Source: Escherichia phage vB_EcoS-613R10. Taken from it: a stretch of 38,680 nt of DNA. Both the position numbers and the translations under genes were made by a program. Positions within the stretch are counted from its first letter, which is position 1, and every line of letters starts with the position of its first letter. Under the pieces are notes generated by a model. It was not told where the DNA came from. It worked only from the letters and a program-made list of their open reading frames with translations, and did no database searches. This document shows positions 1-38,680 of this stretch, one piece after another. Location: sequence record ON470590. One strand, written 5' to 3'.

Positions 1-65
1 TGATTTTCTTGCATTATTTCAGTTCTCTGGTACTAAATGGGGCAAATTGGGGGCAAACTTTGCAA

Positions 66-1301
66 CTATGATAACCGCGCATTCAACATGGCTACCTGTT
101 CGTCGTTCATGTCATCAATCCACATACCGTAAATTTCATACACCATCTGCGCAGTTTCATGCCCCATTTGGCTGGCTATAAATGCCGGGTTCGCTCCTGC
201 CGTCAACAGCCAGCAGGCAAAAGTATGCCGCGTATGGTACGGATTACGGCGGCGAATACCAGCACGTTTTACTGCTGCATTCCACCTTGCCCCCAAACTG
301 CTTACCGAGTAATAAGGTTTTTGTTTTCCGTTACACACCCTGGGCATGAAAACAAAATGCAGTTTTTGCTTTTCGGTTCTGCCGTACTCCCGATGATAAA
401 AGGTGATTTCGCTTTTGCGATGATGCCCGGTCAGTTTGTATTGCTCCTTCAGTGCTTCAAGAGCAGGCTGCAGTAGTGTTACCGTCCGGATCCCCGCATT
501 TGTTTTTGGGGGACCGAACATATCCAGTATCGTCAGGTTTCTTCTGACATTCACAACTCCCTTCTCGAAATCCACATCCTCCCACGCCAGAGCAGCCAGT
601 TCCCCGTGACGAAGCCCGGAGTATACGGCAAATTTCCACAAGTTCTGGCTCTGTCCTTTTTCACTTTCCATTAATGCATTGAATTCTGTTTTAGATAACG
701 GGTCAGGCTTTATTCTGTTTCTCTGTAATTTCTTTACTCCTTCAAATGGTTTGGTTGATATAAATCCCGACTGATACGCAAAACGTAACAACGAACAGAG
801 CAGGGCGATATAGTTATCAACTGTGCGCACGGTTCTTCCTTTTTTGTTGGATCTTGGATTATCCAGGTAAAGCGTTTCTCCATGCAGCAGTTCATTCCGG
901 TAGTTTAAGATATCGCTATAACGAATATGCGATATCGGAGTACTCTCACAAATTATTATCCTGAGTGTTTTTAATTGTGATTTCGTTTTCTTCATTGTGT
1001 TTGTTGTTAACTCTGTTTCTTTAATTTTTGTCCAGATATCACAAAGCTCCCCGAACGTTTTTATGACCCTCGTTGTCACCATTTTTGCCCCAGTGCTGGA
1101 CTGGGGAAAACGTCTTAAATACTCAAACTCACCGGAATTGATTTCATGAACTATCAACGCTCTTAAATTCCCGGCTTTTTTAATGTTACTGTTAGTAACC
1201 TCCCAGCCTTTCAATGTTTCCCGACATCGTTTTCCTCGAAACATGAACCAGATGCGAATGTATTTACCTCGAATCTCGACACCTGTTGGTAATTTAGACA
1301 T
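66..1301 (-). CDS. intR: Tyrosine recombinase, Rac prophage integrase
   Basis: 411 aa ORF; C-terminal R...HxxR...Y catalytic pattern (HTRHTFACWLL...YEIYGMW); recognised as Rac IntR from memory; first gene at prophage end. Confidence 0.93.
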   Translation of the reverse strand: MSKLPTGVEIRGKYIRIWFMFRGKRCRETLKGWEVTNSNIKKAGNLRALIVHEINSGEFEYLRRFPQSSTGAKMVTTRVIKTFGELCDIWTKIKETELTTNTMKKTKSQLKTLRIIICESTPISHIRYSDILNYRNELLHGETLYLDNPRSNKKGRTVRTVDNYIALLCSLLRFAYQSGFISTKPFEGVKKLQRNRIKPDPLSKTEFNALMESEKGQSQNLWKFAVYSGLRHGELAALAWEDVDFEKGVVNVRRNLTILDMFGPPKTNAGIRTVTLLQPALEALKEQYKLTGHHRKSEITFYHREYGRTEKQKLHFVFMPRVCNGKQKPYYSVSSLGARWNAAVKRAGIRRRNPYHTRHTFACWLLTAGANPAFIASQMGHETAQMVYEIYGMWIDDMNDEQVAMLNARLS

Positions 1302-1302
1302 A

Positions 1303-1518
1303 TCATGAGTCTTTGATAAACTGATTTATCTTTGGATAGTTATACCAGATAATCCCTCGCTTACTGTCTGGCTTCCCTAAAGGAGATACTCGTTTGAAGT
1401 GGAAGCCTTCCACCCAACAGTTCTGGCGGTATGCTTCAATTTGTCTGGCCCCCAGACCAGTGCGAAGCATCAGGCCGTATTCAACCATCCACTCTTCATT
1501 AAAGATTACTTGTGCCAT
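1303..1518 (-). CDS. xisR: Excisionase-like protein
   Basis: 71 aa from internal ATG ([15 protein letters not shown]...); immediately upstream of int in the same operon; recognised as Rac XisR/YdaQ. Confidence 0.8.
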
Positions 1519-1617
1519 CGCATCACCTCTGGCAGGCGCCAATGTTAGACTTAAATTGACGCCCGATGTTGATTATTAATAATCAGCTATGAAGTTTTAA
1601 TTTGAATACAATGCAAT

Positions 1618-1806
1618 TCACGAGGACTGAAGTTTCTCGCAATTAAAATTTATCAGTTTTACTTTCTGCTCTCTGGAAACGCCTGCTTCTTTTTTACCTG
1701 AGAGCATTTTTTCGCATTCTGATTTCGTTAGTTTAGATTTTGAATATCTTGTCCAGTTAGTAGGAGTGCCACCTTCCTTTTCAATAGTGGCGGTAATTTT
1801 ATACAT
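1618..1806 (-). CDS. ydaC: Small Rac protein YdaC-like
   Basis: 62 aa from ATG at 1806 preceded by GGAGGTG; the start overlaps the 3' end of the ralR frame. The longer 86 aa version in the ORF track is probably an over-extension. Confidence 0.55.
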   Translation of the reverse strand: MYKITATIEKEGGTPTNWTRYSKSKLTKSECEKMLSGKKEAGVSREQKVKLINFNCEKLQSS

Positions 1807-1843
1807 GAACACCTCCATTATTATTTCCAGTGGTTCGTTTATT

Positions 1844-1993
1844 TCATCGTTCGAGTGCTTCTTTTTCACTTCCACCATAACCGGTTCGGGATTCGCATCC
1901 GTTACACTTCGCTCGGTAATATCCTGAAATGGCTTTCACCGTTACTGATGGACAACCACAAAATGGACATGGTTTAACATTGTCATATCTCAT
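1844..1993 (-). CDS. ralR: RalR/Lar restriction-alleviation toxin homolog, truncated by an in-frame TGA
   Basis: Translation MRYDNVKPCPFCGCPSVTVKAISGYYRAKCNGCESRTGYGGSEKEALER then TGA; 15 further in-frame sense codons (NKRTTGNNNGGVHV) run to TAA at 1799. Confidence 0.6.
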   Translation of the reverse strand: MRYDNVKPCPFCGCPSVTVKAISGYYRAKCNGCESRTGYGGSEKEALER

Positions 1994-2048
1994 AATTTTT
2001 CTCATAAAAATATTTCAAGTTGGCGGTGCATTACACCGCCAGGCTGAA

Positions 2049-2858
2049 TTATTCCTCTGAATTATCGATTACACTGTATTCCCCGGTTAATACAGAGGAA
2101 TCTGCAGGATCGATTGTCAGTGGTTCCTTTTCATCCATTGATACTGCACGCTGGATCTCAATTGATACGGGCAGATATTTGAACAGGCGACGAATAGCCG
2201 TTTTCTTTGCCATTTCTTCCCAGTGAGTTACCCACGGCCCGTTATTACCAGCTTTACTCTGGCTGCGCACCAGCTCAATCTGTTTGCGCGTCATAACTTC
2301 AAACTGAGTACCTCCGTCTTTCAGTCTTGCGACAGCATAGACGTGGGTAACAGGGGCATCTTCGTTTTCTCCTGGGCGGTGTATTAACTTTTCATCAAGG
2401 CCAAATTCGAAATTAAACTCGTCACCTTCACGGACAACACGGGCTGACAAGCTGGCGATTTGACCTGAACGGCGAGCCAGATCAATCATGCCGCGATAGC
2501 CAATGATTAGCTGAACGTTTTTTTTACCGCTCTTTTCGTTTTTATTACCAAAAGGCAGTAAATATGCATGACCGAGGGCGCTACCGGGCTCAAGTCCGAG
2601 CTGTGAACACTGTACGATTGCACTGACAAAACTCATAGTGTCACAGTTTCCTAACGCCGGAACTTTACGAATTTCTGTGGTGGCGATACGGATCATACGT
2701 TCAGCCGTCATATGGCGTGGAAGAGCTGCTGCCAGTTGCTCTTTCATTGATGGCTGGTTAATAAAACTAATCACGTCGTTATTTTTAATTGCTGCTGGTG
2801 CACGGTTTCCCTGAGTTTTTTGCAGATCGGCTTTTGCGATTGGTGGTTGCTTAGTCAT
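2049..2858 (-). CDS. recT: Recombinase RecT (single-strand annealing protein)
   Basis: 269 aa from internal ATG ([23 protein letters not shown]...); sequence recognised as E. coli RecT. Confidence 0.96.
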
Positions 2859-5451
2859 TTGCATATTCCTTAGCCCAGCGGGGCAGTGATAACGTCTTAA
2901 TAGCTGGCCATTCATCGGTATTGAGGCAGTCAGCCAGGGTTCGCAGATTGCGGTGATATTCCAGCTGACCTGCCAGTTTTGCTTCTTCGCCCATCATGAA
3001 AATTTCAACCGGATAACGTCCGCATTCAATAGTTGTGCTGGCAACCAGAAAAACGAAAGTTGGCTGCACTCCAAACTGTGCTTCATAACCGTCACTGTAG
3101 AATGCATCCTGAACGTGATAGCGGTAGTCGTAATAAGCGGTTTTGAATCGTTGAATATCCGCCGTAGTTTTCACGTCCATGATCCAGTGAAATTCAGGGA
3201 TAATTTTGTCCGGACGGCACCGACACAAAATTGCTGTTTCAGGATCTTCCCAGTAAATTGATGATTCAGCGTGTCCGGCGCTTTCAACAAGCCATTGCCC
3301 CAGCGGCAAAGCCATAACGCTCTGATACATGAGTTCAATTTTCCGGCCTTCTTCGGCAGTGATAACCGTTTTTCCTGTGCTTGCGCATTCCCTCAGAAAC
3401 GCTTTCTCTTCTTCTTTTCCGGAGTTTGTCCGGCGGTTAAATTCAGGTGCTACGATAAAGCGGTTACTGAATTCTTCCGGCTCAAGTACCCGGCAGTGGA
3501 AAGCGGTTCCTAAATCGAGCGTTTTTGTCTTTGTGGTGTCCACGGGGGCATTTTTACGCCACAAATACAGTGCCGGAGTATCAGCAATGTCATCGAGCTG
3601 AGACTTACTGACACCGGGACCCGCGTGGTAATTCTCATTCGAAATTCCGTAATAAATACCTGGCTCTATGTCTTCTACGATTACGGGATCTGCGACTTCG
3701 CCAGTTTCATCACTGCAATCGCGATGCGGATCGCTGCCAGCATTCTCATTGTGCGGATGTTCAGCGCCTTCCATTTCCTCCGGATCATTTTCCTTAGCTT
3801 CAACCTGACTCTCTTCATCGAATGTTTCCTGGTATGTTGCGTCGCCCATCACCGCACCACAGTCAGGGCAGTTATCCCCGCCAGTCTGGCCGCAGGCATT
3901 GCAGGCTATTTCCGGTTCCTGTTGCACTACTGGCTCAGGTTGATTCATATCCGGGCTGGTTTTTTCCGTTTCTGGCTGGTTCTGGTACACACAATCGCGA
4001 GTCTGGATCCCCTTTACCCATTTCGGATCGTTCGGGTCGCTAATTCCGTCAACAAATTCACCACGTGATGCAGCAAGCAATTTATCGGCATCGACAGGAT
4101 TTTTTGATGGAATGTTTTTCCGGGCTTCATGGAGTTCTGCCCGCAGTTCCTGATATTTCGCATCAACAGAATTTACCTGTGACTGAGCATCCAGCGGCTG
4201 CGTGTCCTGATGATGTTCAGTTGCGTCCGGTTCCATTGTTTCAGCCTCTCCCTGTTCAACTGCCGTTGTTCCAGATGGTTGCGGTTTTTCTTCATCATCC
4301 TGTTTTCCTTCTTCTGTTACTCGCTGCGGCATCGGGGCAGAGGAGCGACCGCAGGCAATATCCACGATTTCCGGATCAGGGTTGGCATGATCGGTTTCAG
4401 TCAGTACTTTGTTCAGATATTCAGTGACGTGCGCGGGGATGACCTCGATCCCAATTGGTGCTTCTTTTACGGACGCAACCACGATGGCGCGGGAATAATC
4501 CAGCCCGCCAGGCATGGTGATGAATTTGTCGCGGAAAACAGAAAAGGGCGGTTTATTTTCAGCGATAATTTCCTCAATGCGTTTAGCGTGTGCCGGATGA
4601 AGGTTATAGATGTCCAGATCCATTGAACGGGCCAGTACGCCAGTGGCTACGTCGCGCGCCAGTGACGTCAGATCGTGTACGAAACCTTCGCCGCGATCGG
4701 TGAGGTTTCCGCCGCCAGCATTAGCACCGGAAGCCGTGCGAGTGATGTGTGAAACACGATTACCCTTCATCCACTCTTTTGTCAGCAGTCCTCGATCGGT
4801 GTAGTCAGCGTTCAGGTATGCTTCGAAAAAAGCAGTTATCAGTCCCAGGTTTGAATTACCAGGATTAGGGAAAACTTTGTCAGTGTCACGAACCAGTTTG
4901 TGGAGTTCGCGAATTTCCAGCGGGTCGAGCAGGCTGGTTTTGTGGGAAACAGCCAGGGCAGTAACAGCCGGTAGTTCTTCAGCCCGAGCAATGTGTAATG
5001 CCTGGAGTCCGTCGCGTGAAACGTGCGTTACCGGTTTTTCGCTGCCGTGTTGAGCAAGCCAACGAATGGGCAGTTCCTGGCCAGAAATTGGGAGTAGCAT
5101 ATTCTCCTCAATCTCAGTCATGTCTTCGCCGTTGACGTTGGTATTGCCTTGATAGTGAGCGTTGTCTGGTGCTGCTCCCGGTTTTAGTTCCCATGTCATG
5201 GAGTCTTTGCTGAGTTGATAGCGTTCACTCCAGGTAAAATCGATCTCACCTTCAGCGGGCAGGTCATTAACGACAGGAAAATTCGTGGCAACAGCTTTAA
5301 AATAGCTGCTCAGTTTTTTACCTGACTTAACGATCAGGTAGTCCAGAGTGGCACAGGTCGATTCAAAATCGTTGCTTGCCCACAGGACGACGTCAGGTTC
5401 ACCGGATGATTTTTTCGCTTTCCGTAACAGGAAGAGTGGTTTTGTGCTCAT
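2851..5451 (-). CDS. recE: Exodeoxyribonuclease VIII RecE
   Basis: 866 aa ORF; recognised as Rac RecE; its stop overlaps the recT start. Confidence 0.96.
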
Positions 5452-5552
5452 TGTTTTTTAACCTCAACTCAGATTAAAATTCGTTTTGTTCAGTGAATGA
5501 TCTTGCCGGATACACACTGTTCATAGCCTGCGTCATACGCAGGCTATTTCTT

Positions 5553-5828
5553 TCAGATTTCACCTTTTAATTTCATTGCAATTAGAGTTGCCAGAAATTC
5601 GGCTTTTTTTTCTGTGGGCAGATTCTTTCCGATATGCACCAGGCACATTTTTTTGACACCTTCATCAAGTGTTTTTACGTTGCCTGATGGACCATCGATA
5701 TCAACCACAGTGAATGGGGTTTCTTTATTTTCTGTTTTAATTACGTAGCCAATGCGCTTTCCTTCCAGATTCACCTCGTGAACAATGTCATCGGTAGTTA
5801 CAACAGTGGCTTCATAATTGGTAATCAT
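5553..5828 (-). CDS. racC: Rac prophage protein RacC
   Basis: 91 aa from internal ATG (MITNYEATVVTTDDIVHEVNLEGKRIGY...); recognised as RacC. Confidence 0.85.
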   Translation of the reverse strand: MITNYEATVVTTDDIVHEVNLEGKRIGYVIKTENKETPFTVVDIDGPSGNVKTLDEGVKKMCLVHIGKNLPTEKKAEFLATLIAMKLKGEI

Positions 5829-5902
5829 GTTTTTCTCCTTAATTAAGGTTGAGCGAATACCTGCCATTTCTGGCATAAATTCAGTTTCGAATAGTCAATT
5901 AA

Positions 5903-6073
5903 TTAAAGTTCATGTGCCATCTGGTCTTTTTCGGCACAAGCTTCACTGCAATATTTTCTCGGTTCGTCTTTTGATAAAATCCCGTGCATGAAGTGAAGCA
6001 TTCTTTCAATAGCTTTGCTTTCTTCAACGTCTTTTTTGCAAAGGTGGTAAGCACATTTTATTTTCTTAGTCAT
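5903..6073 (-). CDS. ydaE: Small Cys-rich protein YdaE
   Basis: Hand-translated 56 aa [59 protein letters not shown]; below the 60 aa cut-off of the ORF track; start overlaps the kilR stop. Confidence 0.8.
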   Translation of the reverse strand: MTKKIKCAYHLCKKDVEESKAIERMLHFMHGILSKDEPRKYCSEACAEKDQMAHEL

Positions 6074-6294
6074 CACCATGACTCCGCCTTTACAGGTAAA
6101 CCATCACGACCGAGGAAGACTTTAATCATGCGGTCAGTAATGCATGTTTTTGTGGTCAGGTTACGAATATATAGTTTTCGCTTTTTAATATTGTTTGCCG
6201 AGGCAATATATGTCCGGCCTTCATGAAGAACATAATCGCCAGGAGTCACACACTGACGTGGTATTTCATCAGTTCCGAAGTGATGTGCAATCAT
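6073..6294 (-). CDS. kilR: Cell-division inhibitor KilR
   Basis: 73 aa from internal ATG ([29 protein letters not shown]...); recognised as KilR. Confidence 0.9.
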
Positions 6295-6735
6295 AATTAT
6301 CTCCATTTTTACAAATGAACTTTGTTGATGCGGTGCCTGGTGCCTCCAGGTGACTGCAACCAGTTAACAATTACAGTCGGCTTTCCCACCCAAACCAATA
6401 AGGACTAACATGACTTTTAACTGTGCCACGTGCGCTTAGCCGCATTCACCGCATCACAAAATTCACTTTAAAAAGGGCGGACATCAGCCGAACTTCAAGA
6501 AAAAAACTGATGCCGCCAGGACTACACACAGCAATGTCGTTATTTACAACCGGAGGCGCACTCCCACCATTTAAATTTAACAGACAAGACCGACTCTTTA
6601 TGGATATCGGAAATGCGCCTTCGTGTTGTGCCCGGTTTTATTTCACCACCTCCGGGCTTCGGTGGTCTCGGCTATACCCCTACAGCGAGAGCTTGTGTTA
6701 ACATTTCAATACCCTTACAGTTGAGAGTTATTGAT

Positions 6736-7224
6736 ATGTTGGATGTATTTACTCCATTGTTGAAACTTTTTGCTAACGAGCCACTCGAAAGACTTATGTA
6801 TACGATTATCATTTTTGGTCTCACTCTCTGGCTGATACCGAAAGAGTTTACTGTCGCATTCAATGCTTATACTGAAATACCTTGGCTCTTTCAGATTATC
6901 GTTTTTGCCTTTTCTTTCGTGGCCGCCATTTCCTTCTCAAGATTGCGAGCACATATTCAAAAGCATTATTCATTACTACCAGAGCAACGAGTATTGCTTC
7001 GTTTATCTGAGAAAGAAATCGCTGTATTTAAAGATTTCCTTAAAACAGGAAATCTTATTATCACTTCTCCTTGCCGTAACCCGGTTATGAAAAAATTAGA
7101 ACGGAAGGGCATCATTCAACATCAGAGTGATAGCGCAAACTGTTCTTATTATCTCGTCACCGAAAAATACTCCCATTTTATGAAGTTATTCTGGAACAGC
7201 AGGAGTAGACGTTTTAATCGTTAG
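6736..7224 (+). CDS. sieB: Superinfection exclusion protein SieB
   Basis: 162 aa from ATG at 6736 (MLDVFTPLLKLFANEPLERLMYTIIIFGLTLWLIP...); membrane segments; opposite strand to the early-left operon, as for lambda sieB. Confidence 0.9.
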   Translation: MLDVFTPLLKLFANEPLERLMYTIIIFGLTLWLIPKEFTVAFNAYTEIPWLFQIIVFAFSFVAAISFSRLRAHIQKHYSLLPEQRVLLRLSEKEIAVFKDFLKTGNLIITSPCRNPVMKKLERKGIIQHQSDSANCSYYLVTEKYSHFMKLFWNSRSRRFNR

Positions 7225-7376
7225 CTTACTGTGTGCTTCTCCAACCATCGGCGCGCACCAGTTTCGGTTTTAAATGTTTTGCTTTTGGTATACGTCATGG
7301 CAGTGAACGTTCCATCCTGGTTGGGGAACACGCCGCACACCAGGGATTCGTTGTTGCCGAGGTCGATTTTTTGCAT
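7221..7376 (-). CDS. ydaF: Small protein YdaF
   Basis: Hand-translated 51 aa ORF MQKIDLGNNESLVCGVFPNQDGTFTAMTYTKSKTFKTETGARRWLEKHTVS; convergent 4 bp overlap with the sieB stop. Confidence 0.6.
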   Translation of the reverse strand: MQKIDLGNNESLVCGVFPNQDGTFTAMTYTKSKTFKTETGARRWLEKHTVS

Positions 7377-7386
7377 TTTGCGAATC

Positions 7387-7521
7387 TCACATCTTGTTGC
7401 TACGTATAGCGACTTCTGCCTGCCAGAGATCCCAGTCGTTGCTGCGTAAAGCCTGCACAGCCTGGTTGTAAGTGATACCGCAACAATCCATCAAATACTG
7501 AACTACTTCGTAATGCACCAT
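7387..7521 (-). CDS. ydaG: Small protein YdaG
   Basis: Hand-translated 44 aa ORF MVHYEVVQYLMDCCGITYNQAVQALRSNDWDLWQAEVAIRSNKM; first gene downstream of the putative early-left promoter. Confidence 0.6.
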   Translation of the reverse strand: MVHYEVVQYLMDCCGITYNQAVQALRSNDWDLWQAEVAIRSNKM

Positions 7522-7688
7522 CTTATCTATCCCCTTAACGCCGGGTGGCGGAACTAACTGCTGCACTGCAAAATTTGAATCCCGCCGTCATGTTCATACG
7601 CCTCGGGCTGGCTACTTAACCCCTGACCACTGCCTGGTAACTCGAAGTATTGCCCGGCGTTCTGTGGGGCGGGGTGGGTTGGTAGGTA

Positions 7689-7718
7689 TATAATGTACTT
7701 TGTGTTCATCATTGTAAA
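7689..7718. promoter_or_regulatory. Candidate early-left promoter/operator (OL-like)
   Basis: TATAAT at 7689-7694; on the minus strand TTTACA-17 bp-CATTAT; overlaps ATGTACTTTGTGTTC (7693-7707), a third copy of the ATGTACT-N5-GTTC motif seen twice in the racR-ydaS spacer. Confidence 0.4.
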
Positions 7719-7808
7719 GTACTTTAAGTACATTTTATGTATAAAAAAATGAGACGGGATAAAGTGAAGCACAAACCCGGAGGGGGACGCTACCGGATTT
7801 ATGCTGGT

Positions 7809-8228
7809 TTAAGAGGCTTTTTGTTTTTTCTTTCGTGCTAACTCTTCGTAAATTGCATTGTACTTCTGTTTTTTCTCCTCAAGAGTTTTTAAAAGTTCAT
7901 CTGTCTCACTGTCAGGGAGCTCGTCCAGAAGGTCAATGATGATTTTTTGTCTTGGATTTAACTCCTGATAGAAACGTATCTGTCCACTTTCTTCTGTATC
8001 CTCTCCCAAAAGATAGGTTGGTGTTGTTCCAATGAGTGTTGCTAATTCCCTTAATTTCTCTCGGCGAGGAATTGTTTCACCATTAAACCATTTGCTAACC
8101 GCTTTTGGTGTTAATTTCATTCGACGGGCAATTTCTGCCTGCCTTCCATGTTGTTCATAACCAGCGTTTTCACAGGCTAGCGCAAGCCTACTGGCGAACT
8201 CTTTACGCGCTTTATCTTCATGAACCAT
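7809..8228 (-). CDS. racR: Prophage repressor RacR (HTH, CI-like)
   Basis: 139 aa ORF; N-terminal helix-turn-helix region (QAEIARRMKLTPKAVSKWFNGETIP); divergent from ydaS-ydaT; recognised as RacR. Confidence 0.9.
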   Translation of the reverse strand: MVHEDKARKEFASRLALACENAGYEQHGRQAEIARRMKLTPKAVSKWFNGETIPRREKLRELATLIGTTPTYLLGEDTEESGQIRFYQELNPRQKIIIDLLDELPDSETDELLKTLEEKKQKYNAIYEELARKKKQKAS

Positions 8229-8252
8229 AAGTTCAATGATATTCGCTCTTGA

Positions 8253-8291
8253 ATGTACTGTCAGTTCTGTTATAGCATGTACTCAAAGTTC
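8253..8291. promoter_or_regulatory. Operator-like direct repeats in the racR/ydaS divergent spacer (OR-like)
   Basis: ATGTACTGTCAGTTC (8253-8267) and ATGTACTCAAAGTTC (8277-8291), 24 bp apart, between the divergent starts of racR and ydaS. Confidence 0.5.
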
Positions 8292-8307
8292 ACATTGTGA
8301 GGGTGAT

Positions 8308-8562
8308 ATGAACCAGAAAACACTTGAAGATGTAATCAAAACTGTTCGCGTTTCTGTTGTGGCCGACGTTTGTGGTGTCAGCCAAAGAGCAATCTACAAA
8401 TGGATGGATAACGGAAAATTGCCTCGCACAGAATATACCGGCGAAACAAATTACGCTGAAAAAATCGCTCATGCATCAAACGGATTATTTTCTGCCGATG
8501 CAATTTTAACTATTGGCAGAAATAAAACTACTACGAAAAAGCTGATGGGAGTTGATTCATGA
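8308..8562 (+). CDS. ydaS: Cro/CII-position small HTH protein (YdaS-like)
   Basis: 84 aa from ATG at 8308 preceded by GAGGGTGA; HTH-like segment VCGVSQRAIYKWMDNGKLP; symbol assigned by position, not by sequence recall. Confidence 0.7.
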   Translation: MNQKTLEDVIKTVRVSVVADVCGVSQRAIYKWMDNGKLPRTEYTGETNYAEKIAHASNGLFSADAILTIGRNKTTTKKLMGVDS

Positions 8563-8981
8563 AAATCAAGCATGAGCACATCGAATCAGTGTTGTTAGCC
8601 CTGGCAGCCGAAAAAGGGCAGGCGTGGGTCGCTAACGCAATTACTGAAGAATATCTGCGCCAGGGGGGCGGCGAATTGCCCCTGGTACCAGGCAAGGACT
8701 GGAACAATCAGCAGAATATCTATCATCGTTGGTTGAAAGGTGAAACGAATGCGCAAAGGGAAAAAATTCAGAAACTGATCCCTGCGGTTCTGGCAATTCT
8801 TCCTCGCGAGCTGCGTCACCGACTCTGCATCTTCGATACCCTGGAACGCCGTGCATTACTGGCGGCACAGGATGCACTGAGTACGGCAATTGATGCGCAT
8901 GATGATGCAGTCCAGGCCGTTTACCGTAAAGCACATTTCAGCGGCGGCGGTTCTCCTAGCGATTCTGTCGTAGTGCATTGA
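8559..8981 (+). CDS. ydaT: YdaT (toxic partner of YdaS)
   Basis: 140 aa ORF; ATGA start/stop overlap with ydaS; recognised as Rac YdaT. Confidence 0.85.
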   Translation: MKIKHEHIESVLLALAAEKGQAWVANAITEEYLRQGGGELPLVPGKDWNNQQNIYHRWLKGETNAQREKIQKLIPAVLAILPRELRHRLCIFDTLERRALLAAQDALSTAIDAHDDAVQAVYRKAHFSGGGSPSDSVVVH

Positions 8982-9026
8982 TTGAAATTAATCGTACCGA
9001 ACTGTTTTGTTCGGTATCAGTTAAAT

Positions 9027-9444
9027 GTAACGCTGCGAGCGTTACAAGGTGAAAACAAATGGCTTCAAACTGGATAAAGCTCGAAGTTATTACGCCGGAT
9101 AAGCCGGAAATATTCAGGCTTGCTGAGATTCTGAATATTGATCCAGATGCCGCATTAGGGAAAGTCATTCGCTTCTGGGCATGGGCGGATCAACAAATGA
9201 TAGACGGTAACGCAGAGTGTAACGCTCGCGGCGTTACAAAAAGTGCAATAGATCGCATCACTTTTATGGCTGGTTTTGCTGATGCGTTAATTCAGGTTGG
9301 ATGGCTGGTCGAAACTAATGGTGTGTTGTCGCTTCCTAACTTTGAGCGCCATAACGGGAAAAGCTCTAAAAAACGGGCGGTTACAAACGAGAGAGTAACA
9401 AAAATACGAGAACTGAAACGAAAAGGTAACGCTGCCAGCGTTAC
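9027..9444. repeat. Iteron-like palindromes GTAACGC-N5-GCGTTAC (putative replication origin/operator)
   Basis: Near-identical 19 bp palindromes at 9027-9045, 9219-9237 and 9426-9444, with partial copies near 9207, 9376 and 9471; the first lies just upstream of the ydaU start, the rest inside ydaU. Confidence 0.6.
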
Positions 9445-9847
9445 AAAAACGGATCAAAAAGCGTTACCAGAGGAAGAGAAAGAGGAAGATATAAATACTT
9501 ATCTCCCCCTAAATCCCCCTCGCCAAAAACGAGCGTCTAAAAAATTCGAACCGGAGGCTATCGAGCTGCCTGACTGGTTGCCGGAAACACTCTGGCATGA
9601 GTGGGTTCAGTTCAGGCAGGCATTGCGAAAACCGATTCGAACGGAGCAGGGCGCTAACGGGGCGATACGGGAGCTGGAAAAATTCCGCCAGCAGGGTTTT
9701 TCACCTGAGCAGGTGATTCGACACAGCATCGCCAACGAATACCAGGGCTTGTTCGCGCCGAAAGGTGTTCGACCTGAGACGTTACTCCGACAGGTTAACA
9801 CCGTCTCGTTACCGGATAGTGCGATCCCGCCAGGCTTCAGGGGGTAA
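9059..9847 (+). CDS. ydaU: Replication initiation protein (lambda O-position, YdaU)
   Basis: 262 aa ORF directly upstream of the DnaC-like loader; contains the iteron-like repeats, as lambda O contains ori. Confidence 0.8.
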   Translation: MASNWIKLEVITPDKPEIFRLAEILNIDPDAALGKVIRFWAWADQQMIDGNAECNARGVTKSAIDRITFMAGFADALIQVGWLVETNGVLSLPNFERHNGKSSKKRAVTNERVTKIRELKRKGNAASVTKTDQKALPEEEKEEDINTYLPLNPPRQKRASKKFEPEAIELPDWLPETLWHEWVQFRQALRKPIRTEQGANGAIRELEKFRQQGFSPEQVIRHSIANEYQGLFAPKGVRPETLLRQVNTVSLPDSAIPPGFRG

Positions 9848-9853
9848 CTGACC

Positions 9854-10600
9854 ATGAAAAATATTGCGACAGGCGACGTTCTTGAACGTATCCGCAGACT
9901 GGCCCCGTCACATGTAACCGCGCCATTCAAGACGGTAGCGGAGTGGCGCGAGTGGCAACTTTCCGAAGGCCAGAAACGTTGTGAGGAGATCAACCGTCAG
10001 AATCGTCAGTTGCGGGTGGAAAAAATTCTGAATCACTCTGGCATCCAGCCATTGCACCGCAAATGCTCGTTTTCGAATTACCAGGTGCAGAACGAAGGGC
10101 AGCGATACGCGTTGAGTCAGGCGAAATCCATCGCTGATGAACTGATGACCGGGTGTACAAATTTTGCGTTCAGCGGAAAACCTGGTACCGGGAAGAACCA
10201 CTTAGCGGCAGCTATCGGGAATCGCCTGCTGAAAGACGGTCAGACAGTGATTGTGGTTACCGTGGCTGATGTTATGAGTGCCCTGCACGCCAGCTATGAC
10301 GACGGGCAGTCAGGCGAAAAATTTTTGCGGGAACTGTGCGAAGTGGATCTGCTGGTTCTTGATGAAATTGGCATTCAGCGCGAGACGAAAAACGAGCAGG
10401 TGGTACTGCACCAGATTGTTGATCGCCGGACAGCGTCGATGCGCAGCGTGGGGATGCTGACAAACCTGAACTATGAGGCCATGAAAACATTGCTTGGCGA
10501 GCGGATTATGGATCGCATGACCATGAACGGCGGGCGATGGGTGAATTTCAACTGGGAGAGCTGGCGTCCGAATGTCGTCCAGCCAGGAATTGCGAAGTAA
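9854..10600 (+). CDS. ydaV: DnaC-like helicase loader (AAA+ ATPase)
   Basis: 248 aa; Walker [16 protein letters not shown] and Walker [10 protein letters not shown]; recognised as YdaV. Confidence 0.9.
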
Positions 10601-10622
10601 TTTTTACCGGGAGAAAAATTTA

Positions 10623-11384
10623 ATGGAGACTGTTTTTGACGTACTGAAAGCAATGGGAAAAGCCACATCCATAGAACTTGCTGCGCGACTTGATATCAGT
10701 CGTGAAGAAGTGCTGAACGAACTATGGGAACTGAAAAAGGCTGGTTTCGTTGATAAAAGCGCGTACACCTGGCGTGTGGCTGATAACAACGTTCAGCAGG
10801 AACAGCCAGCGCCGGCAGAACTGCCGGAAGAAACTACCACGGCAACAGTCGCGAAAATTTCAGAGAGCGATTTAACTGCGACGATTGAACAACGTGGACC
10901 ACAAACGGCGGATGAGCTGGCTACATTGTTTGGTACCACATCACGCAAAGTGGCTTCAACGCTGGCAATGGCAATCAGCAAAGGTCGTCTGCTTCGCGTA
11001 AATCAGGGCGGTAAATTTCGTTACTGCATACCGGGCGATAATTTACCAGCAGAGCCGAAAGCAGCATCGGTAGCGGAAACTGCTGGTAAGGCCTTTCCTC
11101 AGCCCGCAGGTGTTGCGTTACCAGTACAGGAGGCTGCAACACAGGAAGATATTAAAACAGAAACTGTGGCGGACATTGTGCAGTCGCTGCCATCGTTTAC
11201 TGAAACGCGAGCGGATGACCTGGTTTTACCATCACTGCATATGGCAAACCGCGAACTGCGTCGGGCGAAAAATCATGTCCAGAAGTGGGAGCGTGTCTGC
11301 GCCGCGCTGCGGGAGCTGAACAAGCACAGGGATATTGTACGACAGATTACTGATTCTTCCCGCCATGTTGCATCGGAAAAGTGA
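10623..11384 (+). CDS. Uncharacterised protein with two winged-helix-like repeats (YdaW-position)
   Basis: 253 aa from ATG at 10623 preceded by GGGAGAAAA; two internally similar segments ([30 protein letters not shown] and [30 protein letters not shown]). Confidence 0.6.
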
Positions 11385-11399
11385 TTGCCGGAGGCACCT

Positions 11400-11822
11400 A
11401 TGGCAAAAGTATTTACACCAGAAGAGCGGGAAAAAATTAAAGGGCAGGTTGTTGAACTTGTACGTCTGAGCGGTCGCGAGACGTTACGGGCTCTGGAGGC
11501 TAAAACCGGTGCATCAAGGTATTACATAAGCACTCTCGCCAGAGAACTGGTCGCCAGTGGTGATGTTTACAATTCAGGCTACGGATTATTCCCGTCTGAG
11601 CAGGCGCGTAAAGACTGGCAAAACGCCCGCAAAAAACTATCGAGGGCAAAGGTGAAGAAACCTGCTGTAGTTGATCCGGACCTTATCTGGTCATTACCAG
11701 ACGGAGAAATACGCCGCTATGACAGGCGTCTGAATATAATCTGTCGCGAGTGCCGGAAGAGCGAAGTCATGCAGCGTGTACTGGCGTTCTATCAGGGTAA
11801 TTTTCAGGATGTGCTGTTGTGA
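11400..11822 (+). CDS. Hypothetical protein
   Basis: 140 aa from ATG at 11400 preceded by GGAGG; no family recognised. Confidence 0.55.
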   Translation: MAKVFTPEEREKIKGQVVELVRLSGRETLRALEAKTGASRYYISTLARELVASGDVYNSGYGLFPSEQARKDWQNARKKLSRAKVKKPAVVDPDLIWSLPDGEIRRYDRRLNIICRECRKSEVMQRVLAFYQGNFQDVLL

Positions 11823-11983
11823 GCCAAATTAACAATCAGGGAACTGCGTGAACTGAAAGAGAAATCATAATCCAAATCTGAATAATTAAATTTAGCACTG
11901 TAAATAAAATTTAATCCTTAACCGGAGGGGGGGGCTGCACCCTCAAAATATTAGGAGGCGGCCCGAAAGGGCGGTAATGAAAA

Positions 11984-12487
11984 ATGACTGAATTAACCAA
12001 AAAGCAATTAATCGAAGAAGCTAAATTAAAAATAGCGATTGAGAAATGCCACCCCAATTCAGGGATGGCACGGGTAGAGGGCGAATTATTCAAAATTGCT
12101 CTGGCATCGCTGGAAGCAGAGCCAGTTGGTGATTTTTATGAATACAAACCGGATGACTGGTATCAGCGTTCGGCTGGAGATAAAGCGCCAAAATGGACGC
12201 CACCCTATGCCGTTTTTCCAGCGCCCGTAGTGCCGGAAGAAATGGATTTGCTTACATGCCATCTCGATGGTGTAACTGAAACATATGCTGAGGGATGGAA
12301 CGCTTGCCGCGCTGCCCTGCTTCAGGGCAAAGGGGAGCCCGGGAAACAAGTTCGCGAATTGACAATGCTGGTTAAACAATTGGTTAGTCAACTGAAGAAA
12401 CCGAAACCGGGCTGCAAATTGCCGGATAAAGTGATGGACTACCTGGAGCGAAGCGGACTTATAAGCGTGGAGGATGTTTTACGATGA
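11984..12487 (+). CDS. Hypothetical protein
   Basis: 167 aa ORF; an upstream ATG at 11977 is out of frame and stops after 4 codons; no family recognised. Confidence 0.55.
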   Translation: MTELTKKQLIEEAKLKIAIEKCHPNSGMARVEGELFKIALASLEAEPVGDFYEYKPDDWYQRSAGDKAPKWTPPYAVFPAPVVPEEMDLLTCHLDGVTETYAEGWNACRAALLQGKGEPGKQVRELTMLVKQLVSQLKKPKPGCKLPDKVMDYLERSGLISVEDVLR

Positions 12488-12567
12488 CCTGGCCTGAAGC
12501 ATTCACAACGGTAGGAATTGCGATGGCGGTGGCGCTGGTGGTGTATTCGATTTGCCGCTGGGGTTGA
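12484..12567 (+). CDS. Putative 27 aa hydrophobic peptide
   Basis: MTWPEAFTTVGIAMAVALVVYSICRWG; ATGA overlap with the stop of the upstream gene; single predicted membrane helix; too short to be certain. Confidence 0.35.
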   Translation: MTWPEAFTTVGIAMAVALVVYSICRWG

Positions 12568-12580
12568 TAATACTAAATAA

Positions 12581-12599
12581 CCAGCCCTTATGGGGCTGG
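12581..12599. terminator. Hairpin between convergent genes (terminator mainly for the minus strand)
   Basis: CCAGCCC-TTATG-GGGCTGG, 7 bp stem; on the minus strand it is followed by a T-rich run (TTATTTAGTATTA). Confidence 0.5.
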
Positions 12600-12607
12600 C
12601 TAATCAT

Positions 12608-13381
12608 TTAGAACTGTTCATTGCCATCGAGGTTAGGTAGCATAATTTTTTCAATCAAGGCGAGAGCCTTTTTGTCCCGGTCAGCGAAGTATTTCGGGGC
12701 ATATTGCGGCAACCAAATATTGTTAAAATGTTCTTTGAAATCTGCTAAATATTCATTTGGGTACAGCCTTGCAGGGTATACGCGACCATCGGGATATTCA
12801 TGGTCATAGGTAGGGAATGTTTTGGGTTCTACGTTTCTATTATCTCTTAACCATTGTGAAAATACTCTTCCTTGTGAAATGTCAGGAACCATTTTTTCTG
12901 GGAGTGTGTACCCTGCTTGTTCAAGAGGTGCAACCAAGTTGAATGTCAGTTCATTAAGAATAGAAAAGTGCGTGTGAGGAATTCTACTACGATTAACCAT
13001 GTACCGTTTTAAATGTACAGGCATTTCTGCTGTAGTTCTTTCCCCTGACATCCATTCACGAACCCATCTTGAAACCTGGACTGCAAATTTGGGCGATAGC
13101 CACTGCGCTAGATTAATAGCGATGTCAGGATGCACCCATGTCCCTTGGTTTTCAGGTCTTCCACCTTTAAATGATTGAATTAACTCCGATATGGGAATTC
13201 CCATATCGCGTGATAATTCGTCAAAAAACTCTTGAGTAGTTTTGAGTCTAGTGTAATCAGAGAGCAGTTTGCCCGCAGTTCTACACATTGATGTGGCGTT
13301 TATGTAACCATCTTTGGCACGTAAATGTATTATTTCGCCGTCAATTTCACGAGAAATCAAAGATAATTGAAAGGATGTCAT
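12608..13381 (-). CDS. KilA-N domain protein with uncharacterised C-terminal domain
   Basis: 257 aa; N-terminus (REIDGEIIHLRAKDGYINATSMCRTAGK) matches the KilA-N/APSES DNA-binding pattern from memory; C-terminal ~150 aa unrecognised. Confidence 0.7.
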   Translation of the reverse strand: MTSFQLSLISREIDGEIIHLRAKDGYINATSMCRTAGKLLSDYTRLKTTQEFFDELSRDMGIPISELIQSFKGGRPENQGTWVHPDIAINLAQWLSPKFAVQVSRWVREWMSGERTTAEMPVHLKRYMVNRSRIPHTHFSILNELTFNLVAPLEQAGYTLPEKMVPDISQGRVFSQWLRDNRNVEPKTFPTYDHEYPDGRVYPARLYPNEYLADFKEHFNNIWLPQYAPKYFADRDKKALALIEKIMLPNLDGNEQF

Positions 13382-13903
13382 TGAAAATTCCTCAAGTTGG
13401 AGAGTTCTGGAACATTAAGGCGAGGTGGCAGTAATGCACCATCTGTAATCTTTTGATACTGACGTAATCGGGCCTGATGTGCAACGCCTTGCAAGTATGT
13501 AACTCATTGAAAACGATCATTTTTATCTATTGACATCAAATGGCAAACTGTCATTGTGCGGCTATGGCAAGTGGCAAATGCTTATAAATCATATGGATAT
13601 AAATAGTACAGAAAGAGTTGTTTTCTCTAGGATATGAGTATACGCCCAATGCTGATTGGTTGAATTTTGTTCTTGTTTTAAAGGGTAAGAGTTTAAAGTG
13701 TTGGCAGTGATGTATTGGATAGTTAGAATTGCTGTGGGTGCTTGAGGCTATCTGCCTCGGGCATGAACACCAAAGGTAGATAGAGAAAAGCCCCAGTTAA
13801 CATTACGCGTCCTGCAAGACGTTTAACATTAATCTGAGGCCATATCTATGCGACACATAGAGATTAGCCTCTTACGGACCGAAAGGTCAAGGAGAAGCAG
13901 GCT

Positions 13904-14029
13904 ATGAAGCAGCAAAAGGCGATGTTAATCGCCCTGATCGTCATCTGTTTAACCGTCATAGTGACGGCACTGGTAACGAGGAAAGACCTCTGCGAGGTAC
14001 GAATCCGAACTGGCAGACGGAGGCTCTGA
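13904..14029 (+). pseudogene. hok-family type I toxin, C-terminally divergent/truncated relic
   Basis: Hand-translated MKQQKAMLIALIVICLTVIVTALVTRKDLCEVRIRTGRRRL (41 aa); the first 37 residues match HokD/RelF as recalled, then it diverges and stops early; SD AAGGAGAAG upstream; hok-like leader begins GGTGCTTGAGGCT near 13738. Confidence 0.6.
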
Positions 14030-14111
14030 TTCGTAGACTACTAATCTGAGTAAAAGACCCAGCGGGGAAAGAACCACGCCGGGACTAGTTAATAAGATAT
14101 TTATAGCGTGG

Positions 14112-14453
14112 CTATTCTTTTTTTGCGGTATAGACTTTTTCGCCTGAGAAGTCTGGAGCTACCCAAAAGTTAATATTAAACTGAGCATCATCGCTTAGTT
14201 CAACACGGTGCCAGTATTGTGGTGGGCTTGTTGCAAAAGCGCCAGCATTAATGACTACTTTTATCTCCGGTTCAGTAGCATTCTCATCAGCAAAACCATA
14301 ATATGTTACAGTACCTTCCATCACGCATAACTGTCCAAAAACACCTGCTGCTGTATTATGATGTGTTAATAACGCTGAAGGTACGTTCTCTTTTGTGAAG
14401 AACGGAGTTGAGCGTTTGATTACCCAGTCTTTAGGAATTCTCTTGTGTGTCAT
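14112..14453 (-). CDS. Small uncharacterised protein, possibly DUF1971/cupin-like
   Basis: 113 aa from ATG at 14453 preceded by GGAGGTGG; family assignment is a weak recollection. Confidence 0.55.
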   Translation of the reverse strand: MTHKRIPKDWVIKRSTPFFTKENVPSALLTHHNTAAGVFGQLCVMEGTVTYYGFADENATEPEIKVVINAGAFATSPPQYWHRVELSDDAQFNINFWVAPDFSGEKVYTAKKE

Positions 14454-15320
14454 AACCACCTCCCATAAAACATGCATTATAAATGCACCTTTTTGAGGGT
14501 TATGTCAAGCTGTTATGAAACACATAATTGATATGTTGATTAGAGGAGAAGATAGAATCAATATGGTTGTTTTTCGTATAACTATTTGTTTTACTTTTAG
14601 TTTGTGCATTCTGTGTGTTAGGAATAACTTATTAAAGTTTAACTAAAAAATCTCGATATAGTCCGCATAGATTACTGTTACTGAATCTTATTGTGTGCAT
14701 TAGTTGTGTTCTGAAATTTCAATTTAATTACTTATGATATATTTTTAACGATAAATGTTTTCCGGGTTAAAGACAGTGGGGGATGAGATAAGCAATATAT
14801 CATTAATCTTGATTATTTCCAGGATGCCTTTACTGTGCATATAAATAAATCATATACGCATCAAATAATGTAAAGGCATCCTTTTAGATATATCTTATCA
14901 AATGTTAATGATTTGAGTGGGAAACATGATTCCAGAAACTAATCATGCGGCTACTTTATAAAAATAATGCCCATATAAAACAGCCAGCGAAAAGGATTAC
15001 GGATAAAAAAGGAGCGAGATGTGCATAGTTGTTATTTTCCATGTTTAACCACCTTAAATAATTGATGATGACGGGATGTGCATCTGTAATGCTTTTGTTG
15101 AAATGTTATGATAAAAAAGAACTTTTTCATAACATTAAAATGTAATTTATCTAATCGTTTTTAATAATAAGTGTTGTATTTCTATCCTTGTATCAGCTAT
15201 TTGATATGTAGTGTTTGTTCATGTTATGTGGAGCTTTACACCATAGCCAGTTTATTTATACTTTATTCGTCAGCCTGAACAACTGGCATCTGCTGCACTG
15301 CGCCATCGAGAGATTGAGAA

Positions 15321-15920
15321 ATGGCGCATATACAACTGGTCAAACAAACCTCTTCTGGACTACTTCTCCCGGCGACGCCGGAGAGTTGCGATTTTTTGCA
15401 TCAAATCAAAATAGGCGAGTGGATACACGCAGACTTTAAGCGTGTGCGTAACTACGCATTCCACAAGCGTTTTTTCAAACTCCTGCAACTGGGATTCGAT
15501 TACTGGACTCCGGTCGGTGGGGCGATCACGCCTCGCGAACGAAAGCTGGTTTCAGGATTCGTTGATTACCTATGTGAATCAGTAGGCCGGGAACATACGC
15601 CAGCTCTGAGCGAAGCCGCAGAGCAATATCTGAATACAGTTGCGACACGCAGAACCCGGGATACGGCATTGCTAAAGTCGTTTGAGGCTTTCCGCGAGTG
15701 GGTAACCATTCAGGCCGGATTTTACACCGAGCATCTTTATCCTGATGGTAGCCATGGGCGTCGGGCGAAATCCATCGCTTTTGCGAATATGGACGAAACC
15801 GAGTTTCAGCAGGTTTATAAATCTGTTCTGAATGTGCTGTGGAACTGGATTCTGTTCCGTAAATTTTCCTCTCCGGAACAAGTCGAAAATGTGACCGCGC
15901 AGCTGCTGGAGTTTGCGTAA
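15321..15920 (+). CDS. DUF1367-family protein (YbcN-like, nin region)
   Basis: 199 aa; resembles DLP12 YbcN-type nin-region proteins from memory (MAxIQL...DFKxxRNYxF...LGFDYW). Confidence 0.65.
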   Translation: MAHIQLVKQTSSGLLLPATPESCDFLHQIKIGEWIHADFKRVRNYAFHKRFFKLLQLGFDYWTPVGGAITPRERKLVSGFVDYLCESVGREHTPALSEAAEQYLNTVATRRTRDTALLKSFEAFREWVTIQAGFYTEHLYPDGSHGRRAKSIAFANMDETEFQQVYKSVLNVLWNWILFRKFSSPEQVENVTAQLLEFA

Positions 15921-16210
15921 TGGTGGATTTACGTAAAGCGGCGCGGGGGCAGATGTGCACCGTCAGAATTCCTGGCTACTGCAATCACGATCCGGAAACG
16001 TCTGTGCTGGCGCATTACCGACTGGCGGGAACGTGCGGAACAGCGACAAAACCACACGATATGCAGGCGGCGATTGCCTGTAGCTCATGCCACGATCTAA
16101 TCGACGGGCGGGTAAAAACCAGCGATTACACCAAAGAAGAATTACGCCTGATGCATGCAGAAGGTGTTTTTCGCACACAAGAAATCTGGAGAAAGGAGGG
16201 ATATTTGTGA
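15920..16210 (+). CDS. DUF1364-family protein (YbcO-like, putative Zn-dependent nuclease)
   Basis: 96 aa; MxDLRKAARGxxCxVRIPGxCN...ACSxCHD pattern with conserved cysteines; start overlaps the upstream stop. Confidence 0.65.
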   Translation: MVDLRKAARGQMCTVRIPGYCNHDPETSVLAHYRLAGTCGTATKPHDMQAAIACSSCHDLIDGRVKTSDYTKEELRLMHAEGVFRTQEIWRKEGYL

Positions 16211-16749
16211 TTTACCCAACGAATACAGGAAAAAGCGGAGAACACCTTCGTCTCGCCACGCTGGAAAGTGTCTGGATTCAGGGCAAACTGCGTATGTGGG
16301 GGCGCTGGTCGTATATTGGCGGTGGCAGGTCAGGAAATATGTTCAATCAGTTGTTGGCATCCAAAAAATTGACGAAAACAGCCATCAATGAAGCCCTGCG
16401 CAGAATGAAAAAAGCGGGAATAGAGAAAGCTGAGCTGGAAGCGTTTTTGCGAGAGATGATCAACGGCAAGCAAAAGAGCTGGCTGGCGCATTGTACTGAT
16501 GCAGAGGCGTTATGTATTGATCGAGTCATAAGTGAGGTGCTGGCAGAGCATCCTGGATTGATTAGTGTCCTCCGGCAACGGTATGAAGGACGGGGGATGA
16601 CTAAGCGCAAAATGGCTGAATTGCTAAATGATGCACATCCTGAGTGGTGTTTTAGCACATGCGAAAAGCGAATTGCTAATTGGTTGGCTGTTGCTGAGTA
16701 TGCCCTATATATTCCCATGCGAGAATCATTTGCTCAAAAAATAGCTTGA
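16207..16749 (+). CDS. Putative late-gene antiterminator (Q-position)
   Basis: 180 aa from GTG at 16207, 6 nt after AAGGAGGG and overlapping the upstream stop; last gene before the late-promoter/terminator region; Cys pairs CTDAEALC and CFSTC. Function inferred from position only. Confidence 0.45.
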   Translation: MIYPTNTGKSGEHLRLATLESVWIQGKLRMWGRWSYIGGGRSGNMFNQLLASKKLTKTAINEALRRMKKAGIEKAELEAFLREMINGKQKSWLAHCTDAEALCIDRVISEVLAEHPGLISVLRQRYEGRGMTKRKMAELLNDAHPEWCFSTCEKRIANWLAVAEYALYIPMRESFAQKIA

Positions 16750-16832
16750 TTTTTTACGCATAAACTGCTTCAATTCCGGTATGCTTCGCAAAGCTGTATC
16801 GCGAGGCGAACCAAGCGCATGAACTTTACCAG

Positions 16833-16863
16833 AACCCGCCATTGAGCGGGTTTTGTTGTTTCT
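16833..16863 (+). terminator. Rho-independent terminator (tR'-like)
   Basis: AACCCGC-CATTGA-GCGGGTT followed by TTGTTGTTTCT; about 85 nt downstream of the Q-like stop. Confidence 0.6.
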
Positions 16864-16970
16864 GGTACTGGTGAACCTGATGTTTCATTTCTGGAGCGCG
16901 ATTCCTGGCGGAATACCTAGAATCGAGACATTCTGGTAAAATTGTTTTCAGTACAGGATGTGGAGGTGAG

Positions 16971-17540
16971 ATGAGAGAACTACCTAAAGATTATTTTTTA
17001 GGAGTAGATGATGAGCTCGTCGATTATCTTGAAAAACAAGGGGAAGAGACGATACGAGAGATTCATCTTTCTAACAAAACCAATGTTGAGAATGGATACA
17101 AACTTCTGAACATTCAGATTGTTGGAATTGGTTCATCTTTTTTATTGCTGACACAGAAAACTAATTTCGATTTTCTCACCGCCGGAATTACCACATTTAC
17201 ATTACTATGGACATGGTGCGCCATTTACTTGGTATGTACTGGTTTATCTGTGAAGGTTAGGGGCCTGATCAATGCCCCTCCTGATCATCTATATCATGAA
17301 AAATATAAGGATATGGAGCCCTCGAGCTTTAAAATATTCGCTGATGCAGGATATTTAGGACCTGATAAGTTATTGCCGCTTATACGAAGGTATCGCCTTG
17401 TTGACTTGAGTGATACAGCAAGAGAGTTACTGTTGGAAAATGAGAAAATCCGCACGAGTCTCGATAAAGCAAGGATGTATACCATCCTTGCTCCGGTAGC
17501 GGCGATGTTTATCTCGGCTGTTTTTTTATATGTTCAATGA
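16971..17540 (+). CDS. Uncharacterised membrane protein (moron between Q and holin)
   Basis: 189 aa; SD GGAGGTGAG; three hydrophobic segments (IVGIGSSFLLL, ITTFTLLWTWCAIYLVCTGL, ILAPVAAMFISAVFLYV); flanked by hairpin terminators. Confidence 0.7.
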   Translation: MRELPKDYFLGVDDELVDYLEKQGEETIREIHLSNKTNVENGYKLLNIQIVGIGSSFLLLTQKTNFDFLTAGITTFTLLWTWCAIYLVCTGLSVKVRGLINAPPDHLYHEKYKDMEPSSFKIFADAGYLGPDKLLPLIRRYRLVDLSDTARELLLENEKIRTSLDKARMYTILAPVAAMFISAVFLYVQ

Positions 17541-17670
17541 CTGAGTCGGCAGAATCTCCAACAAAAACACGACGTGTAGCAAAGTCTGTAGTACTTTGTG
17601 TTGGAGTTGGTTTTGGTGCCACGGGTTGCTGAGGTTTATTTTCACCTTGTGGTTTGTTTTTTTCAGACAT
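17509..17670 (-). CDS. Possible small Pro/Gln-rich protein convergent with the membrane gene
   Basis: 53 aa (MSEKNKPQGENKPQQPVAPKPTPTQSTTDF...) from ATG with SD AGAGGA 7 nt upstream; overlaps the 3' end of 16971-17540 by 32 bp; may be spurious. Confidence 0.3.
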   Translation of the reverse strand: MSEKNKPQGENKPQQPVAPKPTPTQSTTDFATRRVFVGDSADSVIEHIKKQPR

Positions 17671-17764
17671 AAAAATCCTCTTTGTTTGAATTGTTACTTT
17701 TGGCGATTTAACGATATCAAACACGAGTATATACCGCCAGAAGCTTAATCTGGCACTCCATCTG

Positions 17765-17789
17765 GCCCCGGCATGTCCCGGGGCTTTTT
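17765..17789 (+). terminator. Rho-independent terminator upstream of the holin
   Basis: GCCCCGG-CATGTC-CCGGGGC followed by TTTTT. Confidence 0.6.
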
Positions 17790-17887
17790 CGTTGTTAGGC
17801 TCTGGAAACATCCTCGACTTCTTGTTAGCAAGCCTGAGAGCCTGAATCTTACACTTAGCACCATCCGAACTCTCGGAGGTGAGGCTT

Positions 17888-18255
17888 ATGAAAATGCACA
17901 ATGCCCCTCATTCCTGGCCTGACTTACTGGAACTCTTACAAAGTTGGTGGCGTGGAGATACGCCGCTGGGTGCAGTGGTTATGTCAATTATTATGGCTGG
18001 TTTGCGCATTGCCTATTTTGGCGGGGGNNNNNNNNNNNNNNNNNNNNNNNNNNNNNNNNNNNNNNNCGAAAAACGCTTGAGATTCTGCTTTGTGGTGCTC
18101 TGACGCTGACCTTTGCATCCGCGCTTGAGTATGTCGGATGGCCTAAATCACTTTCTGTTGCCATTGGTGGTGGGGTGGGGCTGATTGGTGTTGATGCTAT
18201 TCGTGGTGCGGCAATGAGGGTCATCGGTAACAAGTTCGGTGCCCATAAGGAGTAA
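17888..18255 (+). CDS. S: Class I holin (lambda S-like), interrupted by an N-run
   Basis: MKM dual-start motif as in lambda S; hydrophobic segments before and after the gap; C-terminus LIGVDAIRGAAMRVIGNKFG resembles the lambda S tail; directly upstream of the endolysin. Confidence 0.75.
18028..18066. other. Run of N (assembly gap or masked sequence)
   Basis: 39 consecutive N inside the holin gene; the reading frame changes across the gap. Confidence 0.99.
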
Positions 18256-18258
18256 TTA

Positions 18259-18735
18259 ATGCAGACACTTAATTCCCAGCGTAAAGCTTTCCTTGATATG
18301 GTGGCATGGTCAGAAGGAACAGATAACGGACGGCAGAAAACCAGAAATCACGGTTATGATGTTATTGTCGGTGGCGAACTGTTCACTGATTACTCCGATC
18401 ACCCCCGCAAACTTGTCACGCTAAATCCGAAACTCAAATCAACAGCCGCTGGACGTTACCAGCTTCTTTCACGCTGGTGGGATGCCTACCGCAAGCAACT
18501 TGGCCTGAAAGATTTTTCTCCAGAAAGTCAGGATGCTGTAGCGCTGCAGCAGATTAAAGAGCGTGGCGCTTTGCCGATGATTGATCGCGGTGATATCCGT
18601 CAGACTATCGACCGTTGCAGCAATATATGGGCTTCACTGCCGGGCGCTGGTTATGGTCAGTTCGAGCATAAGGCTGACAGTCTGATTGCAAAATTCAAAG
18701 AAGCTGGCGGAACGGTCAGAGAGATTGAGGTATGA
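18259..18735 (+). CDS. R: Endolysin, lambda R-type lytic transglycosylase
   Basis: 158 aa; near-identical to lambda R as recalled ([47 protein letters not shown]...). Confidence 0.95.
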
Positions 18736-19196
18736 GCAGAGTAACCGCGATTATCTCCGCTCTGGTTATCTGCATCGTCGTCTGCCTGTCATGGGGTGTT
18801 AATCATTACCGTGATAACGCCATCGCCTACAAAGAACAGCGCGACAAAAATGCCAGAGAACTGAAGCTGGCGAACGCGGCAATTACTGACATGCAGATGC
18901 GTCAGCGTGATGTTGCTGCGCTCGATGCAAAATACACGAAGGAGTTAGCTGATGCGAAAGCTGAAAATGATGCTCTGCGTGATGATGTTGCCGCTGGTCG
19001 TCGTCGGTTGCACATCAAAGCAGTCTGTCAGTCAGTGCGTGAAGCCACCACCGCCTCCGGCGTGGATAATGCAGCCTCCCCCCGACTGGCAGACACCGCT
19101 GAACGGGATTATTTCACCCTCCGGGAACGACTGGTAATGATGCAGGCCCAACTTGAAGGTGCTCAGCAATACATAACCGAGCAGTGTTTAAAGTAA
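18732..19196 (+). CDS. Rz: Spanin inner-membrane subunit Rz
   Basis: 154 aa; N-terminal membrane helix then coiled-coil-like region; overlaps the R stop; Rz1 embedded in the +1 frame. Confidence 0.9.
18952..19137 (+). CDS. Rz1: Spanin outer-membrane lipoprotein Rz1
   Basis: 61 aa wholly inside Rz in another frame; lipobox LVVVGC; proline-rich mature part. Confidence 0.85.
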
Positions 19197-19333
19197 AATC
19201 TTAACTACAATATGATTCATTTTGATGATTGTTTCATAAGGAACAGTGAAGTAAGATCTAAGAGGAGTTAAATTTTATACAGTATAATCATAATATTGCA
19301 GCAAGGTGGTTATAATTGAAAGAATATTTAGAT

Positions 19334-20791
19334 ATGAATACATCTCATGTAAGAGTTGTTACTCATATGTGTGGGTTCCTGGTTTGGCTCTATAGTCTTT
19401 CAATGTTGCCACCAATGGTTGTAGCATTGTTTTATAAAGAAAAAAGCCTGTTCGTTTTCTTTATAACTTTCGTTATATTTTTTTGCATTGGTGGCGGAGC
19501 GTGGTATACAACTAAGAAATCTGGCATTCAATTACGTACCCGTGATGGGTTTATTATAATTGTAATGTTTTGGATTTTGTTTTCTGTTATTAGTGCATTC
19601 CCTTTATGGATTGACTCAGAACTTAATTTAACGTTCATTGATGCTCTGTTTGAAGGGGTTTCTGGAATAACAACAACAGGAGCAACTGTAATTGATGATG
19701 TTAGTTCATTACCTCGGGCATATTTGTACTATCGGTCACAGTTAAATTTTATAGGTGGTTTAGGAGTTATTGTTCTGGCGGTTGCTGTATTGCCATTATT
19801 GGGTATTGGTGGTGCAAAGCTTTATCAGTCAGAAATGCCGGGGCCATTTAAGGATGACAAACTCACTCCCCGCCTGGCCGATACGTCACGGACACTGTGG
19901 ATAACTTATTCTTTATTAGGTATTGCTTGTATTGTCTGTTATAGACTTGCAGGAATGCCTTTGTTTGATGCTATTTGTCACGGGATTTCCACAGTTTCGC
20001 TTGGTGGTTTCTCAACTCATAGCGAGAGTATCGGATATTTTAATAACTATTTGGTTGAGCTGGTGGCTGGTTCTTTTTCCCTGCTATCGGCTTTCAACTT
20101 CACTCTTTGGTATATTGTTATTAGCAGGAAAACGATAAAACCTTTAATCAGAGATATTGAACTTCGTTTCTTTCTGTTAATAGCCTTAGGGGTGATCATT
20201 GTTACCTCTTTCCAGGTCTGGCATATAGGTATGTATGACTTGCATGGAAGTTTTATTCATTCGTTTTTTCTTGCCAGCTCCATGCTCACTGATAATGGTT
20301 TAGCTACGCAGGATTATGCAAGTTGGCCCACGCACACGATAGTGTTTTTGCTGTTGTCAAGTTTCTTTGGGGGATGTATAGGTTCAACTTGTGGTGGAAT
20401 TAAGTCACTTCGATTTCTTATACTTTTCAAACAAAGCAAACACGAGATAAATCAGCTTTCTCATCCCAGAGCGTTGTTGAGTGTAAATGTAGGAGGGAAG
20501 ATAGTTACAGATCGTGTAATGAGGTCTGTATGGAGTTTCTTTTTTCTTTATACTCTCTTCACGGTGTTTTTTATACTGGTGTTAAATGGTATGGGATATG
20601 ATTTTCTTACATCATTTGCAACAGTGGCTGCATGTATTAATAATATGGGATTAGGTTTTGGGGCTACTGCATCGTCATTCGGAGTGCTTAATGACATTGC
20701 AAAATGTTTAATGTGCATAGCTATGATTCTTGGTCGCCTTGAAATTTATCCTGTTATTATATTGTTTTCAGGTTTTTTTTGGCGCTCCTAA
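19334..20791 (+). CDS. trkG: Potassium uptake protein TrkG
   Basis: 485 aa from ATG at 19334 (MNTSHVRVVTHMCGFLVWLYSL...); polytopic membrane protein recognised as Rac TrkG; visibly AT-rich. Confidence 0.95.
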   Translation: MNTSHVRVVTHMCGFLVWLYSLSMLPPMVVALFYKEKSLFVFFITFVIFFCIGGGAWYTTKKSGIQLRTRDGFIIIVMFWILFSVISAFPLWIDSELNLTFIDALFEGVSGITTTGATVIDDVSSLPRAYLYYRSQLNFIGGLGVIVLAVAVLPLLGIGGAKLYQSEMPGPFKDDKLTPRLADTSRTLWITYSLLGIACIVCYRLAGMPLFDAICHGISTVSLGGFSTHSESIGYFNNYLVELVAGSFSLLSAFNFTLWYIVISRKTIKPLIRDIELRFFLLIALGVIIVTSFQVWHIGMYDLHGSFIHSFFLASSMLTDNGLATQDYASWPTHTIVFLLLSSFFGGCIGSTCGGIKSLRFLILFKQSKHEINQLSHPRALLSVNVGGKIVTDRVMRSVWSFFFLYTLFTVFFILVLNGMGYDFLTSFATVAACINNMGLGFGATASSFGVLNDIAKCLMCIAMILGRLEIYPVIILFSGFFWRS

Positions 20792-20928
20792 TATATGGCT
20801 GATTTATAATTGTGAGTTTAATATTATGTTGACTCACTCATTGATCCAATACCTAACTTTACCAGCAACACCTCCGTCCCCAGTAGCACTGGCTGCTGGG
20901 GTGCGTTTTATTCATAAAGCAAGGCTGT

Positions 20929-21720
20929 ATGAGCGAGAAATTAAAGATAGTCTATCGCCCATTACAAGAATTGTCACCGTATGCGCACAACGCCAGGACG
21001 CACAGTACTGAGCAGGTGGCACAACTGGTAGAAAGTATTAAGCAATTCGGCTGGACTAATCCGGTGCTGATTGACGAAAAGGGCGAAATTATTGCGGGTC
21101 ACGGTCGTGTTATGGCGGCTGAAATGCTCAAAATGGATTCTGTTCCGGTCATTGTTCTGTCTGGCCTGACGGATGAGCAGAAAAAGGCGTACCGCCTGGC
21201 AGATAATCGCCTGCCGATGAATGCTGGCTGGGATGAAGATCTGTTGCGGATGGAGCTGTCGGACCTAATCAATGCTGATTTTGATGTCTCCCTGACAGGC
21301 TTCATCCCGACAGAAATTGATGAACTGTTGACGGATGTTTTGCCCGGTACAGGAAATGAGGAGGAGCCGTATACGACGAAAATTGATACGCCTGTTTATG
21401 AGCCGTCGGGCGGTAAACCGGATATCAGTGAACTGTACGACGATACGAAAACTCAGGAGCTGATCAGCCGGATACGTTCGGCGTCCCTTGAGCCTGATAT
21501 TGAGAAATTCCTCCTGTGTGCGGCAGAACGTCACACGGTGTTTAATTTCAGCAGAATTGCGGACTATTACGCTCACGCCCCCTCTGAAATTCAGTGTTTT
21601 TTCGAGGAGTCGGCGCTGGTGATCATTGATTATCAGCAGGCTATTGAAAATGGATTTGTCCGGATGACGCAGCGCATGGTGGAGATCATGCATGGTGGTG
21701 AGGAGGAGGAATATGCGTGA
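20929..21720 (+). CDS. ParB-like nuclease domain protein
   Basis: 263 aa; N-terminal ParB/sulfiredoxin-type region with the IAGHGR motif; C-terminal ~170 aa unassigned. Confidence 0.75.
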   Translation: MSEKLKIVYRPLQELSPYAHNARTHSTEQVAQLVESIKQFGWTNPVLIDEKGEIIAGHGRVMAAEMLKMDSVPVIVLSGLTDEQKKAYRLADNRLPMNAGWDEDLLRMELSDLINADFDVSLTGFIPTEIDELLTDVLPGTGNEEEPYTTKIDTPVYEPSGGKPDISELYDDTKTQELISRIRSASLEPDIEKFLLCAAERHTVFNFSRIADYYAHAPSEIQCFFEESALVIIDYQQAIENGFVRMTQRMVEIMHGGEEEEYA

Positions 21721-22645
21721 TGATTTTTGCGCCTTTATTCTGACTCACGGGCGACCGGACAAAGTTCTGACTTACCGGACGTTGCGTCGTGCTGGCTATA
21801 CCGGGAAAATTTTTATCGTTGTTGATGATGAAGATAAGACACGGCATCAGTACATGGCTGAATTTGGGGAACAGGTGCTGGTGTTTTCCAAAGCCGATAT
21901 CGCCAGTCGTTTTGACGAAGCCGATAATTTCTGTGACCGCCGCTCAATTTTTTACGCCCGTAATGCCTGTTTCGACCTGGCAAAACTGGTCGGGTGTAAA
22001 TACTTCATTCAGCTCGATGATGATTATCACGAGTTCCAGTTTCGGGTGGATCGCAACTATGACCAGGCCTATTTTCCGATAAGGAAACTGGATGCGATCC
22101 TTTCTGAAATGCTGGCGTACTACGAATCAATACCTGCTCTTTCCATCGCTATGTCGCAGGGCGGGGATTTTCTTGGTGACAATGGCGGCCATGCTTCGTG
22201 GGTGAAACGCAAGGCAATGAACAGCTTTATCTGTTCGGTTGAACGACCGTTCTCATTCATGGGGCGCATTAACGAGGATGTGAATACGTACACGAATCTC
22301 GGTCGCTGTGGTGAATTGTTTATGACGATCGGTGCTGTCCAGTTAGGGCAGAAACAGACGCAGAAAAACAGCGGCGGAATGACCGAGCTGTATCTGGATT
22401 CCGGAACCTACGTTAAAAGTTTTTACTCCGTCATGTATGCGCCGTCGTGCGTAAAAATCTCACTGATGGGTGCCAGCCATAAACGCATTCACCATCAGGT
22501 CACCTGGAACAACGCTGCAGTAAAAATCCTTCACGAAAAATACAGGAAGAAGACACCCTGCATATCAATGGGGGTGACAAATGATTCCGTATTCGAAAGT
22601 CGAGTCTCTGGCAGCGTGCCGGATGACTGCACAACAAATCGCTGA
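21713..22645 (+). CDS. Uncharacterised protein with two acidic DxD-like motifs
   Basis: 310 aa from ATG at 21713 preceded by GAGGAGGAGGA, overlapping the ParB-like stop; FIVVDDED and IQLDDDY motifs after hydrophobic strands, which could suggest a nucleotide-sugar transferase fold (weak inference). Confidence 0.65.
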   Translation: MRDDFCAFILTHGRPDKVLTYRTLRRAGYTGKIFIVVDDEDKTRHQYMAEFGEQVLVFSKADIASRFDEADNFCDRRSIFYARNACFDLAKLVGCKYFIQLDDDYHEFQFRVDRNYDQAYFPIRKLDAILSEMLAYYESIPALSIAMSQGGDFLGDNGGHASWVKRKAMNSFICSVERPFSFMGRINEDVNTYTNLGRCGELFMTIGAVQLGQKQTQKNSGGMTELYLDSGTYVKSFYSVMYAPSCVKISLMGASHKRIHHQVTWNNAAVKILHEKYRKKTPCISMGVTNDSVFESRVSGSVPDDCTTNR

Positions 22646-22832
22646 CGTTCTGGATGTTGATCTGAACCGACTGAAAGAAAATCGGGAAGCAATGACAGAT
22701 TTTTATGCGGCCATCCGTAAGGGCAGAGCGAAAGGTGAAGCCGAGTTACGAGCGGCATTGTTTAAGCTTGCCAGAAAAGGGGATGCCTTTGCTCTGCGCG
22801 AACTACTCAGGGTGGATAAAAATCAGGACTAA
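22581..22832 (+). CDS. Small hypothetical protein upstream of small terminase
   Basis: 83 aa; SD GGGGGTGA before the ATG; overlaps the 3' end of the upstream gene by 65 nt; ends 4 nt before the terminase small subunit. Confidence 0.45.
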   Translation: MIPYSKVESLAACRMTAQQIADVLDVDLNRLKENREAMTDFYAAIRKGRAKGEAELRAALFKLARKGDAFALRELLRVDKNQD

Positions 22833-22835
22833 CTG

Positions 22836-23930
22836 ATGAGCAGACCGGACTGGGGGGCGTTGCAGCAGGAGTATATTGCTGAATACACCCGCTCCGGTAT
22901 ATCTCCGGTGGCATGGTGTGAAGCAAGGGGACTGAATTACGCAACAGCCCGTCGTTACATCAAAAAAACTCCGAAAAATGCGCAGACAGAAATGTGCAAA
23001 ACTGCGCAAAAAAGTGCGCAGAAAAAATCTGCGCAGACTGCACAAAAGCGGAACGAAAAATCTCAGGAAAAAAAGCCAGTATTCGATGCGGGCCTGAATG
23101 AGGGCGACGCGGAGGAATTTTCGTTCTGTCCCGATGAATTCGGCATTTCTGACCAGCAGGCTAAGTTTGCGATGCTTGTTGCTCAGGGTAAAAAGCCGAC
23201 AGAGGCGTACCGACTAGCCGGTTATGAGGGGCAAGGTGCGACAGCTAATAGCAACGCCAGTCGTATGCTTAGAAATGCCAGGGTTTTTCGCGCTATCAGC
23301 TACTTCCGCAATCAGTACCAGAAACGCTATACCGCAGACCTGGATTTACTAGTGAGTCAGTTGATGGCCATTGTCCTGGCCGACCCCAATCAGCTTGCAC
23401 AATTTCGCCGTGTTAACTGCCGTTATTGCTGGGGCGAGAATCATCTCTACCAGTGGCGCGATATAGCAGAATTCGACAAGGCAGCGGCGCAGGCTTCCAG
23501 AGATGGCAAACCCGAACCGGAATATGGAGGCCTCGGCTTTGTTGATAACGCCATACCCAATCCGGACTGCCCGAAGTGCTGCGGTGAGGGAACGGGACAG
23601 CTTTATATGGCTGATACCACTCTGCTTGATGGGGATGCGCGGCAATTATATGCAGGGGCAAAATTCGGAAAATTCGGCGTTGAGATCCTGCTGGAGGATA
23701 AGGCTGCCGCCCGGCGTGAATTGTTGCGTTTGCTTTCTGCTGGCGGGGCTTTATGTGCAGATAAGCGGCTACAGGAACTGGAAATTGAACGGCGCAGAAT
23801 GGAAAACCAGAAGCTGCGCAAAGAGATCGAAACGGTGGAAGATAATGAACATCCCCAGCCTGTGGCGATCAATATTAATGTGGTTGATGCCAGAGTAAGG
23901 AGTGATGAAGATGATCTCTCCGACGCTTAA
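22836..23930 (+). CDS. Terminase small subunit
   Basis: 364 aa immediately upstream of and overlapping the large subunit; N-terminal HTH-like region; lysine-rich linker. Confidence 0.7.
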   Translation: MSRPDWGALQQEYIAEYTRSGISPVAWCEARGLNYATARRYIKKTPKNAQTEMCKTAQKSAQKKSAQTAQKRNEKSQEKKPVFDAGLNEGDAEEFSFCPDEFGISDQQAKFAMLVAQGKKPTEAYRLAGYEGQGATANSNASRMLRNARVFRAISYFRNQYQKRYTADLDLLVSQLMAIVLADPNQLAQFRRVNCRYCWGENHLYQWRDIAEFDKAAAQASRDGKPEPEYGGLGFVDNAIPNPDCPKCCGEGTGQLYMADTTLLDGDARQLYAGAKFGKFGVEILLEDKAAARRELLRLLSAGGALCADKRLQELEIERRRMENQKLRKEIETVEDNEHPQPVAININVVDARVRSDEDDLSDA

Positions 23931-25212
23931 TGTGCCTCAGGCGCGATTTCTTTCAATGCCCCATAAATTTAAAGCCTATATTGCTGGTTTTGGCTCGGGC
24001 AAAACATGGGTTGGGTGTGGCGGCATATGCAAGGGGATTTGGGAGCATCCAGGTATAAATCAGGGATATTTTGCGCCAACGTATCCCCAAATTCGCGATA
24101 TTTTTTACCCTACAGTGGAAGAAGTTGCTGCTGACTGGGGATTGAACGTAAAAATTAATGAGGGAAATAAAGAGGTTCACTTTTATTACGGACGCCAGTA
24201 TCGGGGAACCACTATCTGCAGATCGATGGAGAAGCCACAAACGATCGTCGGTTTCAAAATTGGTAATGCGTTGGTGGATGAACTGGACATTTTGCCGAAG
24301 GAAAAAGCCAGAACGGCGTGGCGCAAGATAATTGCACGTATGCGTTATAAGATTGATGGACTTCGCAACGGTATTGACGTTACAACCACGCCGGAAGGAT
24401 TCAAATTTGTCTACGAGCAGTTTGTTAAAGCCGTGCGTGAAAAAACAGAGCTGGCCTCACTGTATGGTCTGGTGCAGGCATCTACTTTCGATAATGAAAA
24501 GAACCTGCCAGCAGATTACATTCCTTCGCTTCTTGAATCATACCCTCCAGAGCTGATTAAAGCCTATCTTCGAGGACAGTTTACTAACCTGACAAGTGGT
24601 ACTGTTTACCATCAGTTTGACCGGAAACTGAATAATTGCGAAGAAGTGGAGCAGCCAGGGGAGCCGATTTATATTGGGATGGATTTTAACGTTGGAAAGA
24701 TGGCGGGAATCGTCCATGTGCTGCGTTTGGGGCTTCCATGTGCGGTAACTGAAATCATCAATGCCTACGATACGCCGGATATGATCCGCATCATTAAAGA
24801 ACGCTTCTGGCTGTATGATGGGAATGATTACCGGAAAGTGAGGGAAATTTATATTTATCCAGATGCTTCCGGGGATTCCAGAAAATCAAGTAACGCAAGT
24901 ACGACGGATATAGCCCAGCTTAAGCAGGCTGGTTTTAACGTTGTGGTGAACAGCTCGAACCCGCCAGTAAAAGATCGCGTTAACTCAATGAATGCAATGT
25001 TCTGCAATGCCAATGGTGAGCGTCGCTATAAAGTTAATGTGAAGCGTTGCCCGTTATATGCCGAATCTCTGGAGCAACAGGTCTGGGATGAGAAGGGGGA
25101 GCCTGATAAAAAATCTGGCAATGATCACCCGAATGATGCCGGAGGTTATTTCATCGTTAAGCAATTCCCTATTGTCAAACCGACCGGAAGAGTCACATCA
25201 CTTCGGATTTAA
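23902..25212 (+). CDS. Terminase large subunit
   Basis: 436 aa; Walker A motif AGFGSGKT; followed by the portal gene. Confidence 0.85.
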   Translation: MMKMISPTLNVPQARFLSMPHKFKAYIAGFGSGKTWVGCGGICKGIWEHPGINQGYFAPTYPQIRDIFYPTVEEVAADWGLNVKINEGNKEVHFYYGRQYRGTTICRSMEKPQTIVGFKIGNALVDELDILPKEKARTAWRKIIARMRYKIDGLRNGIDVTTTPEGFKFVYEQFVKAVREKTELASLYGLVQASTFDNEKNLPADYIPSLLESYPPELIKAYLRGQFTNLTSGTVYHQFDRKLNNCEEVEQPGEPIYIGMDFNVGKMAGIVHVLRLGLPCAVTEIINAYDTPDMIRIIKERFWLYDGNDYRKVREIYIYPDASGDSRKSSNASTTDIAQLKQAGFNVVVNSSNPPVKDRVNSMNAMFCNANGERRYKVNVKRCPLYAESLEQQVWDEKGEPDKKSGNDHPNDAGGYFIVKQFPIVKPTGRVTSLRI

Positions 25213-25214
25213 TT

Positions 25215-26621
25215 ATGGCTGATATATCAACACCCAACCTCGACTATAACGATATGCTGGAGGCGTGGGATATTAACGACGCACTGATGGGCGGTACGCT
25301 TGAAATGCGCAGGCAGGGGGAAAATTATCTCCCAAAATGGCCTAACGAAGATGAAGACGCTTATAAAAAACGCCTGTCTGTGGCTACGCTACTTCCTGTG
25401 TATGAAGAAAGCATCAAGCAAAATATTGGGCGCATATTTGCAGAGCCGACAGTATTGAGTGAGGAAACGCCGGCAAAAATCAGGGAATATGCAGAAAATA
25501 TCGACATGGAGGGGAGCCGACTGGATGTGTGGGCGCAGCAATTTTTCAGCCTCGCATTTCAGTATGGTGTGGCACATGCGCTGGTGGACTATCCACGAAC
25601 GGATATGAAAGAGATTCGGACAAAAGCCGATGAAAACGCGGCCGGTGGTCGTCCGTACGTTACGATGCTGAATCCACGCCAGGTTATTGGATGGAAATCG
25701 AAAGTTGAAAAAGGGAAAGTTGTTCTCACTGATTTGCGTATAAAAGAGGTCATCATTATTGATGGTGATGATTTCGGGCAGAAGAAGGTGGAGCAGATCC
25801 GCCATATTATGCCCCGTCGAGTTGAAATTTATCGACGTAGCGAAGGCACTAATGGCGAATCTGTCTGGACGCTTCATGAGTCATGGAATACCAGCCGTGA
25901 TGATATTCCTCTGGTAACACTGTACACGAAGAAAACAGGATTTATGCGTGGTACACCGCCATTGCTTAATCTTGGCTTGCTGAATATCAAGCACTGGCAA
26001 AGCCAGAGCGAGCAGGACAATATTCTTCATGTTGCCCGCGTTCCATTGCTGGTGGCCTACGGGCTGGACAGGAATGAAGAACTGACGGTTGGTGCATCCA
26101 CCGCTACGATTTTTGAGGACAGAACAAAAAATGGCCTCGAATATGTTGAACATAGTGGCGCAGCGATAGAATCTGGCGAAACATCACTTGAGAAGCTGGA
26201 AAATCAGATGCGTCATGCCGGCGCTAAACTTCTGCGTGCTGAAAATACATCCACCAAATCTGTTGATCAGACTAATGAAGAGCGAATGCAGGAAAACTCG
26301 CCGCTTTATACAATGGCGAACTCCCTCGAAGATGCCCTCGATAATATTCTCCAGATAATGGCGGAATGGATCGGAGAGAGTTGCGGTGGCAATGTGGATG
26401 TGCGCACTGAACTGGATGTATCTGCCCAGGTGTTTGACTCATCCTCCGCGCTGGCTGTTCAGTCATTGCGTCAGGGCGGTGATATACGTCAGATTGATGC
26501 GGTTCGGGTGTTGCAGGCGTTGAAATTTATCGATCAGGATTCCCGTCCAGAGGAAGTGATCGATGAATTAAAAAATCAGAGTGTAATGCTGATGGAAATC
26601 AATGATGCAAACCGTGAATGA
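25215..26621 (+). CDS. Portal protein
   Basis: 468 aa gene directly after the terminase large subunit; size and position typical of a portal. Confidence 0.75.
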   Translation: MADISTPNLDYNDMLEAWDINDALMGGTLEMRRQGENYLPKWPNEDEDAYKKRLSVATLLPVYEESIKQNIGRIFAEPTVLSEETPAKIREYAENIDMEGSRLDVWAQQFFSLAFQYGVAHALVDYPRTDMKEIRTKADENAAGGRPYVTMLNPRQVIGWKSKVEKGKVVLTDLRIKEVIIIDGDDFGQKKVEQIRHIMPRRVEIYRRSEGTNGESVWTLHESWNTSRDDIPLVTLYTKKTGFMRGTPPLLNLGLLNIKHWQSQSEQDNILHVARVPLLVAYGLDRNEELTVGASTATIFEDRTKNGLEYVEHSGAAIESGETSLEKLENQMRHAGAKLLRAENTSTKSVDQTNEERMQENSPLYTMANSLEDALDNILQIMAEWIGESCGGNVDVRTELDVSAQVFDSSSALAVQSLRQGGDIRQIDAVRVLQALKFIDQDSRPEEVIDELKNQSVMLMEINDANRE

Positions 26622-27717
26622 ACGGCTGCGTGATGAATCAATTGCTCATGCAGTCTGGATATCCCGCTATAGCACTGGCGTGGCTGCCAGAATGGTGAAA
26701 ATACTGAATGACAGCGATGCGGAACTTACTGCTCGCCTGCTGATAGCACTGGACAGCCTCGATCCAGGTAGTTTTACCGTTAAGCGCCTGGAGTCACTTC
26801 TGGCGAGCGTCAGAGAGGTTAACCGCACTGCTATTAACAGCATGTTTACCAGTCTCTCCGGAGAGCTGAACGAGCTGGCAATTTATGAGGCTGGTTATCA
26901 GTTAAGTCTGTTTGATTCTATGCTACCTGATTTTGTTGCTGATGTTCACCCTCTGGTTGGTATCTCTCCTGATGCACTTTATGCCGCTGCAATGGCGCGA
27001 CCATTCCAGGGACGACTGCTCAGTGAGTGGGCCTCAGATCTTGAAGCGGATCGGCTCAGACGCATAACAAATACAGTGCGTCAGGGTTTTTTGCTGGGGG
27101 ATACCAATGAGCAGATCGCAAGAAAAATTCGGGGACATGTCAGTAAGGGATTTCAGGATGGTGCATTGCAGATGAGCCGGGCTAATGCGGCCAGCATTGC
27201 AAAAACAGCGGTTGGACATCTTGCTGCTACTGCCCGTGAGAGTTTTGCCAGCGCGAATAATGATTTGATTAAGGGTAAGCAATGGTTATCAACGCTTGAT
27301 AATCGTACTACGCCACAATGTCGAATCAGGGATCGCCTCAAATATACGCTGAATAATAAACCTGTAGGTCACAGCGTGCCTTATTTGCAGGGGCCGGGAA
27401 AAATTCATTTCTGCTGCCGCTCAACGGAAACGTTCATTCTGAAATCAGCGAAGGAACTGGGTATTGATGTTCGCGATATTTCCCCGGCTGAGCGGGCCAG
27501 CATGGATGGCGTGGTGGCCGGAGATACAACCTACAGGGAATGGTTTTTGCGTCAGCCTTACACCAGACAAAAACAGATTGTGGGGGAAACCCGAGCAAAG
27601 CTGATTCGGGATGGTGGTATGTCGCCAGATGAATTTTACACCGATAAAGGCGAATGGCTGACGCTGAAGCAGCTCCGTGAGCGTGATGCACAGGTATTCA
27701 GAAAAGCAGGGATTTAA
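26602..27717 (+). CDS. Head morphogenesis protein (Mu F / SPP1 gp7-like)
   Basis: 371 aa following the portal with overlap; assignment by position and general resemblance. Confidence 0.65.
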   Translation: MMQTVNERLRDESIAHAVWISRYSTGVAARMVKILNDSDAELTARLLIALDSLDPGSFTVKRLESLLASVREVNRTAINSMFTSLSGELNELAIYEAGYQLSLFDSMLPDFVADVHPLVGISPDALYAAAMARPFQGRLLSEWASDLEADRLRRITNTVRQGFLLGDTNEQIARKIRGHVSKGFQDGALQMSRANAASIAKTAVGHLAATARESFASANNDLIKGKQWLSTLDNRTTPQCRIRDRLKYTLNNKPVGHSVPYLQGPGKIHFCCRSTETFILKSAKELGIDVRDISPAERASMDGVVAGDTTYREWFLRQPYTRQKQIVGETRAKLIRDGGMSPDEFYTDKGEWLTLKQLRERDAQVFRKAGI

Positions 27718-27737
27718 ATAAATCATTTATTACAACA

Positions 27738-27761
27738 GGCTACCTTCGGGTGGCCTTTTTT
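27738..27761 (+). terminator. Terminator-like hairpin with UUCG loop inside the late operon
   Basis: GGCTACC-TTCG-GGTGGCC (one G-U pair) followed by TTTTTT. Confidence 0.5.
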
Positions 27762-27821
27762 ATTGCTGCGATCCGGATGGTGAGCAGCGTAACTGTCGGA
27801 AGACTTAAACCAGGTACTAAT

Positions 27822-28586
27822 ATGAAACTGAAAACGGTCGAGATTAACGGAAAACAATACGCAGAAATTGATACTGCTGGCCTGCCAGTTTATGTGCACG
27901 ACGATGGTAAAGAAATTGGCTTCGATGCACCGCTGGCGACAAAAAAAATTACAGAGCTTAATGGCGAGGCAAAAAATCATCGCCTGGCTAAAGAAGCTGC
28001 AGAGGAAAAACTGGCTAAGTTTGCCGCTATCGAAGACCCGAAGAAGGCGATCGAGGCACTGGAAATGCTGTCAAAAATCGACCAGAAAAAGCTGCTCGAT
28101 GCGGGACAGGTTGACCAGGTTAAGGCAGAAATTACGAAAAATTTTCAGCAGCAATTAGATGAAGAAAAGCAACGCTCTCAGATGCTGGAGAAGCAGCTTT
28201 ACGATTCTATGATTGGCGGTAGTTTTGCGGGTTCAAAATATATTGCCGATAAAATTGCGATCCCGGCAGATTTATTACAAGCCCGCTTCGGGCAGGCATT
28301 CAAAGTGGAAGAAGGGAGGATCGTTGCTTATGACGCTTCCGGCAACAAAATTTATTCCCGCGCGAAGCCTGGCGAACTGGCGCAGTTTGATGAGGCGCTG
28401 GAGTTCCTTGTCGAAAATTACCCTCAGAAAGACTACATCCTGAAAGCCAGTGGCAACAATGGCGGCGGCTCCTGTCCGACACAGCATGATATTGGTCAGA
28501 AAACGATGAAACGCTCTGCTTTTGATGCACTGGATGTTGCAGGTAAGCAAAACGCATTGAAAGACGGTATCACAATCGTTGATTAA
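27822..28586 (+). CDS. Putative scaffolding protein
   Basis: 254 aa from ATG at 27822; charged, alpha-helical-looking protein immediately upstream of the major capsid gene. Confidence 0.6.
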   Translation: MKLKTVEINGKQYAEIDTAGLPVYVHDDGKEIGFDAPLATKKITELNGEAKNHRLAKEAAEEKLAKFAAIEDPKKAIEALEMLSKIDQKKLLDAGQVDQVKAEITKNFQQQLDEEKQRSQMLEKQLYDSMIGGSFAGSKYIADKIAIPADLLQARFGQAFKVEEGRIVAYDASGNKIYSRAKPGELAQFDEALEFLVENYPQKDYILKASGNNGGGSCPTQHDIGQKTMKRSAFDALDVAGKQNALKDGITIVD

Positions 28587-28684
28587 CACATTTGTCAGCT
28601 TCCGGATGGGAGCTGGTGTCAGGGCTGGATAGCTCATTACTCCATCTATTCACAATTACGCAAATTTTTAAGGAATATTTAATT

Positions 28685-29824
28685 ATGGCTGGAAATACCC
28701 TGACCGGGTTGATCCCGACTATTTATACCGCCCTGGATGTTGTATCCCGTGAGCAGGTAGGTTTTATCCCTGCGGTAGCAAAAAACGCAAAAGCTGACGC
28801 CGCAGCAAAAGATCAGACGGTAACCGCGCCAGTTGCGCCTGAGGCGAAAACCGAAGATATCGTACCGGGGCCGTCAGCTCCGAATACCGGTGATCAAAAT
28901 ATTGGCACTGTTGATGTAAAAATTACTAAATCCAAAATGGCACCGGTTAAATGGAATGGTGAAGAACAACTGGCTCTTGGCCCTTCAGGGACTTACAACA
29001 CCATTCTGGCTGATCAGTTCAAGCAGGCTTTTCGCGCCCTTGCAAACGAGGTTGAGGCTGATCTTGGTGCGTTGTATTTCGGTGCTTCCCGCGCCGTGGG
29101 AACCGCAGGGACAACGCCGTTTGGTGTTAAAGATGATCTTTCTGATGCTGCTCTGGCTCGTCAGGTTCTGGAGGATAACGGCGCACCGACAACCGATCTG
29201 CAGATGGTGCTTGGCTCCACTGCCATTGCTAATTTGCGCGGAAAACAGTCTGTATTGTTTAAAGTGAATGAATCCGGCACTGAACAGCTACTGCGTGAGG
29301 GCGTGTTGGGGCGTCTGGAGGGATTCAATATTCACAGTTCGGCAGGTGTGAAACGAGCGCCAAAGGTTGCTGCAACTGGTTATCTCGTGAATGGAGAGAA
29401 AAAAGAAGGCGATGTTCTTATTTCCATTGATACTGGTTCGGGGTGTATTTCTGCAGGTCAGATTGTTACGTTCGCTGGTGATCCGAATCAGTATGTTGTG
29501 GCAGCAGCGACCAGCAATCTGATTACTCTTGCAGCGCCCGGACTGCGTCAGGATCTGGCCGATGATACTGCCATCACAGTTGTTGGGGCCTTTACTGCAA
29601 ATATGGCGTTTGATCGCAACGCGTTTCTGCTGGCATCCCGTACTCCGGCAATGCCGGAAGGTGGCGATAATGCTGATGATGTAATGAATGTTACGGACCC
29701 GATTTCAGGGATTACGTTCCAGATTGCACTGTATCGTCAGTATCGCCAGGTGCGCTATGAAGTTGGACTGGCATGGGGTGTTTCATCAGTGAAGCCGGCA
29801 CATGGTTGTCTGATTCTTGGTTAA
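28685..29824 (+). CDS. Major capsid protein
   Basis: 379 aa from ATG at 28685 (SD AAGGA); position after the scaffold and followed by a strong hairpin terminator. Confidence 0.75.
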   Translation: MAGNTLTGLIPTIYTALDVVSREQVGFIPAVAKNAKADAAAKDQTVTAPVAPEAKTEDIVPGPSAPNTGDQNIGTVDVKITKSKMAPVKWNGEEQLALGPSGTYNTILADQFKQAFRALANEVEADLGALYFGASRAVGTAGTTPFGVKDDLSDAALARQVLEDNGAPTTDLQMVLGSTAIANLRGKQSVLFKVNESGTEQLLREGVLGRLEGFNIHSSAGVKRAPKVAATGYLVNGEKKEGDVLISIDTGSGCISAGQIVTFAGDPNQYVVAAATSNLITLAAPGLRQDLADDTAITVVGAFTANMAFDRNAFLLASRTPAMPEGGDNADDVMNVTDPISGITFQIALYRQYRQVRYEVGLAWGVSSVKPAHGCLILG

Positions 29825-29834
29825 ACATTCAAAC

Positions 29835-29854
29835 GGGGCTTCGGCCCCATTTTT
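29835..29854 (+). terminator. Terminator-like hairpin after the capsid gene
   Basis: GGGGC-TTCG-GCCCC followed by ATTTTT. Confidence 0.5.
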
Positions 29855-29866
29855 AATGGGGGGCAT

Positions 29867-30007
29867 ATGGCCGGATTAACTAAAGAGCAAAGAGCACAGC
29901 GTGAAGCCGCACAAAAAACGCAAATTGAGTTAGTGGTTATGGTGACCGATTATCAGATGTTTCCCGGCGCACCAACTATCGCTAATGTTCATCCTGATGA
30001 AGTTGAC
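29867..30007 (+). CDS. Possible small ORF (46 aa)
   Basis: MAGLTKEQRAQREAAQKTQIELVVMVTDYQMFPGAPTIANVHPDES; G-rich SD-like stretch upstream; fills the gap between the capsid and head-tail genes. Confidence 0.3.
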
Positions 30008-30046
30008 AACTGGAAGGCTATGGGCTGGAAAACTCAGGAGTAACAC

Positions 30047-30442
30047 ATGATCACTTACGTGACCTGTGATGACGTTGATAATGCGTTTGGGAACGCCTGG
30101 ACGAGTGAGAACGCTAAAAATAAAGCTGTTTTAATGGCTAATGCCTGGCTTAATGGCTTCAACCTGAAAATTAACCCATCCCGTATTCCGGAAGAGGTAA
30201 AACTTGCGGGAGCATATGCAGCCAGAATTGCCTCATTCGGTAAGTTGTTTCAGCAGAAAAATGATTCTGGCGTTGTTATCAGTAAAGCCGTGTCGGCTGA
30301 CGGGGTCAGTGTATCGAAATCATTTTCTGAGTTGCCAGCAAACAGCACTGCATTGCTTGAACCCGATTTACAGCTTGCGATAGCACTGCTGAAACCGTAC
30401 GGACTTAGTCGCTCACAAGTCAGGGTTGTGAGGGGGGGATAA
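30047..30442 (+). CDS. Putative head-tail connector/adaptor
   Basis: 131 aa; SD AGGAG; first of four small translationally coupled genes between capsid and tail tube. Confidence 0.55.
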   Translation: MITYVTCDDVDNAFGNAWTSENAKNKAVLMANAWLNGFNLKINPSRIPEEVKLAGAYAARIASFGKLFQQKNDSGVVISKAVSADGVSVSKSFSELPANSTALLEPDLQLAIALLKPYGLSRSQVRVVRGG

Positions 30443-30825
30443 TGGGGCTTCGTGAAGAGATTCAGTCAGAGGTTGCCGCTGCTTTTGATGAGGATTTAGC
30501 GGACGCCGTGAGTGATTTTTCTGGTTCTTACGTTACGCACCGGCACTGGGATCCTGTGACGGAAACTGGCGGCGAATCCACCGCAATCTATACCGGGCGA
30601 GGCGTGTTGACACGTTATAAGCTGGGCAGAATTGATGGGATTAATATTTTGCATGGTGACCTTAAATTAACCGCTCTGGTATGCGAGGTTACGGATAAAC
30701 CAGCTGTCGACCATATTATTGAGATTTATGATCCTGTATCAAGGCAGTTACAACGATACGAGGTAATTACAGCAAGTGTAGATCCTTCCGCATCAGTTTA
30801 CTCTATCCAGTTAAGGAGAGCGTAA
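30442..30825 (+). CDS. Putative head closure protein
   Basis: 127 aa; start overlaps the upstream stop; call by position. Confidence 0.55.
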   Translation: MGLREEIQSEVAAAFDEDLADAVSDFSGSYVTHRHWDPVTETGGESTAIYTGRGVLTRYKLGRIDGINILHGDLKLTALVCEVTDKPAVDHIIEIYDPVSRQLQRYEVITASVDPSASVYSIQLRRA

Positions 30826-31206
30826 ATGGCAAAGGCATGGGATATAGAACCGTCAATATTTGCCGGGATGATTGAGGAAGATGTAGGGCTGAAGATTCGC
30901 TACATCGCTATTCAGATTCTTACTGCTATTGATATTGCTGCTCCGGTTGATACCGGACGTTTCAGAAATAACAACCTGGTGTCGTTACAGCATCCCGATT
31001 TTGGTATATCTGATAACGTGGATCCGAACGGTACGATTGCTGTTCAGCGTGGGATCGGGGTTATTTCGAAAGCTGCAAATTACGGGGTTATTTATATCCA
31101 GAATAACCTTCCTTATGCAGAGGCTCTTGAAAACGGTCATTCACAACAAGCGCCAACTGGCGTGTATGCCAACGCTTTTCATGGTGTTTTACAGGCTTAC
31201 AAATGA
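30826..31206 (+). CDS. HK97 gp10-like tail-component protein
   Basis: 126 aa; SD AAGGAGAG; size and DTGRFRNN motif resemble the HK97 gp10 family. Confidence 0.55.
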   Translation: MAKAWDIEPSIFAGMIEEDVGLKIRYIAIQILTAIDIAAPVDTGRFRNNNLVSLQHPDFGISDNVDPNGTIAVQRGIGVISKAANYGVIYIQNNLPYAEALENGHSQQAPTGVYANAFHGVLQAYK

Positions 31207-31595
31207 AGTTTACTGAAATCAGAAATACGGTTATTTCCAGAATGACGGCACAGACGATTATTGATGGAAAAGACGTATTGTATCCGAACGGGCCAACGTT
31301 CGATCCTTCCGGTAAGTTAATCTGGGCGCGGTTAAGTAATATTCCCGGGCAAGCTGGAGTTAATGAAATTGGCGCGGGGCCGGTTGTTTATCGCACGGGG
31401 ATAATCATTATTCAGTTATTTGTCCCCGCAGGTTCTGGTTCAAAACTCATTACTGAGACAGCCGATAAATTGCGGGAACTGTTTGAGTTTCAGGATGACG
31501 ATCGTCTCAGTTACCAGGCTGTTTCCTCAATAGCCGTCGGCGAAAAGAATGGCTGGTTCCAGCTTAATCTTCAAATTCCATATCGCGCGCTCTAG
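31203..31595 (+). CDS. Putative tail terminator/completion protein
   Basis: 130 aa; ATGA overlap with the upstream gene; immediately upstream of the tail tube gene. Confidence 0.55.
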   Translation: MKFTEIRNTVISRMTAQTIIDGKDVLYPNGPTFDPSGKLIWARLSNIPGQAGVNEIGAGPVVYRTGIIIIQLFVPAGSGSKLITETADKLRELFEFQDDDRLSYQAVSSIAVGEKNGWFQLNLQIPYRAL

Positions 31596-31621
31596 CGCAA
31601 TTAATGACATAGGAGGCTCCT

Positions 31622-32584
31622 GTGAGTTCAGGTGCAAAGGTTATCTCGGCATTTATCCGGGAGACAGTTGCAGGCACTACGCCAGCAAGTGGTGACTGGA
31701 GTTTATTAAAACGCACAAGCTGGGGAGTAAAACCCACCCAGAATAAAGGCGAAAATAATGAGATTGGTGGCTCCCGGATGGCTCAGGGGGCGACGCCTGG
31801 CACTGTGGATGTCGGCGGTGATGTTGGTACCAAATTTCGCTGGGGTCAACATGATGATTTTCTTGCATCCTGTTTCGGCGCGGAATGGTCAGGCGATTCT
31901 CTGACAATGGGGAATGAGCGAATAACATTTTCTCTGGCGACCTATGCGTCCGATGTCGGAATTGCCTCTGTCGTCAGAGGAGCGCAGGTTGGCTCATGGA
32001 AAATGCAGATCCCTAACGACGGCGATATTACAGCGACCGTAACCTTTGCCGGGCTGGGCTGGGAATCAAAGGCCGATGATACGAATTTTATCAAAGGCGA
32101 ACCTGTGGATAGTGCAGGAAAGTTACGCTATTCGTTTAAGGCGGTTTCAGCAGTAAGCCTGAATGGTGTTGCCGGAGGTAACGGTTTTTGTATCGACAGT
32201 TTTGATATTCAGTTCGATAACAAACTCCAGACACAGCGTTGTATCGGGACCGGCTCGCCTTATGCAGGAGCAAATATTCCGACTACTTTTACACCGTCCG
32301 GTACGGTGACGCTTTCATGGTCTAAAGCCGCGTGGGAAATCTGGAGTAAAACACTGACTGGAGAAACAGTTCCGTTCAGCTTCACGCTTTCGAATGGAGA
32401 GGGGGCATACACTTTCAGTTTCCCGAAGGTTCAGGTGTCAGGTGAATGGCCTGATGGGGGTAATACTGACATTATCCAGGTTCAATTGAGCATTACCGCA
32501 GCAGATGAAGCACCTACGATAACCAGAAAAAAATGCTCCCCGACTGCCGTGATCGCAAAAGCCAGTGCTGATGCGATTAGTTGA
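31622..32584 (+). CDS. Major tail tube protein
   Basis: 320 aa from GTG at 31622 preceded by AGGAGG; immediately upstream of the chaperone pair and tape measure. Confidence 0.7.
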   Translation: MSSGAKVISAFIRETVAGTTPASGDWSLLKRTSWGVKPTQNKGENNEIGGSRMAQGATPGTVDVGGDVGTKFRWGQHDDFLASCFGAEWSGDSLTMGNERITFSLATYASDVGIASVVRGAQVGSWKMQIPNDGDITATVTFAGLGWESKADDTNFIKGEPVDSAGKLRYSFKAVSAVSLNGVAGGNGFCIDSFDIQFDNKLQTQRCIGTGSPYAGANIPTTFTPSGTVTLSWSKAAWEIWSKTLTGETVPFSFTLSNGEGAYTFSFPKVQVSGEWPDGGNTDIIQVQLSITAADEAPTITRKKCSPTAVIAKASADAIS

Positions 32585-32632
32585 TTTTCCGTTATTCCCC
32601 CTGTGGTACTGCACTACAGGGGGACGCATTGA

Positions 32633-33094
32633 ATGAGGTTATGGATGTTTATTCTTAATCAGAAAATTATCATCGGTGGAGAACGCTGGTTTACGCCAAT
32701 GAAGGACTTAAAACCTATAGACGGGTTAAAACTGTTGGTGGCAAGCAGCGATAACGATCAGTATCGCTCCCGTAATGCATTAATCCGTCGTCACATTGAG
32801 AAAATGGATGCCAGTTTGCACGTCGGAACGAAGGAGTTTGATATTTCAAAGGTTTCCGAGGTAGATTCTGTTGATGATTTACTCATTGATAATGCTGCTC
32901 GTTATCTGCTGAAAGACTGGAAAGGGGTTGGTGAACTGGTTAATGGTGCTGAGGTTGCACTGGAATATACGCCAGAACGAGGGATCGCGCTGCTTAAGCA
33001 GAATCCAGAGTTGTACTGGCAGATCCTTGCAGAAGCAGCCAGCATCGCCCAGGGTAAAGAGCAGCAGAAGCAGGATACGATAAAAAAGCCATAG
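32633..33094 (+). CDS. Tail assembly chaperone (lambda G-like)
   Basis: 153 aa; acidic C-terminus; slippery A_AAA_AAG 2 codons before the stop; a -1 frame stays open to 33402. Confidence 0.75.
   Translation: MRLWMFILNQKIIIGGERWFTPMKDLKPIDGLKLLVASSDNDQYRSRNALIRRHIEKMDASLHVGTKEFDISKVSEVDSVDDLLIDNAARYLLKDWKGVGELVNGAEVALEYTPERGIALLKQNPELYWQILAEAASIAQGKEQQKQDTIKKP
33082..33088 (+). other. Programmed -1 ribosomal frameshift slippery heptamer A_AAA_AAG
   Basis: Heptamer in the correct phase of the G frame (codons AAA 33083-33085, AAG 33086-33088). Confidence 0.65.
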
Positions 33095-33402
33095 CCGCCC
33101 AGCGGTGGTTATCGGAGTTCGGGGGAGAAAGGGGGGAAAAGGCAAGATGGAAGCGAGAAAAACTCAGGTTGCCACCGATACCGGAACCAGAAATAGACCC
33201 GGTGCTTAAGGAATTGTTGTACGCCTATTCGGTAATATCCCGTGCCCGACGTTATGCTGGAATGACCGGGGTGCCTTTGCCTTTATCTCTGACAGAGATA
33301 AATGAATATTTAGCCACTCATCCGGTATTGATTGAGCGCGATGAGTTTGAAGCAGTGATCTTTGCACTGGATGACCAGTATTTTCAGGAGCAGTGTGTGT
33401 AG
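33088..33402 (+). CDS. T-portion of the frameshifted GT chaperone fusion
   Basis: The -1 frame continues ...KK-AIAAQRWLSEFGG...PPIPEPEIDPVLKELLYAYSVISRARRYAGMTG... with no independent ATG or SD; the ORF track only sees it from a TTG at 33169. Confidence 0.6.
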   Translation, partial: AIAAQRWLSEFGGERGEKARWKREKLRLPPIPEPEIDPVLKELLYAYSVISRARRYAGMTGVPLPLSLTEINEYLATHPVLIERDEFEAVIFALDDQYFQEQCV

Positions 33403-33525
33403 TTGTTAATTACGTACACTCTGTTACAGAGATGTGATGGTGTCTTTAATTAAATCGATGATGCTCCTGGAGAAAAGCATTGCGTGGCCTCGTAATCGCT
33501 ATATCTACTATTATGTCGCCTGAAA

Positions 33526-33550
33526 CCCACTTCGGTGGGCTTTTTGTTGT
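33526..33550 (+). terminator. Terminator-like hairpin before the tape measure gene
   Basis: CCCAC-TTCG-GTGGG followed by CTTTTTGTTG. Confidence 0.45.
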
Positions 33551-33565
33551 CTGGAGTTTTAATAA

Positions 33566-36500
33566 ATGGCAGAGCAAACCTCGCGTCTCGCAATAATTAT
33601 TGATAGCACTGGAGCAAAAAATAATGCTGACAATCTGACCTCCTCATTAGTCAAAATGACGCAGGCCGGGGAAACTGCTGCAAATAGCGCAGGGAAAGTG
33701 ACTAAGGCAACAGAAGATGAGAAGAACGCGCTCGCAAAATTAAAAGCAGCTATTGATCCAGTTGGTGCCGCAATTGATACTGTCGGTCGACGCTATTCTG
33801 AATTAAAGAAATTTTTCGATAAAGGGATTATTGATAAAGAAGAATATGAATTTCTTGTCCGTAAACTTAATGAAACCACAGAGGAATTGAGCGGGGTTGC
33901 GCAAGCGCAGAGAGAAGCCGAGAAGGCCGGAAAACTTGCTGCCGCCCAGCAGGAAGCGCAGACTCAGGCCTTTCAAAGAATGCTGGACAAGATCGACCCT
34001 CTGGCTGCGGCGCTAAGAAATCTTGAACAACAGCAGGATGAACTTAATGCTGCGTTTGCATCCGGGAAAATAAATGGTTCTCAGTTTGAGAATTATAGCC
34101 GAAAAATACAGGAAACACGGCGAGAGCTTACCGGAGAGGCTCAGGCAGAGCGAGAAGCAGCAAAAGCGCATGATGAACAGGTTGCTGCTTTGCAACGTCT
34201 GATTGCTCAACTTGACCCTGTCGGAACTGCTTTTAATCGTCTGGTAGAACAACAGAAACAGCTCAATGAAGCAAAAGCTAAGGGGATGCTCTCTCCTGAA
34301 ATGTATGAGGAACTTTCTGGAAAACTTCGTGCTATGCGGAGTGAGCTTGAGGTTACTCAATCTCAATTAAGCAAAACCGGAATGTCGGCAAAACAAACGG
34401 CTTTTGCTATGCGCATGTTGCCTGCACAAATGACGGATATTGTTGTTGGGTTGTCCACTGGTCAGTCGCCTTTTATGGTGTTAATGCAGCAGGGCGGCCA
34501 GCTAAAAGATATGTTCGGTGGGATTGGCCCGGCGATCAAAGGTGTTGGTTCTTATGTGCTGGGATTAATTAATCCTTTTACCCTGGCCGCAGCAGCCGTT
34601 GGCGTCTTAGGGCTGGCTTACTATAAAGGCTCTCAGGAGCAGGACGAATTTAATAAGTCTCTTATTCTTACCGGAAATCAGTTGGGGACAACCAGCGGGC
34701 AATTGGCCGATATAGTTCAACGTGCCGGGAATGCGGCTGATTCGACAACTGGCGCTGCGGCGGCAGTATTAAACCAGCTTGTGCGTTCGGGAAAGGTAGC
34801 GAGCAGTTCGCTGGAGCAAGTGACGACAGCGATAGTAAAAACGAGCGAAGTAACAGGAATATCAACCGAACAACTGGTTAATGACTTCAATGAAATTGCA
34901 AAGGATCCTGTCAGTGCCATATCAAAACTTAATGATCAGTACCATTTTCTGACAATTGCGACTTATAACCAGATTAAGGCGCTACAGGATGAAGGGAACC
35001 AGCAGGAGGCCGCCCGCATTGCGACAGAAGCATACTCATCCTCAATGATCCAGCGCACCAACCAGATTAAAGAAAATCTTGGTTATCTTGAGACTGCATG
35101 GAAAGCTGTCGCAGACTCCGCAAAATGGGCATGGGATTCCATGCTGGATATTGGCCGTGAGGCCTCCCTTGATCAAAAAATCTCAGATGTTCTCCGTCAA
35201 ATTGATGAAATAGAAAAAAATACCCGACCCGGAGTTTTCGGGTTAGGTGGCATTGGAGATGGCGGAGCTCAAAATAAAAGGCTGGCACGATTAAAGCAGC
35301 AATTGGGCGTACTTCAAGCAGAAAAAATTGCTCAGGACGTACTAAATTCATCAATAAACGATTACAACAAGCGACAACAGGAAGGAATTGAACTCAGACA
35401 GAGAGCAGATGCCTTTTCAAAACAATATCAGACCCGGGAGCAGCAGAGAGCTAGTGAACTTGCAAAACTGGAAAAACTAAAGAGTCAGTATTCAAAGGAA
35501 GAATATAATAATCTTATCGCTCAAATAAATGAGCGTTATAAAGGTCCAAAGCAACCAAAGGCGAAAGGTTATTCGGATGATGCTGCCCAACGAATGATTG
35601 ATCATCTGAATCAACAGAATGCGTTACTAAGTTCACAAACTGAATTAACCGTTAAATTAAGTTCCTCTGAACAGGAACTGGTTAAGTGGCGTCAGCAGAT
35701 TGCCGACCTGGAGTCACGACCGTCATCGAAATTAACCAAGGATCAGAAATCGCTTCTCTTACACCGGGAAGAAATAACCGCGTTGATGGAGAAAAATGTT
35801 GCGATTGAAAAAAATAACAGGCTAATCAAGGAATCCGCCGAAATAGCTGCATGGCGTGATTCATTGCAGGCTTCGATTGATAATCGTCAACAGGGGTATG
35901 ATATTCAGATTGCTGGTTATGGGGTTGGCGATAAAAATCAGCAACGCCAGCAGGAATTACTGCGGATTGAACGTGAATATAACAATCAGCGTCTGCAACT
36001 TGAACGTGACTATGCAGATAAATCCCGTGGGATGTCAAATCATGTTTTTCAGGAGAAAATGCAGGCTCTGAATGATGCTCTGGAACGAGAAAAAGAAATT
36101 GTCAGACAGAAAAACGAGCAGCTCGATATTCAGGCAGGAGACTGGGTTAGTGGTGCCTCCCAGGGATTCAATAACTGGCTGGATGACACTAAGGATATCA
36201 GTGAGCAGATAAAATCAACCACGACTCAGATGTTTGATGGAATGACCGATGCGCTGGGTGATTTTGTCACGACAGGCAAAGCAAATTTTCGTTCTTTCGC
36301 TACTTCCGTGATTTCGGATCTTAGTCGAATAGCATTAAAGGCTTCAATTACTGGGATTTTCGACAGCATTAGTAACAGTTCTTCTGGGGGGATTTTAGGA
36401 ACTATCGGGAGTGCTATTAGTAAATTTATTCCGAATGCAAAGGGCGGTGTTTATGAGTCTCCGTCATTGAACACGTATTCGAACGGTATTTATGATTCCC

Positions 36501-36799
36501 CGCAATTTTTTGCTTTTGCAAGAGGGGCTGGTGTTTTTGGTGAGGCTGGTCCGGAAGCCATTATGCCATTAACACGAACTTCCGATGGTTCTCTTGGTGT
36601 CAGAGCTATTAATAGTAAAAGTGGTAATGGAGGCGGAGATATTACCTATGCCCCTGTATACCAAATCACTATTCAAAATGACGGCCAGAATGGAGAGATT
36701 GGCCCTCAGGCAATAAAAGCACTTATGGGGATGGTTGATCAGCGGGTGCAGGGCAATCTGTTAAATATGCGACGTGATGGGGGAATGTTAAGTGGCTAA
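33566..36799 (+). CDS. Tail length tape measure protein
   Basis: 1077 aa; long coiled-coil N-terminal half with internal sequence repeats, hydrophobic central segment; sits after G/GT as in lambda. Confidence 0.93.
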
Positions 36800-37130
36800 T
36801 ACGGAAGAATTTCACTGGTTACCAGAGGATGGAATGAAAACAGAAAATAAACCATCGATAAAAACTGTAAGATTTGGCGATGGTTATGAGCAACGAAGTC
36901 CAAATGGACTTAATCATTCTCTGCGCGTTTTCACCTGTGATTTCAAAGTTGAGGCGAATGAACGTGATTCATTTGAAAAATTTTTAGCCCGGCATGAAGG
37001 CTATAAATCTTTTTTTTGGCGCCCGCCGGGTATTAACAGAAAAATCAGAGTGGTGTGTCGAACGTGGTCAGCGACAGAACATATCACCTATACCGATTTT
37101 TCGTGTCAGTTTGACGAAGTGGTGATCTGA
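36792..37130 (+). CDS. M: Minor tail protein M (lambda-like)
   Basis: 112 aa; [16 protein letters not shown]...[16 protein letters not shown]...FSCQFDEVV closely resembles lambda gpM as recalled. Confidence 0.92.
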
Positions 37131-37828
37131 TGCAGGACATACAACAGGAAACGCTGAATGAATGCATTCGTGCGGAGCAGTCGGCCAGCGTGGTGCTCTG
37201 GGAAATCGACCTGACCGAGGTAGGCGGGGATCGCTACTTTTTCTGTAATGAGCAGAACGAAAAAGGTGAGTCTGTCACCTGGCAGAGTCGGCAGTATCAG
37301 GCCTATCCCATTCAGGGGAGTGGATTTGAGATGAACGGCAAGGGCAGTGCTGCCCGTCCGACACTGACGGTCTCTAACCTGCACGGCATGATCACCGGGA
37401 TGGCGGAAGATCTGCAGAGTCTGGTCGGCGGAACGGTGGTCCGGCGTAAGGTTTACGCCCGCTTTCTGGATGCGGTGAACTTCGTCAACGGAAACAGCGA
37501 AGCCGATCCGGAGCAGGAGGTGATCAGCCGCTGGCGCATCGAGCAGTGCAGCGAACTGAGCGCGGTCAGTGCCTCCTTTGTACTGTCCACGCCGACGGAA
37601 ACGGATGGCGCTGTTTTTCCGGGACGTATCATGCTGGCCAACACCTGCACCTGGACCTATCGCGGCGATGAGTGCGGTTATAGCGGTCCGGCGGTCGCGG
37701 ATGAATATGACCAGCCGACGTCCGATATCACGAAGGATAAATGCAGCAAATGCCTGAGTGGCTGTAAGTTTCGCAATAATGTCGGCAACTTTGGCAGCTT
37801 CCTTTCCATTAACAAACTTTCGCAGTAA
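37130..37828 (+). CDS. L: Minor tail protein L (lambda-like)
   Basis: 232 aa; ends with the Cys-rich KDKCSKCLSGCKFRNNVGNFGSF motif characteristic of lambda gpL. Confidence 0.92.
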   Translation: MQDIQQETLNECIRAEQSASVVLWEIDLTEVGGDRYFFCNEQNEKGESVTWQSRQYQAYPIQGSGFEMNGKGSAARPTLTVSNLHGMITGMAEDLQSLVGGTVVRRKVYARFLDAVNFVNGNSEADPEQEVISRWRIEQCSELSAVSASFVLSTPTETDGAVFPGRIMLANTCTWTYRGDECGYSGPAVADEYDQPTSDITKDKCSKCLSGCKFRNNVGNFGSFLSINKLSQ

Positions 37829-37833
37829 ATCCC

Positions 37834-38522
37834 ATGACAGAGACAGAATCAGCGATNNNNNNNNNNAGGAAAGATATTTTCCCTGCGTGAATATCTCCGG
37901 TGAGCCGGAGGAGTATTTCCGGATGTCGCCGGAGGACTGGCTGAGTGCAGAAATGCAGGGAGAGATTGTGGCGCTGGTCCACAGCCACCCCGGTGGTCTG
38001 CCCTGGCTGAGTGAGGCCGACCGGCGGCTGCAGGTACAGAGTGATTTGCCGTGGTGGCTGGTCTGCCGGGGGGCGATTCATAAATTCCGCTGTGTGCCGC
38101 ATCTCACCGGGCGGCGCTTTGAGCACGGGGTAACGGACTGTTACACGCTGTTCCGGGACGCTTACCATCTGGCGGGAATTGAGATGCCGGATTTTCATCG
38201 CGGGGATGACTGGTGGCGTAACGGTCAGAATCTCTATCTGGATAATCTGGAGGCCACAGGGCTGTATCAGGTGCCGTTGTCAGCGGCGCAGCCGGGCGAT
38301 GTGCTGCTGTGCTGTTTTGGTTCATCGGTGCCGAATCATGCCGCCATTTACTGTGGTGACAGCGAGCTGCTGCACCATATTCCTGAACAACTGAGCAAAC
38401 GAGAGAGGTACACCGACAAATGGCAGCGACGCACACACTCCCTCTGGCGTCACCGGGCATGGCACGCATCTGCCTTTACGGGGATTTACAACGATTTGGC
38501 CGCCGCATCGACCTTCGAGTGA
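37834..38522 (+). CDS. K: Tail assembly protein K (lambda-like), interrupted by an N-run
   Basis: After the gap the frame reads ERYFPCVNISGEPEEYFRMSPEDWL...HSHPGG..., near-identical to lambda gpK as recalled; ATG at 37834 then a 10 N gap, so N-terminal length and frame are uncertain. Confidence 0.85.
37857..37866. other. Run of N (assembly gap or masked sequence)
   Basis: 10 consecutive N near the 5' end of the K gene. Confidence 0.99.
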
Positions 38523-38680
38523 AAACGGGGGCCGAAGCCATCCGGGCGCTGGCCATGCAGATCCCGGCATTTCGTCAGAAACTGAGCGACGGCTGGTACC
38601 AGGTACGCATTGCCGGGCGTGATGCAGGTGAAACCGAATTGTCTGCCCGTCTTAATGAGCCGCTGGAAATGGTGCCGTGA
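38420..38680 (+). CDS. I: Tail assembly protein I (lambda-like); frame ends at TGA on the last three bases of the window
   Basis: MAATHTLPLASPGMARICLYGDLQRFGRRIDLRVKTGAEAIRAL... matches the lambda gpI N-terminus as recalled; only 86 codons before TGA at 38678-38680, whereas lambda I is over 200 aa. Confidence 0.8.
   Translation: MAATHTLPLASPGMARICLYGDLQRFGRRIDLRVKTGAEAIRALAMQIPAFRQKLSDGWYQVRIAGRDAGETELSARLNEPLEMVP

Follow-up and report, generated by a model that had tools for sequence, protein, structure and literature searches.

Relation to known systems

The closest described system is the RalR/RalA type I toxin-antitoxin pair of the Rac prophage, which has been characterised only in E. 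coli K-12 (Guo et al. 2014, PMC4041452). Its toxin RalR, also known as Lar (UniProt RALR_ECOLI), is composed of 64 amino acids, and its antitoxin RalA is antisense to rcbA in K-12 (PMC4041452). The locus described here lies in a window of 38,680 nucleotides, the whole stretch of DNA analysed, from Escherichia phage vB_EcoS-613R10 (record ON470590). It displays the same synteny (recE-recT-ralR-rcbA/RalA-xisR-intR), and RalA, the 16-nt pairing elements and RalR residues 1-49 are identical to those of K-12. The window product differs from K-12 RalR in lacking W50-V64, and with them N51 and K52, on which toxicity depends. In addition, the ralR stop codon does not overlap the rcbA start, rcbA encodes 62 instead of 69 amino acids, and one T fewer is present upstream of ralR.

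RalR belongs to the Lar family (PF14354, Lar_restr_allev; TIGR03655, anti_R_Lar), with which the window product shares the CxxC...CxxC zinc ribbon followed by a helix, whereas it lacks the invariant C-terminal W-N-x-R. A further parallel is found in E. coli K-12 itself, where the majority of hok loci appear to be inactive (PMC4041452). As in those loci, the ORF of a type I toxin is probably disabled by a point lesion and the antisense RNA partner is still recognisable. However, RalR is a soluble zinc-ribbon DNase with Mg/Ca-dependent activity and Hok a membrane peptide, and the antitoxin of RalR persists within a different gene that is itself apparently constrained. We regard it as very probable that the window harbors an inherited Trp50 nonsense mutation in the ralR of a Rac-like prophage, with a 49-aa toxin that is likely inactive and a retained RalA.

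The ralR frame and its premature stop codon

Translation of the minus strand at window positions 2005..1799 reads MRKIMRYDNVKPCPFCGCPSVTVKAISGYYRAKCNGCESRTGYGGSEKEALER*NKRTTGNNNGGVHV*. The truncated ralR (lar) coding sequence occupies 1844..1993 on the minus strand and is composed of 49 codons plus TGA, as identified by its ORF and translation and by Pfam and NCBIfam matches. Its annotated start is the ATG at 1993..1991 (minus strand); the product begins with MRYDNVKPC and ends with EKEALER before the TGA. An alternative ATG located upstream, at 2005, would add MRKI. The premature TGA forms codon 50 (1844..1846, minus strand), where K-12, O145:H28 and strain 155 have TGG (Trp). The substitution is located at window position 1844; it converts G into A in the coding strand and C into T in the plus strand, in the context CGA UGA AAU.

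Behind the stop lies the orphaned 3' end of ralR (1799..1843, minus strand), containing 14 sense codons, NKRTTGNNNGGVHV, and the original TAA. This TAA closes the old frame at 1801..1799 (minus strand), within codons 2-3 of rcbA/ydaC. The orphaned segment also houses the rcbA Shine-Dalgarno sequence GGAGG (1816..1812) and the first rcbA codons. The initial annotation had placed the in-frame TGA at 1844-1846, exactly where translation finds it, and its coordinates, peptide strings and arithmetic of 49 versus 64 amino acids agree with the translation and the ORFs, as does its statement that the frame ends at a TAA overlapping the ydaC start. Its count of 15 orphaned codons holds if the stop is included, but not as sense codons, of which there are 14 before the TAA.

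A tblastn search with K-12 RalR detects this single ralR locus (E = 1e-39) and no second ralR/lar copy in the window. The same allele is annotated as a 150-nt ralR CDS in RefSeq NC_013941.1, and as a ralR CDS at 1844..1993 in GenBank ON470614.1. The 49-aa form is represented by the RefSeq protein WP_001443846.1, which is named RalR and carries no pseudogene flag, as is also the case in GenBank.

Comparison with K-12 and other alleles

In the alignment of the 461-nt ralR region, the window and K-12 MG1655 are 99.1% identical, with four differences. One is located in a T-run upstream of ralR, where the window has one T fewer, and another in rcbA codon 63, which is TGA in the window and AGA in K-12. 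Only two base differences fall within the ralR coding region, at codon 49 (AGA to CGA, synonymous) and codon 50 (TGG to TGA). The latter is precisely the nonsense change that the initial annotation had proposed and expected an alignment to K-12 ralR to reveal. Its recognition of the downstream codons as the RalR C-terminus is borne out as well, as all 45 of the 45 nt after the TGA are the same as in K-12. The ralR locus matches a known gene base for base and does not resemble it by chance.

Two further alleles clarify how the change occurred. O145:H28 RM12581 has CGA-TGG at codons 49 and 50 and strain 155 has AGA-TGG, and both carry a ralR of 195 nt, annotated as such (64 aa) in RM12581. The change is therefore one G-to-A transition on a CGA background. 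Besides the nonsense change, the four ralR alleles show 15 synonymous and 2 non-synonymous differences, which indicates that full-length ralR is normally under purifying selection.

The shortened T-run is located in the region of window positions 2007-2012, just upstream of ATGAGAAAAATTATG, and is one T shorter than in K-12 both in the window and in O55:H7. It sits in the ralR 5' leader, beside a GC-rich hairpin (GGCGGTG…CACCGCC) that follows recT. A scan of positions 1500-2150 returned zero terminator matches, and promoter-like matches in the same scan are near chance level.

Spread and origin of the TGA allele

Alleles were counted with an exact 66-mer centred on codon 50 among 5,426 complete E. 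coli genomes, of which about 1,715 to 1,750 contain the locus itself. The combination CGA-TGA at codons 49-50 is present in 310 genomes and CGA-TGG in 123, and AGA-TGA is found in 0. Most of the remaining locus-bearing genomes have two mismatches to the window 66-mer, and show the AGA-TGG pattern of K-12 in the sampled rows. The TGA occurs only on the background with CGA at codon 49, which fits a single origin from the CGA-TGG haplotype; an independent origin on the K-12 (AGA) background was considered and rejected in view of the 0 genomes with AGA-TGA. Moreover, the presence of Trp in every aligned relative identifies TGG as the ancestral codon. The TGA allele is derived, sits on one haplotype background and occurs today in many E. 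coli lineages.

Carriers of CGA-TGA include O157:H7 strains Sakai, EDL933, PA20 and 86-24, O55:H7 strains CB9615 and RM12579, as well as O26:H11 11368, O111:H- 11128 and O103 RM8385, together with non-STEC clinical and wastewater isolates. The whole 461-nt ralR region is 100% identical in many E. coli chromosomes, including that of O55:H7 CB9615. In a large protein collection, the exact 49-aa protein is found on at least 1,000 contigs, under names such as RalR and Lar family. The TGA allele is ordinary, natural and already catalogued in public annotation. Among the titles and abstracts listed for papers with both ralR and O157, none deals with a truncated ralR, and PMC4041452, PMC4632033 and PMC7232551 are silent on it too. 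In the Sakai record NC_002695.2, positions 1923357-1923422 correspond to window 1814-1879; the sole feature given there is 'prophage Sp10' and no ralR CDS is listed, unlike in PGAP-annotated genomes, which list it.

The RalA antitoxin and its pairing sites

RalA is located at 1622..1800 on the plus strand, antisense to rcbA, and its 3' end abuts the old ralR TAA. The 179-nt RNA matches Rfam RF02694 with 225.1 bits (gathering score 170) over model positions 1-179 of 179, and all 179 nt are the same as in K-12, the alignment columns being invariant.

The 16-nt RalA pairing site in ralR, as defined in PMC4041452, reads AAGTGAAAAAGAAGCA and is found unchanged at 1856..1871 on the minus strand. It covers codons 41-46 and lies 9 nt upstream of the premature stop. 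Its counterpart within RalA, TGCTTCTTTTTTACCT, is located at 1684..1699 on the plus strand, corresponding to RalA nt 63-78. The two 16-nt elements are complementary with 2 mismatches, as published, and the position of the RalA element agrees with the previously reported mutants T63C and G64C (PMC4041452). With RalA and the 16-nt ralR target both intact, the locus is best interpreted as a toxin gene that has been disarmed next to an antitoxin that has been retained. The persistence of RalA is probably due to its position antisense inside rcbA, a gene that itself looks to be under purifying selection.

The overlapping gene rcbA

The rcbA/ydaC ORF (DUF1187) occupies 1618..1806 on the minus strand, with its ATG at 1806..1804, and encodes 62 amino acids matching Pfam PF06688 and NCBIfam NF007283 (138.7 bits). 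The old ralR frame overlaps rcbA by 8 nt, as in K-12, whereas the premature ralR stop is separated from the rcbA ATG by a gap of 37 nt and no longer overlaps it. rcbA possesses a strong Shine-Dalgarno sequence of its own (GGAGG, five nt ahead of its ATG), so that the early ralR stop does not necessarily impair its translation.

Across codons 1-62 of rcbA, the four alleles show 11 synonymous versus 4 non-synonymous differences. Together with the ralR differences, this pattern is consistent with protein-level constraint on both genes in other lineages. Judged from these substitutions and from the DUF1187 and NF007283 matches, rcbA resembles a translated gene. In the earlier report, YdaC protein was undetected and ydaC was judged not to be protein-coding (PMC4041452).

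The rcbA stop codon is TGA (1618-1620), giving 62 amino acids in the window, in O145:H28 and in strain 155, whereas K-12 has AGA at this position and reads on to 69 amino acids. A truncation of rcbA in the window was rejected, as O145:H28 and strain 155 also have the 62-aa length and K-12 alone deviates; by this comparison, the K-12 rcbA looks like a stop-loss variant. The variable base, 1620, precedes the mapped 5' end of RalA (1622) by 2 nt, and the variation could touch the ralA promoter or start site.

Fusion proteins of RalR and RcbA occur naturally at related loci, represented by P0012 (67 aa) and P0015 (96 aa), with junctions such as …GGSEKEA|GVSREQKVKL…. In P0012 the junction is located at the short direct repeat AAAAAGAAGCA, which is common to the RalA-target site of ralR and its copy in rcbA. 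The fusions likely result from repeat-mediated deletion of the ralR 3' end and most of RalA.

Conservation of the lost C-terminus

A profile search of 1.84 billion representative proteins (50% identity clusters) identified 3,607 relatives at E <= 0.001, and conservation was counted in 200 aligned Lar domains from the best 145 of them. W50 is found in 192 of 192 aligned domains (8 gaps), N51 in 187 of 191 and R53 in 167 of 184, on par with the zinc cysteines C9, C12, C30 and C33 (191 of 191 for C9, 193 of 196 for C30 and 195 of 196 for C33), although the counts are somewhat biased upward because the query profile itself contains the W-N-x-R motif. In a 79-sequence alignment, W50, N51 and R53 likewise form invariant columns, and the orthologues of Salmonella (64 aa) and Citrobacter (61 aa) keep ...RWN(K/R)R....

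The 49-aa product retains the four-cysteine zinc ribbon (C9, C12, C30, C33), which is invariant across the Lar family, but lacks the W-N-x-R at the end of the helix, whose codons sit behind the TGA. It scores 39 bits against Pfam PF14354 (cut-off 28.6) over profile positions 2-52 of 58, and 126.9 bits against NF007260, the NCBIfam equivalog of RalR (cut-off 113), over positions 1-49 of 64. The repaired 64-aa sequence reaches 166 bits with the latter. Whereas a full-length RalR has 64 amino acids and spans the whole NF007260 profile, the window product stops at codon 50. As both scores nevertheless exceed their cut-offs, annotation pipelines name the product RalR without comment. Other rare lesions affect the same C-terminal segment: the database protein P0002 carries W50S, and P0005 has a frameshift after residue 54.

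Consequence for the toxin

An AlphaFold model of a close 64-aa RalR (P0004), calculated with the 79-sequence alignment, has a mean pLDDT of 78. It contains a zinc-ribbon hairpin (strands 17-22 and 25-30), a sole helix at residues 43-52 and a tail of low confidence. In this predicted fold, the stop at codon 50 cuts inside the helix, removing its last turn with W-N-K-R together with the tail. No sequence match in the PDB provides a solved structure of the Lar family. A Foldseek search with the model returned only generic zinc-ribbon resemblances (eIF2-beta, Elf1/ELOF1 and Pol III C11), none at E <= 0.001, and the model adds nothing on the catalytic mechanism.

Mutants obtained by Guo et al. through error-prone PCR indicate that changes at residues 14, 37, 39, 49, 51 and 52 lower RalR toxicity, and a purified residue-52 mutant (K52Q in the text, K52G in the plasmid table) shows no DNA cleavage (PMC4041452). 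These results concern missense changes in a RalR that was N-terminally tagged and over-expressed. Of these residues, the 49-aa product still contains C14, T37, Y39 and R49, with N51 and K52 left untranslated. The invariance of W-N-x-R and the mutagenesis at 49, 51 and 52 together suggest that the 49-aa RalR is most likely inactive or a strongly attenuated toxin. Any Lar-type restriction-alleviation activity of the full protein is probably also lost.

Carriers of the allele in O157:H7, O55:H7, O26, O111, O103 and other lineages are probably without active RalR and still make RalA. Phenotypes ascribed to RalR/RalA in K-12, for instance fosfomycin tolerance and the DNA damage seen when RalA is lost, should not be transferred to TGA carriers. 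A caveat also applies to annotation: with a score above the NCBIfam equivalog cut-off, the 49-aa product receives the name of the full toxin, and its truncation is unflagged. The locus provides one more case of a chromosomal type I toxin that is disarmed while its RNA partner persists. A nonsense mutation spread through lineages in a prophage toxin gene is unsurprising, and the practical value of the observation is modest.

Alternative readings of the interrupted gene

The initial annotation had offered a sequencing error as an alternative to a nonsense change. An error of sequencing or assembly in the record, with TGG as the true codon, is favoured only by the prior that single-base errors happen. 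It is excluded by the recurrence of the same allele in 310 independently sequenced complete genomes (Sakai, EDL933, CB9615, 11368 and 11128 among them), on at least 1,000 contigs and in two GenBank phage records, so that its probability is practically nil. The same negligible weight is given to a recoding of the UGA as selenocysteine, or to 49 amino acids being the native length and the K-12 protein an extension by stop loss. For recoding, a UGA codon is indeed present, but the fold of 1850..1780 (minus strand) has -8.3 kcal/mol with z = -0.25 versus shuffles, and the 27 nt after the stop are unpaired. No SECIS-like or read-through-stimulating structure is found in this fold 3' of the UGA, where a hairpin would have to follow directly, and the family column is Trp, never Cys or Sec; the lack of structure after the UGA and the Trp in all relatives exclude selenocysteine. 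A native 49-aa form could draw on the short 49-aa database entries. However, Salmonella, Citrobacter and about 190 distant relatives continue through codon 50 with W-N-x-R, and the TGA allele forms a subset of the CGA haplotype; the family alignment excludes this length as native. The initial annotation would have taken reference RalR proteins ending at the same position as evidence against its claim. WP_001443846.1 formally is such a reference, yet what it records is the same allele, and it is no separate native form.

Read-through of the stop codon, the other alternative raised in the initial annotation, finds no positive support in the sequence. Among the stop codons of E. coli, UGA is the leakiest, with tRNA-Trp as its usual near-cognate reader. 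A leaky UGA read at a low rate by this tRNA would yield authentic 64-aa RalR, making the allele a dose-attenuated toxin and not a null. EHEC would then possess a translationally throttled DNase toxin whose dose goes up when RF2 termination weakens, and the allele would have spread through selection for attenuation. Misreading as Trp would restore the wild-type residue, and downstream of it all 14 codons and the TAA are preserved. This preservation says little, however, since the Shine-Dalgarno sequence and start of rcbA also constrain the downstream codons. Moreover, the predicted fold contains no stimulatory element behind the stop (z = -0.25), weaker stop contexts than UGA-A are known, and a basal read-through of a fraction of a percent is unlikely to matter for a weakly expressed, RalA-repressed mRNA. 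A trace of full-length RalR may arise from the leaky UGA, but such a throttled toxin, and selection for it in EHEC, are both very improbable. Less improbable, though still unlikely, is a 49-aa protein that is truncated but functional, its zinc-ribbon core being enough for restriction alleviation, DNA binding or partial DNase activity, and kept because it is useful. All four cysteines and residues 1-49 are the same as in K-12, the Pfam and NCBIfam cut-offs are passed, and the allele is widespread in EHEC and other lineages with a 461-nt region free of extra lesions. Against these points, W-N-x-R is as invariant across the family as the zinc ligands, missense changes at 49, 51 and 52 already lower toxicity, the residue-52 mutant is without DNase activity, and the stop cuts the sole predicted helix. 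The lack of decay is equally expected for a recent mutation hitch-hiking on a mobile prophage. With hundreds of genomes carrying the allele and the 461-nt region not further decayed, a residual or altered function is possible; we nevertheless favour an inherited nonsense mutation that leaves the toxin inactive or strongly attenuated.

Prophage setting and a second toxin locus

The locus is a ralR/ralA type I toxin-antitoxin system situated at the left end of a lambdoid prophage that is Rac-like and of the CP-933R/Sp10 type. It is flanked by intR (66-1301) and xisR/ydaQ (1303-1518) at one side and by recT (2049-2858) and recE (2851-5451) at the other, all on the minus strand. The resulting order intR-xisR-rcbA/RalA-ralR-recT-recE is the genomic context of RalR. 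The window 66-mer across codon 50 is the same in EDL933 and in the Sakai prophage Sp10, and over its first 6 kb the window is 100% identical to the Escherichia phage records ON470614.1 (vB_EcoS-666R9) and ON470616.1 (vB_EcoS-673R7).

These two records (38,709 bp and 37,802 bp, respectively) are about the window's length and are presented as 'complete phage genome'. ON470614.1 runs from intR into the tail-tip genes, where its end cuts the gene for tail tip assembly protein I. Both records give the impression of prophage excerpts cut off at their right end, not of complete phage genomes. In ON470614.1 coordinates, trkG is located between the lysis and terminase genes (19290-20765).

A second type I toxin-antitoxin locus is found at window 13736-14029 on the plus strand. 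It is composed of sok (13736-13906, plus-strand locus; Rfam RF01794, 101.5 bits) and a hok-like ORF (13904-14029, plus strand). The ORF is shortened at its C-terminus and encodes only 41 amino acids, reading …CEVRIRTG followed by RRRL*, and matches Pfam HOK_GEF at positions 1-34 of 42. Hok proteins have 50-51 amino acids. The +2 frame of the hok-like ORF continues with QTEA…, which suggests a 1-nt frameshift relative to a Hok of that length. Judged from its reading frames, the second toxin of the same prophage may also be disabled.

Follow-up and report, generated by a model that had tools for sequence, protein, structure and literature searches.

BstA is an abortive-infection protein of prophages that co-localises with replicating phage DNA and blocks its replication (PMC8585504). 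The resident prophage is spared through a 63-bp DNA element, aba, which overlaps the beginning of bstA and neutralises BstA in a variant-specific manner (PMC8585504). [quoted passage not shown] Four short matches in Table S1 of that study (about 350–440 nt) may belong to the subfamily described here, in which a KilA-N domain is followed by the C-terminal domain of BstA (BstA_C). Prophage defence hotspots have been described in P2 and P4 (Rousset et al., 2022, PMC9122126).

The locus analysed here lies in Escherichia phage vB_EcoS-613R10 (ON470590), and "the window" denotes the whole stretch of 38,680 nt that was analysed. It carries a gene, termed the bstA-like gene, which probably encodes a single-protein defence (abortive infection) factor of the prophage BstA type.

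Gene and Domain Organization

The gene and its two domains are as follows.

12608–13381, minus strand: bstA-like gene, intact ORF of 257 aa, KilA-N head and BstA_C tail
13046–13342, minus strand: KilA-N/APSES-fold DNA-binding domain, aa 14–112 (Pfam KilA-N, E = 4e-27)
12629–13027, minus strand: BstA_C domain, aa about 119–251, presumed effector module

The protein was 100% identical to WP_000200358.1, which is annotated "KilA-N domain-containing protein", and members of its subfamily are named just "DNA-binding protein" or "transcriptional regulator" in the databases. The original prediction of a KilA-N gene with a DNA-binding head, running opposite to its early neighbours, agreed with these features. 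It had called the C-terminal 150 residues unrecognisable, whereas the domain search assigned them to BstA_C by PHROGs, PADLOC, BLASTP, hhalign and PF26567. The profile phrog_6287 ("BstA abortive infection system"; PHROGs) matched the protein over its full length (E = 2.7e-89), and the PADLOC BstA model matched aa 119–238 (E = 3.2e-21). BTP1 BstA was aligned by BLASTP at 32% identity over aa 125–251 (E = 3e-16), and the hhalign comparison of the two families gave a probability of 97.9% (E = 3.8e-13) in the C-terminal domain only. PF26567 (BstA_C) was precomputed on both families, and seven residues (E143, D166, S168, G170, H193, P207, and F214) were invariant in the two. As judged from these alignments, the C-terminal half of the bstA-like protein is homologous to the C-terminal domain of BstA. 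[quoted passage not shown]

The NCBIfam search of the protein returned no match, a Pfam copy without PF26567 returned KilA-N alone, and the PDB sequence search gave marginal Mbp1 matches at most. No ANT, KilA-C, Bro-C or other antirepressor C-terminal domain was found in the protein with Pfam or NCBIfam. Against a defence role count the identity to tested BstA, which is about 32% and lies in the C-terminal domain alone, the N-terminal domains of the two families, which could not be aligned even profile to profile, and BstA_C itself, which is without structural precedent.

Distribution of BstA_C and of the KilA-N+BstA_C Subfamily

A search with the C-terminal half alone against 1.84 billion representative proteins yielded 415 representatives of the BstA_C family. 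In nearly all cases the domain formed the C-terminus and was preceded by an N-terminal module of about 100–160 aa. Among 85 representatives, the heads fused to BstA_C were KilA-N (27), Bro-N (20), Rha (16), AntA (13), and ORF6N (2). This variety indicated that BstA_C is a common effector-type tail, before which one phage DNA-binding head can be exchanged for another. Three of these heads (Bro-N, Rha, and AntA) typify antirepressor-like regulators, and their presence before BstA_C counts against the defence reading. Two rare fusions were also observed. One protein of 1,230 aa (P0265) combined PriCT_2 and a DUF3987 primase-helicase with KilA-N and BstA_C, and another (P0304) combined Rha and BstA_C with DUF559 (Vsr-like nuclease); they hint at links of BstA_C to replication and DNA cleavage.

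The KilA-N+BstA_C subfamily showed 55–80% identity across Proteobacteria, Verrucomicrobiota, Planctomycetota, Myxococcota, Nitrospirota, and candidate phyla, which points to strong purifying selection together with frequent horizontal transfer. Genes with 53–59% identity were present in MAGs of the candidate phyla radiation (Gracilibacteria and Peribacteria; L065, L097) and in Verrucomicrobiota, Planctomycetota, and Armatimonadota too, an exceptionally broad distribution given how conserved the protein is. The bstA-like gene was found in 147 of 5,426 complete E. coli genomes, 116 of them at an identity of at least 99%, and was identical in sequence in most of the 147. Its region was 100% identical to a Rac-type prophage integrated beside ttcA in E. 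coli 7/2 and in about 100 other complete genomes. The record ON470616 (Escherichia phage vB_EcoS-673R7) was identical over this region at the same coordinates. It was not counted as proof of lytic growth, since its study concerns prophages located in clinical-isolate genomes.

A Variable Cargo Slot and Its Cassette

The strand of the bstA-like gene is opposite to that of the plus-strand replication genes on its left (ydaU/ydaV/ydaW-like and DUF977, Ren-like) and of the nin-type genes on its right (DUF1367/NinB-like, DUF1364, and DUF1133/Q-like). The following features lie around it.

11806–13723, no strand: variable cargo slot from the DUF977 (Ren-like) gene to hok/sok, set by prophage breakpoints
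11984–12487, plus strand: 167-aa ORF in the slot, phrog_660, of unknown function
12578–12602, minus strand: intrinsic-terminator-like hairpin just past the stop codon, a ten-pair stem then TTTAGTATTA, inside the 12484–13723 unit
13382–13723, minus strand: 342-bp upstream non-coding region that co-travels with the gene, with its presumed own promoter
13724–14079, plus strand: hok/sok type I toxin–antitoxin, conserved backbone (Rfam sok RF01794 at 13736–13906, 101.5 bits)
13904–14029, plus strand: hok CDS, frameshifted, 41 aa against 51 aa in BL21 HokD
14080–14954, minus strand: second independent indel, with the DUF1971 gene and part of an AT-rich tract
14112–14477, minus strand: DUF1971 (TehB-N-like) gene (PF09313, E = 3.5e-26; weak Cupin_8, E = 0.024)

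Backbone homology to the BL21, FORC_081, and 118C prophages ended at about 11805 and restarted at 13724. The slot was nearly empty in BL21, with about 143 bp between the same breakpoints. In other prophages it contained QueH plus Kiwa KwaA/KwaB, AbiH, SIR2, or a P-loop Sll1717-family ATPase, and elsewhere a methyltransferase with DUF7167, DUF4145, or unnamed genes. In Rac/Qin-type prophages, the stretch from DUF977 to hok behaves as a hotspot of defence/cargo genes, and in the literature searched it was not found described as one. The slot of FORC_081 held two unnamed proteins of 320 and 333 aa, which may represent an unrecognised system.

The bstA-like gene forms a self-contained cassette that runs counter to the early operon and includes an upstream region and a terminator of its own. 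Its unit spans about 12484–13723 and comprises the terminator, the gene, and the 342-bp upstream region. The cassette was about 96% identical beside hok in two other loci (L019 and L020), despite different left-hand genes. The 167-aa ORF, for which PADLOC returned no match, was unlinked to the bstA-like gene elsewhere: other ORFs replaced it in these two loci, and the bstA-like unit was kept. As for moron or hotspot cargo, variable content between conserved flanks and an own terminator were observed, and an own promoter was weakly predicted. A weak sigma-70-like site at 13546–13519 was the sole one found on the minus strand upstream of the gene, and the promoter presumably lies within 13382–13723. 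Near this site, 160–200 bp upstream of the gene, three TGCCA / TTTGCCA(T/C)TTG repeats were found at 13537–13578, which could be operator-like or due to chance. A 38-aa TTG-initiated ORF (13378–13494, minus strand) overlaps the start codon of the bstA-like gene through ATGA. This ORF, which was missing where the bstA-like gene comes after cI, may encode a coupled leader peptide or be spurious.

A 1-nt deletion leaves hok with 41 aa instead of 51, so that the "hok relic" of the original prediction is a fair name, and the small cupin-like gene and AT-rich tract placed beyond the bstA-like gene correspond to the DUF1971 gene and to a stretch with a GC content of 0.29 (14501–15000). The sok region was intact, and a full-length hok ORF was absent from the window. 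Homologues of hok/sok were present in more than 4,800 of the 5,426 E. coli genomes, and the near-identical bstA-like cassettes of L019 and L020 adjoined an intact hokD. The DUF1971 gene also matched NCBIfam TehB (E = 1e-12) in the N-terminal part only. The 14080–14954 indel, which separates hok from the NinB-like gene, was absent from three loci (L018, L019, and L020), where nin-type genes directly followed hok, and was present in FORC_081 without hok or the KilA-N gene. A horizontal insertion between the replication and nin/Q modules had been proposed, as one inverted island of 12.6–15.3 kb headed by the KilA-N gene. The acquired accessory ("moron") gene survived this comparison and the single block did not. 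The breakpoints were separate, at about 11805/13724 and 14079/14955, with the plus-strand hok/sok backbone between them, and the cargo slot, hok/sok, and the DUF1971 plus AT-rich indel were three independently distributed parts. The boundaries differed among the related prophages compared, so the accessory nature stands. Elsewhere in the window, N runs were present at 18028–18066 and 37857–37866, in the holin/lysis region and at the far end.

Genomic Positions of Related Genes

The closest variants were located directly downstream of a cI/LexA-type repressor on the same strand (E. coli G6/7, PhiR5_2, and Proteus phage V3), which is exactly the canonical BstA arrangement. The G6/7 and PhiR5_2 variants showed about 77% nucleotide and 86% aa identity to the bstA-like gene, and their nucleotide similarity to the window stopped at the limits of the CDS; the V3 variant showed 81% aa identity. 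The window copy is prophage-borne but lies between DUF977 and hok, on the opposite strand and not downstream of a repressor, which counts against the defence reading. A position directly downstream of a prophage repressor was seen in 34 of 121 family loci, and this feature is frequent in the BstA family but not universal. S24/HTH repressors made up 21 of the 92 distinct upstream neighbours in the family, the others including aceK, IS transposases, and AbiTii. Other copies were found at a prophage tail-end moron site beside SocA and Fic genes, and Vibrio copies lay among short ORFs (NUDIX, acetyltransferase), apparently in a cassette array. This scatter of sites marks a mobile accessory or defence module that consists of a single gene. 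The Stenotrophomonas gene (L045–L058, L070), from a clade without the palindrome described below, had a fixed place in the chromosome, next to aceK, and may have been domesticated as a non-prophage copy.

A Palindrome inside the KilA-N Coding Region

A palindrome came to light through a reverse-orientation self-match, inside the region that codes for the KilA-N domain.

13187–13208, no strand: perfect 22-bp palindrome CGATATGGGAATTCCCATATCG in the CDS, from the last base of codon 58 to codon 65 (D-M-G-I-P-I-S)

It was the only perfect palindrome with arms of at least 9 nt in the 38.7-kb window, and no further copies or half-sites were found there. When the codons of the bstA-like gene were permuted synonymously, 37 of 20,000 permutations had arms of at least 11 nt. 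At the same codons, homologues carried CGATGTCGGAATTCCGACATCG (D-V-GIP-T-S), CCGAAACGGGAATTCCCGTTTCGG (E-T-GIP-V-S), GGTCTATGGGAATTCCCATAGACC (S-M-GIP-I-D), CCGTTATGGGAATTCCCATAACGG (V-M-GIP-I-T), and CGATATCGGTATACCGATATCG, and a Hydromonas genome contained a 34-bp version.

Covariation was analysed in 98 unique 39-nt segments, which were chosen irrespective of palindromicity. At least 9 of 11 Watson–Crick pairs were formed in 52 of the 98 segments (53%), compared with 0.03% at other centres in the same genes. Cells were paired in 70% of cases, against 25–43% when the partners were slid by 1–3 columns. Both sides had changed in 11 of 12 pairs, and the number of double-change cells was 149, compared with 68 ± 8.5 after shuffling (none of 500 shuffles reached 149). 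The covariation score was 0.30 vs. 0.15. At the centre, the k = 1 pair was Watson–Crick in 51 of 73 segments against 49.9 expected under independence, and it is therefore uninformative on pairing through the centre. The third base of the Pro codon co-varied with its partner (G:C 49, C:G 18, and A:U 4). This base is synonymous, so protein-level selection cannot explain the pattern. A by-product of the D-x-G-I-P-x-S peptide was considered and rejected, since resampled codons for the same peptides gave at least 9 of 11 pairs in 7% of cases vs. 53% observed. The core codons were also site-specific, with GGA at 74% in the palindrome vs. 24% elsewhere and ATT at 85% vs. 36%. Selection acts on the in-gene palindrome, and the palindrome in turn imposes covariation on the neighbouring amino acids (M/I, V/T, T/V, A/A; D/S, S/D, V/T). 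A clade without the palindrome reads Q-T-G-L-P-E (Vibrio, Stenotrophomonas, and others).

Inverted repeats at the same codons were also found in KilA-N genes with other C-termini, namely those of a Bacteroides phage, Planktothrix phage PaV-LD, Synechococcus phage S-SRP02, a podovirus, and many environmental viral contigs. The pattern was replicated in 67 KilA-N genes without BstA_C, where 12 of 12 pairs co-varied, the score was 0.44 vs. 0.19, and double-change cells numbered 182 vs. 91 ± 7 (0 of 500 shuffles). In some KilA-N-only genes, the outer arms alone stood around an unpaired centre of 6–8 nt, or the centre was shifted by one base. A palindrome specific to BstA_C genes was thus rejected; it is not specific to BstA-type immunity, which counts against the defence reading. 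The bstA gene of BTP1 had no palindrome with arms of at least 6 nt. The palindrome was present in each of the 34 loci where a cI-type repressor lies directly upstream, and none of the 31 palindrome-less loci had such a repressor, a contrast that relatedness confounds. Rfam gave no match at the palindrome, and the literature searched held no paper linking KilA-N with such a palindrome.

What the Palindrome May Be

Among the 63 mismatches in the outer nine pairs, counted irrespective of kinship, 5 were G.T and 21 were A.C on the sense strand, and 37 were transversions. The few sense-strand G.T wobbles argue against a hairpin in the sense mRNA. The mismatch pattern is compatible with a duplex DNA site, or with an antisense or ssDNA hairpin. 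The palindrome is the best candidate for the cognate DNA site of the protein, possibly as a counterpart of BstA's aba.

The main alternative is that the palindrome works as a nucleic-acid hairpin (mRNA, antisense RNA, or ssDNA) for expression or stability and is not a double-stranded protein-binding site. This is a real possibility, although we would not expect it to be the answer. A hairpin with a 9-bp stem and an AAUU loop was predicted at −17.4 kcal/mol, the outer arms alone are kept in some KilA-N genes around the unpaired 6–8 nt, and the excess of A.C over G.T (21 vs. 5) on the sense strand is the pattern expected of G.U wobbles in an antisense transcript. However, G.T wobbles on the sense strand themselves are rare (5 of 63, kinship ignored), Rfam was without a match, and the codons chosen at this site (GGA, ATT) preserve the central GGAATTCC, a constraint that a loop would not need.

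A broader proposal is that KilA-N modules carry their own cognate site in the ORF, as a palindrome of 18–34 bp, with aba-type, variant-specific self-recognition in the BstA_C genes. This is put forward tentatively and is unlikely to hold in full. That the palindrome is the self-immunity site of the bstA-like gene itself is likewise doubtful. A BTP1-like 63-bp aba with terminal direct repeats across the start codon was sought and none was found, which counts against the defence reading. The search at the start codon returned TTTCAAT twice (7 nt, 14 nt apart) and the TGCCA repeats upstream, all of which are compatible with chance.

Proposed Function and Alternatives

The defence reading was based on several observations in addition to the BstA_C homology (PHROGs, PADLOC, BLASTP, hhalign, and PF26567). 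The slot holds Kiwa, AbiH, SIR2, and others in related prophages. The closest variants (81–86% aa identity) are directly downstream of cI, with repressors among 21 of 92 neighbours, and other copies are beside SocA/Fic or AbiTii or in the cassette-like arrays of Vibrio. An identity of 55–80% is kept across many phyla. The defence conferred by three divergent BstA proteins provided a functional precedent, and the conserved in-gene palindrome, as a candidate cis element, was also counted in favour.

A mechanism can be proposed by analogy with BstA. The bstA-like protein would be made in the lysogen. When a foreign phage starts to replicate, the KilA-N head would bring the protein to the phage DNA, and the BstA_C module would block replication of that DNA. 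The infected cell would then die without releasing progeny. The resident prophage would escape via a cognate cis-acting DNA element, for which the 22-bp palindrome is the best candidate. Convergent transcription of the early operon across the gene at induction may also lower its expression, sparing the resident prophage.

A different explanation is that the protein regulates the phage's own life cycle, as an antirepressor or host-killing protein of the KilA/Ant/Bro/Rha type with the palindrome as its operator. The heads found on BstA_C (KilA-N, Bro-N, Rha, AntA, and ORF6N) are classic antirepressor-like heads, reportedly described as such for phage proteins, and the database names "DNA-binding protein" and "transcriptional regulator" would suit it. 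Nevertheless we consider it unlikely, because the protein has no ANT, KilA-C, or other antirepressor C-terminal domain, and the only characterised proteins with BstA_C are defence proteins. Moreover, co-transcription with cI in the close variants would be self-defeating for an antirepressor, and the slot carries defence systems in other prophages. The original prediction had named a match to a characterised antirepressor as evidence to the contrary; none was found, and the protein matched a defence family. Least probable of all is a replication accessory or origin-binding factor of a mobile element with the palindrome as its cis site, as in lambda O/ori: a co-varying palindrome inside the coding sequence of a DNA-binding domain would fit, as would the relative fused to PriCT_2 and the DUF3987 primase-helicase (P0265), the adjoining replication module, and the action of BstA itself on replication, but the gene is dispensable, with the slot empty or otherwise filled in most related prophages, it occurs in just 147 of 5,426 genomes, and chromosomal non-phage copies exist too, e.g., beside aceK in Stenotrophomonas.

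BstA-type defence, the favoured reading, would give a specific and testable role to a gene annotated just as "KilA-N domain-containing protein", and would extend this kind of defence to a large subfamily over many phyla. The DUF977-to-hok slot collects known defence systems and could be mined for new ones. The self-recognition of BstA (aba) and its binding target were questions raised in the BstA paper, and the palindrome with its natural variants offers a concrete candidate; if true, each palindrome variant would give cognate specificity. The palindrome also shows with unusual clarity how a constraint on nucleic acid can shape the sequence of a protein.

Comparison with Known Systems

The closest described proteins are the BstA proteins (BTP1, BstA-Ec, and BstA-Kp; Owen et al., 2021, PMC8585504), with which the bstA-like protein shares BstA_C, the two-domain layout, and a DNA-binding-type head. 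Both are encoded by a single prophage-borne gene, and close variants of the bstA-like gene are directly downstream of cI, as is bstA. Both genes have a nucleic-acid element embedded in the 5′ half. However, the head of the bstA-like protein is a canonical Pfam KilA-N that cannot be aligned with the BstA head, the protein is about 50 aa shorter, and the window copy is located between the replication and nin modules on the opposite strand. The elements also differ, in that the aba of BTP1 is 63 bp across the start codon with CCCGCC direct repeats and is not a palindrome.

The KilA-N/APSES proteins (PF04383; P1 KilA, fungal Mbp1/Swi4, and Bqt4) have the same N-terminal fold and Pfam family, and the palindrome is embedded at the same codons in other phage KilA-N genes too. 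They differ in the C-terminal partner, which is KilA-C or others instead of BstA_C, and in the literature searched the in-gene palindrome was described for none of them.

In lambda, rexAB is located downstream of cI. The cargo slot resembles the P2/P4 hotspots and the lambda rexAB morons in being a fixed slot between conserved phage genes with interchangeable defence cargo, and the bstA-like cassette, like theirs, has its own upstream region and terminator. Unlike the P2/P4 hotspots, the slot lies between a DUF977/Ren-like gene and hok/sok in lambdoid prophages of the Rac/Qin type.

Lambda O binds ori within its own gene, where ori consists of iterons in the linker-coding region and is essential for replication. 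The bstA-like gene resembles lambda O/ori in that a candidate site lies inside the CDS of the protein presumed to bind it. Unlike the iterons of lambda ori, this site is a single palindrome in an accessory gene, and it is presumed to be bound by the KilA-N+BstA_C protein that the gene encodes.

Follow-up and report, generated by a model that had tools for sequence, protein, structure and literature searches.

A probable relic of a hokD-type hok/sok system at a mosaic junction of a Rac-like Escherichia coli prophage

The stretch of DNA analysed here in full, which we call the window (38,680 nt; Escherichia phage vB_EcoS-613R10, sequence record ON470590), is an E. coli Rac-like lambdoid prophage, and it carries a hok/sok-type locus whose toxin gene ends prematurely. 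We conclude with good confidence that what remains is a non-functional relic, derived from hok/sok of the hokD type. The hok features observed are beyond chance and, to judge by the sequence, the locus is certainly hok/sok by descent; lacking both a full-length toxin and the fbi element, it would class as a degenerate derivative and not as an active member of the family. The finding is an ordinary one and essentially already known: a relic, not a new system. A first inspection of the letters alone (the sequence-only reading) had proposed a hok/sok-type locus with a decayed toxin C-terminus. Our comparisons support that proposal; the remnant of the tail, however, is HokW-like.

The toxin gene consists of an open reading frame and, directly behind it, what is left of the former 3' end.

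13904..14029, plus strand: hok ORF cut short to 41 aa, residues 1-37 as in HokD, then RRRL-stop
14030..14053, plus strand: decayed hok C-terminal remnant, TTC GTA GAC TAC TAA TCT GAG TAA

The ORF translates as MKQQKAMLIALIVICLTVIVTALVTRKDLCEVRIRTGRRRL. Alignment confirmed the match to HokD/RelF that had been noted for its first part: residues 1-37 are identical to those of HokD (WP_000813254.1, 51 aa; Qin of K-12 and other prophages) and of HokW (51 aa; phage 933W and O157 prophages), after which the peptide diverges and stops 10 residues early. Pfam HOK_GEF (PF01848) scores 59.1 bits (cut-off 22, E 3e-16) over profile positions 1-34 of 42 only, and this match, together with the identity over residues 1-37, identifies a Hok/Gef homologue with an N-terminal transmembrane helix. 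At 41 aa the ORF is not the full-length toxin of ~49-52 aa with an acidic periplasmic C-terminal segment including position 46, nor, with a match limited to residues 1-37, is it an equivalog of the 51-aa HokD (RelF) represented by WP_000813254.1. The net charge of the C-terminal segment is +5 in the 41-aa form versus -2 in HokD and -1 in HokW. The NCBIfam Hok models are uninformative here because intact HokD and HokW also score below their cut-offs. RefSeq/PGAP names the protein WP_001445775.1 'Hok/Gef family protein', with no pseudogene flag.

The lesions were defined by aligning the window with four intact prophage hok loci and with K-12 hokD, and pairwise with 933W. A 1-nt deletion in GGC|CAG at 14014/14015 turns the ancestral GGC CAG ACG into AGA CGG AGG CTC TGA (RRRL-stop). 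A 2-nt deletion upstream of the remnant, within the stretch ending at the TGA of the ORF (14027-14029), then regains the ancestral frame, in which the remnant reads FVDY*SE* versus FVDYESEK* in HokW; the tail is therefore HokW-like and not HokD-like. In the same frame there is a GAA>TAA nonsense codon at 14042-14044, a 3-nt deletion has removed one codon ahead of the ancestral TAA (14051-14053), and an additional 2-nt gap lies within the 3'-UTR hairpin. The best match of the tail is the HokW C-terminus, at 83.8% identity over 68 nt. About 80 HokW-type tails from IMG/VR, against which the lesions were also set, are all intact and nearly invariant. As aligned, the tail bears at least three changes that would each be independently inactivating. 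The sequence-only reading, which had described the downstream DNA as a hok 3' end with indels, is borne out insofar as this DNA aligns (with losses of 1, 2 and 3 nt and a nonsense codon), but the likeness extends only to ~14053-14081, since the fbi and the terminator are absent.

The point at which the toxin frame is lost is also the point at which the window departs from its closest intact relative, the sister locus of strain Z247 (L097).

14011..14015, plus strand: mosaic breakpoint with frameshift; departure from the Z247 locus begins at 14011 (T for C)

The two sequences are 100% identical from 11800 to 14010 and diverge from 14011. Z247 has an intact 51-aa hokD there, complete with fbi and terminator, and KilA-N is again its neighbour. 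The ydaV, DUF1627, DUF977 and KilA-N genes of the window recur in that prophage, the last two upstream genes under identical protein accessions, and the intact hokD is followed by a DUF968-RusA-Q module. Since this sister has hokD intact, the 41-aa form is a derived allele of a mosaic junction, not a family native in that length. The gene is cut short precisely where two lambdoid modules meet, and simple in-situ decay of a contiguous gene is therefore not what happened. When the left flank and leader of the window were joined to an intact hokD 3' end and this 'repaired' sequence was used as the query for a parent, 4 genomes matched at 99.5% over 755/761 nt and ~12 more at 93-98%. Of the 278 columns up to 14012, 6 differ from the best intact relative; after it the figure is 24 of 76. 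Fisher's test on this clustering gives p ~1e-12 if each part is compared with its own best relative, and 6e-8 if both are compared with the O157 locus.

In an IMG/VR contig (L052), the truncated hok and the DUF1971-DUF1367 right arm are those of the window, joined to another left arm that diverges left of ~13778. The window is thus a recombinant, since Z247 has its left side and L052 its truncated hok and right arm. From these alignments the crossover is placed somewhere in the 233 nt (13778-14010) common to Z247-like phages with an intact hokD and L052-like phages in which the gene was already truncated. The perfect conservation of codons 1-36 fits recent recombination; selection on the peptide is also compatible with it. 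In a metagenomic contig, L083, the window-type allele has suffered a further 92-93-nt deletion (~13828-13919) between TTAA microhomologies, which takes mok, the sok promoter, the 5' part of Sok, and the hok Shine-Dalgarno and start. This deletion argues against strong constraint on what remains of the locus.

The allele is widespread within E. coli. The 601 bases around the locus are 100% identical to those in ~100 complete E. coli chromosomes; the truncated allele is found in ~100 of 5426 complete E. coli genomes (100-104 carriers; ~2%). In complete E. coli genomes, 104 have the tail of the window at 99% identity or above, the next best match being 83.8% over 68 nt. Seven IMG/VR contigs carry exactly this tail, and the exact 41-aa sequence is recorded on at least 1000 contigs. 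A scan of GTDB species-representative genomes with the tail pattern returned zero matches and so gave no sign that the tail came from beyond E. coli and its phages. These distributions bear on the proposal that the 41-aa form arose as an artefact of sequencing or assembly, or else is the native full-length product of a distinct short Hok subfamily. PGAP does annotate it as an ordinary CDS, and 41 aa passes the 40-aa filter of a recent survey (bioRxiv 10.1101/2025.08.07.668861). We nevertheless consider the proposal highly improbable: the sequence is identical in 100-104 independent complete genomes and in the seven IMG/VR contigs, the DNA past the stop still reads as a Hok C-terminus in the ancestral frame, neither intermediate alleles nor other short alleles with the same tail occur in complete E. 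coli genomes or IMG/VR, and an intact parent-type allele exists in the same context. It is effectively refuted. The sequence-only reading had itself named a native 41-aa family as an outcome that would overturn it; the sister locus, identical to 14010 and encoding a 51-aa HokD, goes against such a family.

The genes on either side are a KilA-N gene, as the sequence-only reading had it, and a DUF1971/YeaR-like gene.

12608..13381, minus strand: KilA-N domain gene, Pfam PF04383 at 94.5 bits, left-hand neighbour
14112..14477, minus strand: DUF1971 (YeaR/TehB-N-like) gene, Pfam PF09313 at 91.5 bits, convergent

The KilA-N protein, WP_000200358.1, has the same accession in L001 and in the Z247 prophage and is a neighbour that the window shares with the prophage in which hokD is intact. 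The right-hand module, which took the place of the hok 3' end, begins with the DUF1971 gene and comprises DUF1971, DUF1367, DUF1364 and DUF1133/Q-like genes. It is present in ~449 complete E. coli genomes, ~345 of them without a recognisable hok upstream, and hok-less versions are three times commoner than the hok-bearing allele. An Rfam scan of the region upstream of a hok-less DUF1971 prophage (L008) found neither hok nor sok. The terminator hairpin of L008 weakly resembles the hok 3'-UTR hairpin. In strain 7/2 the region lies within a Rac-like lambdoid prophage integrated beside ttcA, with intR, xisR, ralR, recET, kilR, sieB, ydaV and other genes, and trkG further on. The window differs very little from a second GenBank record, ON470614 ('Escherichia phage vB_EcoS-666R9'), in which the hok ORF is unannotated; the prophage of that record was predicted by PHASTER in a clinical isolate that produces carbapenemase (bioRxiv 10.1101/2022.06.29.498070).

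Downstream of the toxin gene, the intact relatives share a 3' layout of stop codon, GC hairpin and then CATCCTCAACGCACCC, the fbi, which is the complement of the GGGUGC(U)UGAGG 5' end and is present in every intact allele; in hokD-type loci a GC-stem/T-run terminator follows. The corresponding part of the window is different.

14056..14086, strand not assigned: GC-rich hairpin, a remnant of the first hok 3'-UTR stem-loop, though the assignment is ambiguous
14087..14111, strand not assigned: non-hok joining sequence, standing where intact loci have the fbi (CCTCAACGCACCC) and the hok terminator

The homology to hok ends at ~14081 in the 933W alignment. On the minus strand the hairpin is followed by UCUUUUACU; since the U-rich tract exists on that strand only, the hairpin is probably the terminator of the DUF1971 gene. 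There is no hok-type terminator after the truncated ORF. The fbi complementary to tac and the hok terminator, present in all intact relatives, are both lacking in the window.

As a check on the locus, pairing between the 5' and 3' ends of the mRNA had been put forward; the partner element is absent. We searched the window for reverse-complement matches to the 5' end with at most 3 mismatches: none lay downstream of hok on the plus strand, and the count was under the shuffle expectation. The best downstream duplex, at 14136-14170 (-23.9 kcal/mol), was considered as a fold-back substitute and rejected as being at chance level: 115 of 15460 30-nt segments of the window are equal or better, which corresponds to ~0.85 expected in the scanned interval. 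In the MFE fold of the intact L002 mRNA the first ~12 nt pair with the fbi. In that of the window mRNA the 5' end lies in a local tac stem with AAGCCCC at ~13788. According to the introduction of PMC9841398, the tac-stem conformation is, in the R1 paradigm, that of the 3'-processed, translatable, Sok-sensitive mRNA.

Upstream of the toxin gene the hok signals are preserved.

13701..13729, plus strand: hok mRNA promoter, TTGGCA, 17-nt spacer, TAGAAT; start predicted at ~13736
13736..13903, plus strand: hok mRNA leader, Rfam RF01794, with 5' tac, stem-loops and the Shine-Dalgarno sequences of mok and hok
13736-13749, plus strand: 5' tac element GGGUGCUUGAGGCU, followed by the upstream stem-loops
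13848..13907, plus strand: mok-like leader ORF of 19 codons, MRHIEISLLRTERSRRSRL, with GAGG 8 nt upstream

The promoter agrees with the consensus at 10 of 12 positions in a scan, its placement fits the first base of the Rfam leader match, and its sequence is identical in the intact Z247 sister. The leader begins GGGTGCTTGAGGCT at 13736. The full RF01794 'sok' model (positions 1-157) was matched at 101.5 bits (gathering score 59, E 4e-22), which upholds the earlier recognition of a hok-like mRNA leader; together with the local tac stem of the MFE fold, it identifies a structured leader with a 5' tac. Compared with intact hokD-type loci the leader has 5 differences in 169 columns, and it is 100% identical to that of Z247. 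Despite its name, the RF01794 'sok' model sits on the strand of hok; Sok proper runs antisense to it, as in the 933W annotation of sokW. The mok-like frame that had been noted is real and does overlap the hok start, but its end is 13907 and not 13905, the earlier value being 2 nt short. Together with the hok ATG, its stop codon TGA (13905-13907) forms the overlap ATGA; the same frame is present in the intact hokD-type loci L002 and L003, and translational coupling to hok is predicted.

The antisense side of the locus appears to be complete as well.

13861..13890, minus strand: predicted sok promoter, -35 TTGACC (13890-13885), 18-nt spacer, -10 TAATCT (13866-13861)
13786..13854, minus strand: predicted Sok RNA of ~69 nt, mapped from the 933W sokW misc_RNA

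The sok promoter is placed provisionally, by its homology to the promoter upstream of the annotated 933W sokW. A consensus scan called neither a terminator nor the sok promoter, the latter being missed because its -10 is weak. In the predicted Sok a long hairpin stands between a single-stranded 5' tail and the 3' tail GGGGCUUUU; the RNA folds at -28.4 kcal/mol, compared with -32.6 for sokW, which has the same architecture. We therefore predict, from these sequence features, a sok gene with its own promoter and terminator hairpin. The Sok region has a 1-nt difference (13822) from intact hokD-type loci, and the 5' recognition tail is unlike that of SokW at several positions, so that any activity in trans would be aimed at hokD-type and not hokW-type mRNAs.

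The conserved antisense gene raises the question of whether the locus persists as an orphan antitoxin, its Sok acting in trans to neutralise hokD-type mRNAs from other prophages and plasmids, whether co-resident or incoming, in an anti-addiction or anti-abortive-infection role. Conservation of both the sok promoter and the Sok hairpin would fit this, carrier genomes hold 2-5 hok-like places, and E. coli commonly has intact hokD-type loci whose leaders are near-identical. The 2.2-kb block that the window shares with Z247-type prophages fully accounts, however, for the identity of the Sok region, and the allele is invariant, so that selection is not measurable. The sok promoter is missing in L083, and right-hand modules without hok are three times as frequent. 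We consider this role quite unlikely; if the orphan Sok did act in trans, it would make a modestly interesting case of anti-addiction. A bolder version, in which the locus is a phage-borne anti-Hok device, would have a toxin-less Sok donor disarm rival hokD-type killers (of prophages, of plasmids or in abortive infection), or a helix peptide with a polybasic tail act as a dominant negative on full-length Hok; this we hold to be very unlikely.

For the relic that we favour, the following account may be proposed. The left two-thirds (promoter, tac leader, mok, sok promoter, Sok, Shine-Dalgarno and codons 1-36) match a functional-looking hokD locus letter for letter. From 14011 the sequence is that of another lambdoid module, which supplies a multiply mutated HokW-type C-terminal stub without the regulatory elements of the hok 3'-UTR. 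The predicted peptide retains the transmembrane helix; the acidic periplasmic tail including Tyr/Cys46 would be gone, with a polybasic RRRL end in its place, and export of the +5 C-terminal segment may be hindered by the positive-inside rule. Without the fbi the mRNA could not adopt the inert, stable 5'-3' closed form that constitutes the post-segregational reservoir, and would fold straight into the open tac-stem form, accessible to Sok and short-lived. Sok and the hok leader, with its promoter and mok, are probably still transcribed, giving a futile sense/antisense pair. With the toxin tail and fbi lost, the locus would therefore no longer be a killer or addiction module; and since the fbi is absent, the stable mRNA pool for delayed killing would be gone even if the peptide were partly active. 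Sequence comparison shows the anatomy of the locus, its lesions, the missing fbi and terminator, the intact sister allele and the additional decay of one copy; from these we infer the loss of toxicity, the behaviour of the RNA and the continued expression of Sok.

The 41-aa peptide is most likely non-toxic, by analogy with precedents that come from R1 Hok and Gef and not from HokD. Of the 20 premature stops that one substitution can create in R1 Hok, 18 abolish its toxicity, as do an 8-aa C-terminal FLAG tag and read-through of the stop (PMC9841398). For Gef (HokC), swapping the C-terminal part for PhoA gave a non-toxic protein, and the periplasmic part was proposed as the toxic domain, as discussed in PMC8509063. 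In hokC, hokD and hokE the Tyr46 codon is recoded to Cys46 by TadA A-to-I editing, and in HokB a disulfide involving Cys46 is reported essential for toxicity (bioRxiv 10.1101/2025.08.07.668861). As a counterpoint, single alanine substitutions of conserved residues in R1 Hok, including C31 and E49, left it toxic on overexpression (bioRxiv 10.1101/2025.08.07.668861).

One may still ask whether the 41-aa Hok is functional, or is a milder, persistence-linked membrane toxin forming an altered type I toxin-antitoxin pair under the control of Sok alone. The promoter, mok overlap, hok Shine-Dalgarno, start codon and whole transmembrane helix are intact, HokC toxicity also needs the transmembrane region (PMC8509063), and at least 1000 contigs, like ~100 complete genomes, carry the allele unchanged. 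Short hydrophobic peptides are frequent among type I toxins and the helix here is intact, so that residual membrane activity on overexpression is conceivable. Against a functional toxin are the abolition of R1 Hok and Gef toxicity by premature stops or C-terminal changes (PMC9841398; PMC8509063), the loss of residue 46 and the acidic tail in favour of a polybasic one, and the several independent lesions past the first frameshift. A real toxin would, without the fbi, also miss its translational lock, and in L083 the hok start and the sok promoter are deleted together. We regard a functional toxin as unlikely.

The relic is best placed by comparison with known systems. K-12 hokD (relF) of the Qin prophage is identical to the window over residues 1-37, and its DNA is ~91% identical over a stretch that starts ~15 nt ahead of the ATG and takes in the coding region. 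Both are defective hok copies of lambdoid prophages, at one and the same syntenic position between the replication genes and the Q antiterminator module. The window is the mirror image of K-12 hokD: the latter kept its 51-aa toxin, fbi and terminator and lost leader, mok and sok to relBE, whereas the window kept leader, mok and sok and lost the toxin tail, fbi and terminator. Intact hokD-type prophage loci are those of strains Z247, 15.TR.026_OXA and 23CRST050. The Z247 locus is like the window throughout 11800-14010 (100%), from the KilA-N neighbour to hok codons 1-36; the intact loci are unlike it in having the 51-aa HokD, 3'-UTR hairpin, fbi (CCTCAACGCACCC) and GC-stem/T-run terminator, and then DUF968-RusA-Q. 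The hokW/mokW/sokW locus of the Stx2 phage 933W has the same family and architecture, with an annotated sokW and, in HokW, the C-terminus (FVDYESEK) closest to the tail of the window. It differs in its intact HokW, in the presence of an fbi and in the 5' recognition tail of its Sok, and its annotated mokW is in frame with hokW as an N-terminal extension, whereas mok of the window overlaps as ATGA. Plasmid R1 hok/sok follows the same logic of tac leader, mok coupling and antisense Sok in a homologous promoter context (GTAAGAGGCTA...), with the fbi found in the intact relatives; its mok has 70 codons overlapping hok, and that of the window 19. Known inactivations of chromosomal hok genes (hokA/C/E) are by IS insertion or point mutation; here the inactivation coincides with a recombination junction between phage modules. 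Inactivated hok loci in E. coli chromosomes were reportedly described by Pedersen and Gerdes in 1999. Defective chromosomal hok loci, as well as enrichment of hok in prophages, have also been reported more recently (bioRxiv 10.1101/2025.08.07.668861).

For annotation, the 41-aa 'Hok/Gef family protein' is better treated as a pseudogene. Its RefSeq name carries no flag and its length lies above the 40-aa census filter; it can therefore be counted as a live toxin in inventories of toxin-antitoxin and defence systems, and such miscounting could touch ~2% of complete E. coli genomes. The locus also exemplifies two known themes. One is the position of hok/sok at mosaic joints of lambdoid prophages, here with a crossover within 233 nt; the other is piecemeal decay of hok, K-12 hokD having lost its front, the allele in the window its back, and L083 its middle also.

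The Rfam family RF01794, named "sok antitoxin," matches the window at 13736-13906 on the hok-sense strand, and the match ends at the hok AUG. What RF01794 models is thus the leader of the hok mRNA rather than Sok itself, which is antisense, and its strand calls should not be taken as the strand of Sok.

The IMG/VR contigs L083 and L052 both carry the same truncated hok allele as the window. In L083 (IMGVR_UViG_3300007747_000074) the allele has suffered an additional deletion of 92-93 nt, corresponding to about 13828-13919 of the window and flanked by TTAA microhomologies, which removes mok, the sok promoter, the 5' part of Sok, and the hok start. Since the deletion is known from one metagenomic contig only, it may be an assembly artefact. 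In the other contig (L052), a different prophage, the place that the KilA-N gene has in the window is held by another reading frame, possibly a moron or a cargo gene of defence type:

L052 4210-5358, minus strand of the locus: 382-aa ORF, which directly precedes the truncated hok when read in the direction of hok.

Prophages with a DUF1971 module lacking a recognisable hok were represented by that of strain WL164 (L008). At 2850-3010 of this prophage, the DUF1971 terminator hairpin and the adjacent upstream sequence show a weak likeness to the hairpin region of the hok stop codon and 3'-UTR, while Rfam found neither hok nor sok in the same interval. This likeness in hok-less modules may represent a still older hok remnant. 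The DUF1971 module of the window also includes an AT-rich segment:

14480-15320: 840 bp of very AT-rich DNA (28-32% GC), separating the DUF1971 and DUF1367 genes.

The ORFs in this segment are all short and unconvincing, and an Rfam search of it returned no match. With 94-100% identity, the segment accompanies the DUF1971 module in approximately 449 genomes of E. coli.

A type I toxin-antitoxin pair, RalR/RalA, lies near the left end of the window:

1622-1800, plus strand: RalA antitoxin sRNA (Rfam RF02694, full-length match, 225 bits).
1844-1993, minus strand: ralR, adjoining RalA.

With a full-length Rfam match to RalA beside ralR, the RalR/RalA pair appears to be complete. The RalA match overlaps an opposite-strand CDS annotated as a hypothetical/DUF1187 protein. 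RalA was reported as undetected in a preprint on this prophage (bioRxiv 10.1101/2022.06.29.498070).

The window (38680 nt) is a close variant of ON470614 (Escherichia phage vB_EcoS-666R9, 38709 nt) and a distinct record; no difference is found through position 6922, and from 6923 on the sieB region differs, with a net change of 29 nt. Further to the right is a potassium-transporter gene:

19290-20765: trkG, flanked by the lysis and the terminase genes.

The trkG of the K-12 Rac prophage is likewise situated between lysis and terminase genes; unlike in K-12 Rac, however, trkG of the window resides in a prophage with a complete-looking morphogenesis module.

Follow-up and report, generated by a model that had tools for sequence, protein, structure and literature searches.

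In lambda, transcription of the nin and Q genes comes from pR and passes tR2-tR4 by means of N antitermination. The Q protein turns on lysis, and in related phages also toxin genes. Short hairpins of regulatory phage RNAs are known as the boxB hairpins of nut sites and, in the targets of antisense RNAs, as YUNR U-turn loops, which serve here as a lead only. On the bacterial side, the yeaR promoter is a known target of NsrR. For strain CFT073, 27 NsrR sites have been published (PMC5320621). In the Gifsy dinI-antirepressor-irsA operon, irsA is expressed from a promoter outside the immunity region (Lemire et al. 2011, PMC3121763).

The locus analyzed here is one intergenic tract (positions 14454-15320) of Escherichia phage vB_EcoS-613R10 (record ON470590; the window is the whole stretch of 38,680 nucleotides). 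We consider it reasonably probable that this intergenic DNA is a control region composed of three parts, and not a repeat array, a reading which includes NsrR control of the left gene and gating of the right gene by a leader hairpin (HP2). Each part is a familiar kind of element, and the leader is the one most worth an experiment.

The tract and its setting

The window is a Rac-like lambdoid E. coli prophage with RalR/RalA, recET, a RacR-type switch, ydaT/ydaV, trkG, and a hok/sok locus. The studied region is identical in the induced phage vB_EcoS-666R9 and in about 100 complete genomes. The tract is flanked by a DUF1971 gene on the minus strand and by irsA (Table 1), and would represent a cargo-insertion site, with the early genes to the left and the nin/Q genes to the right. 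Its GC content is 0.28-0.33 (31%), compared with 0.44-0.53 in the flanks, as expected from the earlier note, which had described it as AT-rich. The boundary of the left gene, placed there at 14477, has to be moved: the RefSeq annotation puts its true end at 14453, and GGGAGGTGG is found 5 nt upstream of that ATG. The absence of open reading frames (ORFs) of at least 60 aa holds within the tract, the sole exception being a mechanical 74-aa TTG ORF (15215-15439), which enters the next gene out of frame. The underlying idea of regulatory elements in a stretch free of long ORFs holds in its broad sense: there is an NsrR-type operator, and to it come two or more predicted promoters, a leader with RNA structure, and what is probably a small gene.

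The only Rfam matches in the window are RalA and sok, both located elsewhere than in the tract, and the covariance models gave nothing meaningful for 14300-15500 at E <= 10. IsrK-like prophage sRNAs and other known RNA families have no match in the tract. Operators of the prophage repressor were also considered and rejected, as the intergenic RacR/Cro repeats resemble nothing there.

Table 1. Coordinates of the features in and around the tract (window numbering).
Feature	Position	Strand	Basis or remark
DUF1971 (YeaR/TehB-like) cargo gene	14112-14453	-	Pfam DUF1971, E = 3e-26; RefSeq start 14453
NsrR-type 11-1-11 operator, 23 bp, AACATGCATTATAAATGCACCTT (reverse complement, on the gene's strand, AAGGTGCATTTATAATGCATGTT)	14469-14491		palindrome; matrix score
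Candidate DUF1971 promoter -10, perfect TATAAT inside the operator	14481-14476	-	sequence reading and matrix scan
Candidate DUF1971 promoter -35, TTGACA, 21 nt upstream of TATAAT	14508-14503	-	sequence reading and matrix scan
43-codon ORF (27 codons from the ATG at 14563), 'hypothetical' in GenBank	14515-14646	+	orphan
Imperfect 28-nt direct repeat D1	14597-14624 / 14688-14715	+	75% identical; carries heptamers 1 and 2
Long hairpin, 13-bp perfect outer stem, then UUU on the + strand	14821-14886	+	folding
28-codon ORF MENNNYAHLAPFLSVILFAGCFIWALFL, unannotated	14956-15042	-	polar N-terminus and one hydrophobic helix
Short repeat D7 CGRGATGTGCAT	15015-15026 / 15072-15083	+	carries heptamers 4 and 5
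Inverted repeat ATGTTATG-N17-CATAACAT	15102-15136	both	conserved 8-nt arms, variable spacer
Stretch of highest conservation in the divergent promoter region, TAAAATGTAATTTATCTAATCGTTTTTAATAATAAG	15137-15170	both	sequence conservation
Predicted sigma-70 promoter TTTACA, 16 nt, TATACT	15235-15262	+	best promoter-like site of the region, 10/12
HP1, GUCAG-CCUGAACAA-CUGGC	15269-15287	+	covariation; 17-mer at 15272-15288
HP2, UGCGCCAU (15299-15306) paired with AUGGCGCA	15299-15328	+	per-sequence arm analysis
irsA (DUF1367/NinB-like)	15321-15920	+	first gene of the operon
ybcO	15920-16210	+	second gene; overlapping stop/start codons
Q (DUF1133) antiterminator	16207-16749	+	third gene; overlapping stop/start codons

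The DUF1971 gene and its NsrR-type operator

The DUF1971 protein is 44% identical to K-12 YeaR, and the operator in front of its gene is of the NsrR type. With a position weight matrix built from the 27 CFT073 sites (range 11.7-31.3 bits, median 20), the operator scores 26.5 bits, which is above 26 of the 27 training sites and below only that of ytfE (31.3 bits). The K-12 yeaR site reaches 23.7 bits with the same matrix, and the next best site in the window 12.1 bits. The operator is kept in the relatives of the tract, at 25.6 bits in the one with 94% identity and at 20.6 bits in the one with 88%.

The TATAAT is located 22 nt upstream of the DUF1971 ATG, and a repressor bound at the operator would block the predicted promoter; the -35 and -10 elements and their pairing are candidates. 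No NarL heptamers were seen by eye in the promoter region of the gene. The left edge of the tract would be a divergent DUF1971 promoter with the NsrR-type operator lying over its -10 element and predicted start site, and in a lysogen the host NsrR would keep the gene off until NsrR is inactivated by nitric oxide (NO). Both the NsrR repression and the NO induction are inferred here from the sequence and from what is known of the regulation of yeaR. An NO-responsive cargo gene in a prophage, if true, would tie phage cargo to a signal of the host immune system.

The predicted promoter of the irsA-ybcO-Q operon

On the right side of the tract, the TTTACA and TATACT elements are invariant in 50 unique sequences of the module to which they belong (see below). 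The invariant 17-mer that starts within HP1, AGCCTGAACAACTGGCA, is present as a single copy in the window at up to 3 mismatches, and in more than 220 fetched loci it stands behind at least 7 unrelated upstream sequences, with a -10-like hexamer just before it in each (TATACT, TACAAT, TATAAT, CAATAT). When the Salmonella-type relatives are included, a -10 hexamer is found 4-7 nt before the base of HP1 in about 13 unrelated contexts, and all but one of these hexamers score 5.8-8.7 bits (the 95th percentile of the null is 4.9). Because of this constant distance range between the hexamer and the hairpin base, HP1 is predicted to start at the +1 position of a sigma-70 promoter.

A promoter before the nin genes was not found in the literature searched. 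LexA control, as in Gifsy dinI-irsA, was tried as an explanation and rejected, no CTG-N10-CAG box being visible by eye near the promoter. It speaks against this reading that a promoter able to make Q outside the immunity switch would need to be silent in a lysogen; as to the means, we can only suggest occlusion by HP2 or silencing of the AT-rich DNA.

The predicted leader hairpins HP1 and HP2

Among ten distinct 19-nt versions of HP1, compensatory changes are present in all five base pairs, and 98% of the cells are paired, a value reached by none of 500 shuffles. The stems GCCAG/CUGGC, AACGG/CCGUU, and GCUGA/UCAGC are built around the same loop, and other versions have stems of 3-6 bp around the invariant YUGAAC loop.

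In HP2, the segment AUGGCGCA covers the start codon of irsA together with the five nucleotides that follow it, and the Shine-Dalgarno sequence is located in the loop. The arms were analyzed sequence by sequence; MAFFT/RNAalifold on whole leaders misaligned HP2. Each of the 40 distinct leaders has an equivalent helix of 6-8 bp; the loops, 10-17 nt long, are unrelated to one another. HP2 is also found in the Salmonella-type leaders. In total, 91% of the cells are paired, a count biased upward by the choice of the arms as the best complement, and the covariation rests on one of the eight pairs, with a double change from C-G to U-A; four rows have G-U. The earlier note had proposed a covariance analysis across homologous prophages; compensation is seen in every pair of HP1 and in one pair of HP2.

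The leader, including six variant leader loci, has no match in Rfam, and neither the 17-mer nor the leader sequence was found in the literature searched. A nut site was considered and rejected, as the window has a single copy of the 17-mer and there is no boxA-like sequence between the predicted start and HP1. For the HP1 loop, no convincing complement was found within the window, and AGTTGTTCAG matches in no plausible place.

The rightward unit would consist of the sigma-70 promoter and a transcript which opens with the 5'-terminal HP1, followed by HP2 hiding the irsA AUG. HP1 would stabilize the transcript or dock a trans-acting factor, and the opening of HP2 would set the amount of Q made from the irsA promoter. 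Since irsA, ybcO, and Q overlap, we infer that occlusion of the irsA start would limit the synthesis of Q from this promoter. A wider proposal is put forward only tentatively and we hold it to be possible, on balance doubtful: the promoter with HP1 and HP2 would be an undescribed cis-regulatory RNA unit, common to many Escherichia and Salmonella lambdoid prophages, which gates translation of the first cistron of an overlapping irsA (or rem-like)-...-Q operon and provides the phage or the host with a second checkpoint on activation of the late genes, apart from the repressor switch, with the YUGAAC loop docking an RNA or a protein. A leader that gates Q, if true, would be an undescribed control point of prophage induction.

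The right-hand module at a hypervariable cargo and defense site

The segment 14955-15320 recurs as a module, at 74-76% identity and without the left part of the tract, in about 700 further genomes. In CFT073, for example, it follows hokD, and in KMi025 the IetAS defense genes; K-12 Qin (hokD-rem) is without it. The 2 kb to the left of the module show 26 unrelated contexts in 84 loci, with IetAS, AbiH, RmrA, PD-Lambda-2, IS elements, and transporters among them, and to the right there are 2-3 contexts, with two main forms (irsA, or a rem-like gene of 90-92 aa followed by DUF968 and RusA); the IMG/VR loci are redundant and related, and these copy numbers are not independent observations. Because the left contexts vary and the right contexts are few, the module is, judged from its neighbors, the fixed right border of a hot spot for cargo and defense genes. 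As such a border mark it is useful for finding new cargo.

The module or its promoter always stands behind a + strand terminator-like hairpin, which is either the terminator of hok or of IetS or else the long hairpin described below. The location of the promoter directly behind such a hairpin suggests that the irsA promoter unit is an autonomous, insulated transcription unit.

Another view of the tract is that, apart from its two outward promoters, it is functionless AT-rich filler or a recombination linker at a site of cargo exchange, with the small ORF and the hairpins as by-products. The position of the module, a conserved border to the right of hypervariable DNA, agrees with this, as do the orphan left part, found only with the DUF1971 gene, and the identity of the ORF in the module (80%), which does not exceed that of the remaining module sequence. 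Filler DNA would not be expected, however, to show compensatory changes in all five HP1 pairs, stems of varied length around the same loop, an HP2 rebuilt around unrelated loops, and a 28-codon ORF that is open in 148 of 148 copies with an excess of synonymous changes. We consider this view unlikely, and keep the composite control region as the preferred reading.

The 28-codon ORF and its upstream region

The ORF is preceded by a Shine-Dalgarno sequence, AAGGTGG, at 15055-15049, 6 nt from the ATG, and across the copies this sequence is AAGGTGG, AAGGTGAG, or AAAGTGAG. In all 148 copies with enough flanking sequence the ORF has exactly 28 codons, and the 13 peptide variants all retain the polar N-terminus and the hydrophobic helix. 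This frame is the only one of the six that is free of stops. A comparison of the two main variants shows changes at 7 of 17 synonymous and 10 of 67 non-synonymous sites; the resulting pN/pS of 0.36 (one-sided Fisher p = 0.024) is based on 17 substitutions and the mirrored antisense frame is also low, and the synonymous excess is thus suggestive, not conclusive. The ORF is a probable gene for a small membrane peptide with a single helix, and the leftward unit of the module would consist of this gene.

The 28-aa peptide is absent from the protein collection by exact look-up, has no family in Pfam, NCBIfam, or PHROG, and was not found in the literature searched. A tblastn search with the peptide gave nothing beyond copies of this module in three induced phages of E. 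coli, and the search pattern applied to the GTDB species representatives gave hits in two species only, Shigella flexneri and Escherichia ruysiae. This would be an unannotated small membrane peptide of hundreds of E. coli prophages, lying below the size cut-off of gene callers. Like the HP1/HP2 leader, it is not in Rfam, Pfam, NCBIfam, or the literature searched, and the functions proposed for both are read from their sequences.

A 9-codon ORF on the + strand (15019-15048) had been noted earlier as a peptide preceded by a Shine-Dalgarno sequence. AAGGAG is indeed found 5 nt upstream of its start, but both this motif and the ATG mirror codons of the minus-strand ORF: the 9-codon ORF with its AAGGAG is the antisense image of codons 5-13 of the 28-codon ORF. 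The proposed role of a leader peptide does not fit either, as the ORF lies 270 nt upstream of the gene to be regulated and before its promoter (~190 nt upstream of the -35 element at 15235), and its length is not conserved, the stop falling after 9 or 12 codons.

The near-palindrome pointed out earlier in the upstream region is real and spans 15102-15136. In 36 of about 117 copies, a G-to-A change breaks the stem with an A-C mismatch (ATATTATG). The same change improves a putative minus-strand -10 element from TAACAT to TAATAT, which argues against a required RNA stem at this position. With low confidence, we regard the inverted repeat as promoter DNA of the 28-codon ORF (ATGAAA / TAACAT, minus strand) and not as an RNA stem; the putative promoter is weak by consensus.

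The ORF has the typical size and hydrophobic helix of a type I toxin, with a strong Shine-Dalgarno sequence, a conserved 190-bp upstream region containing an inverted repeat, and a prophage location beside hok, and it might be paired with an antisense or divergent RNA antitoxin encoded in 15043-15230, in parallel to hok/sok. Such a system would call for pairing between the two RNAs; however, no conserved complementarity was found between the upstream region and the mRNA, and the sole repeat capable of pairing, GATAAAAAAG, is confined to the variant of the window and absent from the other module variants. The peptide also lacks a charged C-terminus and matches none of the toxin families, and a promoter or terminator of the antitoxin was not found. 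A toxin-antitoxin pair is, in our opinion, as improbable here as the filler DNA considered above, and we continue to describe the ORF as a probable membrane-peptide gene.

The middle spacer and the long hairpin

The spacer at about 14515-14950 is found only together with the DUF1971 gene. Its sequence has no match elsewhere, and outside E. coli only the DUF1971 coding sequence is matched, and not the DNA upstream of it. In most other prophages, the hok terminator directly abuts the right-hand module, whereas hok is truncated in the present prophage. The DUF1971 gene and the spacer therefore have the appearance of a cassette that entered between hok and the right-hand module.

The 43-codon ORF in the spacer is represented by only 3 protein clusters, all from the DUF1971 cassette, and has no match in the protein family libraries. 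A test for coding had too few substitutions among the variants. The Shine-Dalgarno sequence is at least 15 nt from either ATG. For the peptide starting at 14563, described previously as preceded by a Shine-Dalgarno sequence, the motif is a GGAG located 15 nt upstream of the start, which is a poor one, and the ORF is an orphan. Its standing as a gene is doubtful.

The 13-bp inverted repeat reported before is confirmed (14821-14833 / 14870-14882) as the outer stem of the long hairpin. The folding energy is -22.7 kcal/mol (z = -4.5) on the + strand and -28.1 kcal/mol (z = -5.7) on the minus strand. The relatives retain the hairpin with one A-C mismatch and with G-U pairs that are functional only on the + strand, and only three U residues are found 3' of the stem. 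The hairpin may, on weak support, be a + strand terminator or insulator that ends rightward transcription. In the proposed arrangement, the 430 bp next to the left edge, AT-rich, would belong to the same cassette as the DUF1971 gene, closed by this hairpin, which may stop rightward transcription.

A small RNA in the tract, as suggested by the earlier note, has no match to a known family. In its most concrete form, the suggestion would be a trans-acting + strand sRNA from the middle of the tract (e.g. about 14745-14886) with the promoter CTGAAA-16-TATGAT (14711-14738). The promoter-like site and the very stable hairpin with the following U residues are present and are both kept in three variants; however, these variants are so closely related that the conservation is little informative, and the commonest of them is without 54 nt of the putative body. 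The large loop, the short U tract, and the absence of an Rfam match also speak against an sRNA, which we judge a shade less credible than either of the two alternatives above. The candidate terminator remains our preferred reading of the hairpin.

The TGTGCAT heptamers

Five copies of TGTGCAT, at 14603, 14694, 14834, 15020, and 15077, are present on the + strand of the tract, as had been counted before, and none on the minus strand. The purine reported before each copy is not there in every case, the preceding bases being T, G, C, A, and A. The claimed enrichment is upheld within the tract, where 0.16 copies are expected. Five copies were not seen in a single one of 5000 dinucleotide shuffles of the tract, and any 7-mer attains 5 copies in 0.5% of these (P = 0.005). 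Over the window as a whole the case is weaker: some 7-mer is found five times within 843 nt in 9.7% of the block-shuffled whole windows (~0.10), and the real window has a second such 7-mer, AAAAATC, at 22453-23056.

The five copies are not independent, since two pairs of them sit in longer imperfect duplications, D1 and D7 (Table 1). Heptamer 1 is inside the 43-codon ORF, heptamer 2 within a copy of the 28-nt repeat, heptamer 3 in the loop of the long hairpin, heptamer 4 in codons Ala7-His8 of the 28-codon ORF, and heptamer 5 upstream of the latter. The copies stand at uneven distances of 91, 140, 186, and 57 nt, and beyond the two pairwise duplications no extended motif is common to the copies. 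Among the variants of the tract, the window type has 5 heptamers, the 94% relative 2, and the 88% relative, which is the commonest, 0; their counts among complete genomes of E. coli are about 104, 54, and 309, respectively. The module-only homologues have 0 heptamers. The differences between the variants are simple transitions or a 2-nt indel. Conservation in relatives, one of the gauges named in the earlier note, is thus lacking. We read the heptamers as incidental, resulting from two small duplications and chance in lineage-specific sequence, and as an example of how a locally striking repeat count can be incidental.

A lineage-specific array through which one host or phage regulator coats the tract is very unlikely: the local excess of same-strand copies and the GTGCAT core of good NsrR half-sites such as AAGGTGCATTT would favor it, but the homologous tracts of ~360 genomes keep 2 or 0 copies with the flanking genes retained, spacing and shared flanks are as poor as described, a comparable cluster arises in one shuffled window out of ten, and as NsrR half-sites, a role tried and rejected here, the copies score only -0.8 to 5.2 bits (the median of real halves is 10.1).

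Comparison with known systems

The heptamers resemble iteron and operator arrays in that a short motif is repeated in one orientation in AT-rich DNA, and differ from them in being unconserved in homologues and irregularly spaced. The 28-aa peptide is similar to Hok, TisB, Ibs, and ShoB in size, in its single hydrophobic helix, and in the strong Shine-Dalgarno sequence of its ORF, although it has no sequence similarity to any family.

The operator of the DUF1971 gene is a 23-bp 11-1-11 palindrome of the kind published for ytfE, hmp, ygbA, and yeaR-yoaG (AAGGTGCATTTATAATGCATGTT compared with AAGATGCATTTAAAATGCATCTT of ytfE and AAGGTGCATTTATATTACAACTT of ygbA), with the same overlap with the -10 element, and the gene is itself a YeaR homologue. 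The described operators are chromosomal, whereas this one belongs to a prophage cargo cassette without the yoaG partner gene.

HP1 has in common with boxB its small size and its place close to the start of a predicted phage transcript. Its stem covaries, and its invariant loop has the YUNR pattern (CUGA or UUGA). In contrast to boxB, it has no boxA, is present in one copy per phage, occurs in phages of different immunity types, and has a loop of 6-9 nt which is not a GNRA-like pentaloop. As in the Gifsy operon, a homologue of irsA (DUF1367) has its own promoter outside the immunity region, but here neither a dinI gene nor an antirepressor ORF precedes it, and irsA is the first gene, with the HP1/HP2 leader in front. 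The site as a whole corresponds to the nin region of lambda and to the moron or defense-cargo insertion sites of temperate phages, as it is located between the replication genes and a NinB-like gene and before Q, and has hypervariable neighboring content that includes known defense genes. The difference from lambda is that the nin/Q genes have here their own predicted promoter, directly behind a terminator.

Start codon and leader of irsA

The start codon of irsA, the DUF1367 gene that opens the irsA-ybcO-Q unit, is placed at 15396 in GenBank record ON470614, whereas in RefSeq it is found at 15321. The ATGGCGCA at 15321 is a pairing partner within the conserved hairpin, and translation from this position gives the N-terminus MAH, which is common to rem-like genes. 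For these two reasons we favour 15321 as the probable true start, as judged from the sequence.

A hairpin followed by a T run, resembling a terminator, is located inside irsA (see the table) and is preceded by the palindrome CCGGCGACGCCGG. This element could be an attenuator acting with the leader, or it could have arisen by chance. In the CFT073-type leaders of the rem-like class (L003), in which a rem-like gene takes the place of irsA, a 6-bp hairpin (CUGCUG-CGC-CAGCAG, equivalent to window 15290-15306) uses the same 5' arm as HP2, the leader hairpin that pairs over the start codon. Such a hairpin would compete with start-codon occlusion in the rem-like leaders, making a two-state switch possible there; no obvious equivalent of it is present in the window's own leader.

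Features located in the window
Feature	Position	Remark
hok (Hok/Gef gene)	13905-14030	41 codons, truncated
sok	13736-13906	Rfam match
Terminator-like hairpin and T run (GCGAC..GTTGC GATTTTTTGC)	15372-15398	~50 nt inside irsA
RalA antitoxin RNA beside ralR toxin gene	1622-1800 and 1844-1993	Rfam, 225 bits

Within the module, which comprises the small ORF with the irsA promoter and leader, the block of highest conservation contains AAATTACATTT (15138-15148, minus strand), whose score as one NsrR half-site on its own is 12.9 bits. The other module variant reads AAATTAAATTT at the equivalent position, with loss of the key C, and AAATTACATTT was therefore discounted as an NsrR site.

Surroundings of the module

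The truncated Hok/Gef gene of the window lacks the usual 3' fold-back and terminator, its 3' end seemingly having been replaced by the DUF1971 cassette (a yeaR-like gene with an AT-rich stretch). In most related prophages the hok terminator is intact and directly adjoins the module or the irsA promoter. Genes of IetAS, AbiH, RmrA (RosmerTA), PD-Lambda-2, and PDC-M36-like type are found immediately to the left of the module (L004, L075, L086, L094, L043, and others), as are several large ORFs for which PADLOC gives no match (e.g. 486, 355, 349, and 298 aa), which are candidate new defence genes. In a few prophages (L026, L265) an IS element within the module separates the small ORF from the irsA promoter, with promoter and leader retained.

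Other features of the window

The holin gene region includes 49 consecutive N (18028-18076). Five copies of the heptamer AAAAATC share one strand over ~600 nt (22453-23056), a cluster that came up solely in controlling the scan statistic. The RalA antitoxin RNA adjoins the ralR toxin gene, which confirms the Rac lineage of the window.

Follow-up and report, generated by a model that had tools for sequence, protein, structure and literature searches.

The window, meaning the whole 38,680-nucleotide stretch of DNA analysed here, is a Rac-like E. coli prophage. As the preliminary description had proposed, a gene for a 189-aa protein lies between a putative Q gene and a holin gene, now identified as a DUF1133 Q-like antiterminator gene on its 5' side and a lambda-type holin gene on its 3' side. 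The Q-like protein matches Pfam DUF1133 at 1e-106 and Phage_antitermQ just over the cutoff (E 5.3e-06, 26.8 versus 26 bits), and belongs to PHROG 753 ('anti-termination protein Q-like'). Endolysin and Rz genes follow the holin, and trkG is found downstream of the cargo slot.

The cassette itself extends from about 16865 to 17870 (Table 1). It is AT-rich, as had been noted, with a GC content of 0.37–0.43 compared with 0.48–0.53 in the flanking genes. The 189-aa gene has a strong Shine–Dalgarno sequence 4 nt 5' of its ATG, and its 3' end is overlapped by 32 nt by a convergent 53-aa gene with a good Shine–Dalgarno sequence of its own; both features agree with the earlier account.

Table 1. Genes and regulatory elements in and around the cassette (positions in the window)
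Feature	Position	Strand	Remarks
Q-like late antiterminator gene (DUF1133)	16207..16749	+	context outside the cassette; RefSeq coordinates
Candidate late promoter (pR' analogue), TTGATT-17 nt-TTCAAT	16746..16775	+	putative, read from the sequence
tR'-type intrinsic terminator of the Q unit	16830..16864	+	hairpin 16830–16855 and T-run
Candidate own promoter of the 189-aa gene, -10-like box GGTAAAAT, here TGGTAAAAT	16935..16942	+	conserved; putative function
Shine–Dalgarno GGAGG of the 189-aa gene	16962..16966	+
189-aa predicted inner-membrane protein, three helices	16971..17540	+	ATG start
53-aa basic, Pro/Gln-rich protein, predicted to be largely disordered	17509..17670	-	convergent with the 189-aa gene
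Shine–Dalgarno AAAGAGGA of the small gene	17676..17683	-	read from the sequence
Candidate promoter/leader of the small gene, conserved non-coding block	17693..17719	-	extended -10-like TGATATCGT (17711–17719); putative function
Conserved hairpin A, GCCAGA-N7-TCTGGC	17736..17754	+	directly 5' of the cassette terminator
Cassette's own intrinsic terminator	17764..17796	+	hairpin 17764–17785 and T-run
Lambda-family holin, dual-start motif MKM	17888..18255	+	context; masked N-run breaks the ORF

Cargo slot and regulatory elements

Near-relative Rac-like prophages without the cassette have the Q gene and tR' in common with the window up to about 16864, after which other cargo appears in its place, namely tRNAs, TerB/DUF3927 or NanS-p. 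Because homology to these cassette-less prophages ends right after tR', this terminator is the left boundary of the cargo slot. Two terminators had been described as bracketing the 189-aa gene; both hairpins are present, but the first belongs to the Q/pR' unit and is retained in prophages that lack the cassette. Presence or absence at one position among near-relative phages, a terminator of its own and a deviant base composition are all features of a moron. Together with a -10-like box, they support the earlier description of a moron in the Q–S slot, and the segment is best explained as a self-contained, horizontally mobile accessory cassette of temperate phages. The comparison with lambdoid Q–S cargo (stx genes, tRNAs, nanS-p and TerB; HK97/HK022-type morons) holds for the hot spot directly after tR', for the variable presence among near-identical prophages, and for the AT-richness, own terminator and promoter-like box. 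Unlike such cargo, the cassette consists of two convergent genes in a fixed arrangement, one of them a protein gene nested in antisense orientation, and it has conserved hairpins.

The segment with the putative late promoter upstream of tR' is found alongside a DUF1133 Q gene in over 1000 genomes of E. coli and is kept in pPE4. A scan for consensus promoters called none of the candidate promoters, including this pR' analogue. Closer to the 189-aa gene, most of the enterobacterial upstream regions compared carry the sequence GGTA(A/T)(A/G)AT about 30–50 nt 5' of the start codon, and such boxes are also found in the distant relatives L030 (GGTATAAT) and L035 (CAGGTAAAGT). The large gene of Morganella, Pantoea and Pasteurella is preceded by a terminator about 25 nt from its start; in the first two of these genera it takes the place of a -10-like box, which was not seen upstream of the gene. 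The candidate leader of the small gene contains columns that are invariant across genera and was found in most enterobacterial cassettes; at the position equivalent to its -10-like box, a perfect TATAAT occurs in the distant relatives.

Downstream, most of the 12 cassettes that were folded have a counterpart of hairpin A, either in the fold or evident from the sequence; pPE4 lacks one. Its stem variants remain complementary (GCCAGU/ACUGGC, GCCGC/GCGGC, and GCCUGA/UCAGGC in L031), a covariation judged by eye and unscored. In the cassette terminator, RNAalifold recovered 8 pairs, 7 of them with compensatory changes, and the position of the terminator is kept across genera. The number of terminator-like hairpins in the region is not in excess of that in shuffled sequences (3 found, 2.7 expected). 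An attenuator formed by hairpin A and the terminator was considered, as TCTGGC occurs twice in E. coli, and was dropped when the second copy proved not to be kept in Serratia. A search of 16700–17950 against Rfam gave no credible match.

The placement of these elements determines how the two transcripts would meet. With the cassette terminator located past the small gene, and no other plus-strand terminator found between 17540 and 17764, the 3'UTR of the large gene's transcript takes in the small gene. A conserved minus-strand terminator 3' of the small ORF was also not found, so that the small gene's transcript would share about 200 nt of complementarity with that 3'UTR. In L035, a minus-strand terminator is located just upstream of the large gene; read-through transcription of the small gene, beginning at cI should the two share a transcript, would thus be antisense to the entire large gene.

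Two conserved proteins, their pairing and spread

The 189-aa protein has three hydrophobic segments (45–62, 68–92 and 170–189), as first described. On the Kyte–Doolittle scale the third (TM3) is strong, the second (TM2) borderline and the first (TM1) weak, and TM1 is Gly/Ser-rich with a polar face. The AlphaFold2 model is confident (pLDDT 83.7) and contains long helices at 14–62, 68–92 and 134–188. By the positive-inside rule, the N-terminus and the middle domain are predicted to be inside and the C-terminus outside. The N-terminus is strongly acidic (on average 11 acidic versus 4.6 basic residues), and the predicted layout consists of an acidic cytoplasmic N-terminal helix, a TM1–TM2 hairpin, a basic cytoplasmic middle domain and a C-terminal anchor helix. 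Conserved motifs of the family include DYFLDxDDE, IVGIGSSFLLL, W80, P..LY, RRYRL and P175, and in Enterobacterales its length is nearly always exactly 189 aa. The family is small, with only 54 clusters at 50% identity among 1.84 billion representatives. In E. coli, at least 1000 contigs carry the intact gene, and truncation is rare. Several copies in the family are truncated or interrupted (L018–L020, and also truncated clusters).

The 53-aa ORF is, on comparative grounds, a real gene. Its dN/dS in 8 pairs is 0.08–0.32 with many synonymous changes, which indicates purifying selection, and about 75 clusters, with members of 46–53 aa (41–57 aa in the distant relatives), make up a family of its own. 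R.V.VGDSA(D/E) is a conserved motif of the protein, which also has a basic tail and a net charge of +1 to +6. AlphaFold2 predicted mostly coil and one short helix at 42–49 (pTM 0.24). Annotated lengths of this ORF are discordant, at 53, 71 (RefSeq), 100 and 130 aa. The 71-aa RefSeq call and the other calls of 100–130 aa are over-extended, as conservation starts at the 53-aa ATG; likewise, the 130-aa ORF with a TTG start (17509–17901, minus strand) was discarded because both conservation and the frame are gone upstream of that ATG.

Among 15 intact enterobacterial cassettes, 14 contain both genes, convergent and with overlapping or abutting 3' ends, and the two are also paired in all six distant relatives (L030, L031, L033, L034, L035 and L037), in which the large protein has 24–36% identity and the small gene keeps its motifs. 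Along with purifying selection and the small ORF's own family, this pairing strongly supports the two-gene module suggested earlier. The exception is a Salmonella variant of 192 aa without the small gene, and the large protein can therefore exist without the small one. Both genes are conserved, in a fixed arrangement, over two orders of Gammaproteobacteria. Orientation is convergent in every locus, and the co-directional bicistronic operon of type II toxin–antitoxin systems does not describe the layout. A locus scan with closer alignment yielded 8 loci, and the cassette is present in 223 of 5426 complete E. coli genomes.

With respect to genomic setting, homologs are not confined to the slot between Q and the lysis genes. 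The cassette lies just upstream of lysis genes in every enterobacterial locus, and in about 20 loci it lies directly between antiterminator and holin/endolysin genes; such placement is also expected under a lysis-related role. Its neighbours include antiterminators from no fewer than three unrelated families and holins of various types (lambda S type, Phage_holin_2_1/2_3, Phage_holin_3_1 and unclassified). All six distant relatives, by contrast, are located away from lysis genes and near cI/immunity or recombination genes, and linkage to the endolysin/lysis cassette is not obligate. In L035 the module stands directly behind cI, with 15 nt from the cI stop to the start of the small gene, including its Shine–Dalgarno sequence. 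One distant relative has a cI-like repressor gene and a RelE/ParE pair as neighbours, another is next to a cI-like gene and an HSDR_N gene, and others are in recombination regions.

Searches for known relatives returned only families labelled 'hypothetical' or 'unknown function', PHROG 11870 for the 189-aa protein (its sole match, in keeping with the earlier statement that no family was recognisable) and PHROG 14506 for the small one. Pfam, NCBIfam, PADLOC, PDB, BFVD and Rfam gave no match for the cassette. Neither protein matched any component model of PADLOC-DB v2 at E up to 1, and homology to known defence, toxin–antitoxin or lysis proteins was not found. A clear homologue among lysis or late regulatory proteins would have told against the earlier reading, and none turned up. 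Pfam scans of 10 and then 30 members produced scattered sub-threshold matches in the transmembrane regions only, and those to PycTM, SLATT_3 and YLATT were below cut-offs (best E 0.016–0.13, in 1–2 of 30 members). The large protein resembles the effectors of these three families in general shape, with one helix in the cytoplasm ahead of two or three in the membrane that have a polar face, but differs in that the matches are sub-threshold and no nucleotide-signalling gene is associated. Holin families in Pfam, NCBIfam and the PHROG lysis set gave no match at threshold, with 1–2 members at E above 0.1. A profile search of PDB sequences found nothing significant (best GpsB, E 0.09), structure searches retrieved generic helical-bundle matches only, and hhalign against SieB of the same prophage gave a probability of 0.1%. 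No similarity of the large protein to transporters or enzymes was found, and literature searches by topic, accession and PHROG id returned nothing on either protein.

Possible functions of the pair

The reading that we favour, tentatively, is an autonomous accessory module in which a membrane effector and a small antagonist are coupled through antisense transcription. The two proteins would work as a pair. The membrane protein may be an effector with the potential to do harm, either by acting like a pore or channel or by blocking membrane processes, and the small protein, presumably cytoplasmic, basic and intrinsically disordered, would together with antisense transcription act as its antidote or regulator. 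Since the large gene's transcript spans the small gene, and that of the small gene is antisense to the large one, the two messages are probably mutually antagonistic: the genes would be transcribed head-on, with the small gene's transcript running antisense into the large gene.

The balance between effector and antidote could then be set by the state of the phage. In the lysogen, the small gene may prevail from its own candidate promoter, and the 15-nt gap in L035 suggests co-transcription with cI in that relative. During lytic growth, antiterminated Q-dependent transcription from pR' would pass tR' and the cassette terminator, and this read-through may overrun the promoter of the small gene and raise the level of the membrane protein. 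The output is likely to be exclusion or abortive infection of rival phages, or else a late membrane function that is not holin-specific. Antisense and retro-regulation in phages (lambda oop versus cII, sib/tI versus int) offer a parallel, as there too convergent transcription reaches into the 3' end of the regulated gene, and a terminator-proximal hairpin could tell terminated from read-through transcripts. The analogy is regulatory only, as the antisense transcript of the cassette is a protein-coding mRNA.

A more specific form of this idea, a toxin/antidote-type anti-phage system of prophages acting by exclusion or abortive infection, is possible but doubtful. Here, convergent transcription would set the on/off balance: a membrane-disrupting effector would be restrained in the lysogen by the small disordered protein together with its mRNA, and either antiterminated lytic transcription or the shut-off of host transcription by an invader would free it. 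The lambda RexA/RexB pair, an exclusion pair expressed in the lysogen, is comparable in being a prophage accessory pair of a small polytopic inner-membrane protein and a cytoplasmic partner, and the L035 module directly after cI occupies exactly the place of rexAB, a positional analogy. In contrast to RexA/RexB, the two genes are convergent and do not form an operon, a disordered peptide of 53 aa stands in place of RexA with its roughly 280 aa, and the membrane protein has three helices where RexB has four; no sequence relationship was detected in the family libraries.

Several points count against the favoured reading as a whole. The family searches gave no defence or toxin match at threshold, the structure matches are generic, and the candidate promoters are consensus-like motifs that the scan did not call. 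Convergent orientation is unusual for protein toxin–antitoxin pairs, the Salmonella variant has the large protein without the small gene, and because the intact large gene is common in E. coli and truncations are rare, there is evidently no strong counter-selection. The constant enterobacterial placement just upstream of lysis genes is expected of a lysis-related role too.

The same frequency of intact, seldom disrupted copies would suit a benign membrane protein of lysogenic conversion, serving stress tolerance, envelope modification or transport, with the small gene as a regulator of expression only and no toxicity or exclusion. Such cargo is carried in the slot and its neighbourhood (trkG downstream, TerB or NanS-p in sister phages), and promoter-like and terminator elements suit expression from a prophage. 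We nevertheless consider this unlikely: the protein shows no similarity to transporters or enzymes, it combines only three helices with large helical extensions in the cytoplasm, and the combination of upstream terminator, nested antisense gene and downstream terminator is an insulation more typical of products that are kept low.

Rather less probable is a role as a late lysis accessory, in which a Q-dependent membrane protein would tune lysis timing or holin triggering in an antiholin-like manner, or block late superinfection, under modulation by the small protein. The roughly 20 enterobacterial loci between antiterminator and lysis genes favour such a role, and as the large gene is the first after tR', a Q-modified polymerase must cross it before reaching the holin. 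The Morganella and Pantoea loci, with a terminator and no -10-like box seen before the start codon, point in the same direction, as does the weakly hydrophobic, Gly/Ser-rich TM1, which we liken to the releasable signal-anchor helices of some lysis proteins. Holins, antiholins and lysis-timing proteins (lambda S107, T4 RI, P2 LysA) are similarly small helical membrane proteins, and in Enterobacterales the large gene is beside and transcribed with the lysis cassette. However, no holin family is matched at threshold, and the adjoining holins come from unrelated families, which argues against a specific holin partner. Further, the six distant relatives have no lysis genes nearby, close prophage relatives lyse without the cassette, and a terminator and promoter-like boxes belong to the cassette itself.

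An RNA system of type I kind, with antisense RNA alone as the antagonist and the 53-aa frame incidental, appears very improbable. Prophage type I systems with 3' overlap are known in B. subtilis (txpA/RatA and bsrG/SR4), and the cassette resembles them in being prophage-borne, in its membrane-targeted product and in convergent transcripts that overlap at their 3' ends, with the complementarity of about 200 nt. Against this, the putative toxin is a 189-aa protein with large cytoplasmic parts where the type I toxins are peptides of less than 60 aa, and the antisense transcript encodes a conserved protein whose frame is under purifying selection, with a Shine–Dalgarno sequence, a constant length and motifs kept at 24–36% partner identity. 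That there is no functional unit at all, the small ORF being a gene-caller artefact and the large one a decaying hypothetical gene, might be read into the disagreeing annotated lengths and the several truncated or interrupted copies, but this reading has a negligible chance and is already refuted by the comparative data, as both genes are conserved and selected and their arrangement is fixed over two orders.

Implications for prophage biology

The annotation of the locus is corrected in two respects: the small gene encodes 53 aa and not 71–130 aa, and the first 'bracketing' terminator is the tR' of the phage. The regulatory design is unusual, with a conserved protein gene nested antisense within the 3'UTR of its partner, and it could tie the activity of the effector to the decision between lysogeny and lysis. 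The cassette is a good candidate for experiment. If the proposed antagonism is true, it would represent a compact two-gene membrane-effector system that current defence and toxin–antitoxin catalogues miss and that has spread through the prophages of Enterobacterales and Pasteurellaceae.

Boundaries and genomic setting of the cassette

The region is identical in Escherichia phage vB_EcoS-673R7/666R9 (ON470616/ON470614) and in a Rac-like prophage integrated beside ttcA in many E. coli chromosomes. Locally, the genes run in the order DUF1367, YbcO, DUF1133 'Q-like' antiterminator, cassette, lambda-family holin, endolysin, Rz/Rz1 and trkG. The cassette is AT-rich, with a GC content of 0.37-0.43 vs about 0.50 in its flanks. 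Sequence, hydropathy and GC analysis bore out the preliminary description of a 189-aa ORF in the Q-holin interval with its own Shine-Dalgarno sequence, three hydrophobic segments and AT-rich composition, and the small minus-strand ORF converging on its 3' end, with a good Shine-Dalgarno sequence, was likewise recovered.

Coordinates of features in and around the cassette
Feature	Position	Strand	Description
DUF1133 'Q-like' antiterminator	16207-16749		
First terminator-like hairpin (tR')	16830-16855		
Large gene	16971-17540	+	ORF, 189 aa, GGAGG Shine-Dalgarno upstream
Small gene	17509-17670	-	53-aa ORF, Shine-Dalgarno AAAGAGGA, 32-nt overlap with large gene
Hairpin A	17736-17754	+	GCCAGA-N7-TCTGGC, immediately upstream of cassette terminator
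Cassette terminator hairpin	17764-17785	+	Terminator-like hairpin
Lambda-family holin	from 17888		

The query was matched by 1446 of 5426 complete E. coli genomes, only 223 of which carry the cassette; where it is missing, the match lies almost wholly within 16750-16864, the post-Q stretch with promoter-like sequence and the first terminator. Alignment against two cassette-less prophages revealed near-identity through the first hairpin and T-run, beyond which similarity breaks off abruptly. This identifies the first terminator as the phage tR', the terminator of the Q unit. Of the two terminators previously thought to bracket the cassette, both hairpins are present, and only the second belongs to it; the cassette itself extends from ~16865 to ~17862-17881. 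After an identical tR', the sister prophages carry other cargo: tRNA-Thr, tRNA-Gly and a 96-aa ORF in E. coli RM10740 (L011, 3617-4390), and tRNA-Ile, tRNA-Arg, TerB, DUF3927 and a SASA/NanS-p-type esterase in L012 (3600-6924). The lysis cassette of RM10740 also differs (essD/rrrD).

Several features of the surrounding records deserve mention. The window contains N runs at 18028-18066 (39 bases) and 37857-37866 (10 bases), of which the former lies inside the holin gene and exceeds the real ON470616 sequence by 26 bases. In ON470616 the holin occupies 17888-18229, with the endolysin beginning at 18233 as against 18259 in the window; the holin ORF thus appears broken because of masking, not biology. 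A dual-start motif (Met-Lys-Met, 17888-17896) and an Rz1-type lipoprotein ORF nested in the Rz gene (18952-19137, 61 aa, Pro-rich, lipobox-like VVGC) are ordinary lambda-type lysis features. The phage pPE4 (PP818812.1, 'Actinobacillus phage vB_Apl-pPE4', recorded host Actinobacillus) contains the enterobacterial DUF1367-YbcO-DUF1133 block and a tR' region that is near-identical to its counterpart in E. coli Rac-like prophages, and an equivalent match (52.9% identity) occurs in CP100067.1, an E. coli 'plasmid' of 47.7 kb, about the size of pPE4. The host assignment of pPE4 or the replicon type of CP100067.1 may deserve a second look.

Two paired genes of uncharacterised families

Hydropathy places the hydrophobic segments of the 189-aa protein at 45-62, 68-92 and 170-189, the first being weak and Gly/Ser-rich, and the positive-inside rule predicts a cytoplasmic N-terminus and 93-169 domain. 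Structure prediction, a check proposed earlier, gave a confident AlphaFold2 model of three long helices (33-sequence alignment, pLDDT 83.7). Homologues form ~100 clusters, nearly all exactly 189 aa and every one 'hypothetical', from Escherichia, Klebsiella, Citrobacter, Serratia, Yersinia, Morganella, Proteus, Providencia, Pantoea and others. When 1.84 billion representatives were scanned exhaustively with HMMER, only 54 clusters emerged, reaching down to ~27% identity. Conserved motifs include DYFLDxDDE..L.YLE, LL.I.IVGIGSSFLLLTQ, W80, P..LY, RRYRL and P175. The large gene is disrupted in three of eight species-representative genomes: frameshifted in Leclercia, where the small gene is still intact, interrupted by an IS-type insertion after residue 112 in Symbiopectobacterium, and truncated at ~residue 96 in Yersinia pekkanenii.

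The small protein follows the pattern MS..NKP..(E/D).KPQ...KP.P...F...R.(V/I/L)VGDSA(D/E)...KK.K and, by itself, has a predicted structure consisting mostly of coil, plus a single short helix towards the C-terminus. By profile search, its family comprises ~75 clusters with members of 46-53 aa; these too are all annotated as hypothetical, and they share the taxa of the large family. Across eight pairs, dN/dS was 0.08-0.32 with pS up to 0.66 (Nei-Gojobori), and the small ORF is therefore a protein-coding gene. Public annotations of this gene (17509-17901, minus strand) conflict, giving 53, 71, 100, 128 or 130 aa. Conservation begins only at the ATG of the 53-aa frame, and the 71-, 100- and 130-aa versions are over-extended; the RefSeq 71-aa version, with a GTG start at 17724, would make a conserved promoter-like block coding.

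The small gene accompanies the large one in 14 of 15 intact enterobacterial cassettes, in convergent orientation and with an overlap of 20 or 32 nt, the exception being a Salmonella variant of 192 aa with a different gene downstream. All six distant relatives examined (L030, L031, L033, L034, L035, L037), at 24-36% identity, likewise carry a small ORF of this type in convergent orientation. Judged by this comparison of sequences, both ORFs are real genes forming a pair. The pairing, together with the other cargo after the same tR', upholds the earlier reading in part, as far as it concerns a two-gene moron.

As had been proposed, no recognisable family emerged: Pfam, NCBIfam and PADLOC returned no match for either protein, and the sole family matches were PHROGs 11870 and 14506, both labelled 'unknown'. 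Among the scattered sub-threshold matches of distant members to membrane families were PycTM, SLATT_3 and YLATT, seen in one or two members out of 30, which is not evidence for membership. The prophage's own SieB proved unrelated, Rfam yielded no family for the cassette, and neither protein was mentioned in the literature searched.

Terminators, hairpins and promoter-like elements

The cassette terminator keeps its position across genera, with compensatory changes in seven of eight pairs. Because there is no plus-strand terminator between 17540 and 17764, the small gene lies within the 3'UTR of the large-gene transcript. In most of the 12 cassettes folded, an equivalent of hairpin A forms or can be made out in the sequence, and the element occurs in L002, L003, L013-L018, L023, L025, L030 and L031; its stem variants remain complementary, including those of L030 and L031 (apparent covariation, read by eye and unscored). 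It lies between the promoter-like block of the small gene and the cassette terminator, at the expected -35 site of the small gene.

That minus-strand block, upstream of the small gene, is conserved more strongly than the coding sequence and contains TGATAT(C/T)GT, which reads as a candidate extended -10 element of the small gene. At the equivalent block, distant relatives have a perfect TATAAT with direct repeats on both sides. These repeats (11-13 nt; CCCCAACAGAG twice, CCACAACG(C/T)ATAA twice; L030 ~3065-3130, L031 ~5780-5850, L034 5660-5720, minus strand) could be operator sites for some regulator. Most loci, L030 and L035 among them, show a GGTA(A/T)(A/G)AT box some 30-50 nt ahead of the large-gene start codon; Morganella, Pantoea and Pasteurella carry, in place of the box, a terminator that precedes the start by ~25 nt. 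The promoters of both genes are candidates drawn from conserved consensus-like motifs, and a simple promoter scan called neither.

No conserved minus-strand terminator was found after the small ORF. A weak hairpin with a T-rich tail (17463-17486, minus strand), 23 nt past its stop, is confined to E. coli. In the metagenomic phage L035, a minus-strand terminator (5958-5946) lies just upstream of the promoter-like box of the large gene, so that a run-on small-gene transcript would cover the large gene in antisense over its full length.

Possible roles of the cassette

The comparisons establish a conserved, mobile cassette of two convergent genes that occupies a known cargo slot, has a terminator of its own and carries conserved promoter-like elements. 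It can be classed as a moron or toxin-antidote-like cassette whose protein families are uncharacterised and whose nested-antisense architecture is unusual. The membrane protein may act as an effector that has to be held at a low level. Terminators insulate its gene on either side, and the nested antisense gene would oppose it. The antagonist may be the disordered, basic small protein, acting along with antisense transcription and possibly binding the strongly acidic N-terminal helix of the membrane protein. Lysogeny would favour the small gene in both main arrangements, through its own candidate promoter or through its site behind cI in L035 (6527-7402). There it starts 15 nt past the stop of cI (Peptidase_S24) with its own Shine-Dalgarno sequence, placed like lambda rexAB directly after cI, which suggests co-transcription; the run-on antisense transcript would then include cI. 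During lytic growth, antiterminated transcription would tip the balance towards the large gene. We hold this model of two antagonists tentatively, at somewhat below even odds, with exclusion or abortive infection of other phages as its most natural output.

The chief rival is a late membrane function. Benign lysogenic conversion by the cassette is unlikely, and a role in lysis timing slightly more so. Homologues do not always sit between Q and the lysis genes, a point that the preliminary description had suggested checking. In other genera, the antiterminator ahead of the cassette belongs to one of three families (Phage_antitermQ, PF03589 Antiterm, DUF1133), and the holin behind it to one of several unrelated families. 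In Pasteurella multocida (L034), one of the distant relatives, its neighbours are a cI-like repressor gene and a RelE/ParE pair; another relative has it next to HSDR_N and cI-like genes, and others have it among recombination genes. This independence of position argues for an autonomous function rather than one linked to a specific lysis system. An RNA-only system, set beside the codon-level constraint on the small ORF, is highly improbable. The cassette, not surprising in itself, is a well-delimited, widespread and easily testable candidate.

Follow-up and report, generated by a model that had tools for sequence, protein, structure and literature searches.

A ParB-like protein paired with a TAGT-family glycosyltransferase next to phage terminase genes: a candidate module for DNA glycosylation

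Introduction

What is the function of the two genes that lie between the lysis cassette/trkG region and terS/terL, directly before the terminase genes, in a Rac-type E. coli prophage? The question was raised by a 38,680-nt stretch of Escherichia phage vB_EcoS-613R10 (record ON470590; hereafter the window), in which the original prediction had seen an operon, whose position was confirmed, and had left the choice between DNA modification or anti-restriction, a packaging accessory and a defence system. The second gene proved to encode a glycosyltransferase (GT) of the TAGT (TET-associated glycosyltransferase) family. Recent surveys left most phage GT-A/TAGT genes without explanation; about 65% of GT contigs were found without a neighbouring base-modification enzyme (bioRxiv 10.1101/2023.12.21.572611) and a 'solitary' TAGT was present in 288 of 753 phage genomes (PMC13216743). 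One large and deeply conserved clade of TAGTs is shown here not to be solitary: its members have an obligate partner that current domain libraries lack. If DNA is the target, the pair would represent a new DNA glycosylation route without 5hmC or 5hmU, with a bearing on the evasion of restriction, CRISPR and type IV defence, on tools for the enzymatic labelling of DNA and on sequencing artefacts in prophage-derived DNA. If the partner protein is the target, viruses would have a new system for the glycosylation of proteins. In both cases the module is directly testable in E. coli.

Organization of the locus

ORF A (20929..21720, plus strand; 263 aa) is full-length ynaK, and ORF B (21713..22645, plus strand; 310 aa) encodes the TAGT-family GT-A glycosyltransferase. 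The ATG of ORF B (21713-21715) falls within the final codons of ORF A, of which the TGA occupies 21718-21720. The start of the one and the stop of the other are contained in the same 8 nt, ATGCGTGA (21713..21720, plus strand), as had been predicted, and a Shine-Dalgarno sequence for ORF B, GAGGAGGAGG (21700..21709, plus strand), is present within the 3' end of ORF A; both were read directly from the DNA. An alternative ATG for ORF B at 21692, which gives 317 aa in the mechanical ORF list, was rejected because the homologues all start with MRDDFCAF and the PGAP start is at 21713.

That both ORFs are real genes and not chance ORFs follows from their profile matches. ORF A matched ParB_N (E 9e-7) and, over its full length, phrog_620 (E 1e-90), whereas ORF B matched phrog_842 (E 1e-103) and Pfam TAGT (PF20691) with 120.6 bits, at a cut-off of 27.5 (E 1.1e-34, residues 8-222). 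The ParB_N match agrees with the ParB/sulfiredoxin-type N-terminus that had been recognized from the motif IAGHGR, which was read from the translation at residues 55-60 of ORF A. The two aspartate-rich motifs that had been noted in ORF B were located at residues 34-41 (FIVVDDED) and 99-105 (IQLDDDY).

Upstream of the pair, a terminator-like intrinsic hairpin (20878..20901, plus strand; 10-bp stem with 7 GC pairs, followed by a T-tract) closes the trkG moron. A sigma-70-like promoter was not found between this hairpin and ORF A, which suggests that the pair is probably transcribed by read-through from the late operon. Downstream, a small ORF of 83 aa (22581..22832, plus strand; PGAP start equivalent to window position 22623) begins within the 3' end of ORF B and gave a partial terS-like match. 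It is followed by the genes for the small (22836-23930) and the large (23902-25212) terminase subunit, both on the plus strand and identified by annotation and profile matches.

ORF B is a TAGT-family protein

The Pfam TAGT domain was present in all listed homologues of ORF B, and ORF B has the GT-A (single Rossmann-like) fold, in line with the nucleotide-sugar-transferase-like fold of the original prediction. Alignment of 24 sequences of 59-82% identity revealed the invariant positions R14, D38/D41, D102-D103-D104-Y105 and N187-E188-D189-V190. The R...DDD...ED catalytic/metal-binding motifs of the family are represented by R14, D102-D103-D104 and E188-D189, and both Asp motifs are among the invariant positions; non-conservation of these motifs had been named as an outcome that would contradict the prediction. 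In these 24 sequences the third TAGT motif reads EDV, in contrast to ED(Y/F) in the motif definition. The C-terminal half (residues 151-288) is basic, with a pI of 9.5, and the final ~22 residues are an E. coli-specific extension.

A profile search of the PDB sequences yielded no solved TAGT structure, its sole match being at chance level, and the AF2 models of ORF A and ORF B are of moderate quality (pLDDT 63 and 66, respectively). Glycogenin was among the GT-A structural neighbours of ORF B, as a generic match. The best explanation of these data is that ORF B, as judged from its sequence, is probably a TAGT-family GT-A glycosyltransferase of the inverting type and competent for catalysis.

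The N-terminal domain of ORF A

In the acidic protein ORF A, a ParB/Srx N-domain is joined through a conserved linker motif to a C-domain that we call the TAGT-partner domain. The N-domain (residues 1-135; 20929..21333, plus strand) belongs to the ParB/Srx superfamily by its ParB_N profile match and its fold, and carries the motifs N21, G57-H58-x-R60 and D92-N93, which include the G-x-x-R of box II and the (D/E)-N of box III. In about 124-138 aligned family representatives G57 was conserved in 98%, H/N58 in 92%, and R60 and N93 each in 80%. These motifs and the N-terminal fold are shared with the canonical CTPase clamps ParB, Spo0J, Noc and KorB. In contrast to these, ORF A lacks an HTH, a C-terminal dimerization domain detectable from sequence, ParA and parS; it is strongly acidic (pI about 4.4-4.7 in the partner proteins) and its GHGR aligns to the GERR of Noc. 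No recognizable DNA-binding domain was found in ORF A by profile searches. Its match to TIGR00180 reached 38 bits, below the 58-bit cut-off, and covered the N-domain only, and a parA gene is not present in the prophage.

The N-domain subtype most resembles the N-termini of phage ParB-DNA-methyltransferase fusions (up to 56% identity), as is also seen in its matches to phrog_498 (E 9e-51) and to the PADLOC MTase_II model (E 1.5e-38). A ParB-CTPase fold fused to N6_N4_MTase or Methyltransf_23 has been described in phages (Kaljevic et al., PNAS 2025, PMC12704722), and in the one fusion that was checked, that of Verrucomicrobia phage P8625, the ParB-methyltransferase occupies the same slot upstream of terminase. 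ORF A differs in that its catalytic module is not fused but would be a separate, translationally coupled glycosyltransferase, recruited via a dedicated partner domain. In this TAGT clade the partner usually bears this type of N-domain, which is also seen on DNA methyltransferases of phages, and activation of a DNA dioxygenase by ParB-like proteins has recently been demonstrated. According to later papers that cite them, Iyer et al. (2013), who defined TAGT, proposed that ParB directs modification enzymes.

In the databases ORF A is labelled 'ParB-like nuclease' or 'partition protein'. The latter name, together with the accessory-like appearance of the pair in a prophage, could point to plasmid-type partition, or to anti-phage defence or superinfection exclusion by the prophage. 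The prophage is integrated, however, and the canonical partition features (HTH, dimerization domain, ParA), by which the original prediction could have been overturned, are missing. With respect to defence, no system model in PADLOC-DB was matched; ORF B gave no match, and the single match of ORF A was with a type II methyltransferase model, of which it covered the ParB N-part alone (positions 13-151 of 436). Moreover, the pair has no promoter of its own and is also carried by virulent phages (c5 and Vibrio 191-kb phages). Defence, one of the options considered originally, and partition are not supported and are both extremely improbable.

The partner domain and its association with TAGT

The TAGT-partner domain (residues 145-255; 21361..21693, plus strand) contains the linear motif Y148-[TS]-x-K-I-x-x-P-x-Y157-E-P, in a linker that is predicted to be disordered. 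This motif is followed by a block with the residues R201, H202, Y214, Q222, E226, S228 and D234, for each of which conservation reached 95-100% among 149 family representatives. Conservation is 100% at Tyr148 and Tyr157 and 98% at T/S149. The original prediction had left the C-terminal half of ORF A unassigned, and indeed this domain has no Pfam, NCBIfam or PDB match; the profile search of the PDB sequences returned only spurious summed matches to designed armadillo repeats. The domain is previously undescribed and is found essentially only beside this TAGT clade. Related loci exist in which the partner consists of the C-domain without a ParB N-domain, as in the Vibrio-phage architecture.

The association was sampled from both sides. 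From the TAGT side, in a scan of one genome per species, the partner was present at 27 of 27 loci. From the partner side, in a partner-domain scan led by a distant sequence, a TAGT gene was located downstream at all 79 testable loci. An earlier scan of IMG/VR with the TAGT alignment recovered only near-identical E. coli prophages and was uninformative on diversity. The start/stop overlap was kept in 98 of 101 related loci and measured mostly 11 or 8 nt. The ParB-like gene is adjacent to, co-oriented with and specific for the TAGT gene, as is also apparent from the distances of the C-domains, which correlated with those of the TAGT proteins (r 0.69, and 0.54 among distant pairs). In contrast, the ParB N-domain distances did not (r 0.27, and -0.02 among distant pairs). 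The C-domain co-evolves with TAGT and the ParB N-domain does not.

The identity of both proteins across phyla is still about 50%, and this conservation implies that the substrate is universal. At some loci the two genes are separated by an inserted gene for a His-phosphatase/cytidylyltransferase or for a class I methyltransferase, and at one locus this methyltransferase is fused to TAGT. These accessory genes fit with a tailoring pathway.

Genomic context in other phages

The hosts of the carriers belong to many bacterial phyla and include that of one haloarchaeal virus. The pair is present in the isolated phages HHTV-2 (haloarchaeal), phi jlb1, c5 and NTR1 and in Porphyromonas and Vibrio phages. 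In about two thirds of the loci it is positioned immediately upstream of terS/terL, and in phage c5 it is right beside cos. HNH proteins assist terminase in HK97-like phages, and by analogy ORF A might be a nuclease, as one of its database labels has it, or a DNA-recognition factor that aids terminase at pac or cos, with the glycosyltransferase as incidental cargo. The terL genes downstream of the pair, however, belong to at least four unrelated families, which counts against the packaging role that had been among the original options, and in a Vibrio phage and a Lachnospiraceae phage (L101) the pair is found among replication genes instead. The existence of partners without a ParB N-domain also argues against such a role, and the presence of the GT at every testable locus together with its translational coupling to the partner indicates that it is not incidental. 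A packaging accessory is therefore very unlikely.

The acceptor of the glycosyltransferase

Characterized microbial TAGTs act on DNA, in the second glucosylation of T2/T6 and in 5hmC glycosylations (PMC13216743). The known enzymes, i.e. the T2/T6 beta-glucosyl-HMC-alpha-glucosyltransferase and the TET-associated GT-A enzymes (Burke 2021; Pyle 2024), are phage encoded and share with ORF B the Pfam family, the GT-A fold and the R...DDD...ED motifs. They need 5hmC, made by dCMP hydroxymethylase or by a C5-MT plus TET, or a sugar on 5hmC, whereas the ORF B clade, which has an extra conserved basic C-terminal region, occurs in small phages without such an annotated pathway. Genes for TET/JBP, for a thymidylate-synthase-like hydroxymethylase or for dNTP metabolism are not annotated in the Rac-type prophage, c5 or phi jlb1, as judged from the deposited annotation of these three complete genomes, in which the remaining unassigned ORFs of c5 are at most 209 aa. 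None of the enzyme sets that produce 5hmC or 5hmU (TET/JBP, C5-MT plus TET, or a ThyS-like hydroxymethylase) is annotated alongside the pair in these three genomes, and a TET_JBP match, as expected of a 5-methylpyrimidine dioxygenase, was absent from the pair and from the annotated genomes. Likewise, the T-even combination of dCMP hydroxymethylase with an alpha- or beta-GT was not present in the annotated carrier genomes, and no T-even homologues of ORF B were recovered by tblastn at E 1e-5. The PHROG-derived name 'beta-glucosyl-HMC-alpha-glucosyltransferase' is thus probably a mis-transfer. In RefSeq and UniRef, ORF B is now named 'GREB1-related protein', which carries no functional information for the phage enzyme.

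As these phages do not seem to make 5hmC or 5hmU, the acceptor in DNA would have to be a canonical group, and this is the weakest step of the DNA-glycosylation reading. We know of no enzyme that glycosylates canonical DNA and, to our knowledge, the acceptor of every characterized TAGT is a hydroxyl, either of 5hmC or of a sugar on 5hmC. The acidity of the partner and its lack of a recognizable DNA-binding domain also count against the DNA-glycosylation reading. The shortage of a hydroxylated base in the three annotated genomes would be accounted for if TAGT O-glycosylated a protein, be it its own partner, at Tyr148, Tyr157 or Thr/Ser149 in a glycogenin-like manner, or another universally conserved protein, with the ParB-like protein as substrate or carrier. 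The invariant tyrosines in the linker could indeed be acceptor sites instead of docking residues, and the co-evolution of the C-domain and the generic structural match to glycogenin can be read in this direction. GREB1, an animal protein with a TAGT domain, has a protein acceptor, ER-alpha, which it O-GlcNAcylates, as summarized in PMC7968844; it differs from ORF B in being a large eukaryotic protein. On the other hand, a docking motif would equally predict invariant linker residues, no known phage biology requires that a ParB-like protein be glycosylated, elsewhere this N-domain subtype is attached to DNA methyltransferases, and the neighbourhood of replication and packaging genes points to DNA. 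We consider protein glycosylation unlikely.

Another universal target may also be envisaged, such as RNA or tRNA, a nucleotide cofactor or signal, or an envelope polymer, modified for counter-defence or host takeover under the control of the ParB/Srx domain, whose regulatory action would be kinase-like or based on nucleotide binding. Seroconversion GTs are membrane associated, whereas neither protein of the pair is annotated as such or matches a membrane-protein family. A lysogen-type promoter is absent, genes in a late-operon slot of temperate phages would be expressed too late to serve takeover or counter-defence within the same cycle, and the link with the DNA-methyltransferase type of ParB domain would be left unexplained. 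Such a target is distinctly unlikely.

DNA modification, one of the roles proposed originally, is the favoured one. At a probability of roughly one half, we consider the pair to glycosylate phage DNA late in infection, with the ParB-like protein assisting the enzyme. ORF A and ORF B would make up a self-contained module, translationally coupled and expressed together with the late genes for packaging. The sugar donor of ORF B in E. coli is probably a housekeeping NDP-sugar, e.g. UDP-glucose. The partner C-domain may bind or complete ORF B via its Y-T-x-K-I-x-x-P-x-Y-E-P motif, and the exchangeable ParB/Srx N-domain may be an NTP-binding module that holds or activates ORF B on double-stranded DNA, a role modelled on the precedent of ParB-dependent phage thymine dioxygenases. 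Replicated phage DNA would be glycosylated by the complex before or during packaging, and this would protect the progeny genomes, once in the next host, against restriction or other defences that act on nucleic acids.

In that precedent, the phage 5mYOX, a post-replicative DNA modifier, needs a ParB-like activator on dsDNA, and GT and terminase genes are often found in the vicinity of 5mYOX/ParB clusters (O'Toole et al., PNAS 2026, PMC13229309). The resemblance consists of a ParB/Srx-type protein without an obvious DNA-binding domain that is encoded beside, and is specific for, one enzyme, and of cognate-pair specificity, which is seen in the TAGT pair as co-evolution. The differences are that the partner enzyme is a GT-A glycosyltransferase and not an Fe/2OG dioxygenase, that no 5mYOX is present, and that the C-terminal part of ORF A is a distinct conserved domain, which varies together with TAGT and is also found in partners that lack the ParB N-domain. 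In its furthest form, the pair would be the first precursor-independent DNA glycosyltransferase system, in which a TAGT with its partner domain, delivered by a ParB/Srx NTP switch, attaches the sugar directly to a canonical group in DNA, e.g. a phosphate or an exocyclic N or O, in tailed viruses of Bacteria and Archaea. This is a tentative and rather doubtful proposition.

Occurrence in E. coli genomes

Prophages with the module are present in about 16-29% of the complete E. coli genomes, and in 889 of 5426 of these genomes an intact copy covered at least 80% of the region. K-12 has a truncated copy only, in which the first ~254 nt of ynaK are retained, and intact ynaK is mis-called a pseudogene by PGAP. 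For these two reasons the module has probably been overlooked. A deletion hot spot in ynaK at codons 163-166, considered on the basis of four fusion proteins, was weakened by the spread of the truncation endpoints in E. coli genomes, which were located at 231, 254, 349, 421-438, 496, 785, 919, 1261 and 1481.

Arrangement of the two genes in the prophage

A full-length lambdoid E. coli prophage of the Rac family makes up the window. The gene order, taken from a RefSeq genome with 100% identity across the queried 1.7-kb region, is intR-xisR-recET-kilR-sieB, replication genes, lysis cassette, trkG, ORF A and ORF B, terS-terL, and the head and tail genes. Both ORFs of the original prediction were recovered with exactly the coordinates and lengths described (ORF A, 20929-21720, + strand, 263 aa; ORF B, 21713-22645, + strand, 310 aa), and their predicted placement between the lysis/trkG region and terminase matches this order. 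The proposed overlap of the ORF A stop with the ORF B start was likewise found and measures 8 nt (ATGCGTGA). The true start of ORF B is the ATG at 21713, which is preceded by the Shine-Dalgarno sequence GAGGAGGAGG; a 317-aa version starting at 21692 was supported neither by homologues nor by PGAP. Because the trkG moron ends in a strong terminator-like hairpin (20878-20901) and no promoter-like site was found ahead of ORF A, the pair would most simply be part of a late transcript running on into the terminase genes.

The trkG gene (19316-20901), an inserted potassium transporter moron with its own strong terminator, separates the lysis cassette from the late structural operon. The E. coli ORF B carries a C-terminal extension of about 22 aa (22580-22645) that is missing in homologues of 285-290 aa. 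This extension overlaps an 83-aa ORF (22581-22832; PGAP start equivalent to 22623) with a partial terS-like PHROG match; enterobacterial relatives have kept this ORF upstream of terS.

ORF B belongs to the TAGT glycosyltransferases

The nucleotide-sugar transferase fold suspected for ORF B was borne out by a profile search, in which Pfam PF20691, the TET-associated glycosyltransferase (TAGT) family, matched it with E 1e-34; PHROG 842 matched with E 1e-103. Its DxD motifs, D38/D41 (FIVVDDED) and D102-D103-D104-Y105 (IQLDDDY), proved to be conserved, being invariant in 24 homologues of 59-82% identity, as were R14 and N187-E188-D189. In phage DNA GT-A enzymes their counterparts form the R...DDD...ED motif set (Pyle et al.). 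Fold, family and intact catalytic motifs are regarded as firm. No solved structure of the family is detectable by sequence. The acceptor-side half of TAGT (residues 151-288) is basic (pI 9.5).

The GT-A family TAGT includes the T2/T6 enzyme that adds a second glucose to glucosyl-5hmC, and a 'solitary' TAGT of unknown role has been reported in 288 of 753 phage genomes (PMC13216743). Where phage GT-A enzymes are encoded beside C5-MT and TET, they glycosylate 5hmC; of the mined GT contigs, about 65% had no neighbouring base-modification enzyme, which was left unexplained, and the neighbours recorded included ParB-like genes (bioRxiv 10.1101/2023.12.21.572611). In databases, ORF B homologues are called 'beta-glucosyl-HMC-alpha-glucosyltransferase' (PHROG-derived), 'GREB1-related protein' (UniRef, newer PGAP) or 'hypothetical protein', and for ORF A either 'chromosome (plasmid) partitioning protein' or 'transcriptional regulator' is given. 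As descriptions of function, these names are all unsupported.

ORF A combines a ParB/Srx domain with a proposed partner domain

A ParB-type N-terminus and an unassigned C-terminal half had been described for ORF A, and both descriptions stood. The N-domain is of the subtype present at the N-termini of phage DNA methyltransferases (phrog_498, E 9e-51). Residues ~145-255 had no match in Pfam, NCBIfam or PDB sequences. The PADLOC type II methyltransferase model matched ORF A (E 1.5e-38) over the model's ParB part only. By tblastn, residues 1-139 matched 429 phage records, the best non-self matches (50-56% identity) being annotated as adenine or DNA methyltransferases, and the one ParB-methyltransferase fusion checked lies two genes upstream of terL. 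This kinship of the N-domain with DNA-methyltransferase fusions is considered firm.

At 50% identity the C-domain family falls into about 1,189 clusters. Among 149 representatives a ParB N-domain was detected in 106 with our own HMM and a G[HNQS]xR motif in 19 more, while 14 consisted of the C-domain only; genuine C-only partners are those of a Vibrio phage (140 aa) and of locus L101. Conservation of polar residues in the C-domain was strikingly high (Y148, Y157, R201 and D234, 100%; H202, Y214, E226 and S228, 99%; T/S149, 98%; Q222, 95%; K151, 91%), and the ParB motifs were conserved more loosely. The partner protein is acidic throughout the family (median pI 4.4-4.7).

The pair is conserved from bacterial to archaeal viruses

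Co-occurrence, proposed originally as a check, was examined from both sides. A TAGT-based sample with one genome per species gave 27 loci, from Enterobacteria, Bacteroidota, Lachnospiraceae and other Firmicutes, Desulfovibrionaceae, Prosthecochloris, Hyphomonadaceae, Opitutia, Saccharibacteria and other MAGs. In 27/27 the ORF directly upstream of TAGT, on the same strand, carried the C-domain of ORF A. An independent IMG/VR scan for the C-domain yielded 80 diverse viral loci, 79 of them testable, and TAGT was downstream in all 79 (adjacent in 68, one gene between in 11). The pair is also present in haloarchaeal virus HHTV-2 (gp21/22), Nocardia phage NTR1 (Orf1/2), L. gasseri phage phi jlb1 (024/025), L. 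delbrueckii phage c5 (ORF1/2, directly after cos), Porphyromonas phages and 191-kb Vibrio phages. In 98 of 101 loci the TAGT start and the 3' end of the partner gene overlapped, the usual length being 11 or 8 nt. Distances of the C-domain correlated with those of TAGT (Mantel r 0.69; 0.54 among distant pairs) and those of ParB-N did not (r 0.27; -0.02 among distant pairs), although both parts belong to one polypeptide. The obligate pairing, the translational overlap and the C-domain/TAGT co-evolution are firm, and judged from these sequences the pair is an obligate, ancient module. Because of the pairing, architecture, co-evolution and conservation data, residues 145-255 are treated as a partner domain specific to TAGT, and the N-terminal ParB domain as an accessory that can be exchanged.

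The pair joins two known kinds, TAGT glycosyltransferases and ParB-assisted DNA-modifying enzymes. The cautious interpretation given originally is supported and sharpened. The dedicated partner domain, the strict two-gene coupling from viruses of Bacteria to those of Archaea, and the occurrence in phages without any annotated hydroxymethyl-base pathway appear to be undescribed; no paper was found that pairs PF20691 or 'glucosyl-HMC' transferases with ParB. The phage ParB-CTPase fusions catalogued by Kaljevic et al. (PMC12704722) involve N6_N4 methyltransferase, Methyltransf_23 and several DUFs and bind varied NTPs, and the word 'glycosyltransferase' is absent from the main text.

Neighbouring and inserted genes

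Small and large terminase genes lie downstream of the pair in about two thirds of the loci. At least four families of large subunit are represented (Terminase_3, Terminase_6N, GpA, T7-like). In Vibrio phage pv27 and at locus L101, genes for a primase, exonuclease, helicase, DNA polymerase I and clamp-like protein surround the pair instead. Independence from terminase type is firm. A packaging accessory, for all the terminase genes nearby, fits the data poorly and is very improbable; defence or partition, also a poor fit, is hardly credible.

Two kinds of genes are inserted between partner and TAGT. A His_Phos_1 plus cytidylyltransferase-like protein (E 6e-38 and 2e-13) was found in eight loci. 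It lies between the two genes in the environmental phages L122, L150, L152, L165, L167, L174 and L189, in L150 apparently fused to the partner protein, and one further locus, L117, has the cytidylyltransferase-like part alone; the protein may serve NDP-sugar donor synthesis or trimming of a phosphorylated product. A Methyltransf_23-like class I SAM methyltransferase is inserted in L172 and, by inference from near-identity, L188; the related insert of L145 has Methyltransf_11/12 matches only. In L106 (Hyphomonadaceae MAG) a Methyltransf_23-like methyltransferase is fused to the TAGT C-terminus (3581-5272), followed by a second TAGT paralogue (5190-6158). This and the inserted methyltransferases suggest multi-step glycan tailoring, and the inserted genes look like tailoring steps of a modification pathway.

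Just upstream of the pair in Dysgonomonas macrotermitis (L090, 785-4043) are a SNF2-like helicase, a PAPS-reductase-like protein (SFSGGKDS) and a small ParB-like protein (DGFHR), resembling a second, IbrA/IbrB-type ParB-associated module in the same phage. In a Prosthecochloris MAG (L087, 2-2665) C5-cytosine and N6-adenine (NPPF motif) methyltransferase-like ORFs precede the pair by a few genes; among the few ORFs of this locus inspected by eye, no dioxygenase was seen between these and the pair.

A possible DNA-modifying complex

With a probability of about 0.5, TAGT and its partner form a ParB-assisted complex that modifies phage DNA with sugar before packaging. TAGT would be the catalyst and probably also the DNA-contacting part; the partner C-domain and linker motif may dock on, or complete, the poorly predicted, highly conserved TAGT C-half. 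The ParB/Srx N-domain would be an NTP-dependent switch or clamp holding the enzyme on dsDNA, by analogy with ParB-5mYOX (5mYOX, phage thymine dioxygenase) and KorB-KorA. Late expression would place modification on concatemeric DNA ahead of packaging, and the sugar might protect the injected DNA. Complex, acceptor, timing and benefit are what we infer. One subclass of phage thymine dioxygenases requires a cognate ParB-like protein, specifically on dsDNA, that has a nucleotide-binding and a C-terminal domain and no DNA-binding domain (O'Toole et al., PMC13229309). Burke et al. (PMC8256090) take up Aravind's proposal, according to which ParB proteins guide modification apparatuses to the DNA while it is being packaged.

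No TET/JBP dioxygenase, thymidylate-synthase-like hydroxymethylase, DNA polymerase or dNTP-metabolism gene is annotated in the Rac-type prophage region, c5 (31.8 kb) or phi jlb1 (38 kb), and this absence of annotated precursor genes is firm. To our knowledge no enzyme glycosylates unhydroxylated DNA, which is the main difficulty for DNA as acceptor. For this reason a protein acceptor is retained as a distinctly less probable alternative, which would involve self-glycosylation at the invariant linker Tyr/Thr, with glycogenin and GREB1 as parallels; some other universal acceptor is unlikely.

Spread in E. coli and the K-12 remnant

The region is present in 1,580 of 5,426 complete E. coli genomes, with at least 80% of it kept in 889. 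In K-12 nothing of ynaK is left beyond its first ~254 nt, which are joined to ydaY. PGAP treats ORF A, intact at 263 aa, as a pseudogene ('ynaK, incomplete, missing C-terminus') covering the first 258 nt only (L001, 20001-20258) and leaves the remaining ~0.5 kb unannotated, apparently an artefact of taking the truncated K-12 gene as reference. The module is probably unstudied because of this remnant and this pseudogene call.

Among the matches listed for a spread sample, all partial matches but one begin at ynaK nt 1 and end at 231, 254 (K-12, ydaY junction), 349, 421-438, 496, 785, 919, 1261 or 1481, sometimes at IS elements. This spread argues against a single deletion hot spot at ynaK codons ~163-166, the breakpoint common to four fusion proteins. 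Decaying Rac-type prophages retain trkG and the ynaK 5' end, the module and the structural genes being deleted.

Follow-up and report, generated by a model that had tools for sequence, protein, structure and literature searches.

A probable G/GT-type programmed −1 frameshift in the YdaY-family tail assembly chaperone gene of Rac-like Escherichia coli siphophages and prophages

The stretch of DNA analysed here, referred to as the window, comprises 38,680 nucleotides of Escherichia phage vB_EcoS-613R10 (ON470590) and is nearly identical to deposited genomes of E. coli phages and prophages (vB_EcoS-666R9, ON470614 and others). Two runs of N, standing for masked or unknown bases, are present at 18028-18066 and 37857-37866, the second of them inside a K-like tail gene, where it gives XXXX in the translation. 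In the tail gene region, a pair of overlapping reading frames, termed G and T below, is found between the gene for the tail tube protein (PF18906) and that for the tape measure protein (PF06791, PF09718), which is the position expected of a G/GT pair, and the genes that follow the tape measure gene are given in the GenBank record as tail tip assembly proteins M and L. The features of the locus are as follows.

31622-32584, plus strand: tail tube (major tail) protein gene, located upstream of the pair (PF18906 Phage_tube_2, E 1.9e-32; RefSeq 'phage tail tube protein')
32645-33094, plus strand: G, tail assembly chaperone of the YdaY family, the 0-frame product, 149 aa
33082-33088, plus strand: slippery heptamer A_AAA_AAG in X_XXY_YYZ phase (codons ATA AAA AAG)
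33092-33094, plus strand: 0-frame stop codon TAG of G
33088-33402, plus strand: T, the −1 frame extension, 104 codons (33088-33399) followed by TAG at 33400-33402; proposed to be made only as the C-terminal portion of GT
33089-33115, plus strand: hairpin predicted by folding, adjoining the heptamer and containing the 0-frame stop; possible lineage-specific stimulator
33566-36799, plus strand: tape measure protein gene, the downstream neighbour (PF06791 TMP_2, E 1.3e-80; PF09718 Tape_meas_lam_C, E 3.9e-26)

The longest open reading frame in the G frame extends from ATG 32633 to 33094 and would encode 153 aa. The most likely start, judging from the homologues, is the conserved ATG at 32645, upstream of which GAGG is found at 32635-32638; the homologues begin with MFILNQK or MIILNPR at the equivalent methionine. 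Because this is the conserved start, G probably has 149 aa and the fusion product GT 252 aa, rather than 153 and about 256 aa. The first-pass annotation of this DNA had placed an A_AAA_AAG heptamer in phase within the chaperone frame and had described the −1 frame as open for 104 codons up to 33402, and a reading of the sequence around 33082 (...CAG GAT ACG ATA AAA AAG CCA TAG CCG CCC...) bears out both statements, AAG being the second codon before the TAG at 33092-33094. In the −1 frame, a TAA at 33055-33057 is followed by an uninterrupted frame from 33058 until TAG 33400-33402. The fusion predicted there from the open −1 frame is likewise retained, whereas its length of about 256 aa, which is obtained by counting from ATG 32633 (152 + 104), gives way to 252 aa from ATG 32645.

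Both flanks of the pair contain non-coding elements. Between the tube stop codon and the start of G, a hairpin at 32597-32623 has a folding energy of −22.2 kcal/mol (z −4.4, with 0 of 200 shuffles as stable), and in the Citrobacter, Raoultella and Serratia relatives an equivalent hairpin is followed by a run of T, in the manner of an intrinsic terminator; this hairpin may set the expression of the tube gene above that of the downstream genes. T and the tape measure gene are separated by 163 non-coding nucleotides (window 33403-33565), which contain a terminator-like CCCAC-TTCG-GTGGG stem (33526-33539) and then CTTTTTGTTG, about 27 nt before the tape measure ATG. The fold is no better than that of shuffled sequences (z −0.23), and some distant relatives carry extra small open reading frames at the position of the spacer.

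A G/GT pair is expected to consist of proteins related to known tail assembly chaperones, and this is what was found. G matches the PHROG family phrog_313, 'Tail assembly chaperone' (E 3.1e-46), and the −1 reading frame matches phrog_1189 (E 2.2e-36), with a weak match below the cut-off to the Pfam family PF23812, Phage_TAC_18 (E 7.8e-4). The Pfam and NCBIfam scans assigned no family to G; the precomputed Pfam family of its homologues is PF27119, Phage_YdaY. When G and the −1 frame were fused in silico, the match to phrog_313 covered positions 13-246 of 258 with 174.8 bits, as compared to 13-149 with 159.1 bits for G alone, and the length of the profile suggests that phrog_313 includes full-length fused chaperones. 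A second chaperone family, phrog_8233, was also matched better by the fusion (E 1.2e-7, as compared to 0.0097 before), and here the alignment spans the junction. A sequence-profile search of the PDB with the G alignment returned nothing at E up to 10, the HK97 entry 2ob9 included. The predicted fold of G (AF2, pLDDT 63, a model of modest confidence) has this same HK97 tail assembly chaperone, 2ob9, as its best PDB match, and the BFVD matches of G include named tail assembly and tape-measure chaperones.

The heptamer A_AAA_AAG alone is not rare, with 19 copies in the window where 14.8 are expected by chance. Among the 67 in-phase X_XXY_YYZ heptamers located in reading frames of at least 100 aa in the window, the median −1 extension is 10 codons, and what stands out at 33082 is the combination of an in-phase heptamer with a long −1 extension rather than the heptamer alone. 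The other extensions of more than 100 codons among these 67 all continue into another reading frame, either downstream or overlapping: the heptamer at 30433 is followed by a gene (30442-30825) with its own ATG at 30442, the one at 29258 belongs to a reading frame that sits within the coat gene, and the one at 23508 is also of this kind. An in-phase G_GGA_AAG at window 34789, within the tape measure gene, has a −1 extension of 30 codons and is probably due to chance.

The comparison with relatives drew on 80 loci from viruses and 14 from genomes chosen as species representatives, together with several phage records that carry annotation. These come down to 36 different sequences at the site and around it, with identities of 56-100% in G. 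T lies in the −1 frame relative to G in 35 of the 36 distinct loci, the exception (L048) having a further indel in the downstream run of G. The heptamer is A_AAA_AAG in 33 of them, G_GGA_AAG in two (from Raoultella, L091, and Serratia, L093) and G_GGG_AAG in one (from Pectobacterium, L092, 2420), always at the identical codons. The codon that precedes the heptamer is in every case NNA (ATA or GTA), or NNG for the GGG form, as the heptamer demands. In contrast to the slip site, the position of the 0-frame stop is not conserved, and it is found 2, 8, 26 or 36 codons past the AAG codon.

Conservation of the −1 peptide, KK-AIAAQRWLSEFGGE... in the window, sets in at the first codon past the heptamer, as exemplified by the pair KK-AIAAQRWLSEFGGERGEKARWKREKLRLPP and GK-VLEAQKWLNEFGGETGEKAKWRREKLGLPP, and the consensus of the peptide from the heptamer on is [KG]K[AV][ILV]xAQxW[LI]xxFGGE...KL.LP. 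When the 92 nt past the heptamer are read in the −1 frame, variation is found at 28 of 31 third codon positions as compared to 11 of 31 second positions, and the share of changed codons that are synonymous is 62% in this frame, as opposed to 14.5% for the 0 frame and 6% for the +1 frame. The substitutions past the heptamer follow a −1-frame coding pattern, and purifying selection acts on both the G and the T parts. Thus, in the 36 distinct loci, the arrangement and the slip site are conserved and the selection for −1 coding begins at the slip site, as is expected of a G/GT gene.

At the homologous junction, the same layout is kept by more distant relatives, namely Pseudomonas phages phiPSA1 and Aurca01, Erwinia phage Gungnir39 and Acinetobacter phage TCUAN1. 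Their sites read G_GAA_AAG (phiPSA1, L099, and Aurca01, L097), C_GCA_AAG (Gungnir39, L098) and G_GGA_AAG (TCUAN1), and the junction peptides of this distant group are GK-AIARFQW, RK-VIEAQEW and GK-VVSLYEW. At the G_GGG_AAG, G_GAA_AAG and C_GCA_AAG sites only the A-site portion of the motif, A_AAG, is left, while the −1 frame of T and the junction peptide are conserved. Because a few relatives have these three forms, the heptamer rule is not absolute in the family.

A different variant is present in the chromosome of Providencia stuartii (L103, CP114582.1, approximately 2501-3115), where the site carries one extra A, ATAAAAAAAGTC. With this extra A, the predicted fusion becomes a single reading frame, ...ETIKKVIEAQKWLTEFGGE..., with the junction ETIKK-VIEAQKW, and the gene caller began this fused frame at an internal methionine. 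The single frame could be either a real variant with constitutive fusion or a homopolymer sequencing error. Runs of G and A early in T (33123-33142, GGGGGAGAAAGGGGGGAAAA) also appear to be an indel hot-spot; the frame switches again there in L048 and in the proteins P0003 and P0005, in which assembly errors or decaying prophages may be involved.

Such indels raise the question of whether a mutation or a sequencing error has simply split a single chaperone frame in a decaying prophage. The copy in the Rac prophage of E. coli K-12 is indeed a truncated remnant, and extra indels near the site or in the downstream G run are present in P0001, P0003, P0005 and L048. The two-frame layout is nevertheless found in 1040 E. 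coli genomes that cover at least 80% of the region, in records deposited as phages, and in relatives from Citrobacter, Raoultella, Serratia and Pectobacterium as well as from Erwinia, Pseudomonas and Acinetobacter phages, and both parts are under purifying selection, so that a broken gene is scarcely credible as an explanation.

RNA polymerase slippage on the run of A, with an A lost or gained in the mRNA, is another way in which the frame could change. The run at 33082-33087 consists of six A, poly-A runs can cause such slippage (PMC3711429), and the Providencia variant demonstrates that the A run is prone to indels at the DNA level. Programmed cases of transcriptional slippage, however, use A runs longer than seven (PMC3711429), as compared to the A6 of this locus; the relatives with G_GGA_AAG or G_GGG_AAG, which contain only two or three A, keep the frame arrangement; and the in-phase X_XXY_YYZ pattern, which is respected at this site, is relevant only to the re-pairing of tRNAs. 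The probability of a transcriptional origin of the frame change is therefore judged to be very slight.

A further possibility is that G and T are two genes, with T made separately from an internal TTG at 33169 or 33217 and the heptamer being coincidental. The start-like codons of the −1 frame are TTG at 33169, 33214 and 33217 and an internal ATG at 33262. AAGGA is located 4 nt before TTG 33217, which is where annotators start T, and gene callers place a 'hypothetical protein' of 61-66 aa at this frame. Conservation is limited to the internal methionine, with neither the TTG codons nor the AAGGA retained, and in two relatives (L070 and L095) the first 60 conserved −1 codons contain no ATG, GTG or TTG. 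Because the only start-like codon in both is the conserved internal methionine at codon 61, these 60 conserved codons are out of reach of initiation. In the same manner, the 27-45 codons upstream of the TTGs are conserved as protein with a −1 coding signature and are unreachable by initiation, and the heptamer is either conserved or swapped for another slippery heptamer, all of which argues against a separately made T and leaves it very unlikely. The second frame thus overlaps the end of G in the −1 frame with no conserved start, as in G/GT pairs. The initial claim that this frame has no ATG or Shine-Dalgarno sequence of its own holds in the sense that no start is conserved, but it is too strong as worded, as the TTG codons, the AAGGA and the internal ATG exist.

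Considering these observations, a G/GT-type programmed −1 ribosomal frameshift very probably takes place in the tail chaperone gene of this Rac-like E. coli siphophage or prophage. As far as sequence analysis can establish, the −1 region appears to be translated as a continuation of G. Most ribosomes would translate G (32645-33094, 149 aa) and terminate at TAG 33092, and a minority would slip with AAA in the P site and AAG in the A site. The two tRNA-Lys would then re-pair one base back on A_AAA_AAG (33082-33088), from AAA AAG to AAA AAA, after which GCC at 33088 would be read next and the −1 frame would be followed to 33402. The predicted product is GT of 252 aa, with the junction ...DTIKK/AIAAQRWLSEFGGE... 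By analogy with lambda, the tape measure protein would be coated by many copies of G and few of GT, the T part would recruit the tube protein, and neither G nor GT would remain in the virion; the ratio of G to GT and the roles of the two products are likewise proposed from lambda. In G/GT pairs of this type, G is made in large excess over GT at a fixed ratio, and tail assembly requires both.

The heptamers A_AAA_AAG and G_GGA_AAG both rank within the top three −1 heptamers of E. coli by efficiency, and A_AAA_AAG without stimulators gave only approximately 0.3% frameshifting in one reporter context (PMC4066793). A conserved stimulator would probably not be needed at the ydaY site, where frameshifting is expected to occur at a low rate of no more than a few per cent. 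The first-pass annotation had pointed to the region downstream of 33088 as a place to look for a stimulatory structure, and no such structure was found to be conserved across 13 diverse loci, for which the alifold consensus amounted to only −3.9 kcal/mol and 6 pairs; a lineage-specific hairpin was the only one recovered. This hairpin, at 33089-33115, has a folding energy of −14.2 kcal/mol (z −3.56; no fold of equal stability among 200 shuffled sequences) and is limited to the E. coli/Salmonella lineage, where its energy ranges from −9.9 to −14.2 kcal/mol; when a longer stretch, 33060-33140, is folded, its stability does not exceed that of shuffled sequences (z +0.28). The hairpin follows the heptamer without a spacer, and its upper 5 bp (33095-33108, −6.0 kcal/mol) are 6 nt away. 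A change in the L062 group that looks compensatory in fact breaks two pairs of the hairpin and is thus not covariation. Upstream, a Shine-Dalgarno-like AGGA (33072-33075) lies 6 nt from the heptamer and is missing from the relatives in Serratia and Pectobacterium. An Rfam scan of 32400-33700 returned only flpD at a chance-level E of 0.25.

A modest stimulatory role of the hairpin at 33089-33115 in its lineage is possible, and the efficiency in the E. coli lineage might be modulated by it. A more elaborate proposal is that the E. coli/Rac lineage possesses its own stimulator, with this hairpin giving a G:GT ratio unlike that of the relatives that have no hairpin, and that the relatives with C_GCA_AAG or G_GAA_AAG use slippage in the A site only, on A_AAG. 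This combination is rather unlikely; if true, a single chaperone family would tune its frameshift efficiency by several means.

Of 5426 complete E. coli genomes, 1075 (approximately 20%) contain a match to the region of the locus. The reading frame that carries the heptamer is 'ydaY' of Rac-like prophages, and the locus represents the intact form of the K-12 Rac ydaY region, in which nothing is kept but the 3' portion of ydaY, the T frame and a fragment of the tape measure gene (ynaA). The K-12 remnant matches the window from 32743 on, with the heptamer and the T frame included, upstream of ynaA. Slippage is annotated neither in the annotated GenBank and RefSeq records examined nor in the feature names of the matches listed, and the usual labels are 'protein YdaY' plus 'hypothetical protein', or hypothetical proteins for both. 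The annotated phage relatives Aurca01, Gungnir39, phiPSA1 and TCUAN1 contain no joined coding sequence at this locus. In both RefSeq records examined (L101, 1636-1995, and L102, 1493-1852), YdaY is the truncated 119-aa model of K-12 Rac, which is used even on an intact prophage where the frame has 149-153 aa, and the T piece is either a 'hypothetical protein' (L101, 2103-2303) or omitted. A literature search for frameshifting in ydaY or in the Rac prophage found no paper.

On the evidence of the sequence comparisons, the ydaY frameshift is real and well supported; it had not been annotated before, and the class to which it belongs is very well known. It adds nothing new mechanistically, and its main use is for annotation: if YdaY were named as the G chaperone and the downstream frame as the T part that extends it, thousands of records would be put right and the Pfam family Phage_YdaY would gain a function. 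Furthermore, the family offers a natural series of slip sites at one position, comprising A_AAA_AAG, G_GGA_AAG, G_GGG_AAG, G_GAA_AAG, C_GCA_AAG and the in-frame A7 variant, and this series could be used to study the efficiency of the sites.

Several known systems can be compared with this locus. In E. coli dnaX, which encodes tau and gamma, frameshifting at A_AAA_AAG reaches approximately 50% with the aid of an upstream Shine-Dalgarno-like element and a downstream hairpin, spaced about 10 nt upstream and about 6 nt downstream, respectively. The ydaY site shares with dnaX the identical heptamer and the predicted slippage of tRNA-Lys and, in the present lineage, a Shine-Dalgarno-like AGGA upstream and a hairpin downstream. 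It differs in that slippage would extend the protein, whereas in dnaX it truncates the protein, and in that only 6 nt separate the AGGA from the heptamer and the hairpin directly adjoins it, neither element being conserved in the family; low efficiency is also expected here. The conserved Shine-Dalgarno-like element and hairpin flanking A_AAA_AAG that characterize the dnaX type are thus lacking in the family as a whole.

Among phage chaperones, the A_AAA_AAG site of ECs1801, an HK97-like prophage chaperone, belongs to cluster A_AAA_AAG_25 (Sharma et al. 2014) and GeneTack cluster 10 (Antonov et al. 2013), and its measured efficiency is 6-7%. The ydaY locus resembles this cluster in its heptamer, its occurrence in E. 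coli prophages and its longer fusion product; identity of the two genes is ruled out by family and by size (124/226 aa for ECs1801 versus 149/252 aa here). For the fold model of G, too, the best structural match was the HK97 chaperone 2ob9.

G-T frameshifting is described as near-universal in long-tailed double-stranded DNA phages (PMC5009743), and in the lambda G/GT pair a programmed −1 frameshift occurs at G_GGA_AAG (Levin et al. 1993; Xu et al. 2004/2013/2014; summarised in PMC5009743). Lambda gpG and gpGT, in a ratio of approximately 30:1, bind the tape measure protein, and the T part recruits the tube protein (PMC5009743). Unlike lambda, the present locus has A_AAA_AAG as the heptamer, a G of the YdaY family (PF27119/phrog_313), approximately 160 nt with a terminator-like hairpin between T and the tape measure gene and, in this lineage, a strong hairpin adjoining the slip site; the lambda gpG and gpT families gave no match to this locus in the family scans. 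In common with lambda, the gene order is tube, G, T and tape measure, the −1 slip would take place a few codons before the stop of G, T has no initiation of its own and no stimulatory structure is conserved. The downstream tail genes are annotated as H-, M- and L-like, the tape measure protein matches Tape_meas_lam_C, and some relatives of the locus carry the lambda heptamer G_GGA_AAG itself. The lambda-like G/GT arrangement proposed in the first-pass annotation is therefore recovered in each of its sequence-level traits, that is, in its position, its in-phase heptamer, its −1 reading frame, its conservation and its chaperone families.
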